DNA of 48,244 bases, from positions 1-48,244 of the IMG/VR virus record IMGVR_UViG_3300035532_000094; one strand, given 5' to 3'. Under the pieces are notes generated by a model. It saw only the letters and a list, made by a program, of their open reading frames with translations. It had not been told where the DNA came from and made no database searches. The position numbers and the translations under genes are program-made. This stretch comes from a virus. Taxonomy: Duplodnaviria; Caudoviricetes. Below are positions 1 to 48,244 of the stretch, in pieces (the stretch's first letter is position 1; every line of letters begins with the position of its first letter).

Positions 1-306
1 ATCAGGAAGAAGGCCTCCCTGCAGGAGTTGCTGGAAAGAGCCATGCGAGATGATGAGGAGATCATCAAGGTCGAGAGCAAGATCAGCGACCCGCGCAAGC
101 TCATCCTTGAGACAGCGCAGACACTGAACAAGCAACTTGAAACCCTTGCAAAAATTGCAGGCGTTGTGCAAGAGGTTACCAACGTTGATGTGAACGTCAG
201 CGTAAATACACAGCTGGTAGGAAATATCGTACAGGTGATCCAGAGAGAGGTGGACGATCCTGAGGTTGTGCAGCGCATCGTGGAGGGAATCAGCCATGAC
301 GCGTGA
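1..306 (+). CDS. 5'-truncated protein upstream of terminase; terminase small subunit-like (C-terminal part)
   Basis: Frame open from base 1; helical segment then VTNVDVNVSVN strand; overlaps the terminase ATPase start; call is mainly positional. Confidence 0.5.
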   Translation: MRKKASLQELLERAMRDDEEIIKVESKISDPRKLILETAQTLNKQLETLAKIAGVVQEVTNVDVNVSVNTQLVGNIVQVIQREVDDPEVVQRIVEGISHDA

Positions 307-1234
307 GGAATCCAAGCGGTTTGTGACACAGCAAACAATTTACGGTCTATCCAGGAGCCATTACATCAATTCTTTGGCCCCAATGCTTGAGATAACACCC
401 TTCGATTGGCAGGCACAGGTACTGAAGAGCCAACACAAGCGCAAGCTCATAAATGGGAGCAGGCAGAGCGGTAAATCAACCATCGTATCATCTGTACCTT
501 GCCATACAGCAAAATACTATCCAAAAAGTCTTTCCATAATCCTGGCACCAACAGAGGCTCAGGCAATCGAGGACATACTGAAGGTCAAGGAATTTATTGC
601 ATCAGACCCCAGCTACCCTGAGATCAAGCGTGACAGTCAAAACGAGATAGCTCTTGCAAACAAGAGCCGCATCCTGGTGATCCCTGCAACCGAGCGTAGC
701 GCACGTGGCTACTCAAGACCTAGGACCATCGTCCTGGACGAGGCAAGCCGTATCCCCGATGTGGTCTACAAGAGCGGTGTACGCCCCATGCTCACAGACA
801 ACCCAGAAGCTGAACTTTTTGCCATCTCAACACCGAATGGCAAGCAAGGGTTTTTCTATGAGTCATACAACTCCTCAGAGCGCTGGGAACGCTACGAGAT
901 ACGAAGCCCATGGCAGATCAACCCAAGAGACAACTGGCACCTGATCGAATACATGGACGAGGACCAGTACAAGGCTATGATGGACGAACGTGGAATTCTA
1001 GCTTGGTATTCTCCGAGGCATTTCAGCTTGGAGGAACAGCAGGAGAACCTGGAGGCAATGGGAATGCAGCAGTACCAGCAGGAGTACTGCTGTGAATTCG
1101 TCGAGCAGGAGGACATGGTATTCAGCTATGACGAGATCGAGAAGGCTTTCGGCCAGACATGCGAAGGCTTGGGTATGCCTGATTTCGACAACATACCTTC
1201 AGTGATAAATACACTTCAGGCGATGAATATATGA
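296..1234 (+). CDS. terL: Terminase large subunit, ATPase domain only (split TerL, part 1)
   Basis: Walker A GSRQSGKS, Walker B IVLDEA, motif III ISTPNG, QEYCCEF near the end; RBS GGAGGG before ATG 296. Confidence 0.9.
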   Translation: MTREESKRFVTQQTIYGLSRSHYINSLAPMLEITPFDWQAQVLKSQHKRKLINGSRQSGKSTIVSSVPCHTAKYYPKSLSIILAPTEAQAIEDILKVKEFIASDPSYPEIKRDSQNEIALANKSRILVIPATERSARGYSRPRTIVLDEASRIPDVVYKSGVRPMLTDNPEAELFAISTPNGKQGFFYESYNSSERWERYEIRSPWQINPRDNWHLIEYMDEDQYKAMMDERGILAWYSPRHFSLEEQQENLEAMGMQQYQQEYCCEFVEQEDMVFSYDEIEKAFGQTCEGLGMPDFDNIPSVINTLQAMNI

Positions 1235-2016
1235 GCACGTCATCATCCATACCGAGAGACCTGCTCACCACCAGCAAGGAATACATCTGTGCAGTTGATA
1301 TAGCCAAAAAACGGGATTATACAACAATCCAGATATACAGAGATTCACCTGACGTAAAACGATTTCCCACAGAGAGCGCCAGGGATCCTTTGGTGGTCAA
1401 CTACCTGGACCTTGTCTATCAGGCAAAAATGCAAGCTGTTCGGTATACGGACCAAGTGAGGCGTATAAAGGACCTGTTGGACCGCATTGACCTGCTCAGG
1501 AACACACAACTGCTGGTTGATGGGACCGGTGTCGGTGAGCCTATCGTTGACATGATGAGAGAAAATGGTCTCATGCCATTCCCAATCGTTTTTACCGGCG
1601 GTACCGAGGCACGTCCTGTCTATTCAGAGTTTGGGAAGGTTTTTGGTGGATCCTCATCTTTCGGAAGGTTTATGGGCACACAGGTCCTGAAGGAGATGCA
1701 CGTTCCCAAGGAAGACCTTGTACATGCAGGTATGATCATAATGCAGCAGGGACGCATGAGATTGGCTGAGAACCTACAGCATGTAGAAGATTTCAAGCTT
1801 CAGCTCTCCCGATTCAAGGGCGCCGTCAACGACAAGACCGGCCGCAAGAGCTACAACAACGAGACAGACGACATCCATGATGACTTTGTTGTCACATATC
1901 TCATGGCATCGTGGTGGATAACCTACAGAAGGGTCACAGAGAAGGAACGTGTCATACATACAGACGATACAGCGGATTGGAATCCGTACGACGTCCTGGA
2001 AGGGGGATACAGATAA
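1231..2016 (+). CDS. terL: Terminase large subunit, RNase H-like nuclease domain (split TerL, part 2)
   Basis: AVDIAKKRDYT, LLVDGTGVGEPIVD and HDDFV motifs of terminase nuclease domains; ATGA overlap with the ATPase gene. Confidence 0.85.
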   Translation: MSTSSSIPRDLLTTSKEYICAVDIAKKRDYTTIQIYRDSPDVKRFPTESARDPLVVNYLDLVYQAKMQAVRYTDQVRRIKDLLDRIDLLRNTQLLVDGTGVGEPIVDMMRENGLMPFPIVFTGGTEARPVYSEFGKVFGGSSSFGRFMGTQVLKEMHVPKEDLVHAGMIIMQQGRMRLAENLQHVEDFKLQLSRFKGAVNDKTGRKSYNNETDDIHDDFVVTYLMASWWITYRRVTEKERVIHTDDTADWNPYDVLEGGYR

Positions 2017-3672
2017 ATGACAGTAACAGCCAAGCAGATGGAGCGCATCGAGCGCCTGAGAAAACAGCTGGAAAGCTACAGGGGAATTTTCGAACCACAG
2101 TGGGCGGATATCATCAGATACCTGGCACCGAGCTACTCATCCGTCAAGCTGGGAAAGCCCGGCAGCGAGAAAGCGCCTGACTACAGGATCATCTACGATA
2201 CCACAGCAACAGAGGCAAGCAACCTCATGGCAGACGGTCTGCAGGGTTATGCTTTCGGCCGTAACGTTGCCTGGTTCCGCCTGCGCTTCGAGGACAAGGC
2301 ACTTAAGGACAACTCTATAGCCAAGGAATGGCTGCAGGAGACCGAGCATATCCTTGACCAGCAACTGGGCAAGAGCAACTTCTACGATGAGAGCCGGGCT
2401 TTCATCAGATGTTGCGCTGACTTTGGTACTGCAGTGATGACCATCGAGCGTGACGACGTGGAGAACATCCCTGTCTTTCGCAATCTGCATCCTGGCTCGT
2501 ACGTGATCGAGGAGGACAGGCACCGCAATGTGGGGACGCTGATCAGGTCCTTCTGGCTGAACAAGGACGATGCCATAGAGAAATTCGGGGAAGAGAACCT
2601 CCCTAAGACCATCACCCAGAACAAGGACGATGATATCTCCGTCTATGAGTTCTTCCAGTACATTGCCAGGGACACACGCATCAAGACAGATATCCCAGGT
2701 GAAGGCAAATGGGTCTCGATTTATTGGGCTGCAGCAGACACACAAAAACCGGTCAAGGAAGAACGCATCGACGAAAAGCCTTTCTTCACGTGGCGATGGG
2801 CAAGCAGTCCTGCAGGATCACCATGGGGAGTGGACAATCCAGGAAGCGTGCACATACCGAACATCAAGATGCTGCAGATCATGTCTGATGACCAACTCCG
2901 CGTATCACAGTTGCAGGGACGTCCCCCGATCAAGAAGACCGAGGGACTGAAGGTCAACTTCACCCCACATGGCATGACCGAACTAACTCCTGGTGCTGAC
3001 TTTGCTCCAGTACAGATCGTAGGGGATATGTCGTGGACGCAGGCAATCAAGATGGAGATACGCACATCCATCAAGAATGGATACCATACAGATTTCTTCA
3101 TGGCACTGATGAACCTTCAGGACAAGACCAAGACCGCAACAGAGGTACAGGCTCTTGTGGATGAGAAAAGCGCAATCATGAGCAGTTTTGTCTCAAGACT
3201 GAGTCACGAATTCATCGAGCCGGTGCTTGAGGCGGTCTACCAGCAGGAAATGGACAGCCAGAACCTATCCCCTGCCCCAGCCGGTTTAGAGAGTGGGCAG
3301 CTCAAGATCGACTTTGTGAGCCCATTGGCAATGCTTCAGAAGCGTGGCAGATCGCTGAACACCACCAAGCAATTCCTAGCGGAAATCCTTGCAATCGCAG
3401 AGGTATCACCCAGTGTCCTGGACAAGCTGGACATGGATGCATACATCGAGATAGCAGCAGATGGCTACGACGTCAACGAGACCGTGGTCAAGAGTGCAGA
3501 GGAGGTAAAGAAAATCCGTGATGCAAGAGCACAGATGCAGATGCAGCAGATGCAGTTCCAACAACAGATCGAGGCAGCCAAGGCTGGGGCACAGACCTAT
3601 GGCGCTACGAGCAAGGCACCGGAAAAGGGAAGCCCGGCAGAGGCAACAACCAGTGGAGGTACTAGAAGATGA
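2017..3672 (+). CDS. Portal (head-tail connector) protein, T7/BPP-1 type
   Basis: 551 aa; IYDTTA, WFRL, SNFY, FGTA, TATEV and IDFVSPLA motifs; follows terminase. Confidence 0.9.
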   Translation: MTVTAKQMERIERLRKQLESYRGIFEPQWADIIRYLAPSYSSVKLGKPGSEKAPDYRIIYDTTATEASNLMADGLQGYAFGRNVAWFRLRFEDKALKDNSIAKEWLQETEHILDQQLGKSNFYDESRAFIRCCADFGTAVMTIERDDVENIPVFRNLHPGSYVIEEDRHRNVGTLIRSFWLNKDDAIEKFGEENLPKTITQNKDDDISVYEFFQYIARDTRIKTDIPGEGKWVSIYWAAADTQKPVKEERIDEKPFFTWRWASSPAGSPWGVDNPGSVHIPNIKMLQIMSDDQLRVSQLQGRPPIKKTEGLKVNFTPHGMTELTPGADFAPVQIVGDMSWTQAIKMEIRTSIKNGYHTDFFMALMNLQDKTKTATEVQALVDEKSAIMSSFVSRLSHEFIEPVLEAVYQQEMDSQNLSPAPAGLESGQLKIDFVSPLAMLQKRGRSLNTTKQFLAEILAIAEVSPSVLDKLDMDAYIEIAADGYDVNETVVKSAEEVKKIRDARAQMQMQQMQFQQQIEAAKAGAQTYGATSKAPEKGSPAEATTSGGTRR

Positions 3673-3935
3673 CAACCAAGGAACGACAGGCATGGAGGAA
3701 TACCTTCAGCTCCACTGACGGCAGGGCTGTATTGATGGACATCCTCAACCAGCTGGGTTTCTTTGCAGATGACCCAGCAGTGATGGACCCGAAGCTCATA
3801 GCCCATGCCAACTGGATGCTGGGCCGGCTTGGTGCCAGGACATTCAACAACCTTGCAGCCTACACAAATGCAATCATCGATTGCGGTGGGCTGCAGGATA
3901 CAAACGACAACGAAGAAGGAGATGGACGGATATGA
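3669..3935 (+). CDS. Small head-module protein (Bbp19-like)
   Basis: TFSSTDGRAVLMDIL pattern typical of the small gene between portal and scaffold. Confidence 0.6.
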   Translation: MTTKERQAWRNTFSSTDGRAVLMDILNQLGFFADDPAVMDPKLIAHANWMLGRLGARTFNNLAAYTNAIIDCGGLQDTNDNEEGDGRI

Positions 3936-4852
3936 ATGAACTACTCAGGCGTCTGATGATGATCATGATGGCCCCGGACGGTGGAGCTGATGAAGGAGGC
4001 ACCCCCTCCACAGAAGGCAATCCTGCTCCTGCAGGGGATACAACACCTGCGGACCCTACCGGAACACCACCGAGTGGGTCAGAAGGCAGTGAAGGAGCTC
4101 CAGCGGGCGATGCAAAGCCGAATGAAGGCACCAAGCCGGAGCTTCCCAAGTATGCTTCCCAGCTCTCCCCTGAGAAGCGTGAGAGCGATGACTACCAGAA
4201 ATACGTCTACAAGCACCAGAAGCTGGACGATATTGCCGACAACTATGTTGAGCTCTCCAAGAAGCTGGAGCGCTCCCTGCAGGTCCCCGGAAAGGATGCA
4301 GACGAGAAGGATATCAAGGCGTTCCTTTCCAAGCTGGGAGTTCCAGAGAAGGCTGAGGAATACGACCTTGAGGTCAAGGGAATCGACCCGGATGCACTGC
4401 CAAAGGATATGGCTGACCGCTTCCGCAAGGACTTCCATGATGCAGGGCTCACCAAGACACAGGCACAGAAGATGTACCACGTGCTTGCCAGGAACTACCT
4501 ACAGGGCATGGCTGCAATCCAGAACCAGCAGAAGCAGGCAGCGCAGACCTTCGATGCACGCCTTGCTGCAACACTGGACAAGATTTACGAGGTGAAGAGT
4601 GAGCGTGATGCAGCCATGAAGGAGTCCGCAAACCTCTTCAAGCAACACATGCAGAGAACCGGCCTTGGTAAGCTATACAAGGATTCAGGGCTGATCTACA
4701 ACACGGACTTTGTGCTTAAGATCGCTGCAGAGGAAAAGGCACGTGGTGGAAAATCCCTCGTGCACGGGACACCGAACGGAAAAGGTGAAGAGTCAAAAGG
4801 CGCATTTGGGACTAGCTACAGTGATGAGTTCCAGAAAGCCTACGGGAAATAG
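3932..4852 (+). CDS. Capsid scaffolding/assembly protein
   Basis: Low-complexity P/G/E-rich N-terminus; LGVPEKAEEY and FHDAGLTKTQAQ motifs; between portal and capsid; start moved to ATG 3932 (ATGA overlap). Confidence 0.75.
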   Translation: MNELLRRLMMIMMAPDGGADEGGTPSTEGNPAPAGDTTPADPTGTPPSGSEGSEGAPAGDAKPNEGTKPELPKYASQLSPEKRESDDYQKYVYKHQKLDDIADNYVELSKKLERSLQVPGKDADEKDIKAFLSKLGVPEKAEEYDLEVKGIDPDALPKDMADRFRKDFHDAGLTKTQAQKMYHVLARNYLQGMAAIQNQQKQAAQTFDARLAATLDKIYEVKSERDAAMKESANLFKQHMQRTGLGKLYKDSGLIYNTDFVLKIAAEEKARGGKSLVHGTPNGKGEESKGAFGTSYSDEFQKAYGK

Positions 4853-4863
4853 GAGAAAATACA

Positions 4864-5049
4864 ATGGGAATACTTGACGACATCCTGGCAGGTATAGAAG
4901 AACCTGAGGACACCAAGAAGAAGCAACAGGATCCAGCAGAACAAAACACTGATCCCAAGGAGCCTGAAACCACTGAGAGCAATGGCACTCCCTGGTACTC
5001 GGACGAGTTCAGGAAAGCATACAAGATTAATGATCAGGTGAAAGCGTAA
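4864..5049 (+). CDS. 61-aa acidic protein sharing the scaffold C-terminal motif YSDEFxKAY
   Basis: RBS AGGAG; WYSDEFRKAY versus scaffold SYSDEFQKAY. Confidence 0.7.
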   Translation: MGILDDILAGIEEPEDTKKKQQDPAEQNTDPKEPETTESNGTPWYSDEFRKAYKINDQVKA

Positions 5050-5215
5050 CGCGCTTGGTTGCATTGCTCTCCAATGGGGCGTGATAATCGGATAAAGGCA
5101 GCAACGGGACTTACTTTACAGCCAAGGTGTACCGAGTAGGGAACCATAAGGCTTGGCGGTGAGGGAACGGAGGCCGGCTACAAACAAAACATAAAATGTC
5201 AGAGAGGTATCAGAC

Positions 5216-6175
5216 ATGTCAAAGATCGTTAGCACACAGGCGATGAACATCGTCGAGGCAAGCAAGAGAGAAGGCTATACCGACAAGGCGTCGTTCCTGA
5301 CCCAGCTTGCCAAGAAATACGACTTGCTTCAGGTAGCACCCTGGTTCCCATCCAGTGATGGTGCTTTTCACAAGTACACACAGGCCGTACGGCTTGGAAA
5401 TGGCGGATTTGTAAAGGCCAACGGGCCGGTGCCGTCCATCTCATCCAGTGCGGATACCTTCATCGAGGCAATCGCATCCTACCAGGCAGACAGCAGGGTC
5501 GACGACAGCATCCTGAAGACTGCCAAGGAGCCCGGCAAGGTCCGAGACTCTGAGGATGTGGCCAACCTTGAGGGTGTCATGAAGAACTGGATGTATGAGC
5601 TTTTCTACGGGACAAACTCCATCGAGGGTTTCAAGGGCTTTGCAGAGCGCAGGGCTGCCTTGGACGAGCAGTACACTTTCGACAATGGTGGAAGTGGCTC
5701 AGACCTTACCAGCATCTGGCTCATGGAGCTTGGGGAGAGAGGTTTCAACTTCCGTTATCCCAGTGGCGCTCAGCCAGGCATCTCAAGCGACGACAGGGGC
5801 AGGCGCCTTGTGCGCACGCTTGCAGACGATGGTGATTTCTGGGCTTGGATACGACACTACGAGATCTATGCAGGCATGGAAATCAAGAACCCGAAGGCTC
5901 TTCTCCGTCTTGCAAACATCGAGAGCGGAGGTTCCTCCATCGCACATGCAAAATTCATCAAGATGAAGAACCAGTTGCCGAACGTCGGACGTGACGCAGT
6001 TGGATTCGGGAACAGGACAGCACACGCAATCGTCGAGACCATGGCCTACGACAAGAGCAATGCAGCCTATTCCCTCCAGGACATCGAGGGCTTCGGTCCA
6101 GTGGTTCGTCTTGTAGGGATCCCAATCATGATGATTGAAACCATCCTCGACACCGAAAGCGCGCTTACCGCGTAA
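5216..6175 (+). CDS. Major capsid protein (BPP-1/HK97-fold type)
   Basis: 319 aa; GSGSDLTSIWL, RLANI and GIPI...ETILDTE motifs; position after scaffold. Confidence 0.88.
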   Translation: MSKIVSTQAMNIVEASKREGYTDKASFLTQLAKKYDLLQVAPWFPSSDGAFHKYTQAVRLGNGGFVKANGPVPSISSSADTFIEAIASYQADSRVDDSILKTAKEPGKVRDSEDVANLEGVMKNWMYELFYGTNSIEGFKGFAERRAALDEQYTFDNGGSGSDLTSIWLMELGERGFNFRYPSGAQPGISSDDRGRRLVRTLADDGDFWAWIRHYEIYAGMEIKNPKALLRLANIESGGSSIAHAKFIKMKNQLPNVGRDAVGFGNRTAHAIVETMAYDKSNAAYSLQDIEGFGPVVRLVGIPIMMIETILDTESALTA

Positions 6176-6188
6176 GAAGGAGCAATAC

Positions 6189-6569
6189 ATGCGAGATAAA
6201 TTATTGATGTTCGGGGCCCTGAGCCTCGCAACCAAGGACACACCAGTATACTCTGCTGATTATCTGGACATGGGAGAGCCGGCAACCCATAACACAGGCA
6301 ATGATGGGAACATCGACATTGTGTTCCAGCCTGCTGCAGATTTCGTTGTAGCAGACAGCATGACACCGTTCCTGCAGGACAGTGCAGACGGTTTATCCTG
6401 GGCTACCATTGCCACCGGCAAACTTACCGCAAAACCCTCGGCACTCACACAGATAACCATGCCGATGCCTTCATCGCATCGCAGGTATCTGAGAGCTGGG
6501 GCAACACCAGCGAGCACTGGGGTATTCACTGCAACCACAGTGAATGCATGGATTGAGCTCGGTAAGTGA
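6189..6569 (+). CDS. Capsid cement/decoration protein (Bbp16-like)
   Basis: MRDKLLMF start, LQDSADG..W, RRYLR motifs; RBS AAGGAG before ATG 6189; directly after capsid. Confidence 0.75.
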   Translation: MRDKLLMFGALSLATKDTPVYSADYLDMGEPATHNTGNDGNIDIVFQPAADFVVADSMTPFLQDSADGLSWATIATGKLTAKPSALTQITMPMPSSHRRYLRAGATPASTGVFTATTVNAWIELGK

Positions 6570-6602
6570 GATGTAGCCGGATTTGACCTCCTATAACTGT
6601 TT

Positions 6603-6636
6603 TGGCGGCGGCTTGTGGTTCGCCCGGCCGCCGCCA
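6603..6636 (+). terminator. GC-rich stem-loop after capsid/cement genes (terminator or mRNA stabiliser)
   Basis: Perfect 10-bp inverted repeat TGGCGGCGGC / GCCGCCGCCA enclosing GG-TTCG-CC; weak U tail. Confidence 0.55.
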
Positions 6637-6665
6637 TCTTACTACCGAACAAGGAGAACGTACGA

Positions 6666-6869
6666 ATGAAAATTAGATGCAAGACCAGTTGTTTCCAGTC
6701 ATCAAGACTCAGACGCTTCGACGAGGGAAAGGTGTACGACCTTGACCAGAAGGACATGAAACAGCTTCATGAAGACGAAATTTCCAAGTATTTCACGACA
6801 GAGGACGGAAAGGACCTTGTGAAAGGTCCATCCCCTTCAACAACAACGACCGCAAAGAAGGATAAATAG
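6666..6869 (+). CDS. Small hypothetical virion-module protein
   Basis: RBS AAGGAG before ATG 6666; 67 aa. Confidence 0.6.
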   Translation: MKIRCKTSCFQSSRLRRFDEGKVYDLDQKDMKQLHEDEISKYFTTEDGKDLVKGPSPSTTTTAKKDK

Positions 6870-6871
6870 CT

Positions 6872-7441
6872 ATGGCAGCGATCAGCTATGATGTGCAATG
6901 GGTGGACATCGTGAACCGAGCCCTTACCAGGGTTGGACTCACGCAGATCAGCAACCTTGATGAAGGGTCATCAGGTGCCAATTATGGCTCACAGTTGCTC
7001 CCCCAGGCAATCGAGACCGTCTACTCCGCATACCATTGGCGGGACGCAACCAAATACGTACAGCTTGTACCACTTGCTGAGTCTCCTGCCTATGGATACA
7101 CATACCAGTACCCACTTCCTGAGGACTTTGCGCAGATCAAGAGTGTGGAAGTCTCGGAAGCCTACGAATACATGGACAAAAAAATCCTCACCAATGCAAC
7201 AGAGGTATTCGTCTCATATGTGGCGCTCCCAAAGCTCCCCAGCGACATGACACCGCTACTGAGCAACATGGTGGTAAGACAGCTTGCCTATCTCATCAGC
7301 ATCCCGATGGTCAAGAACGATGCAATAAGCAACAGGATCTACAGCGAGTTCCAGCAACTCCATGCAATGGCCATGACAAGGGAAGGAATTGCACAGCATG
7401 AGGAAGGCAACGCGATAGGATGGTACGACGAGAGCCGTTGA
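6872..7441 (+). CDS. Tail tubular protein A / head-tail adaptor
   Basis: DIVNRALTRVG N-terminus, YQYPLPEDF motif, size and position typical of T7 gp11-like adaptors. Confidence 0.75.
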   Translation: MAAISYDVQWVDIVNRALTRVGLTQISNLDEGSSGANYGSQLLPQAIETVYSAYHWRDATKYVQLVPLAESPAYGYTYQYPLPEDFAQIKSVEVSEAYEYMDKKILTNATEVFVSYVALPKLPSDMTPLLSNMVVRQLAYLISIPMVKNDAISNRIYSEFQQLHAMAMTREGIAQHEEGNAIGWYDESR

Positions 7442-7471
7442 CCGTCCTGTTTGACATAGGAGAGGAGCATC

Positions 7472-9259
7472 GTGGCAGACTACTCTGTTTTACAGAACAA
7501 TTTCATAAGCGGGGAGATTGACCCAATGCTTGAGGGCCGGCTGGACAGTGTGAAGTACCAGACCGGCCTCAGATTGTGTCAGAATGTACTGCCTACAATC
7601 TATGGTGCCCTGGTAAAGCGACCAGGCACACGATACCTGGCAAGCATAGGCTCACTCATCACAAAGGCCCGCATCGTGCTTTTCGATGGTGGTGACAACA
7701 GGTACATCGTGGAATTCACCAACAACAAGCTACGCTTCTTTGCCATGGATGGATCGCTGGTACTGCACTTAGGGGCCACCTATGAGATTGCAACAACATA
7801 CACCGATGTACAGCTTGACGAGCTCTCCTGCGTAATGAACAAGGGAGTGCTTTATATCGTGCATCCATCCCACAAGCCGGCCAAGCTGGAAAAGACTTCC
7901 ACTCCCCCATTCACCCTGACTGAGCTCACCTTCACCGGTGGTATGACCTTCTCTGCAGCAGGTGATTATCCATCCACACAGGCCTTCAAGGGTGGACGGT
8001 GGTATCTTGCAGGCACAACGAACAACCCGAACACCATCTATGCATCCAGGAGCCCTGACGAGACCGGGGACCGTTTTCTCAACTTCACCTTCAGTGAGCT
8101 CATCGACAGTGTTGAGACGGTGCTGCCAGACCATGCATTTTTCCTGCAGGAGACTGATATGCACGGTTCCAGGATAAACTGGATGATAAACCAGAAGCGC
8201 ATCATCGTAGGGGCAGGAAGGTCCATCTGGATGGACAGCGGGGAAATGGCAACGCCATCCACATTCGACATGAGCGTCACCCTCAACACAGGAGCCAGCA
8301 AGGTACGCCCACAAGCATACCAGGGCTTTGTGATTTACGCAGGAACCGGTGGGAAAACACTGAACATCATCCAGTACAGCCAGGACAGCGGTGGTTATGT
8401 GGGGACCGAGCTCAGCATGACTGCAAGGCATCTGCTCACTGCAGGCATCAAGGAATTCGTGGTTACCGAGACGCAGATAGGGGCAGTCATATGGGTGTTG
8501 CTGGAAAACGGATCCCTGCTCTCCTGTTCGCTGGACATAGGCAACAGCGTCATAGGCTGGGCACGCCACCCGCTTGGATACGGACAGGACCAGAACGAGA
8601 TGGTTGTGCAGAGCATTGATGTGGTCCCAGGATCGGAGGATGAATACGACAAGCTGCTTCTGGTGGTGAAACGCTCAGGAGCGCTTTTCCTGGAATCACT
8701 GTCCATATCAATCCCAGATACGCTCCTGCAGGACTCTGCATCCCCTGCATACATAGACTGCCACAGCTACCACTACAATGCATCTGGGACCGACAGCTTG
8801 AATGTGCCATACCTTGGAGGGGAAACGGTTGACGCAATCGCTGACCAGGCAGTCCTTCCTGTACGAGTGGTATCCCCCTCAGGGGATGTCACCTATGACC
8901 GCACTTTCATGAGGTTGAACATCGGTTTCCCCATTGAGGCAAAGGTCACCATCCTGCGACCGGAGCTTCCTTCGAATGGGACCAGCATCGGTAAGAGACG
9001 GCAGTATCTCAGCGTTGCGCTCCGTATCCACAAGACGCTTGGGGGAAAGCTGCAGATCGAGGGAAGGACCATACCGATTCTCTCCCTAACTCCAGGGGAA
9101 TACGAATATGGGACCACGTTGGAACTTGTGACAGGTGATATCAAGGCTGAGGTCAGTTCATCGGTTGACTATGAGGGTTCGGTCACTTTGGTGAGTGAGG
9201 AGCCGCTGCCTTTCAACCTCCTTGCAATCATCACGAAATACGGTTTGGTGGAGGTGTAG
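7472..9259 (+). CDS. Tail tubular protein B / nozzle
   Basis: NNFISGEIDP, GALVKRPGTRY, GWARH motifs; 595 aa; GTG start with RBS. Confidence 0.8.
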   Translation: MADYSVLQNNFISGEIDPMLEGRLDSVKYQTGLRLCQNVLPTIYGALVKRPGTRYLASIGSLITKARIVLFDGGDNRYIVEFTNNKLRFFAMDGSLVLHLGATYEIATTYTDVQLDELSCVMNKGVLYIVHPSHKPAKLEKTSTPPFTLTELTFTGGMTFSAAGDYPSTQAFKGGRWYLAGTTNNPNTIYASRSPDETGDRFLNFTFSELIDSVETVLPDHAFFLQETDMHGSRINWMINQKRIIVGAGRSIWMDSGEMATPSTFDMSVTLNTGASKVRPQAYQGFVIYAGTGGKTLNIIQYSQDSGGYVGTELSMTARHLLTAGIKEFVVTETQIGAVIWVLLENGSLLSCSLDIGNSVIGWARHPLGYGQDQNEMVVQSIDVVPGSEDEYDKLLLVVKRSGALFLESLSISIPDTLLQDSASPAYIDCHSYHYNASGTDSLNVPYLGGETVDAIADQAVLPVRVVSPSGDVTYDRTFMRLNIGFPIEAKVTILRPELPSNGTSIGKRRQYLSVALRIHKTLGGKLQIEGRTIPILSLTPGEYEYGTTLELVTGDIKAEVSSSVDYEGSVTLVSEEPLPFNLLAIITKYGLVEV

Positions 9260-9260
9260 C

Positions 9261-10316
9261 ATGGCCTTGAAATGGTGGGAACATGTATTAGCAATAGGCA
9301 CAGGAGTAGGTGTAGGACTTCTAACTGCAAATCCATTTGCGGGAGTTGCGGCAGCCGGTGGTGTATATGGTATTGCGACAAAGAGCGACGAGCTTGATCT
9401 GGCAGAAGAGAACCAAGCCGTAGCCGAGGAAAGTCTCAATCTCCAATATGGTGGCACCTTCAACGACGCAAAGAACGACCTGATAAGCTACCAGGAAAAC
9501 TTCGAGCAGATCAAGGATGTCACCATACCCACCCTCATATCGGACATAGAAGCGCTCAACCGCTCACTGGATATGTGGGATGAGAATTACGACTACGAGA
9601 CCGGCAAGATAGAAGCAGATATAGAGCAAGTGGATACCGCCTTGGCCAACTGGCAGGGTGAGTATGACGTGAGCATGGGAAATCTGCAGGAACAGGGGCG
9701 TGGACAGCTCGGGGAATTGCTGAGCAACTGGACCAGCACAAATGTTGTTGCTGCAGAGCGTGGTGCAACAGGATCCATGGGATTGGTTGCAGGACAGCAG
9801 AAATCCAACGTGGTCCGTTTTGCAGGCTCTGACATGCGCCTCTCCGGTGGGGATGGTCTATATGGACAGGCCTATACTGCACAAGACGCTGAGCTACAGG
9901 CAAACAGGCAAACATTGCTCACCCAGCAGAATCTGTTATCCCAGAACCTTGCGCTTACCCAGAACAACCTCAACGCACAGAAGACCAACTGGGAAGACCA
10001 GCTTGGGGTGCTACAGGGAAACCTTGTCAGCAATATCGACAGCCTAGGGGATATGAGTGAGCAGATTGGTGCACAATACGGCGTTGTTGATGACGCGAGG
10101 AAAGCTGCAGGATATGGGACCGACATGATGGCCGGTCTTACCGAAACAACCGACAACTACAGCAGGGCAGAGCTTGAGGACCTGTATACGGCTGCAGGGT
10201 TTGACCCTGCCACCATGCCGGAGGATGAGACATCAGTCCTGGATACACTCAAGGGAACTGACTGGTGGAAGAGCCTGAAGAACATGTTCAAGAACCTTGG
10301 AACTGAGTCTGCATAA
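9261..10316 (+). CDS. Internal virion (ejection) protein 1
   Basis: Hydrophobic Gly/Ala N-terminus plus coiled coil; position after nozzle; RBS GGAGG before ATG 9261. Confidence 0.6.
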   Translation: MALKWWEHVLAIGTGVGVGLLTANPFAGVAAAGGVYGIATKSDELDLAEENQAVAEESLNLQYGGTFNDAKNDLISYQENFEQIKDVTIPTLISDIEALNRSLDMWDENYDYETGKIEADIEQVDTALANWQGEYDVSMGNLQEQGRGQLGELLSNWTSTNVVAAERGATGSMGLVAGQQKSNVVRFAGSDMRLSGGDGLYGQAYTAQDAELQANRQTLLTQQNLLSQNLALTQNNLNAQKTNWEDQLGVLQGNLVSNIDSLGDMSEQIGAQYGVVDDARKAAGYGTDMMAGLTETTDNYSRAELEDLYTAAGFDPATMPEDETSVLDTLKGTDWWKSLKNMFKNLGTESA

Positions 10317-10334
10317 GACATTGGAGAAACGATA

Positions 10335-12818
10335 ATGGCGATATACGCACCAAGTATAGACTACAGCTCAACAGCGAATGCAATCACCAACAAGTACAAT
10401 GCAAAGCGCATGGAAATTGGTGTGGACTACGGCAAACTGAGCCTTCAGTCAGACCAACTCAGCAAGAAGAGCCTTGATCTGCAACAGAAGCAGATCGACC
10501 TGAACAGGCAGAACATGTGGATGGACTTTGCACTTGGTGCAGCCCAGATTGGTGCGCAGGCATGGCAGGCAGCAAGGGATAAGACAGAGCAATCTCAGCT
10601 TGACGGTGCAAAGAACAATATTTTTGACATTTCGCAGGAACTGACAGACATTATTGTCGATGATTACAAGCACAAGCGAACAGTCATCACCACAGGAGAG
10701 GACGGAAAGGCAAAGGTTGACTGGAACCCGGACATGCAATCCTGGTATGAGGGCAAGATTGCAGAGATCGACAACTCCAAGGACATGGATAGCGTAAAGG
10801 CGTACCGAAAGAACGCACTGAACAGCCTGATGGAAGGAGCCACAACCCAACTGCTCACTGTTGCGATGAATGACGCTGATGCAGTAAGCGAAGCCCAGTA
10901 CCAGCAGGGACTCACCAAGGCCATGCAGAGCGATATGGCCAACGGTGGCACAGATATGGGCAGGAGCATCATCTACGCACGTGACGGCCTTTCGAAGGCC
11001 ATGAAGGATGTGCAGTTCGCAGCATATGAGGAAACGCTTGGATACAACCGCTCCAAGGAGACTGTCTTGCGCACTGCAAGGCTTGAGGGGATGACCAAGG
11101 CCACGGAGCTTGCCCATTCACTGGTAGGCCAGTACGGGATCATGGAAGAGGACGCGCAGGCTTTCATCGCTTCTGCTGCAAAAGGTGACGCACAGGTCAA
11201 GTCAACTCTGGTAAGTGATGCCATGACCATGTTCACATCCGGCCTTGAGCAGGGCCTCTCCCCTGCTGAACTCTACAGCCAGCTTGATGATACAACCAAG
11301 GGAATCCCAGAGGACAGGAAACAGGCAATGCAGGAAGCTGCAAAGGCTTCCCATATCACTTGGGCCACAGAACAAGGAGCCACGATGTGGATGAATGACA
11401 GCAACTCCGTGGACATCGAATACCTCAAGGAACAGAGGGACTCCATCACCAAGAAGGACGGGACAATCTACAACTCCATCTACAAGGGTCTTGATGACAT
11501 GGCCCAGAGCCAAGGGACTCTCTACGACAAGAAGATAGCCGCACTGGAGAAAACCTTTGCCGATGCTGACAATGAGCAGGTGAAGATGAACAAGGTTGTT
11601 GTGGACGGTATCAAGAGCAGACTCCAAGCCGGTGAAATGAGTGGGTATGAGGCCGCTGAGATGCTCAATTCAATCGGAGCGAATACGAAGGGAATTGAGG
11701 ATGATTTCTATGCTTCTGAGCTTGCAGGAGAGCTGAAAGACCTTGTAGTGCCTTCCGAATACAAAAAGATAGCCGAGAAAACCCTTGATGCAATGGACAA
11801 GAACAACTGGGGATACGACCTGAAGAAGGACGAGCAGAATCCCAGGGCTGCAGCCGCAAGGACCAACGCATGGGGAGCTATTGTCTCCCTATTTATGGCT
11901 ACCCCAGCCAAGGACATCACAGCCGATGCATTCAGCAAGGAACTGGACAGGATAGTCAGCGGATACACAGCCGAGACCATTGATGCGATAAGGGAAGTAA
12001 AGATTGACAGCAAGGACACCTCTGAGGATATGTTCCAAGGTGTACAGAAACTCTCAACCATCGAGGAGAATGCAGATACGGTCTACTACGATACCAATGG
12101 CAAGGTTGTCTGGTCTGATCCTGCAGTTGAAGAGGTCTTTGACCAGGTTGCAGGACAGATGAAGAATGAGCTTACAAACCTAGATATAGGCCTGCTGGTG
12201 AATACCCCTGCAGTACCGCTCACCGTTGACGGGGAAACCCTCCCTGTCCCCATGTATGTGCTTCCAGGGGAAGATGGACGTGCGCACCTCTACACGGTAA
12301 ATAGGGAAAATATCTTGCACAGCAATAATGGTGGACAGACATTCGAGGTGGTAGCATCAGCTACAGGGAGCGATCTTGCAAAGACAAAGTTGTTCTCAGA
12401 AGGAAATAAGGTGGAATCCAATAAGGTGAATGAATTGATCGAAAAGAAGACTGTTGGGAATGCCACACCAGAGAGCATGGGGCTTATGCCGAAGGCGGAG
12501 ATACCAGAATCCATGCAGATGAAGGGAGCTCCCAGCAAATTCGATGGATACAATAAACAGGCACAGGTGATTGAGCCTGCTCCTGCCAAGGATACACAAC
12601 TCACAGCTGAAGGCAATGCTGAGAACAAGAAGGCAGGGAACAGCTTCAGCCGTACTGAATACGAGTTCATCAGGACTTCCATCCTCCCCTGGATGATAAG
12701 CAATCCCGGAAAGACACCAAAAAAGGCGGATATTCCTGTACTGAAGGATATGGATACCCTATCTGATGAAGACTTCAAGGATATCTTCAACCAGATAAAG
12801 AAGGAGATGAATGGCTGA
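10335..12818 (+). CDS. Internal virion (ejection) protein 2
   Basis: 827-aa helical A/Q/K-rich protein in the ejectosome position. Confidence 0.6.
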   Translation: MAIYAPSIDYSSTANAITNKYNAKRMEIGVDYGKLSLQSDQLSKKSLDLQQKQIDLNRQNMWMDFALGAAQIGAQAWQAARDKTEQSQLDGAKNNIFDISQELTDIIVDDYKHKRTVITTGEDGKAKVDWNPDMQSWYEGKIAEIDNSKDMDSVKAYRKNALNSLMEGATTQLLTVAMNDADAVSEAQYQQGLTKAMQSDMANGGTDMGRSIIYARDGLSKAMKDVQFAAYEETLGYNRSKETVLRTARLEGMTKATELAHSLVGQYGIMEEDAQAFIASAAKGDAQVKSTLVSDAMTMFTSGLEQGLSPAELYSQLDDTTKGIPEDRKQAMQEAAKASHITWATEQGATMWMNDSNSVDIEYLKEQRDSITKKDGTIYNSIYKGLDDMAQSQGTLYDKKIAALEKTFADADNEQVKMNKVVVDGIKSRLQAGEMSGYEAAEMLNSIGANTKGIEDDFYASELAGELKDLVVPSEYKKIAEKTLDAMDKNNWGYDLKKDEQNPRAAAARTNAWGAIVSLFMATPAKDITADAFSKELDRIVSGYTAETIDAIREVKIDSKDTSEDMFQGVQKLSTIEENADTVYYDTNGKVVWSDPAVEEVFDQVAGQMKNELTNLDIGLLVNTPAVPLTVDGETLPVPMYVLPGEDGRAHLYTVNRENILHSNNGGQTFEVVASATGSDLAKTKLFSEGNKVESNKVNELIEKKTVGNATPESMGLMPKAEIPESMQMKGAPSKFDGYNKQAQVIEPAPAKDTQLTAEGNAENKKAGNSFSRTEYEFIRTSILPWMISNPGKTPKKADIPVLKDMDTLSDEDFKDIFNQIKKEMNG

Positions 12819-15800
12819 TGTTCAACCCAACAAACAACAATGACCCTTCCCAGAACAACCTCTACAGCATGACTGAAGGGCTGAACAGCCGTATTGACCA
12901 GCATATAGCCAAGGCTTCCGGTGCAGACAAGCAGGATCCTGCTGTCATGCAGGCCCAGCAGGAACAACGCCAGAGGTTGGGGATCCCGGTAACCGAACAG
13001 GAATGGGATATCATCAGCACGACTGCCATCAACAGCGAAAACCAGGAAGAGACGCTTACGAGGTTTGCCACAGCCCTTGCGTTCAGCCGTGATCGTGGTA
13101 TAAGCCTATCTTCTGCCTATGCGAATCTGGATAACTTGTACGAGGAACAGCTCGGGCAGAAATTCACCCCAGCAAAGACCACTACCAGAGCACTGCTTGA
13201 TTCATTTCAGGCCGGCCGACTCAACATGGAATACTCAGACCTAGCCTACAAATTCAAGCAGGCTGACCTTGCAGGGGAAGATACCACAGAACTGCTCGCA
13301 CAGCTTGATGCAATGGGAAGCGAGATAGACTCACTGAAGGACAACCAGCCTCGCAATGTTGCAACCACAGCCCTCAAATGGACCCTGGAGGGAGCGGTGC
13401 CTTACATGTTGGAAGTGGGAAAGAGCGCTCTCATGGGTGCAACGTTCGCAGGAGGGCTTGGAACCGCTTTTACAGCGACAACAGGAGCTGTGCTCGGCTC
13501 CATCGCTGCAGCTTCCCCCTACTCCATGGCTGCAATCATGGCAGCAGGTGGAGCGGTTGGAGCAGTGAACCGTACCCGTGAGCTTATGGAAGGTGTGAGC
13601 TACCTGCAACTCAGGGATATGGGCATAGACAAGGACATCGCCAATGTAGGGTCAAGAACCTACGGGCTTCTGGTAGGAGCTATCGAGGCAGGACTTGGTA
13701 TAGAATCTGGAACTGCACTAAAAGCTATTGGTGCATCCAATCTCGTAAACACCGCTGCATCAAAGGTAATGGCCAGAATAACTACCAGCGGATGGCTCGG
13801 TTCACTCCTGAATGGATTTACGAAACTAGGTATAAATGCCTTAGGCGAAGCAACGGAAGAGATGATCGAGGAGCCACTGGACTACCTGGTACGCCATACC
13901 TCCCATGCAATACAGGACAGCAGGGAGAAAGGATCACTTGAGCCACTTCCTGATGAAGAACTACTTAGGAACACCTTGAACGCAGGTTTGAGAGGATTGG
14001 TATCAGCAGTAGTGCTTGGAAGTGCTTCATCGGTCTTGGATACCAAGGTAGATATAGACAAGCAGGCTGCAATCAGGCGTGAGGCAGCAGCAGTACCTTC
14101 CAAGGAAGCGTTTGTTTCCTCCATGAAGCAGCAGAAACCAGATACCATCACCACATCCGATTGGGATGGGGCGATGAGTGACATCTGGGATAGAGAACAT
14201 AGTGGCATGAGAAAATCATCAGCCATAGAGAGTGACGAAAACGCCATAGCAGAGCTTGATGCAGAGAAAAGCGAGAAACAGGCCACAGGAAAGGTCAGAA
14301 GGCTCCAGAGCGGTGATTTATACACACAGGAAGCCTCTGAGGTGACAGTGTCACCAGATGGAACAGAGAACCGCAGATTGTTGGTAGGGGACCCTGCGAC
14401 CTCATCGCGTTATGGATATATCGATTATGGCATACAGGGAAACACCATCACCATCGAGGACGTACTGGTGAAGAGTGGATACGAGAGTATCAGGAAGGAA
14501 GCGGTGCTCTCCCTTGCAAAGAAGTATCCTGGATATGATATCCAGTGGGAACCCAAGAGCGAATCACTCACAGCAGTGCGTGACGAGATATTGGCAGGCA
14601 ATCCACGCGGGAATGAGGGAGGATTGCAGTACTGGGATGGTCTCACTAATCCAGACGAGAGAATGCAGATAGAAAGGCAGATAGAGAGCGCAATGCCGAA
14701 CCTGTCAGCCCCAGAGCGCGCCGTAGGAGCAACACTCATCCAGATGAGGGCCGAGGCTGCAGGAATGAACACCCAGGCATACCTTGACGCTTCCTACAAG
14801 GATGGACAGCTGTTCGGCAACGTGGATGACCTTGATGTAAACATGCAGGGAAAGCGTGGCGCTGTTGCGTTCGACGAGGACCTGAAGGCCATCATCTACG
14901 CAGGCCAGAAGGCCGATTTCTCCACGTTCGCTCATGAGACGTTCCATGTATCGCTGAGGCAGATGGGACAGCTTGAACAGTTCAGGAGTGCTGTAACAGA
15001 GGCTTCCCAGAAGCCGGAGTTCATCACGTGGCTGGACGAGCATGCAGAGCTTTTCACTGACAGTGTATTTGATGGCATGAATGCACAGGACCTTGCAGAC
15101 ATCGCTTCAGGGTTCACCAAGGACAACTGGGGACGCAGGCAGGAAGAGTTTGCAGCTCGTCTCTATGAGGGATACCTGGCAGACGGAAAGACTGCTTCCA
15201 GCAAGCTCCAGCAACTCTTCAGCCAGATTGCAAAGTGGATGGCACAAATATACACCACACTCAAGCACAGCGTTGATCTTGACCCAAGGATCATCGAGGT
15301 ATTCGATTCGTTGTCTGATTCTGACTCCCCTCTTGCCAGCCAACTTGCGACACAAGGAACAGTTAGCCAGAACAAAGAAGGTGCCCAGCTGTATCAGGAG
15401 TTTGTAAGACACTCACGGACAGACAATGGAATGTCACGTTCTGGATATGCAATGATGGTGCGTGCAGAAGAGGCTGACACTGTAGAACAATATGGTCCCA
15501 ATAAATTCACATACAATGGTGAGGATGCAGTATTCATCACAGATATTGCAGATGATATTGCACAGGCGTTTGAACGCACCAAAGAGCAAGAAGACCTTTC
15601 CTCTACCGAGTATGGAGACCTATCTGCATATGAGAATCTAAGCGGAGAGGAGTTTGTAGAACAGTTCAATCCAGAGGATATTGTGAACACAGCTGAGGCA
15701 TGGGACGACGAATCTCTTGTGTCATGGTTGTACAACGAGGTTTTGGAGCCAAATGGTATAACGGCCATAGAGACATACAATGGTGCAGTGGTATTTGATG

Positions 15801-18800
15801 AGGCCCTGTTGCAAAAAGCTGATGAATTATTGTATCAGGATGACACGCAGTCCCAATATGACGCAGTTGCTGATAAATACAGAAACACAGACCAGTGGAT
15901 GAAGGCTCCAAACGGCAATCCTACCAACCTCACTGAGAGGCAGTGGGTACAGGTACGCACTCCTAGCTTCCTGGAATGGTTCGGTGACTGGATCAATGAT
16001 CCTGGAAATGCATCGAAAGTTGTGGATGAGAATGGCGAGCCGAAGGCGGTATATCACTATACATCTGAGAAATTCAATGCTTTCGATGTATCCAAGACAC
16101 GTCAGAATATGGATATTCCAGGCTTTTACTTCTCTGATGAAAAGTCAAACTGGAAGGACATGGGAAAAAATCTTGTCTCGGCATTCCTAAACATCAGAAA
16201 CCCGATAGACAACAAGCCGATCGCCAAAGGGCAAGGAAGTATAATCCGGGACAACCTTATATCAGAAGGGTACGACGGAGCTATTACCATCGACGAGGAC
16301 ATGGAGGAGACCGAGTACCTGGCTTTCTACCCCACCCAAATCAAATCCGCAACCGACAACATCGGAACATTCGACGGGAGTAACCCTAATATCCTCTTCC
16401 AGGAAGCACCACCAACCGACAGCGAAGCATTCAAGGCATGGTTTGGTGAAAGCAAGGTCGTTGATGAGGAAGGGAAACCGCTGGTTGTGTATCATGGAAC
16501 TGATGCTGCATTTACAACTTTTAGTAATACCGGAGAAAAGCTACCATCATTGGGATATGGGTATTATTTCACTCCTGATATACGTAAAGCACAACAGTAT
16601 GGGGCTAATATCATGCCGGTTTATATTAGCGCTGAAAGGCTATTAGACTGGGGTAGCTTAAGTAATGAAGATAGATCAAAAATTATAGACAGGTTAAATG
16701 ATAAAGTACCAGAATCAGAAATAGCAGGATATGGGAGAGAAGTAAGGAAATCTTTTGACGATACAGAAGAGGGGAGACAAGCTGGAACAAAGTTTTTCGA
16801 GAAAAAGAAGGCTGAAACAGAAAACTATTTCCATGAAAGAGCGAAGGCCAGAGAAGAACGGTCCCTGGATGGACTGAAGATTGATGTAGTATGGATGGAA
16901 CCTGGGCTAGAGAACGCAAGCAATCAGGACCTCTTAGCTCTTGCACAACAGTATGACATACAGATTGCTGAAAACCTTGGGTATGATGCTGCTCGTTTCG
17001 GTAACGAGATCGTTGTCTTCGCTCCAACCAAGATCAAATCAGTCAACAACCAAGGTACATGGGATTCGAATAATCCGAACATCCTCTTCCAGGATACAGT
17101 CAGAAAGATAAACAATGGGACCTTGGCTGTTTTACATAACATAACTGCAGAAAAGCTGACAGAAGTAGATAAAATAGGTGGACTGCCTTCCCCATCGTTA
17201 GCAATAACAAAGCCGAATATCCCATTCACTCAGTTTGGTGAGATAACCCTGATTGCAGATCCATCTGTAGCAGTTAGGGCTATGGAAGAATCAAGGCTCT
17301 ATGACCGTGATATATGGAGCCCTACTGTACCAAGAGCCGAATGGAAAATAAATCAGAAGGTAATTGATAAGTTCGACAAGAAGATCATACCAGTAATTTA
17401 CAAAGAAACTGGGAAGTACTTCTCGGGATCTGATGCCTTCAGTAGCGTAGATATAAATAGAGGCGTCAACTCACTATCCGATGCTTACAAAAGAAATCTC
17501 GGAGCACAGATTGCATTTCTAAAGGATCGTGGCATAGATTACGAATTGAAATTCAAAAAACAAAAACCACCATTGAATTTCCCTATAGAAATCATTGAAG
17601 AGAATCTTGAATATTTCAAATCCAATATATTTGGAACAGAAAATTATGATACAGTAAGCGAATATCTTAGACCAAAGGTAAACCAATACCTCGAAAAGTC
17701 ACTAGCGCATCGGAAAGAAAATAATCCTGCACTGTATGAGAATATGAAGAATGACTCATTGGAACGCTATCTAAGGTTTGGTGTGCTGGATAAGGTATTC
17801 AATTTTGCAAAATCCTATGATAAAGACACTCTTGTATTTGATGAATATGGGACACAAGAAAACATAAGCCAGACCATCAAGGATAATGATAGTGATTTCA
17901 CTTCTTGGATTAAAGACAATATTGAAGAAGCATATTCAAACCCGAAGATAAAAATCGGATCAAAGAAGTATGATTATACTGCAGAGAACATTCTGAAATG
18001 GATGCAATCCCAATCACAGCGAGCATCACAGGAGACCATGACGTATGGCCCTTCCAAAGCTGCTGCGAATGCAGGTAGACCCTTCTGGAACAGGGGAGAA
18101 ATAAAAGAATCTGAAGAGTTTTTAGTAACAAGAGAGGAACAACAGAAACAATGGGTTGAGAGGATAGAGCCTATCACAGAACAATTACAAGATGAACTAC
18201 CTAATTACCATAAATATGGCACATGGGAAGCCCTTGATTCAATCTACGAAGCAATCGGAAGATATATCGAGAAATATGGTTCTGTTAGAAATTCTGCAAA
18301 TATGAGAAAAGAACTCTCTGCAAAATCATTTACAAAAGTGCCAAATTATCTCATTGAGAAAGCATTGGACCTGGTAGGTGAGTTTACAATACTTTCTCAG
18401 GATTATTTTGAGGCAAAACCAGACAGGGTTGTTTCACTTGATGAATTCTCTGTTGCAATTATACCAGAGACAATAAACGAAGAACAAATGTCCGTACTTG
18501 ATAAGTATGGCATTACTGCAATCAAATATGCAGATGAAAGCGATAGACAACAGATTGTCGAACAAGTATATGAGCAACGAGGCTCTTCCCTCCTCTTCCA
18601 GGACGACCAGGACTTCTCAGAGTCGATCCTTGAGGAAGCGCGTGGCTTCGAGAGCTGGCAGGAACTGAAGGCATTCTACGAAGCCTTTGCGGATCCCGAC
18701 AATCCATCCAGCACTGATGACTCATGGTACCAGGAGGTTTTCAACCAAGCCAATGGCATCACTGAAGATGCTGATACAGAACAACTGCAGGAGGCAACAA

Positions 18801-21800
18801 GGCAGCTGGAGAGTGAGCAAGCGAAAGACCAGTATATGAAGGACCAGCTTGCCACAGACGATGGAGTATACGCCTTCCTGCGCAATCTTGGATGGATGCT
18901 TGACAGCTCATCCGTGCAACAATCGGCAGGCAACCAGCAAACCTATGATGCCATCTACAATGTCCGTAACATGGCTGATGCAATACATCCTTCCATCATA
19001 TCCAATGCAACCAGAGCATATGGCGGGAAGAGGCCAACAGCAAGCTCCACAAAGCGTATCCGTACCATCATGACAGGAGACGCAATCAGGTACTACAGGG
19101 ACATTTATGCTGACGTGATGGAAGATGAGGAACTGCGCCCAGCAGTAATTGACTCCCGCCTTCCTGGTATCGAGGACCCGGGCTACCGTGAACTGGAAAC
19201 CATGTCCATAACCGAAAGACTGAAACTGGCAAACCGTATCGAGGCTGCACCTCTCAGAAAAGCAATTCTCTCAGGCAAGGAGACATTTGATGGTGCTGCA
19301 GAAAAGGTCATAAAGGATGATGCGATCATCATAGGGGACCTGAACAAGCAAATAAGCGATGCTGAGCAGGATATCAAGAATCTTGAGAAAAACCTTTCTG
19401 AAGAACAACAGATGCGAATCCGTATTGCAAAGGACTACAGGATCGGGAAGGCGGAGCTGGACAGGGAGCTTGCTAAGCTGCGCAAGCTGAATAATGATGG
19501 AAAGGATGTACCAAAAGCCCAGTCCCAGAAGGTATTCAGCCTGCAGAAAAGCGTTGCAGACATGCACAAAGAGGTCATGAAGATGCGCAAGGATGCACGT
19601 CTTGAAGCGACCATCAAGAAGCATGAGGCGGTTGCAAAGCTCAAGGAACAGCTTGCAGAGAAGCGCAAGGCAGTAGCCGAGGCCAAGCAGGTACGTGATT
19701 ACAAGGTGAAGCTGGCCCGCAAGATCATGGTCAAACCCAGTGATGCAACCAACTACGAGCAGGCAAAGGCCATATATGGCATACAGGCCCTGATCGATCC
19801 CAACTTCAGGCGGGATGGTGTCAATGTTGCAGAGGGTGGACAGCGAGTCAAGTTGACCCTAGAAGAAGCACAGGAATTCTTCTCAGGAACTTCTGAGGAC
19901 GAGATAATTGACGCCATCGGGAAGCGGAACTATGAGCGTCTTGTCGAGGAGCGAAAACCACTCAACGACTGGACCATCAATGAGCTTGAAGAATTGGCCA
20001 ACGAGGTAGCAGAGCTGCGTCACACTGGACGCAGGATCCTTGCAGCAAAGCGGGAGAGACAGGTTGCGATTGCCCAGCAGTACCAGGACTCCATTATCCG
20101 CAGTCTCATGGCAACCGGTAAGTATACCGACCAGCCGATCGTGGGAACCAGGGAGGATCAGGCAGAGAGACAAAGCCCGAAAAGGACCTTGAGGGCGATG
20201 TACTATGCTACCTACCCCATGCGCGTTAAGGCCATGATGCTGGACGGTGATAGACAGGGTGATGCGTACAACCTGCTCATGTTGCAGAAGAGGGACGCAC
20301 AGGCTCGTGAGTGGGTGAATGTGGAAAGAAGACTCAAGCCTTTCTATGATGCAATGAAGGAGCTTGGTTTCACGTACAAGGACTTGTATGAGACGGTTCC
20401 CATTGACCTTGACATGCATAAAAACTGGAACATGCCATACTCACAGCTTATGTACGGATGGCTCAGCCAATACAACCAGGACAACCGTAACGCCATTGCC
20501 TACGGCACTTTTGTTACACAGGAGGAAAAGGCAAGCCTATCACATGACAGCAAGCTCATACAGGTACTCGGTGACCAGCGATACAACTCTTTCCTGGAAC
20601 AGGCCGAGTACTACCTGTACTCCGATGAGCATGGTGGGAAGTATGGAAAACTGCTTGAGGTTATCCGTGAGAGTCTCAATGGTGATGCAGAGCGAATAAA
20701 CGAGGTTGCAATCCGTGAGTTCAACAAGCCGATGCGCCATGTCGAGCAATATCTTCCCATCCTGCGCCTTGCATTCAATGGTGAGGATATGGCAGAGCAG
20801 GTGGCTGAGGACTTATTCAACCAGAATGCAGGAGGCATGAGAACCTCAGTAGAGAAAGGATTCATGACAGATCGTATCTTCATCAGTCCAGATCACCAGA
20901 AGCCGGTTAACATGGACCTGATCAGTGTACTCGACCAGAGTGTAAGAAATCAGGAGCATTTCATTGCTTTCGCTGAATACGGACGCAAGCTGAACAGGGT
21001 TTTTAAGGACAGGGGCTCGGACGACCTGAAACATGTCATCACAAGAACCTTGGGAAGTGAGATGATGGATGACATCAACGATTATATCAACCAGGTAATC
21101 AATCCAACGCAGAGGACTGAACTCCATAACCTGCAGAAAGGAATCAGGTTCATGAGAGGAAACCTTGGTGCTGCATACCTGTCATTCAAGCCTTCATCTG
21201 TTCTATTACAGTTGATTACCTCCCCATGGCCGAGCGTGATTGATGTAAAGCCCAAGTATCTCATACAGGGCTACCTGCAACTGTTGAAGCATCCTGTTGA
21301 GACGGTACAGGAAATCAATGAGCGCTCACCCATGATGAAAAACAGGACCATGAACGTAATCATAGACGAGATACTCAAGCAGGCAAGGGCAATCGGGGAC
21401 CCGAAGATCATGCAGCAGATTGCAAGGATACAGGAAGTGGGCTCCCTTGGTCTTACCTATGCAGACCGGTATTCGGTTGCAGGGCAATGGATGGGTGCAT
21501 TCCACCAAAGAATGGATGAATTGAATGCTGAGGGTATTGCATCAGAGAAGGCTGAGCAAATGGCAACTGTGTACGCAGACAACATCCTGCTCAAGACGCA
21601 GCCTACCGGGGATAGGACCGAGCTGGCTCCCCTGTTCAATACCAGGAACGAGTTCGTGCGTTCCTTCATCCAGTTCACCACCTCCTTGAATGTCATATGG
21701 AGCAACATCACCTACGATATGCGTGTTGCAGCCAATGACAGCATGAACAAAACCATGCCTGATGATGTACGCAAGACCCAGTTCTCCAAAGTGATCGGTA

Positions 21801-22189
21801 CACTCGTAGGATATGGGATGGCTGGGCTCTTGCTGGGAGCAGTGATGGAAGGTCATGACGAGGACGATGATAAGATTGACAAGCTGCGCAACTACATATA
21901 CTGGTCATTCACCCAGGGTGCAGACTCAGTTCCCCTGATAGGCAGTCAGGTAAGTGAGCTGATCAGGAGTGCGGTGACCGGAGATAATGCACAGTTCTAC
22001 AGCGATGATTTCTATCCCGGCATGACCAAGATACTCAACGGTGCAAAATACCTCACACAGGGGGATATCTCCAAGGCTCTCGAAAACTTCGGGAAGGGAG
22101 CTGGGTACATGGTCGGTTTGCCGGTTAGCGGAGCCCAACAGATAGTGGATGCAGTAAGAGAAGGTCCTGAAGCCTTAATCGGACGATGA
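12818..22189 (+). CDS. Giant internal virion / polyvalent protein (zincin-like peptidase motif, two ART-PolyVal-like ADP-ribosyltransferase domains, further modules)
   Basis: 3123 aa; hydrophobic N-terminal segments; HETFH at 14933-14947 with downstream EEFAA; two VVDE.G.P..VYH.T...G.YF...IKS..N.GT domains; third ejectosome position. Confidence 0.85.
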   Translation: MFNPTNNNDPSQNNLYSMTEGLNSRIDQHIAKASGADKQDPAVMQAQQEQRQRLGIPVTEQEWDIISTTAINSENQEETLTRFATALAFSRDRGISLSSAYANLDNLYEEQLGQKFTPAKTTTRALLDSFQAGRLNMEYSDLAYKFKQADLAGEDTTELLAQLDAMGSEIDSLKDNQPRNVATTALKWTLEGAVPYMLEVGKSALMGATFAGGLGTAFTATTGAVLGSIAAASPYSMAAIMAAGGAVGAVNRTRELMEGVSYLQLRDMGIDKDIANVGSRTYGLLVGAIEAGLGIESGTALKAIGASNLVNTAASKVMARITTSGWLGSLLNGFTKLGINALGEATEEMIEEPLDYLVRHTSHAIQDSREKGSLEPLPDEELLRNTLNAGLRGLVSAVVLGSASSVLDTKVDIDKQAAIRREAAAVPSKEAFVSSMKQQKPDTITTSDWDGAMSDIWDREHSGMRKSSAIESDENAIAELDAEKSEKQATGKVRRLQSGDLYTQEASEVTVSPDGTENRRLLVGDPATSSRYGYIDYGIQGNTITIEDVLVKSGYESIRKEAVLSLAKKYPGYDIQWEPKSESLTAVRDEILAGNPRGNEGGLQYWDGLTNPDERMQIERQIESAMPNLSAPERAVGATLIQMRAEAAGMNTQAYLDASYKDGQLFGNVDDLDVNMQGKRGAVAFDEDLKAIIYAGQKADFSTFAHETFHVSLRQMGQLEQFRSAVTEASQKPEFITWLDEHAELFTDSVFDGMNAQDLADIASGFTKDNWGRRQEEFAARLYEGYLADGKTASSKLQQLFSQIAKWMAQIYTTLKHSVDLDPRIIEVFDSLSDSDSPLASQLATQGTVSQNKEGAQLYQEFVRHSRTDNGMSRSGYAMMVRAEEADTVEQYGPNKFTYNGEDAVFITDIADDIAQAFERTKEQEDLSSTEYGDLSAYENLSGEEFVEQFNPEDIVNTAEAWDDESLVSWLYNEVLEPNGITAIETYNGAVVFDEALLQKADELLYQDDTQSQYDAVADKYRNTDQWMKAPNGNPTNLTERQWVQVRTPSFLEWFGDWINDPGNASKVVDENGEPKAVYHYTSEKFNAFDVSKTRQNMDIPGFYFSDEKSNWKDMGKNLVSAFLNIRNPIDNKPIAKGQGSIIRDNLISEGYDGAITIDEDMEETEYLAFYPTQIKSATDNIGTFDGSNPNILFQEAPPTDSEAFKAWFGESKVVDEEGKPLVVYHGTDAAFTTFSNTGEKLPSLGYGYYFTPDIRKAQQYGANIMPVYISAERLLDWGSLSNEDRSKIIDRLNDKVPESEIAGYGREVRKSFDDTEEGRQAGTKFFEKKKAETENYFHERAKAREERSLDGLKIDVVWMEPGLENASNQDLLALAQQYDIQIAENLGYDAARFGNEIVVFAPTKIKSVNNQGTWDSNNPNILFQDTVRKINNGTLAVLHNITAEKLTEVDKIGGLPSPSLAITKPNIPFTQFGEITLIADPSVAVRAMEESRLYDRDIWSPTVPRAEWKINQKVIDKFDKKIIPVIYKETGKYFSGSDAFSSVDINRGVNSLSDAYKRNLGAQIAFLKDRGIDYELKFKKQKPPLNFPIEIIEENLEYFKSNIFGTENYDTVSEYLRPKVNQYLEKSLAHRKENNPALYENMKNDSLERYLRFGVLDKVFNFAKSYDKDTLVFDEYGTQENISQTIKDNDSDFTSWIKDNIEEAYSNPKIKIGSKKYDYTAENILKWMQSQSQRASQETMTYGPSKAAANAGRPFWNRGEIKESEEFLVTREEQQKQWVERIEPITEQLQDELPNYHKYGTWEALDSIYEAIGRYIEKYGSVRNSANMRKELSAKSFTKVPNYLIEKALDLVGEFTILSQDYFEAKPDRVVSLDEFSVAIIPETINEEQMSVLDKYGITAIKYADESDRQQIVEQVYEQRGSSLLFQDDQDFSESILEEARGFESWQELKAFYEAFADPDNPSSTDDSWYQEVFNQANGITEDADTEQLQEATRQLESEQAKDQYMKDQLATDDGVYAFLRNLGWMLDSSSVQQSAGNQQTYDAIYNVRNMADAIHPSIISNATRAYGGKRPTASSTKRIRTIMTGDAIRYYRDIYADVMEDEELRPAVIDSRLPGIEDPGYRELETMSITERLKLANRIEAAPLRKAILSGKETFDGAAEKVIKDDAIIIGDLNKQISDAEQDIKNLEKNLSEEQQMRIRIAKDYRIGKAELDRELAKLRKLNNDGKDVPKAQSQKVFSLQKSVADMHKEVMKMRKDARLEATIKKHEAVAKLKEQLAEKRKAVAEAKQVRDYKVKLARKIMVKPSDATNYEQAKAIYGIQALIDPNFRRDGVNVAEGGQRVKLTLEEAQEFFSGTSEDEIIDAIGKRNYERLVEERKPLNDWTINELEELANEVAELRHTGRRILAAKRERQVAIAQQYQDSIIRSLMATGKYTDQPIVGTREDQAERQSPKRTLRAMYYATYPMRVKAMMLDGDRQGDAYNLLMLQKRDAQAREWVNVERRLKPFYDAMKELGFTYKDLYETVPIDLDMHKNWNMPYSQLMYGWLSQYNQDNRNAIAYGTFVTQEEKASLSHDSKLIQVLGDQRYNSFLEQAEYYLYSDEHGGKYGKLLEVIRESLNGDAERINEVAIREFNKPMRHVEQYLPILRLAFNGEDMAEQVAEDLFNQNAGGMRTSVEKGFMTDRIFISPDHQKPVNMDLISVLDQSVRNQEHFIAFAEYGRKLNRVFKDRGSDDLKHVITRTLGSEMMDDINDYINQVINPTQRTELHNLQKGIRFMRGNLGAAYLSFKPSSVLLQLITSPWPSVIDVKPKYLIQGYLQLLKHPVETVQEINERSPMMKNRTMNVIIDEILKQARAIGDPKIMQQIARIQEVGSLGLTYADRYSVAGQWMGAFHQRMDELNAEGIASEKAEQMATVYADNILLKTQPTGDRTELAPLFNTRNEFVRSFIQFTTSLNVIWSNITYDMRVAANDSMNKTMPDDVRKTQFSKVIGTLVGYGMAGLLLGAVMEGHDEDDDKIDKLRNYIYWSFTQGADSVPLIGSQVSELIRSAVTGDNAQFYSDDFYPGMTKILNGAKYLTQGDISKALENFGKGAGYMVGLPVSGAQQIVDAVREGPEALIGR
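15389..18603 (+). repeat. Five short in-frame direct repeats at module boundaries
   Basis: TGTATCAGGA at 15390 and 15831; TCCTCTTCCAGGA at 16392, 17082 and 18591; all encode L-[YF]-Q-[DE]. Confidence 0.85.
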
Positions 22190-22214
22190 CGGATAAAGAA
22201 GGAGACATAATGAT

Positions 22215-23648
22215 ATGATAGGCAATGTAATCAACAAGGAGCGGTACACAATACTCTCCACCACCCCCTCGGTAAGCGGATACAGCATCCCTTTCAAATA
22301 CTGGGACAAGTCACAGATCAGCGTAGTACTCACAAGCAGTGCAGGCGTTGAGACAACCGTGGACAGCGCTTCCTATACAGTGACCAGCCCAGCTGACTCA
22401 GGCACCCTTGCCTTTGTTGCCGGCTACACCTTCCCAGAAGGCACAGCCTTGCTGACCGTGGTAAGGACAGTAACCATCGAACAGCAGACAGACCTGAGAA
22501 ACGGTGACGTACTCGATGCAGACACGCTTGAGAATATGTTCGACACGAATGTGGCTATGCTCCAAGAGCTGAACGAGAAGCTGGACAGGACGGTTCGCAT
22601 ACCCGTTTCAGATCCTTCACTCATCCTCCAGATGCCATCCTCTCTCATCAGGGCAAACATGCTCCTAGGATTCGATGCAAGCGGGAACATCATTCCAGTC
22701 CTCACCAGTGAAATTGAACAGAATCTCGCAGAGGCATTGGCTGCCGAGGCATCAGTGGACGAGATGTACAATGATGCAGGCATGGTTGCTGTACGCACTG
22801 ATATGGCCGTTCCTGAGACATCGAAGATACAGGCGGTTGCTGCAAACAAAACAAACATCGATACCGTTGCTGGTAATATTGCAAATGTGAACATCGTCGG
22901 TGGTGACATGGCCAATGTGAATGCCGTGGCAGGCAACAAGACGAACATAGACGCCGTCAATGCGAATAAGGCCAACATTGACGCAGTAGCAGCGAATAAG
23001 AGTAATATCGATGCTGTTAATGCAAACAAGACAAATATCGATGCTGTTGCTGCCAATGAGTCAGATATTGATAAGGTGGCATTGAACGAAGCTGACATTG
23101 ATGTGGTGGCTGCAGACCTGAATCTTGGAGTATCTTCAAAGATAAAGATCGTAGCGGACGACAAGACCAACATAGACGCGGTTGCGGCAAACAAGACCAA
23201 CATCGATGCTGTTGCAGGCAACGAAGTTAACATCAATGCTGTAAATGCAAACAAGGCCAATATCGACGATGTAGCAAGTAACGGTATCAATATTGCGGTA
23301 GCAGCAAACAAAAGCAGTGAGATCACTGTTGTGGCTACAAACATAGAGGCAGTACAGGACGCTTCTGAAAACATGCTTGCAATCATTGATGCTCCAACAC
23401 AGGCGACCCTTGCATCACAGGCACGGGACAAGGCTGAGAAATGGGCGGATGAAGCTGAGGATACCGAAGTAGAACCCAGCCAGTACTCTGCAAAGCATCA
23501 TGCCTTGAAAGCGGAAGCATCAGCTGCAAGCGCACATCTTGCCGATGCTGCCGCAAACAAGCAGATAACCATTGACGGAAAATTATACCAATACGCTCTG
23601 GTATATGAGAAAGGTCATCTAATACGTAGATTTACGGAGGTAATCTAA
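22215..23648 (+). CDS. Tail fibre protein
   Basis: T7-like fibre adaptor N-terminus (YSIPFKYW, LTVVR, TLENMFD) then many ANKTNIDAVA repeats; YSAKH motif. Confidence 0.8.
   Translation: MIGNVINKERYTILSTTPSVSGYSIPFKYWDKSQISVVLTSSAGVETTVDSASYTVTSPADSGTLAFVAGYTFPEGTALLTVVRTVTIEQQTDLRNGDVLDADTLENMFDTNVAMLQELNEKLDRTVRIPVSDPSLILQMPSSLIRANMLLGFDASGNIIPVLTSEIEQNLAEALAAEASVDEMYNDAGMVAVRTDMAVPETSKIQAVAANKTNIDTVAGNIANVNIVGGDMANVNAVAGNKTNIDAVNANKANIDAVAANKSNIDAVNANKTNIDAVAANESDIDKVALNEADIDVVAADLNLGVSSKIKIVADDKTNIDAVAANKTNIDAVAGNEVNINAVNANKANIDDVASNGINIAVAANKSSEITVVATNIEAVQDASENMLAIIDAPTQATLASQARDKAEKWADEAEDTEVEPSQYSAKHHALKAEASAASAHLADAAANKQITIDGKLYQYALVYEKGHLIRRFTEVI
22827..23350 (+). repeat. About 30-bp (decapeptide) tandem repeats in tail fibre shaft
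   Basis: Repeated [AN]ANK[TAS]NIDAV units, synonymously diverged in DNA. Confidence 0.85.
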
Positions 23649-24022
23649 TGGGAATAATATTCGATTTGATTCAGCCTAACGGTGCCCAGATGCAGAATCT
23701 GGTGGATAAACCTGTCGGGCATGAGCCATTGTTCAGGGAGCAGGCTGCAAAGATTGCTCCAGTAGTGACTGTGCAAACCATCTCTTCCACAAAGGCTGCT
23801 CTTCCAGGTACACCGCTTGCAAGCAGAAACCAGATGATAATCAGGAATCTCGATCCTGTAAGAACCCTGAGAATCGGGACAGAGTCAACCGTGACAGCAA
23901 AAGTGGGGAGACTTATTGAACCACTTGAAGAGCTGACCTTGTTGTTTGACACAGCTACCGCTGTAGCGGTCTGGGCTGTAGCAACGGGAGCAGAATTGAA
24001 GGTGGAGGTAATTGAATCATGA
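23648..24022 (+). CDS. Tail-associated beta-rich protein
   Basis: 124 aa, coupled to fibre gene, between fibre and Mtd-like gene. Confidence 0.55.
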   Translation: MGIIFDLIQPNGAQMQNLVDKPVGHEPLFREQAAKIAPVVTVQTISSTKAALPGTPLASRNQMIIRNLDPVRTLRIGTESTVTAKVGRLIEPLEELTLLFDTATAVAVWAVATGAELKVEVIES

Positions 24023-24243
24023 CCTATACAACAACGAATGTAGGCGGGAACAAATGGCTTGTTTCTGTGGATTTCACTGATGAAGGCGTTGCAGCCAATG
24101 CGAGCAATCACATTGTAGGAACGCAGGAACAGGCAAACGCTTATGCAGCGACACTTGCCAGGGATTTCAGAAGCAACAATATGGAATTGTTCCCCCTTCC
24201 TGAGGTTGAGGAACACGACCCGATGATGGAGGAATTTGTATGA
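24019..24243 (+). CDS. Small tail-associated hypothetical protein
   Basis: ATGA-coupled on both sides; RBS GGAGG. Confidence 0.55.
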   Translation: MTYTTTNVGGNKWLVSVDFTDEGVAANASNHIVGTQEQANAYAATLARDFRSNNMELFPLPEVEEHDPMMEEFV

Positions 24244-25472
24244 AATACACAAGCGGGCGTTATACGTCCAAGCAACTGATGGACAACATCATAGATGTAG
24301 AGAATGCTCTCACCAGAAAGGCACTTGCTGGTACGTCTCTTGCCATCGACGACGAGACATTGCAGGCAGATTTCAAGGCCCGCATAGAGGATTTGTCGCT
24401 CGGGCGGAATACTGTCATTTTCGATGCAAACAACAAGCCGTCCGTGTACACGATATACAAGCCGGATGAGAAAGCAAGGCTGGATTATCTAAATAATGGT
24501 GGTACTCACTTCACTAAAAGTGATGGTCTGCATCCTGCATTCATCGTGAATGGCAATGTCGTGGAGATTCTTATCGGAAAGTATCTCGCAGGACGTGTCG
24601 GAGGGACGAATCACGCAGTATCACTAAGAGGTCTCGATCCCGCAAGCACCATCAATTTTGATTCATCACTTTCCTTGTGTGCAGCAAAGGGTGCAGGGCA
24701 CCATCTCATGACGCAGGCTGAATGGGCATACCTTTCTCTGCTCGCAATCCGTGAAGGATACCAGCCGAGAGGGAATGACTACTATGGCAAGAGCTATCAG
24801 GATGAAACTGAAAAAGCTATTGCATCATATCACTACAATTCAAGCGGCACAAACCATACAGGACGTACAAGAACCGGTAGTGGACCCGTAGGATGGCATC
24901 TAGACGGTACTCCATTCTCCCCTGCTGACCTCAGAGGGAATGTACGCGAGTGGAACGGTGGATATCGCATCAATGAAGGCGAACTGCAGGTAATCCAGGA
25001 CAACAACGCAGCTGACAACACCAAGGACCAGAGCGCTTCATCCTTGCTATGGAAGGCTATCCTGCAAGATGGGTCTTTGGTAGCACCTGCAACCACAGAT
25101 ACGTACAAGTGGGATTATGTAAGCGCGGCTCCTGCAGAAGGTTCAGCACCATTCCTGTTGAATATTGCAAAAGACAATCCTCCAGCAGATGGAACCCCTT
25201 ACGGTGCTCAAGCATTCTCAGCGCTTGTGGCAAAAGACGGAGTCACCATCCACGACCTCTTGCGTGTGCTTGGCATCATGCCTCCCCTTGCCAACGCTCC
25301 GCTGGGAACACAGTACATGCGAAACGTGGGTGAACGCTTCGGCAGCGCTGGTGGCACCTGGTACAACACGTCGGGCGCTGGGCTCGAGTGTCGCGGCGCG
25401 GAATACGGGCGCGCGAGCTCGTACTACTACATCGGTTTCCGTCCCGCTTTTTATCGGGAACTGACCAACTGA
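24240..25472 (+). CDS. mtd: Receptor-binding protein, Mtd-like (FGE-type C-lectin fold), DGR target
   Basis: HPAFIVNG, IGKY, HLMTQAEW, DLRGNVREW and C-terminal GGTW...IGFRPA motifs of DGR target proteins. Confidence 0.85.
   Translation: MKYTSGRYTSKQLMDNIIDVENALTRKALAGTSLAIDDETLQADFKARIEDLSLGRNTVIFDANNKPSVYTIYKPDEKARLDYLNNGGTHFTKSDGLHPAFIVNGNVVEILIGKYLAGRVGGTNHAVSLRGLDPASTINFDSSLSLCAAKGAGHHLMTQAEWAYLSLLAIREGYQPRGNDYYGKSYQDETEKAIASYHYNSSGTNHTGRTRTGSGPVGWHLDGTPFSPADLRGNVREWNGGYRINEGELQVIQDNNAADNTKDQSASSLLWKAILQDGSLVAPATTDTYKWDYVSAAPAEGSAPFLLNIAKDNPPADGTPYGAQAFSALVAKDGVTIHDLLRVLGIMPPLANAPLGTQYMRNVGERFGSAGGTWYNTSGAGLECRGAEYGRASSYYYIGFRPAFYRELTN
25335..25450 (+). other. DGR variable region (VR)
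   Basis: NNC codons at positions expected from AAC template codons (AGC, ACC, TAC, AAC, GGC, GGC, TAC, AGC, TAC-TAC-TAC) within a GC-rich, A-poor scaffold ending ATC GGT TTC CGT CCC GCT. Confidence 0.8.
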
Positions 25473-25489
25473 TTACTGGAGACTGAAAT

Positions 25490-25645
25490 ATGGGTAATAC
25501 ATTGATTGCTTACCAAAAGTGGGAGGACATGGCTGAATACATCCTCAAGTGTGTAGTGACACAGCTCCCAAAGAGTGAGCGTTACGCGCTTGGGGAACAG
25601 ATGCGGAATCTTACGGTAGGTATCGGGGAGGTACTACGGAGGTGA
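25490..25645 (+). pseudogene. avd: Truncated DGR accessory variability determinant
   Basis: Not in ORF track; MGNTLIAYQKWEDMAEYILKCVVTQLPKSERYALGEQMRN matches the Avd N-terminal pattern; stops at 51 aa, about half normal length. Confidence 0.8.
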
Positions 25646-25646
25646 T

Positions 25647-25895
25647 ATGAAACGCTTAATAATGCTTATTGAGAATCTATTAGTAAACCACATCGACAAA
25701 GTAGCACATTTTGCCATCATCTATGGCTTGGTCTACACGCTTGCAGACAAGTGGGATATTAACGGAGCAATCGCTGTAGGAATCCTTGTGGGTGTGGCAA
25801 AGGAAATTTGGGACAAGCTGACAGACGGTAAATTGTCCATTGTTGATTTGGTTTTTGATGTGTTGGGGATTCTAACGGCGATACTGATACTATAA
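25647..25895 (+). CDS. Small membrane protein, VanZ-like
   Basis: DKVAHF, KEIWD and DLVFDVLG motifs; three hydrophobic segments. Confidence 0.6.
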   Translation: MKRLIMLIENLLVNHIDKVAHFAIIYGLVYTLADKWDINGAIAVGILVGVAKEIWDKLTDGKLSIVDLVFDVLGILTAILIL

Positions 25896-25905
25896 GGAGT
25901 AACAT

Positions 25906-26202
25906 ATGTGGAACACAATAGCATGGTTGGGTGTAGGGAGTGCGGTGGTCGCCTCCCTCATGGAGCTCATCAAGTTCAAGGCATACAATAACAAGGCAAC
26001 GAAGGTCAAGATGACCCTCCTCGGCTTGCTGTTCTCGGGTGTACTATCGCCTGTATTATACTTTGGATTCGCCTTACTCGGCACACCAGTTGCTATGGTG
26101 CTGTATTGGATTATCATGTTCATCGTACAGAAGTACTTGGATATGAAGGCAATCAGACCGATAATCAAAAGCATCATACAAAAGAAGATGGAGAAACTAT
26201 AA
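25906..26202 (+). CDS. Putative holin
   Basis: 98 aa, three predicted TM segments, basic C-terminus, last gene of the late operon. Confidence 0.5.
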   Translation: MWNTIAWLGVGSAVVASLMELIKFKAYNNKATKVKMTLLGLLFSGVLSPVLYFGFALLGTPVAMVLYWIIMFIVQKYLDMKAIRPIIKSIIQKKMEKL

Positions 26203-26233
26203 AGAAAAGCCCCTTGATTGGGGCCTTTCTTTT
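26201..26233. terminator. Bidirectional intrinsic terminator between the two arms
   Basis: AAAGAAAA-GCCCC-TTGATT-GGGGC-CTTTCTTTT between convergent stops. Confidence 0.85.
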
Positions 26234-26516
26234 ACTCGGGTTCCACGTATGTCTTGATGTAATACGTATTCTCCCTGCCTTGGTGTTGTTCCCACTTCTC
26301 TATGGTGGTAGTCAACTTGACTTGGTTGATACCCATCGTTCTGATGGCTTCCACAAGGTCATCCTCGGGTGCTATGTCGAGCGTGGGTCTCGTGGGGGGC
26401 GGGTCGAAGTCCGTGAACAGAACCTTGTTCGTGGGGGTCGTGACCGGAGTGGTACAGCTACTGAGTATTAAAATCAGTGCTATGCTGATTGATAATATGA
26501 ATAATTTCCTTTGCAT
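26232..26516 (-). CDS. Lipoprotein, o-spanin (Rz1-like) candidate
   Basis: Signal peptide with lipobox LSSC; Pro-rich mature part; start lies inside the upstream TM/coiled-coil gene. Confidence 0.6.
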   Translation of the reverse strand: MQRKLFILSISIALILILSSCTTPVTTPTNKVLFTDFDPPPTRPTLDIAPEDDLVEAIRTMGINQVKLTTTIEKWEQHQGRENTYYIKTYVEPE

Positions 26517-26745
26517 CCTTACCCTCCTTTAACTCGTCTATCTGCTCATCTTCTTTCTGGTTGATTTCTTTCTCAACCACAACCTTCTCCACAAGGGCCT
26601 CACTCTTGGCTTCCTTTATGTTCTTCTCTTGTTTAAGAACCTTTATCTCCGTTTCCTGTTTCTTGACCTTCTTCTGTAAGTGCGTTACAAAGAGCGTCAC
26701 CACTAGGACAATCACACCGCCTACAGCGGTCAGTATCTCAATCAT
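26458..26745 (-). CDS. i-spanin (Rz-like) candidate
   Basis: Single N-terminal TM helix then K/E coiled coil; RBS GGAGG; overlaps the lipoprotein gene by 59 nt. Confidence 0.55.
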   Translation of the reverse strand: MIEILTAVGGVIVLVVTLFVTHLQKKVKKQETEIKVLKQEKNIKEAKSEALVEKVVVEKEINQKEDEQIDELKEGKDAKEIIHIINQHSTDFNTQ

Positions 26746-26783
26746 CTTCATCACCTCCAAAGTCAAACCAAATCTGACCAGTT

Positions 26784-27083
26784 TCATCGATAATCATTCA
26801 CCACCTCCTTGAATTTCTCAAATGAATCAACTACTACCGCAGTACCACCTGCACGCTGAATACGTTCTATCTGTGCTTTCTGGATGTCACTGACACGACC
26901 TTTACCATCGGGTCTCTTGAGTTCCACCGCAACGAAGTGACCATTGATACACATGAGAATATCCGGCACACCGCTTGCTTGTACGGCAGAACCTACTACT
27001 TTCAAAACCCAAACCTCCGGCAGGGTCTTAACCCACCGGAGGCATTCTTTCTGTAGGTCGCCTTCGAGCTTAGAGGTCGTCAT
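26784..27083 (-). CDS. VRR-NUC family nuclease (resolvase-like)
   Basis: E..LQ, SGVPDI, FVAVELK, S..Q motifs of the PD-(D/E)xK VRR-NUC family. Confidence 0.85.
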   Translation of the reverse strand: MTTSKLEGDLQKECLRWVKTLPEVWVLKVVGSAVQASGVPDILMCINGHFVAVELKRPDGKGRVSDIQKAQIERIQRAGGTAVVVDSFEKFKEVVNDYR

Positions 27084-27465
27084 CTTCCTCTACTTCATCG
27101 TCCTCTACCAACTCAATAAGGTACTTGATGTTGGCGAATGTGCCACCCTTCTTGCCCTCGTTGTGTTTAATCATGGCCTTGAACCGCTTGTTCAAGAACA
27201 GCCCTTCCAAGTCATCGGGTGAAATCTCAGTGCCTTCCTCGGCAGTGCCACCCAAGGCAACATCGCAACGCTTACCGAGGATGTCGACAGCCACAGGATG
27301 GTCGAACTTCAACTGCTCTCTGAGGGTTGCACCATTGTCTGCGCTATATATGAACTCCACAAGGGAAGGTCTGCCACTCGGCAGGAGCTTCACGCTTGTC
27401 ACTGTGAGAATCTGTTCGCCTTCTGGAACCAACTGATAACCGCTTTTCTTGATGGTAATGTTCAT
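27070..27465 (-). CDS. Putative single-stranded DNA-binding protein
   Basis: LVPEG start, beta-rich, acidic tail DDEVEEDDDL, next to recombination genes. Confidence 0.6.
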   Translation of the reverse strand: MNITIKKSGYQLVPEGEQILTVTSVKLLPSGRPSLVEFIYSADNGATLREQLKFDHPVAVDILGKRCDVALGGTAEEGTEISPDDLEGLFLNKRFKAMIKHNEGKKGGTFANIKYLIELVEDDEVEEDDDL

Positions 27466-27466
27466 A

Positions 27467-28543
27467 CTATTTTTCTCCTTTCTTCTTGAGCGTATAGGTT
27501 ACGCTCTTCTTCGTATATTGTTCATACAGTCCGTCTTTCTTCAATGCGGATGTATCCACAGAACTTCTCTCACTCTTGGTCAGAGTCCAGTTCCCAACCT
27601 CAACCTTCGTGGAGTCCTCAGCCATTCCCTCACTGAGTGTCCGCTTGAGAGCGTCCTTGAGGGCCTTGATTTCAGTCTCCAACGTATCCAATCCATGCTT
27701 CTCCCTTAGGGAAGCAAGCTCCGCCTCTTTTGCATCCAAGAGCGTAATCATCGAACCAAGAGAAGTGTCCTCATCCTCGTCCGGCTTCTCCGTCTTGAGT
27801 GCCTTGATGATGGTCTCGTCAGCCTTGTGGTCAATCTCGGGGGAGATTCCGGTCTCCACATATGACTCCCACCACTGCTCGGCATAGGCCATCAACTCAG
27901 AGATTGTAGTGGGTTCACCATCGAACATCACTGTTGCTGTCTCTGTATCAAAAGTATACAGCCTTACGTTCTCTCCGTCAATAGGGACGAAGCGGTCGGG
28001 GTGCATATAGTCCTCGTCATCAAGGAAAGCTCCGATTACGAAGGTTCTCTTTGCTCCCTCAAGGTGTCCATACTGCAACGCCTGCACCAACTTCTCATCG
28101 GGAACACCATCACCCCAATCCTGCGCACGTCCTGTGGTCTTGATTTCTATGACCGCAACCGTCTCGTTGTTGATGTTGACAACCTTTGCGTCCCACATGC
28201 CACCGAATACCTTGCTCTGTCCCTTATAGAAATCGTACTGCCTCTTGACCTCGGGCCACATGTTGCCGTAGAACTCGGCAGGACTCTTGACACCATTACC
28301 GAACTGCTCCTTAGCCCAATCGATAAGGATAGGCTCGATGGCATTTCCTGCTTGGGTGTATTTGTTCTCGGTGAAGGGTTCCTTATACACTCTACAGATT
28401 TCACACCATACTGCAAACGGACTCTTCCATGGATTCAAGCCGAGTGCGCTTCCAAGTCTTGTGGCCGTAACCTTCAATGGTCGTTTCTGTGGTTCATCCA
28501 AGATAACTCTTGTTCTCTCTTTATTAAATCGCCAGTCCATCAT
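27467..28543 (-). CDS. YqaJ/lambda-exonuclease-like recombination nuclease
   Basis: ALGLNPWKSPF, GNAIEP, D...IEIKT, QALQY motifs. Confidence 0.85.
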   Translation of the reverse strand: MMDWRFNKERTRVILDEPQKRPLKVTATRLGSALGLNPWKSPFAVWCEICRVYKEPFTENKYTQAGNAIEPILIDWAKEQFGNGVKSPAEFYGNMWPEVKRQYDFYKGQSKVFGGMWDAKVVNINNETVAVIEIKTTGRAQDWGDGVPDEKLVQALQYGHLEGAKRTFVIGAFLDDEDYMHPDRFVPIDGENVRLYTFDTETATVMFDGEPTTISELMAYAEQWWESYVETGISPEIDHKADETIIKALKTEKPDEDEDTSLGSMITLLDAKEAELASLREKHGLDTLETEIKALKDALKRTLSEGMAEDSTKVEVGNWTLTKSERSSVDTSALKKDGLYEQYTKKSVTYTLKKKGEK

Positions 28544-29339
28544 ACTCTCCTGCTTTCAGTTCGAGCTTGGTAAGGATGACCGTAGCACGAGTCGCTGTGA
28601 TACCTTTCTCTACCTCAGTCAAGGTTTTCTCACCGTATCCCTCGTCACCGCTTGCTTCACGGATTTTCTTGATGCCTTCCGTGATACGAGTGACATCTTC
28701 TTTACTTGCAGGATTGTCGTCCTTGACTGCCTTCTCCACATCAGCCTTCTTCTCGGCAGGAGAAGTGAACTTGCGCTTGGTGGTAGCCTTGGGGCCTTTG
28801 TCGGCCTCGGGGTCGTCCTCGGCATCGGATACAAGATAGTTGGTCTTGATGAAATCCTTGAGCATGAGGGTCTTGGCCTTGCTGAGTCCCTTGTCAAGGT
28901 TGTCAGCACCTTGCGACCAGAGCATGTAGGTTTCCTGCTCGTCACTGTCAACGTCCTTGATAGTGAGCATTGCGTGATACAAAGTGAGTATCATCTTGTC
29001 ACTCTTCTCAAGATTGTTGATTTGGATGGTCACATCGTCCACCTTGTGGCGGAGTCTGTTCTTTACCAATGCCTTGCGGAAGATGGTCTTGTATTGCTGA
29101 GCACGGACGTACTCATATGCTTGACTGGGATTGTATCCATCCTTCACGAACTCACTGGCGAGTTGCGCAACATCCTCGGCAAGCTGGAACAGCTTCTGCT
29201 GGAATGTCTTTGGCTCTTCTTTCACTTGTTCTTTCTTCTCCTTCACTGCCTTTTTAGCAGGTGCTTTCTTTGGTTTGACTTCCATTTCAACTGGCTCGTC
29301 CTCGATGACCTCTACGTCCACGTAATTATCCGTTTTCAC
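28524..29339 (-). CDS. erf: ERF-family ssDNA-annealing protein
   Basis: KDGYN..YEY and G.D..DKG.SKA.T...K...DDPEAD ERF pattern; paired with exonuclease. Confidence 0.75.
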   Translation of the reverse strand: MKTDNYVDVEVIEDEPVEMEVKPKKAPAKKAVKEKKEQVKEEPKTFQQKLFQLAEDVAQLASEFVKDGYNPSQAYEYVRAQQYKTIFRKALVKNRLRHKVDDVTIQINNLEKSDKMILTLYHAMLTIKDVDSDEQETYMLWSQGADNLDKGLSKAKTLMLKDFIKTNYLVSDAEDDPEADKGPKATTKRKFTSPAEKKADVEKAVKDDNPASKEDVTRITEGIKKIREASGDEGYGEKTLTEVEKGITATRATVILTKLELKAGEYDGLAI

Positions 29340-31177
29340 TTTTTACTCCTCTTCTTTCTCTTTGGTTTGATACCCAAGAACTCGTCTCTTCTCTTTGTTG
29401 CAAGTTCAATATACCACTGTTTATCTATCTTGTCAACACCCAAAATACCGGAATTATCAACAATCGCATGTTCGGGACAATTCGCTATCCTATCCCTTCT
29501 CCCATCGGCCTTTATCTTGTAGACAGCACCGAGTCTCTCGTCCTTCCCAGCATAGACCCTGTTGGTTCTATTGACCTCCACCTCACCGAAACCATTGACA
29601 TGGACAACCTTCTCATAAGTTCCCCCTGCCTTGGTTATCATCTGGAAAGCAAAAGGGTCTTGCTCGTTGTTGATGGTTTCCTCAATGGGTATCCCATCGA
29701 GCAGGTTGTTGGTGATAGCACGACAGACTACTGACATGGAATTATGCTTGAAACTACCACCCTTGTAATCAGAGACGACACCTCCCTTGACCTTAATTTT
29801 CCCACCGAGTTCACGCATGACATAATTGTTCACATCACGCTGTACCACTACCTCAATGCCTTTCTCCTCCATTTCAAACTGTGTCAATTCTTCCCATGTG
29901 CAAACAATGGAACGAACCTCTCGTATCCATACTCTATCAATGGAAAACATGATACCGTCTGTGTTAGAAGATATGAGAGTAAAGGATGGTACATGATTGG
30001 AGAGTGTGTTAATCAACATTACAAGATACAACTGTCCGCTGATACATGTGCTATGGGCCATGAGGGGGTCATACAAATCATTATACTTATTGTTGGAAGC
30101 CCCGTAGGTCGTGTTTAGAACTAGTTTAAGAGCGTCCGATGTTTTCAAATCCTCTTTCTGCTTTGCCTCGATACGTTTATGAAAAGTGTCCTCGAAAGTT
30201 TCTGGGTCAGCAACATTTCTACTGAGGTATCGATTCTTAATCATCAGAGAAGGATAGTAACTTTGCACATCGTAGTTAAGAATGATTCTTTTATCAGTGG
30301 ATACTTCGGAATAATTGACCAGTGCACCGTGGAGTCCTCCCCATCCCAACACATGGGGACAACCTGCTATCTCAATCGAAAGAGAGCGATAAGGATTCCT
30401 GCTCTTGACCACTTTTCCATCTTCATCCGGTACACCTTCTCGTCCAAAGAGAATGTCCAATGGTATTTCTCCTTCTGGAAGGCGGTCAAAGAACTCAAAA
30501 ACCTCCTGTGGTACCAAACCCTTATCCACATTCTCCGGATACACATACGCCCTCTCGTCATCCCTCTCAACTCGTTGAGCACCCAAAAACAGGGCGGTCA
30601 ACTTGGCATTCGTCATATTAAGTGCCGATTTCACATTCAATCCCTTCATTTCAGCCAAAGTCTCCTTGGCCTCAAGGTAAGGAAGGCGAGCATCGTAGAG
30701 CGGAATCAAAGCCTCCACATCGTGCCAACAATATTCCTCCAACTCCTTCCACTGTTCCTTGGTTGGATGCTCTGTGTTGAAATCGACCTCGGACTCACGG
30801 ATGTCCATCTTGAGGTTCCCCTCAATCATCTTGAGGGAAGGGCGGGTCGGAAGGTCGAGCATGAGGTCGAACGACTGAGGCAACTTGACCCATCCCATGT
30901 CAATCTCCCACCCCTGCATACCATTGATAATGATTGCATCGTTGACGGCTTTCACGTCCTCCGGTGTCCCTCCTGCGAGGATGGCCTTGATGATGTAGTT
31001 GTCATAATGCTTGCAGTTGTACCCACAGAGGAACGGCCTCTCCGTCTCCAAGAACCCCCTCAGCATCGCTGTGTCATTGTGGATTGCCACCCGCTTCACC
31101 TTGTTGGTCGCACAGAACAACCAGTCATGGGGAAGCACCTCGGTGTCAAAGAACCACACTTCGTCTCTCCAGTCCAT
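29336..31177 (-). CDS. Family B DNA polymerase with 3'-5' exonuclease
   Basis: Exo I DTE, Exo II YN...YD, Exo III YCWHD; Pol motifs DVQSYYPS, KLVLNTTYG, NTDG. Confidence 0.9.
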   Translation of the reverse strand: MDWRDEVWFFDTEVLPHDWLFCATNKVKRVAIHNDTAMLRGFLETERPFLCGYNCKHYDNYIIKAILAGGTPEDVKAVNDAIIINGMQGWEIDMGWVKLPQSFDLMLDLPTRPSLKMIEGNLKMDIRESEVDFNTEHPTKEQWKELEEYCWHDVEALIPLYDARLPYLEAKETLAEMKGLNVKSALNMTNAKLTALFLGAQRVERDDERAYVYPENVDKGLVPQEVFEFFDRLPEGEIPLDILFGREGVPDEDGKVVKSRNPYRSLSIEIAGCPHVLGWGGLHGALVNYSEVSTDKRIILNYDVQSYYPSLMIKNRYLSRNVADPETFEDTFHKRIEAKQKEDLKTSDALKLVLNTTYGASNNKYNDLYDPLMAHSTCISGQLYLVMLINTLSNHVPSFTLISSNTDGIMFSIDRVWIREVRSIVCTWEELTQFEMEEKGIEVVVQRDVNNYVMRELGGKIKVKGGVVSDYKGGSFKHNSMSVVCRAITNNLLDGIPIEETINNEQDPFAFQMITKAGGTYEKVVHVNGFGEVEVNRTNRVYAGKDERLGAVYKIKADGRRDRIANCPEHAIVDNSGILGVDKIDKQWYIELATKRRDEFLGIKPKRKKRSKK

Positions 31178-32274
31178 TATATCCCCTTAGCGTTCCATAT
31201 AGGCAACGCAATTTCTATGATTTCAACAGTGTCACTGACTGTCGCAATGATACTCGAAGATTCTTTGTAGGCCATGGGAGACTCATCCAGTGTATCCTTT
31301 GATACGCAAGACGAATACACTCCTTTCATTGTGTCCTCGAACTCGCTTAGCGACAGTTCTTTCTTGGCTTGGCTACGGCTCATTATGCGACCAGCACCGT
31401 GTGGTGCGGAAAAATTCCAATCGGCGTTACCTTTGCCGTAACCTAAAATGATGCCATCACGCATATTCAAAGGTATCACTACTTCCTCATCTTCATATGC
31501 GGATATTGCTCCTTTACGAATGAAACCTTTTTCAGTATCAATATAATTGTGTATCGAATTGACACGAAATTGTGATGTTCCTAAAAAATCCAGCATGTCA
31601 TCTATTATAGCCTCTCTGTTACGGATTGCGTATGTCTGAGCTATTTTCATGGCATCGAGATATTCTAGAGCTAGTTCACCATCTAAATATGCCAATTCTT
31701 TAGGTACTTCTGGATGGATACTCTGTGCCAACTTTTGGTAATGTAAGGCAATTTTCAATCCAAAATTTCTTGAACCTGTGTGCACTGTAAACCAATTACC
31801 TCGCCCACCTTTTTCTATTTCAGCAAAGTGATTCCCGCCACCAAGAGTCCCTAATGAAAGACGCACATCTTTGAAGTTTTGATTGGTCTTAGCACATATC
31901 TCTTCCATCTTACCATAATCATCTTGAAAATAATCATCGTATATGCTGTTTTCTCTTTTATGAAAACCAGTAGGGATATGGGCTTGGAAAAAACGGTCTA
32001 TGTCTGACAACGAAGGGATATTATTACCTACAAGAACAGACGACACGCCACAACCAATGTCAACCCCAATAAGATTAGGTATTATCTTATCTGTCACCTT
32101 TGCTGTAAAACCAATCACACAACCTGCACCAGCATGAACGTCTGGCATAATACATACGTTTGCACCTTCTGCAAAAGGTTGATTCAACAACAATATAATT
32201 TGTGATACCGCTGACTGTTCCACATTATCGGCATAAACCTTTGCCTTTCCATACTTTCCTTCCAATTCAAACAT
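31177..32274 (-). CDS. rtcB: RtcB RNA ligase
   Basis: MPDVHAG, GVDIGCG, GGGNHF, HTGSR, HNY, RKGA, SAPHGAGR, DESPMAYK motifs; start at ATG 32274 with RBS AGGAG. Confidence 0.95.
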   Translation of the reverse strand: MFELEGKYGKAKVYADNVEQSAVSQIILLLNQPFAEGANVCIMPDVHAGAGCVIGFTAKVTDKIIPNLIGVDIGCGVSSVLVGNNIPSLSDIDRFFQAHIPTGFHKRENSIYDDYFQDDYGKMEEICAKTNQNFKDVRLSLGTLGGGNHFAEIEKGGRGNWFTVHTGSRNFGLKIALHYQKLAQSIHPEVPKELAYLDGELALEYLDAMKIAQTYAIRNREAIIDDMLDFLGTSQFRVNSIHNYIDTEKGFIRKGAISAYEDEEVVIPLNMRDGIILGYGKGNADWNFSAPHGAGRIMSRSQAKKELSLSEFEDTMKGVYSSCVSKDTLDESPMAYKESSSIIATVSDTVEIIEIALPIWNAKGI

Positions 32275-32284
32275 TTTTATTCTC

Positions 32285-32587
32285 CTACATAATGTCATGT
32301 TCACGCAATACACGGAACACATCTTTTTCTGATAGTTTCAGCCTACCAGCAATCTCCTTGATTGTCAAGACCTCGCCAAGCTCCAATATGCGGTCAAGTT
32401 TCTTTGACGGAATCTGCTTTTTCTTCTCATGGCTCTTGTATAAAGGACAACTCGCCTTCATGCAGTGCCATGTCTCTTTCTTCCTGTCGTAGTAGAGCGT
32501 CTGACCACATTCACACTTCCTCACGGTCAGCACCCAACTCTCCGGTATCCTGTCATCATCAACGATATGGTAGTATCTGTCCATCAT
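32285..32587 (-). CDS. Zinc-ribbon plus HTH DNA-binding protein
   Basis: CxC...CxxxxC then LTIKEIAGRLKLSEKDVFRVL. Confidence 0.6.
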   Translation of the reverse strand: MMDRYYHIVDDDRIPESWVLTVRKCECGQTLYYDRKKETWHCMKASCPLYKSHEKKKQIPSKKLDRILELGEVLTIKEIAGRLKLSEKDVFRVLREHDIM

Positions 32588-33885
32588 AAGTCATCATCCT
32601 CATCATATGCTCCCCATGACCATTCACTCATGGTGTGTACGGTAAAATCCTTGTGCTTCTCCAACTGCTTGTAAATCTTCAACTCCACTGAGTCCTGTGC
32701 TATCAGCCAGTGATATTGGCATTTCCTCGGATTCACAGCGGTCTTGATTCTGGCCCTCGCCTGCTCCATCATCGTGGTGGAGAGCGATGGTTCATAGAAC
32801 ACCATATGACGAGCGGTGTAGAGGTCGATGCCTGCGTTGGCTGTGGCATACTGACACACGATGGCACGCATATGGTCATGCTCTTGGAACCACTTCCATA
32901 TCTCCTTGTCGGGTTGGTCTCCATCGAGTACCACGTGGGGTAGCTCGTGCTTCCTCAACTCCTGTACCACACTGCGGATTGACTGCTTGAACTCACAGAA
33001 TATGACAATCTTCTCATCACCTATCTCATCAAGTAACTCACCAAATGCAAAACGCTTCGTGTCGGCTATGACATGGGTCTCTCCCTGTTCATCAATGATG
33101 AAACCACTTGCCACCTGTCGCATCTTCATCAGCTTGACAGCGGGATTGTCGATAATCATGTCGTATTCCTTCACATACCCCTTGCGAACACCGCTCTGGA
33201 TGAATAAGTTGGGTCTCGGGCAGATTACGATATTATCCGGTGGGTCGGTAGGCATGTCAGCCACATCATCGAGGGTCAGTGAGGATACGTAGGGCTTGAC
33301 ACGCTCAAGCAGTTCCTCCTTGTTCCTGTATCCCGTGACTATACGGATGAAGGTGCCGGGAAGCTGGCGTGTCTTGCAGTACCGTGCCTCGAACTCCCGG
33401 TAAGGGCCGAAGAAACCGGGGAACATGAACTCCATCTGCGCCCACAAGTCCTCAAGCCTGCCTTGTCCAAGTGGTGTCCCTGTAAGGAGATAGCGGAACT
33501 TTGAGCGTGTTGCATACTTCATGCAAAACTTGCTCTGCTTGCTCTGTCTCCTTGCAATCTTGTGGGACTCATCCAAGACCACGATGTCGAAGTGCCTGTC
33601 GTACTCCTTGCGTCTCCATACCTTCTCGTAATTGATGAGGGTAATCTTGTCACACGCTTCCCTCCTCTTGCCTTTCATCTTGTTGATGTCACGCTTCCAA
33701 GCACCGAGTGCTGACTTGGGTGCTATCACAATGGCGTCCTTGGCCTTACCCTGCATGATGAGGTTACTCATATGAAGCACCATCGGAAGGGTTTTCATCA
33801 CTCGCATCGACCAAAACAGGGCGAAACTGTCATGTTCCGACAGTGTCCCCAATATTCTTTCTTGGTGTGGGAACAATTCCATCAC
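32584..33885 (-). CDS. SNF2/SF2-like helicase
   Basis: DESH, LLTGTP, AGIDL, QARARI motifs; motif I degenerate (MRVMKT). Confidence 0.85.
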   Translation of the reverse strand: MMELFPHQERILGTLSEHDSFALFWSMRVMKTLPMVLHMSNLIMQGKAKDAIVIAPKSALGAWKRDINKMKGKRREACDKITLINYEKVWRRKEYDRHFDIVVLDESHKIARRQSKQSKFCMKYATRSKFRYLLTGTPLGQGRLEDLWAQMEFMFPGFFGPYREFEARYCKTRQLPGTFIRIVTGYRNKEELLERVKPYVSSLTLDDVADMPTDPPDNIVICPRPNLFIQSGVRKGYVKEYDMIIDNPAVKLMKMRQVASGFIIDEQGETHVIADTKRFAFGELLDEIGDEKIVIFCEFKQSIRSVVQELRKHELPHVVLDGDQPDKEIWKWFQEHDHMRAIVCQYATANAGIDLYTARHMVFYEPSLSTTMMEQARARIKTAVNPRKCQYHWLIAQDSVELKIYKQLEKHKDFTVHTMSEWSWGAYDEDDDL

Positions 33886-34133
33886 TCAACCTCCGTTATA
33901 TCGCCATCAGTGAAACCCAATACCCCATAACCCGGATACCTCACCACATGAGTATACCATCCTACACGGTGGTCATATCCCATGTAAGGCACAATCTCAA
34001 TCAAATCTGGATTGATGGCTGTTGTTTCGTCTGTACATACCATGGCTATATCTTCTTTCGATGATACGAGTATTGCCGTGTTCATGGAGTCTACCAACGA
34101 CCCCCTATGCTTTCTGAATATAACTGTTTTCAT
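33882..34133 (-). CDS. Hypothetical phage protein
   Basis: Coupled ORF; FRKHRGSLVDSM and YDHRVGW patterns. Confidence 0.6.
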   Translation of the reverse strand: MKTVIFRKHRGSLVDSMNTAILVSSKEDIAMVCTDETTAINPDLIEIVPYMGYDHRVGWYTHVVRYPGYGVLGFTDGDITEVE

Positions 34134-34369
34134 TTACCCGCTCCTTCATATTTTTCTTTCCACTTCTTTTCAGCTTCATCCCAAGGATTAGGACGTATTA
34201 CTACTCCACCTGTTAAATCTTGCAGTAGTTCTTGCGCCCTTTTCATATCACCATCACTATACAGCAATGCTTTTTTACAATACATCAGACCACAACCTGT
34301 GATATTACTCAAATCTTTTATGTTTTTAATTGATGGTGTTGGGCACCCCATCTGAACATTATCCATCAT
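34130..34369 (-). CDS. Stand-alone EF-Ts N-terminal (UBA-like) domain protein
   Basis: IKDLSNITGCGLMYCKKALLYSDGDMKRAQELL aligns with the EF-Ts N-terminal signature (vKeLR..TGaGmmdCKkAL....GD.e.A...L). Confidence 0.75.
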   Translation of the reverse strand: MMDNVQMGCPTPSIKNIKDLSNITGCGLMYCKKALLYSDGDMKRAQELLQDLTGGVVIRPNPWDEAEKKWKEKYEGAGK

Positions 34370-36483
34370 GCCTGCTCCTTTTTCACTATCGTGAATCGTC
34401 CTGCTTTCTCTACCTTGTTTATCAGTCCCATTCCCTTGTATCCCCTCTTGCCCTTGACACGATTGGAATACTGTATACGCAATTCCTCAGCATTCTCCTT
34501 GAGGTAATTCGATACCGTCCTCATTGCCAAGGGTTTGAGAGCGTTCAACTCACACCATCGAGTGTAGGCTTCATAAAAATCACCGCTGGCGACCTCCTCG
34601 TCCTCGTTAAACACGACATTATCTGTATCCTGTATGAAAGGAATCAGACTGTTGCCGTCCTCCTGTGCTTCCTTGAGAGCCAACTCGGTGCGCTCGCTCG
34701 TGGTGAACTCCCATCCTTGAATCATCAGACGTTGGAGGCCCTTCAAGGCCCAATTAAGGACACCCTCAAGCTCGTTGTCGGTAATCTTCTTGCCGAACAA
34801 CTTATCATCCTTGCGGTTCTTATCACGCTCCTTGCACTTCAACAAGATGAGCCTCCTGTAGAACCCATCGGTGTGGTCGTAGCATGCTTCCAAGGACTTG
34901 TTTCCACTCGCAAGGATACGTGCATATGGCTGTATTTCATAATGCTGTTGCCCCTTGCGCTCAACGAGGACAGGGATGTTCGCTGTCACGAGCTTCTTGA
35001 ATGTGCCCGTATCAGTCAGTGCACCACTCTGGAGGTCATCATCGTAGAACACGAGCTTGTTCTCAAGCTGTGCGAGCATGAAGCGGTTCTCCTGCAACTT
35101 ATGAAGCTCCCCCTGCACCATAGAGGTGTGGAAGAGAGCGTGCATGACCTCCCCGATGACTGACTTGCCCTCACGACCTTTACCGATGATGATGAGGGAC
35201 TTCTGCGCAACCGTGGTGGGTACAAGGCAATAACCGATGTACTCCTGCAAGGTAAGGATGTCCTCATCGTGCAACAACTGGTGAAGGAAACTGTCCCATC
35301 GAGGACACTCAGCGTTGGGATTATAATCCACACTCAGCCTGTTGAGGGTGAAACCCATGCTGACCTCATAGATACCTGTCTCGTCCACCTTGAGGGCCTT
35401 GTTGTGCAGGTTCACGATGTCATGCTGGAGCGGTGGTGGCTGGAAGAAACACTCGTTCTTTAATGAATCGAACAGTGCATTCACCTTCCTTGACAGGGAC
35501 GAGGGTACATAGGGTTTCACAAGGTTCTGTATGTCGCTCTTGATGCTGTCATCGGGCACATGACCCTGCTCATCGTAGAACACGCTGTTGATGCAGTAAA
35601 GCTCATGCTTGCCCTTGTACCACTCCACAAAGAGTCCATCATCGATTGCAGGGCCTTTTTCCGTGATGGTGAGCCACTCGGGGTCTCCCTCGTCAACCGT
35701 GACCTTGTTCTTGCCAATCTTGTCAACGGCCCAATCAACGATGTGCTTGATTTCATCCTCGTTGGTGATGGGTGGTTGGCACAAACGCTTGTTGGTCTCC
35801 CTCACCGACCCTGCAAGCTCGGTTTCACCAATGCCCTTCTTCGTAGCCAACGAACACGCATAGGACAGCAATGTCGCATGACGCATACCGGAAGGGATTG
35901 TATCGGGGAGCTTGAAGGCCTTGGGAGGAATACGAATCTTGCCGATGGTGGTGTCGTCCACCTCACCACAGATGAACTGCTTCCAAATCTTGGGAAGTGT
36001 CGCAATCTTGGTTTCCCAAGGGGAACGAATCCACGTATAGGAGCCTTTCGTCCCCACACTCGGATACACCACCACTTGGTTCCCATCGGCACGGATGTCC
36101 ACGTTGTCGAGGATGCCTATCTTCCCCTTGATGTTCTCAACGCCAGTAGGATATTTGAAGAAGAGGTGCAATCCTCCATTCTGTGTCCTTGCTGTCACGG
36201 TCTCTGGAAGATAGGCACCAGTCTTGGACTCGAAATCGGCTATGCTCTCACGACCGTCACCGTTCTTGGTATCGATGTCAATGACAAGGATACCAGAGGT
36301 CTTACCCGTGACGATGCCGATGTTCAAATCCTTGCCCTCGAACCAACCCTCCAACACACTCGGATTGTCTGAGGCATTGTTCACCCAATCGGGAATGATA
36401 GGGTTCTTCCCTGCCTTTGCGACAGGGATTACCTTGAGGTGTTTCTTGGCATACTTGTTTGCAATGTCAAGCAATAATGACAC
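34366..36483 (-). CDS. Bifunctional primase-polymerase plus D5/P4-type SF3 helicase
   Basis: Prim-pol motifs VIDID, GGLHLFF, DIRADG; PriCT-like GMRHATL; Walker A GKGREGKS; probable GTG start at 36483. Confidence 0.9.
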   Translation of the reverse strand: MSLLLDIANKYAKKHLKVIPVAKAGKNPIIPDWVNNASDNPSVLEGWFEGKDLNIGIVTGKTSGILVIDIDTKNGDGRESIADFESKTGAYLPETVTARTQNGGLHLFFKYPTGVENIKGKIGILDNVDIRADGNQVVVYPSVGTKGSYTWIRSPWETKIATLPKIWKQFICGEVDDTTIGKIRIPPKAFKLPDTIPSGMRHATLLSYACSLATKKGIGETELAGSVRETNKRLCQPPITNEDEIKHIVDWAVDKIGKNKVTVDEGDPEWLTITEKGPAIDDGLFVEWYKGKHELYCINSVFYDEQGHVPDDSIKSDIQNLVKPYVPSSLSRKVNALFDSLKNECFFQPPPLQHDIVNLHNKALKVDETGIYEVSMGFTLNRLSVDYNPNAECPRWDSFLHQLLHDEDILTLQEYIGYCLVPTTVAQKSLIIIGKGREGKSVIGEVMHALFHTSMVQGELHKLQENRFMLAQLENKLVFYDDDLQSGALTDTGTFKKLVTANIPVLVERKGQQHYEIQPYARILASGNKSLEACYDHTDGFYRRLILLKCKERDKNRKDDKLFGKKITDNELEGVLNWALKGLQRLMIQGWEFTTSERTELALKEAQEDGNSLIPFIQDTDNVVFNEDEEVASGDFYEAYTRWCELNALKPLAMRTVSNYLKENAEELRIQYSNRVKGKRGYKGMGLINKVEKAGRFTIVKKEQA

Positions 36484-36670
36484 GATTCTCCCCCTCTGCA
36501 CCGAGCATGTCCATTATGTCCTTCGGCCTGTTCCATTCCATGATGGCGTATCTTTCACGAGGATAATGCCCGCTTGTCTTTCCACATTTGGGGCATTCCA
36601 CTTGATACCCTGCATCATCCAACACAACCTCGGGCCAATGACCACATACACATCTGTTCGCTTTTCGCAT
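36467..36670 (-). CDS. Lar-like (restriction alleviation) zinc-finger protein
   Basis: CxCG...VECPKCG...AIMEWN pattern. Confidence 0.6.
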   Translation of the reverse strand: MRKANRCVCGHWPEVVLDDAGYQVECPKCGKTSGHYPRERYAIMEWNRPKDIMDMLGAEGENRVIIA

Positions 36671-36724
36671 GATAAACCTTCCGTTTCAGAAATGTCCCAC
36701 CGCTACGAGTGAGATTGGAACCTT

Positions 36725-36753
36725 ATTATAACCGATTCCGTTGGATTAATCAA
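36725..36753 (-). promoter_or_regulatory. Sigma70-type promoter for the replication operon
   Basis: TTGATT-N17-TATAAT on the - strand. Confidence 0.7.
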
Positions 36754-36767
36754 GACCCATTTTATTC

Positions 36768-36796
36768 TTGACAAATCTATGAAAAACTGTTAGAAT
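36768..36796 (+). promoter_or_regulatory. Sigma70-type promoter, probably leaderless transcript
   Basis: TTGACA-N17-TAGAAT with extended TG; ATG 6 nt downstream. Confidence 0.75.
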
Positions 36797-36802
36797 AACA
36801 CC

Positions 36803-36991
36803 ATGAACAAGATAATTCATTACGAACACGGAGAAACAGGTATAGAACTCACCATTATCGCCAATACCATTAGGAATGGCGAAATCGAGATAGAGGCCAT
36901 CATCCACAAGGGAGAGAATATCCTGCCCCTCGTGGGGGACGACCTGCTTGTCGAGATTGAGCTATACTGCGGTGACGTGCTAATCGACTGA
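36803..36991 (+). CDS. Small acidic protein, lone + strand gene in the early arm
   Basis: 62 aa directly behind a consensus promoter. Confidence 0.7.
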   Translation: MNKIIHYEHGETGIELTIIANTIRNGEIEIEAIIHKGENILPLVGDDLLVEIELYCGDVLID

Positions 36992-37216
36992 CTCAGTATA
37001 GAATCTGAAAGAGCGAATCTGCTTCTGTGTGAACTTAATCCTGTGTCCTTCGCACTCACGGATTACACTGACGTCACCGGTCATCTGTTGCAATGCAACA
37101 CGCTTCTCCATACACGCACGCTGTATCTCGTAGGGGTCGATATTCTTGATATACTGCCGTTCAGCACCACCCTTGAAGGTGAATTTTCCCAATCTGTAGA
37201 CTCCCTGCTTCTTCAT
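36980..37216 (-). CDS. Hypothetical protein
   Basis: MKKQGVYRLG start coupled by TAATG to the upstream small ORF. Confidence 0.55.
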   Translation of the reverse strand: MKKQGVYRLGKFTFKGGAERQYIKNIDPYEIQRACMEKRVALQQMTGDVSVIRECEGHRIKFTQKQIRSFRFYTESVD

Positions 37217-37359
37217 TATTTCCCCTTCTGCCACACTGCCACTATGAAACCGACAAGGCTGATGCCTGTCAGAATGACCAACGGCAGACAAATCTGAAAA
37301 CCAGTCAGTGACTTGACCCCGACAGCATCAAGCACGAACAACACCAACGTCCAAATCAT
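37216..37359 (-). CDS. 47-aa membrane protein
   Basis: Not in ORF track; MIWTLVLFVLDAVGVKSLTGFQICLPLVILTGISLVGFIVAVWQKGK; overlaps both neighbours. Confidence 0.55.
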   Translation of the reverse strand: MIWTLVLFVLDAVGVKSLTGFQICLPLVILTGISLVGFIVAVWQKGK

Positions 37360-37667
37360 AGACCAATGGAATAACCACATACACCTACCTCACTTTGTTT
37401 CAATTCCCGAATACCACATGCTTTTGCCACAATATGCTCTATGAAAGAACCCTTACTTGTCGTGGTATCATTCACATAGAAAATAGCATCACAAGTCAAT
37501 AAGAGGCGAATATCGCGTTTTATGTAATCCTCGTATCTTTTTTCCTGCGGAAAGGAAGCCGGATTTACCACCTCGTATCCACATTGCTTGAGATACTTCT
37601 CCCATAGCTCGAATGCTACCAGATAATCCGGTTCATTGGTGATGGAACCACTCAGATATACTTTCAT
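37356..37667 (-). CDS. DUF4406 / nucleoside deoxyribosyltransferase-like protein
   Basis: KVYLSGSIT, VVNPA, CDAI, SKGS..E motifs. Confidence 0.75.
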   Translation of the reverse strand: MKVYLSGSITNEPDYLVAFELWEKYLKQCGYEVVNPASFPQEKRYEDYIKRDIRLLLTCDAIFYVNDTTTSKGSFIEHIVAKACGIRELKQSEVGVCGYSIGL

Positions 37668-38074
37668 GCTCGCTCCTCGTGGATGTGTCCACACACGGTG
37701 CACCAGTCACAAACCACACTGTCCCTTGGGTAGGTATCGAGAGAATCTTCCTCAACCTCGTGTCCGAGTGGTGAGAACATGTATTCACTCTCACTTCCCA
37801 ATGGGCCACCACAGAATGCTCCCTTGACAAAACGAACCTCATACAAATCCGTCTTGGCTCCGTTGGCGTAATAAATGTCGCCCTCGTACATCTCATTGCC
37901 TTGCGAATCAAAAAGACCACTGGAACGCTCGAGGATGTGTTCCTTATCCAATTCAATGGACGTATTGCCACCACATCTTCCAAATGTCGATACAATGACC
38001 TTATTGGTTCCCAAATGCCAAGAACGCACATCCAAATATTCATCCATGTCATTCATCCATACTCTCAATTTCAT
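37664..38074 (-). CDS. YopX-family protein
   Basis: MKLRVW and SGLFDSQGNEMYEGDI motifs. Confidence 0.7.
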   Translation of the reverse strand: MKLRVWMNDMDEYLDVRSWHLGTNKVIVSTFGRCGGNTSIELDKEHILERSSGLFDSQGNEMYEGDIYYANGAKTDLYEVRFVKGAFCGGPLGSESEYMFSPLGHEVEEDSLDTYPRDSVVCDWCTVCGHIHEERA

Positions 38075-38277
38075 TTCTGTTCTCTCCTCCATTTCATAAT
38101 CATCGCCTGTTCCTCGGGTGACTCCGCTGTACTCAACCAATAGTAGTCCTCCCAAGCCTTCTTCTGCTCACTCGGTGGCAGTGTGCTGACCCAATGGTCG
38201 AACCACACAAATGCCACGAACTGTACCACAATCATGAGCAATGCCACCACAATGCCTGCCATAATCGCCACTACCAT
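38071..38277 (-). CDS. Small membrane protein
   Basis: N-terminal TM segment; coupled ORF. Confidence 0.5.
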   Translation of the reverse strand: MVVAIMAGIVVALLMIVVQFVAFVWFDHWVSTLPPSEQKKAWEDYYWLSTAESPEEQAMIMKWRREQK

Positions 38278-38831
38278 ATTCCCACCTCATCAATGATGCG
38301 GTCAAGCTCCTTGAACAATGCCTCCTGTGTCCCATAGCCATTATTGACTATCTCGTAATCAGCGGAAATCCTGTCAATCTCCTGCTCACTCGCATGGGTA
38401 TCCTCTGGACTTCTATCCGACTTGAGACGGATGATGATGTCAAACGGGATACGCTGTGACTCATTGACGAAACGAAGGTCGGTGAGCACATAATTACCCC
38501 TTGGTTGTTGGTCGTACCAACGCACGAACGAGCGAATCCAGATGTCCTCACCACACACATGCGCAAAGCCGGGAATGTGATTTCCCAAATCATATTTCAT
38601 CAGTTCCGTACCGAACACCTGCATGAGTTGCCTCGGGGAGAAACCGAAGAGTGGGTCTACCACCTCCTTGAGGTCGCCCTCCATGTGTCGCTCATCCCAT
38701 CCGAACCACTCCTTGAACGAGTCCTTGAAGATGGCAAGCGGTCTTGCCTTGGTGAACCCGTATGTGTCACGGAGATAGAATCCTGCCGTGTCCTTACCGC
38801 TCCGCTTCTTGCCTGTGATTCCTATTAACAT
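38271..38831 (-). CDS. Deoxynucleoside monophosphate kinase
   Basis: LIGITGKKRSGKDT P-loop, PRQLMQVFGTE, TDLRF.NE, HASE motifs of T4 gp1/T5-type dNMP kinases. Confidence 0.85.
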   Translation of the reverse strand: MLIGITGKKRSGKDTAGFYLRDTYGFTKARPLAIFKDSFKEWFGWDERHMEGDLKEVVDPLFGFSPRQLMQVFGTELMKYDLGNHIPGFAHVCGEDIWIRSFVRWYDQQPRGNYVLTDLRFVNESQRIPFDIIIRLKSDRSPEDTHASEQEIDRISADYEIVNNGYGTQEALFKELDRIIDEVGIW

Positions 38832-39208
38832 GTCCCTCCCTCCAAAAGCTCTGGGTTGTCGTGAATATTGCCGATGACTTCTAGCATTGAGGAGTCCCAC
38901 GTGTTGCCAATGATATGACCCTGCAAAGTCCAACAAGCTATATCTTCTCTCCATTTCACGACCGCATTAGCAAAATCCTCGATTCTTACAATATCCCCTT
39001 CAAAAATCTTCTTGCCGTTCTTATCCAGAAGTCCGATGAACTGCCCTACTGTTTCTGGGATAACCTCATACCGCACAATCCCTTCAATTTCTCCATCATC
39101 ATCAACTTCCCAACGAATGAATTTTTGTCCAGTCATAGAACTGAATAAAGAACCATAACCCCACTTCCCGTCTTTAACACGCTTCCCACGAAAAATAATA
39201 TCTCTCAT
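38825..39208 (-). CDS. YopX-family protein
   Basis: IIFRGKR, ETVGQFIGLLDKNGKKIFEGDIV, EVIGNIHDNPELLE motifs. Confidence 0.85.
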   Translation of the reverse strand: MRDIIFRGKRVKDGKWGYGSLFSSMTGQKFIRWEVDDDGEIEGIVRYEVIPETVGQFIGLLDKNGKKIFEGDIVRIEDFANAVVKWREDIACWTLQGHIIGNTWDSSMLEVIGNIHDNPELLEGGTC

Positions 39209-39388
39209 TTCTTTTCTCCTTATTGCTTGCTGTTCCAATTATCGATACCCGAGTCTTCTTTCATTTCCTATCCCCAACCATCATGGCCATTATGACCAAT
39301 ACGCTCAACGGAATGTTCAGACCTTCCGGAAATGCAACCGCTGTGAATGCGTATCCGAAACTGAACAAGGTGAACACTATCGCATATA

Positions 39389-39589
39389 TCACATTGCCTC
39401 CAATTGGTCGTACAGACCATCGATAACATCCTCGTGCAACACATCGTACAAATTAGGAGTATCCCCTATCTTGATGGTGTGGATGGTGGTTTCACTACGC
39501 TCATTCTTATCGTCATTGTCCCAACTGAACACCACATCGAACACAATCCCGTCCTGCTCCAATGAAATATGTTCCTTATCCTTTCCCAT
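39389..39589 (-). CDS. Small acidic protein
   Basis: 66 aa; RBS AGGAG; directly behind a promoter. Confidence 0.65.
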   Translation of the reverse strand: MGKDKEHISLEQDGIVFDVVFSWDNDDKNERSETTIHTIKIGDTPNLYDVLHEDVIDGLYDQLEAM

Positions 39590-39613
39590 GATTTTTTTCT
39601 CCTGTCTATGATT

Positions 39614-39642
39614 ACCGTATCATATAATACCCTTGATGTCAA
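39614..39642 (-). promoter_or_regulatory. Sigma70-like promoter
   Basis: TTGACA-N17-TACGGT with extended TG, overlapping the thyX end. Confidence 0.55.
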
Positions 39643-40222
39643 CCTCTTTCTTGATGTCCTCGAAGAGTATCGGCATCTTCTCGTAGAATTGCCCGAAGAG
39701 CATCCCTGCCAACTCCTGTATCTGTGGGTGTGGCCTGCCTGTGCTCCCTGCATAGCGGAGACGGAAGAAGTGACGCCACTGTCTCAGATTATACGTCACC
39801 ACCAGCCTGCTCGCTGTACAGAGCGGTAGGGCGTCCCTTGCGAGTTCCTTGGGAACCCCCTGTTCCAAGAGACCGTTGTAGATTGAGTCCAGCCAACCAG
39901 CCATGTCCGGCCTGTCGAATGAGGGTATCATTTCCACCTCGTCATACTCAACATACCTCGTACTCTCATGGGTGTAGGAACCAATCCTATGCCTTGTTAT
40001 CTCTTGTGCAATCGCCCTGTTGACCGTGAGATATGCCGTGACCGATACGTGCTCCAACACCGATTCGTGCCCTCTTGAGATAAGGCCACGCAAGAATCCC
40101 TTGTATGAATCATCGGTAATCTTGTCTTCGGAGCGATAACATACACGGCCTATCCTCTCAATTTTCTTCATTGCTTCAACCGGATTGAAATCCTCCAATT
40201 CCGCTTTCTGGGGTATAATCAT
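39620..40222 (-). CDS. thyX: Flavin-dependent thymidylate synthase
   Basis: GHESVLEH, RHR-x7-S motif (RHRIGSYTHES), ARDALP, NLRQWRHFFRLR. Confidence 0.95.
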   Translation of the reverse strand: MIIPQKAELEDFNPVEAMKKIERIGRVCYRSEDKITDDSYKGFLRGLISRGHESVLEHVSVTAYLTVNRAIAQEITRHRIGSYTHESTRYVEYDEVEMIPSFDRPDMAGWLDSIYNGLLEQGVPKELARDALPLCTASRLVVTYNLRQWRHFFRLRYAGSTGRPHPQIQELAGMLFGQFYEKMPILFEDIKKEVDIKGII

Positions 40223-40518
40223 AGAATACCCCCTGCAAGGTGCAACATATCTATGTGTGCGAACAAGTCCTCAAGGCGTTCGGTCTCGTAAAACACCCCT
40301 ATATTGTCCATGATTACCCATGCCATCTTCCCATCGGTAAACCTTACCAATGCCACGTAAGATGTTGCAAGAGCAGGAATTATCATTTCCAATTTCTTAT
40401 CCCACTGTAAATATCTCGTGTATCCTTTCTCAACATACACCTCCGCTGTCTCATTCTTTGCATCGGGTTCGATACCCTGTTCCCAAGGCCATCCCTTGGT
40501 CAATGTGTGCTCAAACAT
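40219..40518 (-). CDS. Hypothetical protein
   Basis: RBS GGAGG; coupled to thyX. Confidence 0.6.
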   Translation of the reverse strand: MFEHTLTKGWPWEQGIEPDAKNETAEVYVEKGYTRYLQWDKKLEMIIPALATSYVALVRFTDGKMAWVIMDNIGVFYETERLEDLFAHIDMLHLAGGIL

Positions 40519-40529
40519 GTTTCCTCCTA

Positions 40530-40730
40530 TTAATCCTGCAATGTAAGCAATATCTTGACGAGAACGTCAATGTCAGCATCAAAAAGCTCACTGTCTTCAT
40601 CCGTACGTATCCCATGGTCTTCGCAAAGGTCTAAAACATGGTCACAGAAGTCATAGTAGTCCTCGCACATATTGAATGGCGGATATTTCTCCAATAAATC
40701 GAGATTTTCTCTCGTTTGCCAATCGCTCAT
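40530..40730 (-). CDS. Small acidic hypothetical protein
   Basis: Start in GGAGGAAGCATGA junction. Confidence 0.6.
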   Translation of the reverse strand: MSDWQTRENLDLLEKYPPFNMCEDYYDFCDHVLDLCEDHGIRTDEDSELFDADIDVLVKILLTLQD

Positions 40731-41119
40731 GCTTCCTCCCATCCGTCTGGATATTTTATTGAAAGATGGGGCCAGCATCCATAAGTGTCTACGAGGTGCC
40801 GAGGGATTTCAAAACGTTGATTGTGCGGATTGTACCACCATCCTTCTTCTTCAGAGTAACGGACAGGACTACTGTAATGTGCTTTCACCTTACCATCCCT
40901 ATCAAGTGTCACTGGTGCACCGAGAAAATTTGCCCACTCTTGCATGGTCATTCTTGCTTTACCACTCATCAGCCTGTCGTAGGCTTCGGCTTTGGCTCTT
41001 GCTTTTATAAGCTCCGATTCTAAATATCTGGTATACCCAATAGGATTAGATTCCCAGTTTACGATTGAGTCAATTTTTATTTCGTACTCAATCATTAAGT
41101 CAGTCTTTTCCATCTTCAT
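40727..41119 (-). CDS. Hypothetical protein, paralog of 41544-41960
   Basis: Shared MKMxKT and KAEAYDRLMSG. Confidence 0.65.
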   Translation of the reverse strand: MKMEKTDLMIEYEIKIDSIVNWESNPIGYTRYLESELIKARAKAEAYDRLMSGKARMTMQEWANFLGAPVTLDRDGKVKAHYSSPVRYSEEEGWWYNPHNQRFEIPRHLVDTYGCWPHLSIKYPDGWEEA

Positions 41120-41547
41120 TCTCCTTCTGGTGCTGGTATTGTAGGGATAGGAAACCAGTGAGTGATAGTAACAGCAATTCCTCTGAGGTAAAATTCATCA
41201 TTATAAAACAATACCACGTCAAAATATTTAGTCTTTTGATTGTAACCAAAGACAAACTGCCTTTCTTTCGGTTTCTCGCTCACTGGTCGCCAGCGGAGTT
41301 GTTCTTTGAGTGCAGATATTTCATCACACTGATTGCGGATAAGTTCTAGGAACGCTTCGATTGCCTCGTCAGCAATGTTGGCTTTGGCTTCCAGCCATGC
41401 TATGTAATCCATGCTATAGTCGTAAGGCCCTAGCTTTGGATAGCTTTTCTGCTCCGACGCTTGCCCACCAGCCATGAATTTCAGTATTACGGAGTGTTTG
41501 CCTGTCTCTTCCTCAAATCGCTCCATCATCTCAGTTTTTTCCATCAT
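41116..41547 (-). CDS. DUF551-like protein
   Basis: WRPVSEKP...ITHWFPIP C-terminal domain. Confidence 0.65.
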   Translation of the reverse strand: MMEKTEMMERFEEETGKHSVILKFMAGGQASEQKSYPKLGPYDYSMDYIAWLEAKANIADEAIEAFLELIRNQCDEISALKEQLRWRPVSEKPKERQFVFGYNQKTKYFDVVLFYNDEFYLRGIAVTITHWFPIPTIPAPEGE

Positions 41548-41960
41548 TTTTCCTCCAATCCATCGGGCACAATCAGTGAATCAGTCCAGTGGCACGAGCA
41601 GGGTGGCAAATCCAACAATGGGTTTCCAAAATTCAATTCCAAGAACGATGGGTTTTCTATCCTCATCCCAAGCTCCCATTTTGTTCTTCCAGAGAATGGC
41701 CTTGTCCAAAAGTACACCCATCTACCATTATCATTGCACGCAACATACGCCTGTAGGATGTTAGCAAGGTCTTTTGGTGTCACTCTACCACTCATCAGCC
41801 TGTCGTAGGCTTCGGCTTTATCAACCAGATTCAAAACCTTGCGCTCCAACCACTCTCCATAAGCAGGTAGATAAACCTTACCAGTAGAGTGTTCTACTAA
41901 TGCTATACGATCCTGCTCTTTCTCAAATTGTTCTCGTAATTCAGTCTTTTTCATCTTCAT
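41544..41960 (-). CDS. Hypothetical protein, paralog of 40727-41119
   Basis: Shared motifs; start moved to ATG 41960 with RBS AAGGAG. Confidence 0.65.
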   Translation of the reverse strand: MKMKKTELREQFEKEQDRIALVEHSTGKVYLPAYGEWLERKVLNLVDKAEAYDRLMSGRVTPKDLANILQAYVACNDNGRWVYFWTRPFSGRTKWELGMRIENPSFLELNFGNPLLDLPPCSCHWTDSLIVPDGLEEK

Positions 41961-42097
41961 TCTCCTTCTGGTGCTGGTGCTGGTGGGATGGGAACCCGAT
42001 ACGCACATCATAGCTCTTGAAATAATGTGGACAAGGTTGTTGAGAAACCCCGTTGACTGATTTGCCTTTAATAACCTTCATGCTAATACCCTCCCAA

Positions 42098-42292
42098 TTA
42101 AAGGTCACTTAATAGTGTTTTTAATCCTTCAAAGTCTGGGAATTTTTCGTTAAAAACTTTCTCAGCCGCTTTGATGATAACTTTATGCCTATCCGAACAA
42201 GAAAACAATGATGCAATCCATACATCACGAATTACTTCCTTTGCTAATGATTCAGCATCCGTAAATGTCTCGTAACTTTCCTCATAAGTCAT
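42098..42292 (-). CDS. Hypothetical protein (AT-rich)
   Basis: 64 aa; RBS AGGAG. Confidence 0.55.
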   Translation of the reverse strand: MTYEESYETFTDAESLAKEVIRDVWIASLFSCSDRHKVIIKAAEKVFNEKFPDFEGLKTLLSDL

Positions 42293-42519
42293 AATACGCT
42301 CCTGTTTGCACGAGGATTGCGCCTAGTCAACGCAACCCTCTCATCCTCTTTTTCTGTGAACAAACTATACCTCTTGTATTGTGTGTTATGCACAAAATAG
42401 CTGTATGAGTCCTTCATTATCATGATATGGAGGTTCCCTTTCTCGTCACACATGACTCCCGAGACCGCATAGTAATAATTCGTAATCCCATACTTGTCCA
42501 CCAACTCCAATCGCATCAT
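42289..42519 (-). CDS. Hypothetical protein
   Basis: Start MMRLELVD at ATGA overlap; RBS AAGGAG. Confidence 0.55.
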   Translation of the reverse strand: MMRLELVDKYGITNYYYAVSGVMCDEKGNLHIMIMKDSYSYFVHNTQYKRYSLFTEKEDERVALTRRNPRANRSVL

Positions 42520-42866
42520 GTCGCTTTCTCCTTGCCTAGGATACGGAATCCCACCCCGTCCGCTGTGGTCTTGTCCATCATCGCATAACGGTAGATGGTC
42601 GTGTGGTGGTATCCCGTCTTTCTCGATGCCTCCGTGATGCCCTTGCATACCATCAGAGGCTTCCCATCCTGCAACACCTCCACAAGAACACGTGGTGCAC
42701 CGGGCTTGCGGGTGGCCAACTTGAGATAACCACCCTTGTTCAGCCACCTTATTGCAAGCTGGCCCACGGTCTTGCCTTCCTCATCGGGAAATGGCAGTCC
42801 ACCCCTTGCCTCTGGAGGGAGGTCAAATCCCTCCAGCAACTGCAAGACTTCTTCCAACCGGCTCAT
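42516..42866 (-). CDS. DNA-binding protein with NUMOD1-like HTH
   Basis: GITEASRKTGYHHTTIYRY pattern. Confidence 0.5.
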   Translation of the reverse strand: MSRLEEVLQLLEGFDLPPEARGGLPFPDEEGKTVGQLAIRWLNKGGYLKLATRKPGAPRVLVEVLQDGKPLMVCKGITEASRKTGYHHTTIYRYAMMDKTTADGVGFRILGKEKAT

Positions 42867-43150
42867 AAGAACTCCACGGTTACAGTCTCGTTCTCGAACC
42901 TGTCCTTGTGGCAACCATCGAAGTAGAATGTACATGCCACTTCTTCCCAACGATGATTGCGTATGGTCATAATCACCATTTCGGGGAAGACCGAACATCG
43001 GACATCTGCCTCTCCAACAAAATTGACAAACTCCCCTTTCAAACCAATCATTGCCTTGAAGGTCAAGGTATCCCATTTGTCATCCTTATCCATTACCTCT
43101 TCGACCTTACCCTTGCTTTCCAACCACTTTACTACTTGTTCTCTTTTCAT
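42863..43150 (-). CDS. Hypothetical protein
   Basis: RBS AAGGAG; behind a promoter. Confidence 0.6.
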   Translation of the reverse strand: MKREQVVKWLESKGKVEEVMDKDDKWDTLTFKAMIGLKGEFVNFVGEADVRCSVFPEMVIMTIRNHRWEEVACTFYFDGCHKDRFENETVTVEFL

Positions 43151-43168
43151 CGTTTTCTCCTTGTCTAT

Positions 43169-43197
43169 ACAGTATCATATCATGATTGCTTCGTCAA
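43169..43197 (-). promoter_or_regulatory. Sigma70-like promoter
   Basis: TTGACG-N17-TACTGT with extended TG; shares ATATGATAC.GT...ATAGACA context with the 39614 promoter. Confidence 0.5.
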
Positions 43198-43512
43198 CAT
43201 TTTTTTCAGTTTTTCTGCTGATTCCCTCGGTACCCGTATCGGATTGAACAGGGAGCAGACTTCTATCTGATTATTGACGAATGCGTAATACACCTGCCCA
43301 TAAGACTTATCCAATTCCTCAGCCAACTCCTCCAACGTGGTATAATCGGTCGTCACCCGATAGAATTGCTCAATGTCCTCTATCTCTTCCAACGAGAACT
43401 CCCGCTTCGAGCGCACGTTCACTTGATAAGGGTGCAGAACGTTCTTCTTCACCAACTTATCAATCTGCCTGTCTGTACACCCCCATCGTTCACATAACTC
43501 CTTGATTCTCAT
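43180..43512 (-). CDS. Tandem HTH (MerR/excisionase-like) DNA-binding protein
   Basis: MRIKELCERWGCTDRQI and TTLEELAEELDKSYGQV. Confidence 0.65.
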   Translation of the reverse strand: MRIKELCERWGCTDRQIDKLVKKNVLHPYQVNVRSKREFSLEEIEDIEQFYRVTTDYTTLEELAEELDKSYGQVYYAFVNNQIEVCSLFNPIRVPRESAEKLKKMLTKQS

Positions 43513-43676
43513 GCTTCCTCCAATTCTTTTATCCGCTTTTCAAGAGCTTCAATTTCTTGCCTTTGTTGTAATTCTAATTCAGTGGCTTCTCGATATTCTC
43601 TAGTGTTGTTTGACACTCTACCGTCATAACTAGGCACTACCTCACCAAACTGATTAATATCATATTTTGTGCTCAT
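43509..43676 (-). CDS. Small coiled-coil protein
   Basis: Start at ATGA overlap with RBS GGAGG. Confidence 0.5.
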   Translation of the reverse strand: MSTKYDINQFGEVVPSYDGRVSNNTREYREATELELQQRQEIEALEKRIKELEEA

Positions 43677-44101
43677 ACTTCCTCCCTCACACCACAAGGT
43701 TGTCCACCCAGTGTATACCACTCAAGAAGGTTTTCTGCTGTGTATTTCCCATCACCAATTTTCACGAAGCCTGTGCATATCTTCTCACTTACAAGCCTGT
43801 TGTTACCTGTAGTTTTAGTCGTAATAACCTTTCCTACAAGGTCATTCAGTTCATCATCGTTGAAAGGACGGTAGGTTGGTTCCGGCGCAGGGTAGAAAAG
43901 TAACTCTGCACCATATTTGTCGCTTACAAATCTAGTGGTTACATTTTCCCCACGAATGGACAATAATGTTATCTTTTTATCTTCTTTTCCAAAACAGTAT
44001 TTCAAGTCGGATAATGTCAAGCCTATCCAGCCCTTCTGTCCAACCTTCGCTTGGTCTGCTGTTACACTGGTCAAAATCTTGCTTTTGTCAAATTTCATCA
44101 T
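43673..44101 (-). CDS. Hypothetical protein
   Basis: Coupled ORF, 142 aa. Confidence 0.6.
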   Translation of the reverse strand: MMKFDKSKILTSVTADQAKVGQKGWIGLTLSDLKYCFGKEDKKITLLSIRGENVTTRFVSDKYGAELLFYPAPEPTYRPFNDDELNDLVGKVITTKTTGNNRLVSEKICTGFVKIGDGKYTAENLLEWYTLGGQPCGVREEV

Positions 44102-44265
44102 TCCACCTCCTCACACCATTTATCATCAATGTCGAATCCCATTTCCCTCAGCATGTCCACTGGAAGGCCGTCACAGAATACGGGCCACATCATTTCGTCC
44201 GCCAACATCAAAGCAGTAGGGTCTGTCAACGCTTCCATCAGTTTCCATTTTCTGAATACTTTCAT
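44098..44265 (-). CDS. 55-aa protein paralogous to the N-domain of 44262-45269
   Basis: Not in ORF track; MKVF...WPVFCDG...MGFDIDDKWCEE; ATGA overlaps on both sides. Confidence 0.7.
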   Translation of the reverse strand: MKVFRKWKLMEALTDPTALMLADEMMWPVFCDGLPVDMLREMGFDIDDKWCEEVE

Positions 44266-45269
44266 CTGATTACCCCCTCGATGGTGATATGATTGCCTTC
44301 CACTTTTGCGGACATGGCAAGGATACCAACTGCATTCAACGCTTTGGACAATTCAAGATAAATATCGCACTGTACTTTCTCAAGGACAGTATAGGGGACA
44401 AATACTTCTTGACTATCAGAGAATGTCGCAATTATCTCATTGTCGCCATAGTAGAAATCTACTATACCAACCTGTCCAACATATTTATCAAGACAATCAT
44501 CCCAATTACATTCCCATCCCTCCATGTCCACGAGGGTCGGGGAGCGGAGGAGTCTCACCTTGTCTCCAACCTTGAGCTTATTGGCGTTAATCCAGCGGTT
44601 GAGTTCTGCGTAGTAATCCTTCTCCGGAAGCGCTACGAAGTCTTTCCACGTGTGCATGAAGTTCCACTCTCTTGAGAACACGGTAAACTTGACACGGAGT
44701 CCGTTGAACTCTTCTACCATCAACTCGCAACCTCGTCCCAAGAGCTCTGCGTCATTGGTATCAATGGCGATACTCCTAAACTCACGAGCACCACCGTTAC
44801 CCACGTACTTGTACCTTCTGCCGACCTCGAACTCCGTTACGCCCACAGGGAGCAGGGCGGTGTAGGACAGGTAGTAATACTTGTTTCCAATCTTGACCTC
44901 CAAGGAGCGGGCTTTGATGTCCACGATGCTCGCTACCTTGCCTACCGTCTCGTCCATGAGGGAGTCAATCCACATATACCCCCAACCATCCTCGTAGTTC
45001 TCCGGCTTCCGGTACACGTAGACCCTCGACCCTTCTCTGAGGTTGTTCGCCTTCAACCACTGCTTCTGCTTCTCTTCGTATCCCATTTCCTTTTCCTCCA
45101 TCCAATCGGGGCTTATCCCGTAGCCCAACGCATTACATTCTTCCTTGGTCTTGCCGTCACACTCGAAGGGCCACTCGTACTCCACTCTAACCACTTGCTT
45201 ACTTAGGGTAATCCTTTCCATGTCCCTCAAATACTTCTCTCTGCTGAATACTTTCATCTTATTCATCAT
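44262..45269 (-). CDS. Multi-module early protein with two SH3/KOW-like repeats
   Basis: Two W..AN.L..G..V...GW...W...D..VG...Y..L..V repeats. Confidence 0.6.
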   Translation of the reverse strand: MMNKMKVFSREKYLRDMERITLSKQVVRVEYEWPFECDGKTKEECNALGYGISPDWMEEKEMGYEEKQKQWLKANNLREGSRVYVYRKPENYEDGWGYMWIDSLMDETVGKVASIVDIKARSLEVKIGNKYYYLSYTALLPVGVTEFEVGRRYKYVGNGGAREFRSIAIDTNDAELLGRGCELMVEEFNGLRVKFTVFSREWNFMHTWKDFVALPEKDYYAELNRWINANKLKVGDKVRLLRSPTLVDMEGWECNWDDCLDKYVGQVGIVDFYYGDNEIIATFSDSQEVFVPYTVLEKVQCDIYLELSKALNAVGILAMSAKVEGNHITIEGVIR

Positions 45270-45697
45270 TCATAATCCTCCAACGCAATGCGCCTTTCGT
45301 ACTTTGCGCAATCCTCTTCCATTCCAGTGCAGTCAATCCCTTTCAACTTCCTCACTATCATGGTAACTTGACAATCGATATAACGCCTTGTGTTATCTTC
45401 ACGAATGGGGTCTATTGCACGCAGTATGTTTTGTACATGCTCTTTCACCAAGTCATACATTGGGTGCTCTTCATTTTTTATCCTCATATGTTCTGACTTC
45501 TGCTGTTTCAGCATGTCTTCCAGTGTATCCACCAGCTTCTTCTCGCAAGGATGGAGCCTCAGCCACATTTCTGCGAGTGTCACCTCATCCATGTCCGTGC
45601 AATCCCAGTCGCCCTCGAATAGGGGGCAGTTACCGCAAAGCACCCCAACACAAGTACCATCAGCCACAATTTGCTCACATGCTTCTCTTTTTGTCAT
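45266..45697 (-). CDS. Cys-rich hypothetical protein
   Basis: C.GV.C.NCPL motif; start moved to ATG 45697. Confidence 0.55.
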   Translation of the reverse strand: MTKREACEQIVADGTCVGVLCGNCPLFEGDWDCTDMDEVTLAEMWLRLHPCEKKLVDTLEDMLKQQKSEHMRIKNEEHPMYDLVKEHVQNILRAIDPIREDNTRRYIDCQVTMIVRKLKGIDCTGMEEDCAKYERRIALEDYE

Positions 45698-45707
45698 ACT
45701 CAACCCC

Positions 45708-46079
45708 CTAGAATTTGAAGAAGGCGTCCAAGACACCTTGTTTCTGCTCTTCATCCAACCCGCTCACGAGGGTGATGAAATCCGTCCTGCACTCACGTCT
45801 CTCTACATCCACGAGGAACCAGCCACTGGGACACCGCTCCACAGTGAAGTACGTGGCCATCGGAACACCCTTGTACGCATTAGGGAATTTCTCCGGATTC
45901 GGGTTGCACCGGAACCTCAGACCAGTCCAGTATTTCTTGAGGAACTCCTTCCGCTCGAGGTCTCGCTCGATGCTGTTTACCAGACTCTTCACATCATAGG
46001 ATGTGGCGTTCCTCACCCTTGCATTTACCTTGGCGAACTCATTGTCCATTTTCTCTTTGTCGTTGATGTTTATTTTCAT
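45708..46079 (-). CDS. Early hypothetical protein
   Basis: RBS AAGGAG; first gene behind the 46102 promoter. Confidence 0.65.
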   Translation of the reverse strand: MKININDKEKMDNEFAKVNARVRNATSYDVKSLVNSIERDLERKEFLKKYWTGLRFRCNPNPEKFPNAYKGVPMATYFTVERCPSGWFLVDVERRECRTDFITLVSGLDEEQKQGVLDAFFKF

Positions 46080-46101
46080 TCCCTTTCTCCTTGATGATTA
46101 A

Positions 46102-46130
46102 ACTCTACACCTTTTTTGACTTCTTGTCAA
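46102..46130 (-). promoter_or_regulatory. Sigma70-type early promoter
   Basis: GTG-TTGACA-N17-TAGAGT. Confidence 0.65.
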
Positions 46131-46353
46131 CACCCATTTCGAAGAATCTCACATTTTCTTTCGTCTTTATCCTCAGAAGACGGCCACCCACACTCATCTG
46201 CTCGATGTCGCTGTACGGTATCTCCACGTCCTCGCCACCCTCCTTGGGCCTCATGAGCACGGCGGTGTCCGTCAGCACGATGCGGTAGGCCTTGGTCTCG
46301 AAGGCCCCTCCTAGGAGCCTCACGAGTCTTTTCAATACGCTTATATCTGTCAT
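46105..46353 (-). CDS. Early hypothetical protein (PH-like beta pattern)
   Basis: IVLTD...VEIPYSDIEQM...LRIKT pattern. Confidence 0.55.
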   Translation of the reverse strand: MTDISVLKRLVRLLGGAFETKAYRIVLTDTAVLMRPKEGGEDVEIPYSDIEQMSVGGRLLRIKTKENVRFFEMGVDKKSKKV

Positions 46354-46625
46354 CTTGCCTCCTCGTATCCACCATCACGCAAGGCCTTGCTTATATCCAC
46401 CGCTCCTTGGAATGAACCATCCAGTTCCGACCAGCTCAATACTTCCCCTCTCGAGTTGGCAGGGAAAATATACGTCTCAGGCATGTTTGTGTCGAATGCG
46501 CAATCGATTGTAGATACGATAATGAATCTGAATGTGACACAATGGCGTTTCTTTGGCTTCTCGAGTCTGAACAACTCGGCGTATCCTGCGAACCCCTCTA
46601 CGCTTCTTACGAATGTTGCTTTCAT
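46350..46625 (-). CDS. Early hypothetical protein
   Basis: RBS AAGGAG before ATG 46625; ETYIFPAN..GEVLSW.EL.GS motif. Confidence 0.65.
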   Translation of the reverse strand: MKATFVRSVEGFAGYAELFRLEKPKKRHCVTFRFIIVSTIDCAFDTNMPETYIFPANSRGEVLSWSELDGSFQGAVDISKALRDGGYEEAR

Positions 46626-46655
46626 CTTTTGCTCCTTGTTTTGAAATCTGTGTTC

Positions 46656-46684
46656 AGTATATTCGATGTTTGGGAGCATGTCAA
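46656..46684 (-). promoter_or_regulatory. Sigma70-type early promoter at the start of the early arm
   Basis: GTG-TTGACA-N17-TATACT. Confidence 0.75.
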
Positions 46685-46851
46685 CACTTTTTTGTGTATT
46701 TTTTCAGAAGGTGATTTCTTATACACTTTTGGAGATGTGTATGGAAAAAGGGGTATGTCAACACATTGTTTCAAAAAAACCTGTTTTTTCATATTTTTTT
46801 GCTTTCGTGTAGCCTATTGGTTATTAAATGTAGCTAATAGTGATTTTCTGC

Positions 46852-47090
46852 GACACTTGGGACACATAGGTTTTTTCTATGTGTCTTTTTTTATTTGTTG
46901 TATTATAAGTATTTATTTTTTAAAAAGACACATAGACACTTATTTTCTATAATTAGTAAAATACACATATAAATAAGTAAAAATAAGGGTTTTTTTCGTT
47001 GTATATAAAAGAATAGGGCGATTTATGTGTCTATGTGTCTTTTTCAAAATTAAGTTGTTGCATTATAGTGAGTTACGGGAGACACATAGA
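46852..47090. repeat. AT-rich region with GACACATAG repeats in both orientations; candidate replication origin
   Basis: GACACATAG at 46861, 46927, 47081; reverse copies at 46877 and 47031; 18-bp inverted repeat 46922-46939 / 47027-47044. Confidence 0.7.
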
Positions 47091-47119
47091 TTTTTCGTTG
47101 CTGTATGCGTGTGTATTAC

Positions 47120-47148
47120 TTGACATTTGCCTTATTTTCTGCTATAAT
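47120..47148 (+). promoter_or_regulatory. Perfect-consensus sigma70 promoter
   Basis: TTGACA-N17-TATAAT with extended TG, upstream of the TerS-like gene. Confidence 0.85.
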
Positions 47149-47173
47149 GCGGTATTGAGGATTGGAGGTGGAT

Positions 47174-47797
47174 ATGGCGAAGGTTGGGAGACCGAAGAAA
47201 AAAGAACCCGATGTTGATATGTTGCAGTATTCCGATGGTTCGCCACGTAATCCGAATAAATGGTCGAAAGACGCCAATGCGGAAAGATTGGGCAGACAGG
47301 TTGAAGGCTCTTATGAAGGAGACAACCATCGACCCGGTAGTGGCATGTACGCAGGGATGGCGAATCCCCATGAGTTCCTCACTTTTTATCGTGAAGCCAA
47401 GAAGAAACCGCATTGTGGCAGTCCTTGGGCGTATGGCTCGGTCAAGGAACTCGAGAAGGAGGTGGATGCTTACTTTGATTTCTGCATCCATCGCAGGATA
47501 GCCGTATCGGTTGCGGGGCTTGGTGCTTGGCTTGGGGTGAGTGTTGCTACGTTGAGTTATTGGAAGCGCAATCGGGAGACATTGCCGTTTTTTGAGGTTG
47601 TGGAGGTGGCAATAGCCTTCATTCACAGCATGGCGGAGCAAGGAGCACTCGATGGCAACGTTCCAGCCAATGTTTTTGCCTTTATCTCGAAAAATTATCA
47701 CGGATTAAAGGATATACAGGAATACAGTGTCGAGCCAGTCAAGCAACTCTCTATACTGGAACAAGATAGGATTATTGATGCTTTACCCGATGAATAA
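47174..47797 (+). CDS. terS: Terminase small subunit-like DNA-packaging protein
   Basis: GRPKK start, ELEKEVDAYF, SVAGLGAWLGVSVATLSYW HTH, F..KNYHG.KD; RBS GGAGGTG before ATG 47174. Confidence 0.7.
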   Translation: MAKVGRPKKKEPDVDMLQYSDGSPRNPNKWSKDANAERLGRQVEGSYEGDNHRPGSGMYAGMANPHEFLTFYREAKKKPHCGSPWAYGSVKELEKEVDAYFDFCIHRRIAVSVAGLGAWLGVSVATLSYWKRNRETLPFFEVVEVAIAFIHSMAEQGALDGNVPANVFAFISKNYHGLKDIQEYSVEPVKQLSILEQDRIIDALPDE

Positions 47798-47844
47798 ACA
47801 TACAGTTGAATCTGCATAAATATACAGTAACTTGTATACAAGTT

Positions 47845-47867
47845 GACCCCTCAGAGGGGTCTTTTTT
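47845..47867 (+). terminator. Intrinsic terminator after the TerS-like gene
   Basis: GACCCCT-CAG-AGGGGTC followed by TTTTTT. Confidence 0.85.
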
Positions 47868-47880
47868 ATTGTCCCGCTCG

Positions 47881-48242
47881 CTGTTGCTTCTAGAATCAAC
47901 GCAAATCACTCAAGTGGGGAATTATACCATTTTCTCATGAAAGTCCAGCACACGCAATCCTCGTGCGTCTGAGAGCAAGTTAGAGCACATATGAATATCC
48001 TACAAGGACTCGGGCGCATATATACCCCCTCAGCCACCCACCTCGGGACACAATTCGCCTTGCTCACTGTTGCTTCTACTAGTTTCACTCGTATTGGCTC
48101 CAGGATCAACGCAAGAAGGGGAGAGGGGGAATTATACCACTTTTCCACAAAGATTGATTCTACGCAATCCTCGTGCGTCTGAGAGGACGTTAGACCACGT
48201 AGTGGTATTACGTCTGAGAGGACGTTAGGATACAAGGACTCG
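47881..48242. repeat. Two degenerate copies of a non-coding multi-block element
   Basis: Shared blocks CTGTTGCTTCTA, ATCAACGCAA, GGGGAATTATACCA, ACGCAATCCTCGTGCGTCTGAGAG, TACAAGGACTCG. Confidence 0.85.
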
Positions 48243-48244
48243 CA

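Follow-up and report, generated by a model that had tools for sequence, protein, structure and literature searches.

The window (the whole stretch of DNA analysed, 48,244 nt) derives from an uncultured BPP-1-like podophage, probably of spirochaetes. Three ORFs separate its tail-tube genes from a tail gene, at the position of ejection proteins; the third, also the largest, is the giant gene. Flanked by portal, GP7 capsid, tail-tube and tail genes, it lies among late, virion genes, and this position makes it likely that the virion carries its product and delivers it along with the DNA. The protein comprises an N-scaffold, a zincin peptidase, four modules of 147, 188, 230 and 503 aa and a C-scaffold, with a short junction tag at each module border. 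The relevant features are the following (a slash marks the end of the tag).

12818..22189, + strand: giant polyvalent protein gene, 3123 aa, an ORF in the virion gene block
12818..14617, + strand: N-terminal conserved scaffold, aa 1-600, with a Gly/Ala-rich hydrophobic stretch (weak phrog_3654 match)
14618..15340, + strand: predicted zincin-like metallopeptidase (MPTase), HETFH at 14933-14947, third ligand E777 at 15146
15386..15400, + strand: junction 1, QLYQ/E, Q860, DNA TGTATCAGGA (motif; modelled as strand)
15398..15838, + strand: module 1, 147 aa, no family, absent from relatives L002 and L003
15827..15841, + strand: junction 2, LLYQ/D, Q1007, DNA TGTATCAGGA (motif)
15839..16402, + strand: module 2, 188 aa, predicted ART-PolyVal ADP-ribosyltransferase (PF18760, E 3e-21)
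16391..16405, + strand: junction 3, ILFQ/E, Q1195, DNA TCCTCTTCCAGGA (motif)
16403..17092, + strand: module 3, 230 aa, second ART-PolyVal with an insert (PF18760, E 2e-20)
17081..17095, + strand: junction 4, ILFQ/D, Q1425 (motif)
17093..18601, + strand: module 4, 503 aa, PBECR5 predicted RNase plus an unnamed C-terminal half (PF18814, E 2e-25)
18590..18604, + strand: junction 5, LLFQ/D, Q1928 (motif)
18602..22189, + strand: C-terminal conserved scaffold, aa 1929-3123 (phrog_9880 match)
27467..29339, - strand: YqaJ/RecE-like exonuclease and Erf-like annealase genes (phrog_434, phrog_155, PF09588)

The two PF18760 matches and the PF18814 match exceed the curated cut-offs, and ART-PolyVal and PBECR5 are the only Pfam matches in the giant protein. 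By the criterion of at least two conflict-type domains per polypeptide, it is a phage polyvalent protein in the sense of Iyer, Burroughs, Anand, de Souza and Aravind (2017; PMC5512222). The conserved ends are nearly the same in L002, with 95% identity over aa 1-861 and 98% over the C-scaffold.

The residues, boundary peptides and module lengths of the preliminary description (HETFH at 706-710, EEFAA at 776-780, and the five Gln positions) were all confirmed. L[FY]Q occurs five times in the 3123 aa, each time at a module border, and is absent from the C-scaffold (aa 1929-3123); the tag is thus confined to the borders and not equally common elsewhere in the protein. L[FY]Q[DE] was seen five times against 0.16 expected, and four or more were reached in 0 of 10,000 shuffles. 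The repeated boundary DNA is also borne out, as the whole window has two copies of TGTATCAGGA and three of TCCTCTTCCAGGA, exclusively at junctions. The claim that the codons are always CAG-GA holds for the window gene but not for its relatives, where CAA and non-acidic next residues are common. Domain duplication alone, which had already been considered insufficient, is rejected as the source of the tag, because unrelated modules and the peptidase linker also end in it. One tag stands at each border, both outer borders included, an arrangement that releasing every module would require.

Modules 2 and 3 carry the H, Y, D triad of the ART-PolyVal (Tox-ART-HYD2) clade, as VYHYT/GFYFS/GYDGA and VYHGT/GYYFT/GYDAA, respectively; the strands (H on strand 1, Y on strand 2, D on strand 5) are assigned by motif and not by a model. 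Module 1 has no relative in Pfam, PHROGs, NCBIfam, the PDB, GenBank phages or an ART profile built here, and the sole viral-contig record that matches it has the same sequence as the window's gene. Its atlas score of 0.90 came with low recognition, and AcrIF11-like ADP-ribosyltransferases are a weak lead. Modules 3 and 4 are AT-rich relative to their flanks, as had been described, but module 1 is AT-shifted too and module 2 is not: GC is 0.52 and 0.50 in the scaffolds and 0.44, 0.47, 0.43 and 0.38 in modules 1 to 4, and GC3 is 0.55 and 0.59 against 0.40, 0.57, 0.37 and 0.34. Across 23 distinct subfamily proteins there are at least nine module types, most without a family; five of 14 module clusters (H, J, K, L and N) were not counted as types, since they seem to be fragments or divergent forms of others.

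Alignment of relatives and metagenome contigs bears out the expectation that the junction is where modules are acquired, dropped or exchanged, with the reading frame kept. At each of the four borders compared, the tag is the point where identity between the window and L002 switches. At Q860, 33 of 33 positions are identical upstream and 6 of 42 downstream, and at Q1007 the counts are 11 of 33 and 41 of 42. Both L002 and L003 have a 128-aa module in place of module 4. Contigs from two studies omit exactly 441 nt, which is module 1, and in one case a contig omits exactly the 1509 nt of module 4. Run X4 contains both the module-1 form and the form that skips it; no RNA holder is listed. In close relatives and metagenome contigs the crossovers fall inside the 10-14 nt junction repeat, although some lie instead within the paralogous ARTs (4 of 10 distinct joints). 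In the 23 subfamily proteins, 22 of 52 internal alignment ends are no more than 8 aa from a tag, against 3.3 expected. The exonuclease and annealase pair is likely the machinery for such short-homology crossovers.

Family-wide, the tag reads I-L-[FY]-Q, or more broadly (I/V/L)-L-(F/Y)-Q, and the next residue is free. In the 23 subfamily proteins the variable regions, 14,506 aa in total, contain 82 tags, and the 46,327 aa outside them contain 25. Among tripeptides downstream of the peptidase LFQ ranks first (127 seen against 11.7 expected); it is present in 66 of the 83 scaffold-bearing cluster representatives covered by this count. A tag was found in 55 of 56 homologues picked via the C-scaffold and persists between proteins less than 50% identical, and the strict form is degenerate or missing in some homologues (P0014, P0179, P0239). 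Codon positions 1 and 2 are fixed at 81 junctions, while third positions are 46-74% conserved and vary as in the rest of the gene; CAG was used 60 times (59.2 expected) and CAA 21 times (21.8 expected), and two genes (L013 and L096, the latter a prophage-like copy in a Sphaerochaetaceae contig) have CAA at every junction. What the family conserves in the tag is the amino acid sequence, not the DNA. Since the Gln codons at junctions follow gene usage, the tag is not the dedicated recombination site that the preliminary description had partly proposed. No integrase-type recombinase family was matched among the window ORFs scanned, 46 further ORFs included, many of which lack a family, and a host enzyme is possible.

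The predicted catalytic-type residues of the peptidase are H706, E707, H710 and E777, the last a Glu on the following helix, with both helices present in the model. H, E and H are invariant in 104 aligned sequences, and the third ligand is kept in at least 90%. HExxH is kept in 56 of the 56 homologues selected through the C-scaffold, none of which is a natural dead-peptidase form. An AlphaFold model from 90 sequences (pLDDT 89.8) shows a zincin-like topology, followed by a disordered linker and a beta-strand at L858-E861. Ahead of the HExxH helix, where a zincin fold has a three-stranded sheet, the model gives two clear strands (aa 679-685 and 691-695) plus bridges. These two are the sole multi-residue partner strands of the tag segment, and the first tag, as modelled, probably sits on the active-site edge strand; confidence in the tail is modest, with block means of 60 and 51. 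This model supersedes one from 24 sequences that was all-helical, had no strands and gave an empty fold search. VIA-align of the model placed zincin-fold chains in its top rows, but with Z of just 5.1-5.8. Foldseek gave no match for the peptidase model at E 0.001, no peptidase Pfam family matched the giant protein, and the 90-sequence profile, run against solved structures, returned low-complexity matches only.

In other polyvalent proteins the same ART ends in a differing tag, depending on the adjoining peptidase signature. The F-x-HE signature goes with a hydrophobic-aromatic/Met/His-Q tail in 5 of 6 non-redundant proteins, and three other signatures go with R/K-led tails in 12 of 12. A protein's own tag type recurs elsewhere in it (30 against 18.4 expected, and 17 against 8.6), whereas the other type is not enriched (7 against 9.6, and 13 against 13.2). 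Shared descent alone could make tag and peptidase types co-vary.

Cutting of the tag by the built-in predicted peptidase is plausible. With a probability of about 0.65, we favour a virion-packed, injected polyvalent protein with tag-bounded cargo, in which the protein's own predicted zinc peptidase cuts the tag and in-frame swaps draw on the tag's DNA for microhomology; the tag is on every module border and coincides with most crossovers. The giant protein would be packaged and then ejected, and the peptidase would bind the tag in extended-strand form, cutting beside the Gln. A cut after the Gln is favoured over one between F and Q, the less likely alternative, because the residue after the Gln is free. 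Zincin specificity usually rests on the residue that follows the cut, and the freedom of that residue in the tag counts against cutting. The products would be an 860-aa N-piece, the four modules and a 1195-aa C-piece. Cleavage may take place during or after ejection and not in head assembly, the weakest step of the scheme. The predicted ARTs and PBECR5 would then act early in infection, with proteins or RNA of the host as targets. As no module can do without a tag at its end, the 10-14 nt that encode the tag would provide in-frame microhomology through which the exonuclease/annealase pair may swap cassettes, and swapping may in turn homogenise junction DNA within a lineage.

It is unlikely, though worth weighing, that the domain binds the tag without cutting it, or that the tag helps the bead chain to be packaged, to unfold or to thread through the tail, with the modules remaining tethered. 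Conservation at the protein level and the modelled strand suit binding as well as cutting, and the N4 vRNAP gp50, which has a HExxH domain, is described in the accessible text as packaged whole and full length, with no degradation in the cryo-EM sample (PMC13434306). However, all four catalytic-type residues are kept in the peptidase alignment, and a single tag at each border, the outer ones too, fits module release.

A poorer prospect is that another protease, from the host or an unrecognised one of the phage, cuts the tag and that the built-in zincin targets a host protein or the cell wall. Wall degradation by the gp47 metallopeptidase is proposed in the available part of a phi24B preprint (bioRxiv 10.64898/2026.04.10.717836), and the many window ORFs without a family could include such an enzyme. 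Yet the scanned ORFs have no protease family bar a PHROG labelled 'protease', which weakly matched (E 7e-5) a gene between portal and capsid that resembles a T7-type scaffold, and the tag type tracks the built-in peptidase signature. A head-maturation protease as the cutter has no support, as the tag is absent from the capsid, the scaffold and both tail-tube proteins.

Least credible, and largely refuted as the primary cause by the codon counts at the 81 junctions, is a junction that is primarily a DNA element (a site-specific site or hotspot) or a passive crossover scar with the peptide as by-product: crossovers do lie in the repeat, and three junctions of the window gene share 13-14 identical nt (from codon usage, identical Leu-Phe-Gln codon triples at three junctions have a chance of about 0.008), but J1-J3 pairs have only 5 nt in common, and the codon pattern, the joints within ARTs, the lack of an integrase-type match and the persistence of the tag in divergent proteins all stand against it.

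MARTX toxins follow a similar logic, with a conserved delivery frame, variable effector cassettes, an internal protease and recombinational exchange, and are marked by RTX/MARTX repeats and an inositol-phosphate-activated cysteine protease domain. The likeness to a MARTX payload suggested earlier stands as an analogy only: Pfam scans gave no RTX/MARTX match, the peptidase motif is HExxH, and the window protein differs as a phage virion-type protein with a predicted zinc peptidase and a bacterial target cell.

The protein class and the idea of self-cleavage are already published. In the sections available, Iyer et al. (PMC5512222) propose self-processing of polyvalent proteins by the MPTase, citing processing of P1 DdrB, and describe large multidomain virion-gene proteins with an HExxH plus downstream Glu MPTase, ART-PolyVal and PBECR, and mosaic module content among orthologues (the Helicobacter jhp1044 case), all shared with the window protein. 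Those sections name no cleavage or junction motif, whereas the window has a defined tag with crossovers mapped to the nucleotide. Neither a junction tag nor demonstrated MPTase self-cleavage or a cleavage site was found in the literature searched, mostly outside subscription journals. N4 gp50 and phi24B gp47 are likewise giant ejection proteins with a HExxH/metallopeptidase domain, virion-packaged in those phages; the accessible text of these papers describes no junction tags or giant-protein processing, and gp50 is an RNA polymerase, which the window protein lacks. The distant relatives BPP-1 Bbp10, UFJF_PfDIW6 and Carin1 gp32 share the gene position and a homologous peptidase (27-31% identity) but have no tag array downstream of it, only 1-3 L/V-[FY]-Q matches each, mostly upstream.

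More broadly, the odds seem even that a lineage-specific zincin and its four-residue tag are a matched protease/site pair whose DNA is an in-frame swap point, that domains acquiring the tag become injectable, self-released early effectors, and that the different tags of different clades (I-L-F-Q here, I-R-F/Y-S elsewhere, with I-R-F-S sites going with peptidases of the W-HE type) form a readable code. The old self-processing idea for polyvalent proteins becomes directly testable, with five exact candidate sites and one catalytic residue, and natural module-deletion variants of the locus exist. With the tag, giant phage proteins that lack annotation, hundreds of them, also split into discrete modules that are candidates for anti-defence or host takeover. 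A protein constraint tied to the recombination pattern would account for genes that stay in frame despite the shuffling of their cargo.

The window is a virus record of 48,244 bases, and its ORFs for a terminase, portal, GP7-type capsid, Bbp16/Bbp19-like and tail-tube proteins place the giant gene in a BPP-1-like podophage.

266-1234: terminase ATPase, stopping after 322 aa
1231-2016: overlapping 261-aa ORF without a Pfam match; the two are possibly a large terminase split over two genes
10335-12818: adjoining 827-aa putative core protein, with a single DMFQ-G match at aa 568, either chance or an in-trans site
12818-22189: giant protein, 3123 aa, third of three ORFs, with tail-tube genes before and a tail gene after
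31177-32322 (-): RtcB RNA ligase, encoded among the replication genes; the giant protein of this phage bears a predicted RNase

The gene position is that of BPP-1 Bbp10 and of the giant proteins of UFJF_PfDIW6 and Carin1, which the peptidase region matches at 27-31%. Assemblies of Sphaerochaetaceae and Treponema contain the best homologues borne on genomes, which makes a spirochaete host likely; runs containing the DNA come under the labels oil field, landfill, subsurface, wastewater and sludge. A full homologue (L096:10001-17656) sits within a 1.4-Mb Sphaerochaetaceae contig, suggesting an integrated relative, though no integrase-type family was matched in 46 further ORFs of the window.

The cargo region described in the preliminary description, with modules of 147, 188, 230 and 503 aa between L[FY]Q[DE] junctions at Q860, Q1007, Q1195, Q1425 and Q1928, is borne out by the sequence in its coordinates, motifs and lengths. 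No other L[FY]Q occurs anywhere in the protein; the five L[FY]Q[DE] compare with 0.16 expected, and 0 of 10,000 shuffles reached at least four. Both DNA repeats reported at the junctions are confined to them within the window. By Pfam, modules 2 and 3 are ADP-ribosyltransferases (ART-PolyVal) and PBECR5, a predicted RNase, starts module 4; module 1 had no family match in this search, its one lead being a weak atlas resemblance to AcrIF11-like transferases (score 0.90, with low recognition). GC3 is 0.34-0.40 in modules 1, 3 and 4 versus 0.55-0.59 in the N- and C-terminal scaffolds, so the AT-richness claimed for modules 3-4 extends to module 1 and not to module 2, which is native-like. The tag arrangement is a real, well-supported feature.

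Modules are exchanged at the tag. In both scaffolds the related loci L002 and L003 share 94-98% identity with the window, yet module 1 is missing from them and a 128-aa module replaces module 4. Between the window and L002, identity switches at Q860 (33/33 upstream, 6/42 downstream), Q1007 (11/33, 41/42), Q1425 (32/33, 11/42) and Q1928 (8/33, 42/42), all four inside the tag. In the subfamily (23 distinct proteins among 56 family sequences; 25 found, 2 duplicates dropped), tags number 82 per 14,506 aa of variable region versus 25 per 46,327 aa elsewhere. Of 52 internal alignment ends, 22 are at most 8 aa from a tag (3.3 expected). These counts are non-independent since the sequences are related. 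About nine module types reappear in differing orders.

Contigs from 8 runs and 8 studies gave 10 distinct crossover joints, most of them flagged 'between: not known' and taken from contigs aligned at 85% likeness. Six have both ends within ~21 nt of junctions, including exact skips of module 1 (441 nt; runs X4 and X7, where 10 letters fit either side) and of module 4 (1509 nt; run X10); a contig that retains module 1 occurs in X4 as well. Gain and loss of modules at the junctions, as had been proposed, is thus seen in relatives and contigs, but 4 of the 10 joints, and several blastn block ends too, lie instead in the conserved ends of ART modules; paralogous ARTs therefore also cross over through ordinary homology. 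Away from any tag, the C-scaffold shows clustered compensating indels in a short segment (19257-19381, several runs) and a 105-nt in-frame deletion in L003 (~20004-20108).

The tag keeps company with the peptidase. Across a 104-sequence alignment H706, E707 and H710 never vary and E777 hardly does, partly by selection; homologues found through the C-scaffold alone have HExxH in 56/56 and the tag in 55/56, with no dead-peptidase homologue among these 56. Module 2 homologues in other scaffolds end in DIRFS, DIRYS or ILYQ-type tails (among 120 of 976). Among the matches listed (97 non-redundant), a protein's own tail type reappears elsewhere in it (30 vs 18.4; 17 vs 8.6), and the other type is not enriched (7 vs 9.6; 13 vs 13.2). 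A hand count among these matches, limited to proteins that combine a tail with any of four peptidase signatures (three with other signatures left out), pairs hydrophobic-led Q tails with F-x-HE in 5/6 and R/K-led tails with the three others in 12/12. For one module the flanking tags are LFQ within this family, and INFS and VSFA in the protein P0108. Shared descent could lie behind part of this co-variation.

An AlphaFold model (90 sequences; pLDDT 89.8, pTM 0.88) has two strands ahead of the HExxH helix, then a low-confidence linker, with L858-E861 as a strand whose sole multi-residue partners are 679-685 and 691-695. Strand 679-685, with a conserved Gly in 79/90, is presumably the substrate-binding edge strand by zincin anatomy. 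Placing the modelled tag strand on this edge is a hint, since the input alignment itself has the tag aligned in about a third of its rows. Zincin-fold chains rank first in VIA-align (Z 5.1-5.8, rmsd 3.5-4.6, 139-162 aligned), below a fold-proving level, and a Foldseek search with the peptidase model gave no match. A tag-like VNMQG (14837-14851, aa 674-678) lies immediately ahead of the edge strand. In BPP-1 Bbp10, UFJF_PfDIW6 and Carin1 gp32 (L114-L116), most L/V-[FY]-Q matches are upstream of the peptidase. An additional cut N-terminal to the peptidase may occur.

A tag stands at each border, is conserved at the protein level and is where swaps occur. We put at about 65% the reading that the protein's own predicted peptidase cuts next to the tag Gln. 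The giant protein would be packaged and ejected, and the built-in zincin would cut beside the Gln, freeing the ARTs and the predicted RNase. The modelled strand would also suit a tag that is bound and not cut, an unlikely reading set against HExxH in every C-scaffold homologue; cutting by a different protease, set against the pairing of tails with signatures, is more doubtful still. Post-ejection timing is least certain, because P1 DdrB is processed ahead of packaging while N4 vRNAP is packaged whole (PMC5512222), with no degradation seen in a cryo-EM sample (PMC13434306). In its passages on these proteins, PMC5512222 defines the polyvalent class, suggests that the MPTase processes its own protein and describes orthologues as mosaic. 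Both the class and the idea of self-cleavage are already published; added here, relative to those passages, are a defined tag that is conserved at the protein level over a wide family, and swap points at the nucleotide level.

The tag is a protein signal. From 150 cluster representatives, 115 have at least 800 residues past the peptidase, and the C-scaffold is common to 83 of them. LFQ is the most over-represented tripeptide in those 83 (127 vs 11.7 expected, in 66/83). At 295 distinct L[FY]Q junctions, I, V, L or T mostly comes before the Leu, and the position after the Gln is unconstrained (T 20%, E 19%, D 12%, S 9%, G 7%), giving the consensus (I/V/L)-L-(F/Y)-Q. In a set of 81 distinct junctions read from DNA loci, with two near-duplicates excluded, Gln codons follow each gene's usage (CAG 60 vs 59.2 expected, CAA 21 vs 21.8). 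Fixation is limited to the first and second codon positions, and L013 and L096 use CAA throughout. The [DE] and CAG-GA junction of the preliminary description therefore holds in the window's gene as a lineage trait and not family-wide, and a DNA-level recombination site is not upheld. A DNA-first element or scar is the least probable explanation given this codon usage. Leu CTC shows a mild enrichment (36 vs 27.3) and three junctions of the window's gene resemble each other more than codon usage predicts (~0.008), which fits homogenisation by crossovers. Among the window's products are a YqaJ exonuclease and an Erf-like annealase, a type of pair that works on short homologies.

Relatives carry further tag-bounded modules, one weakly GNAT-like (E 0.002) and the rest without family.

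L022:12920-13360: tag-bounded module
L011:13049-14002: tag-bounded module
L012:13481-13984: tag-bounded module
L096:13418-14050: tag-bounded module

These modules are candidate new early effectors.
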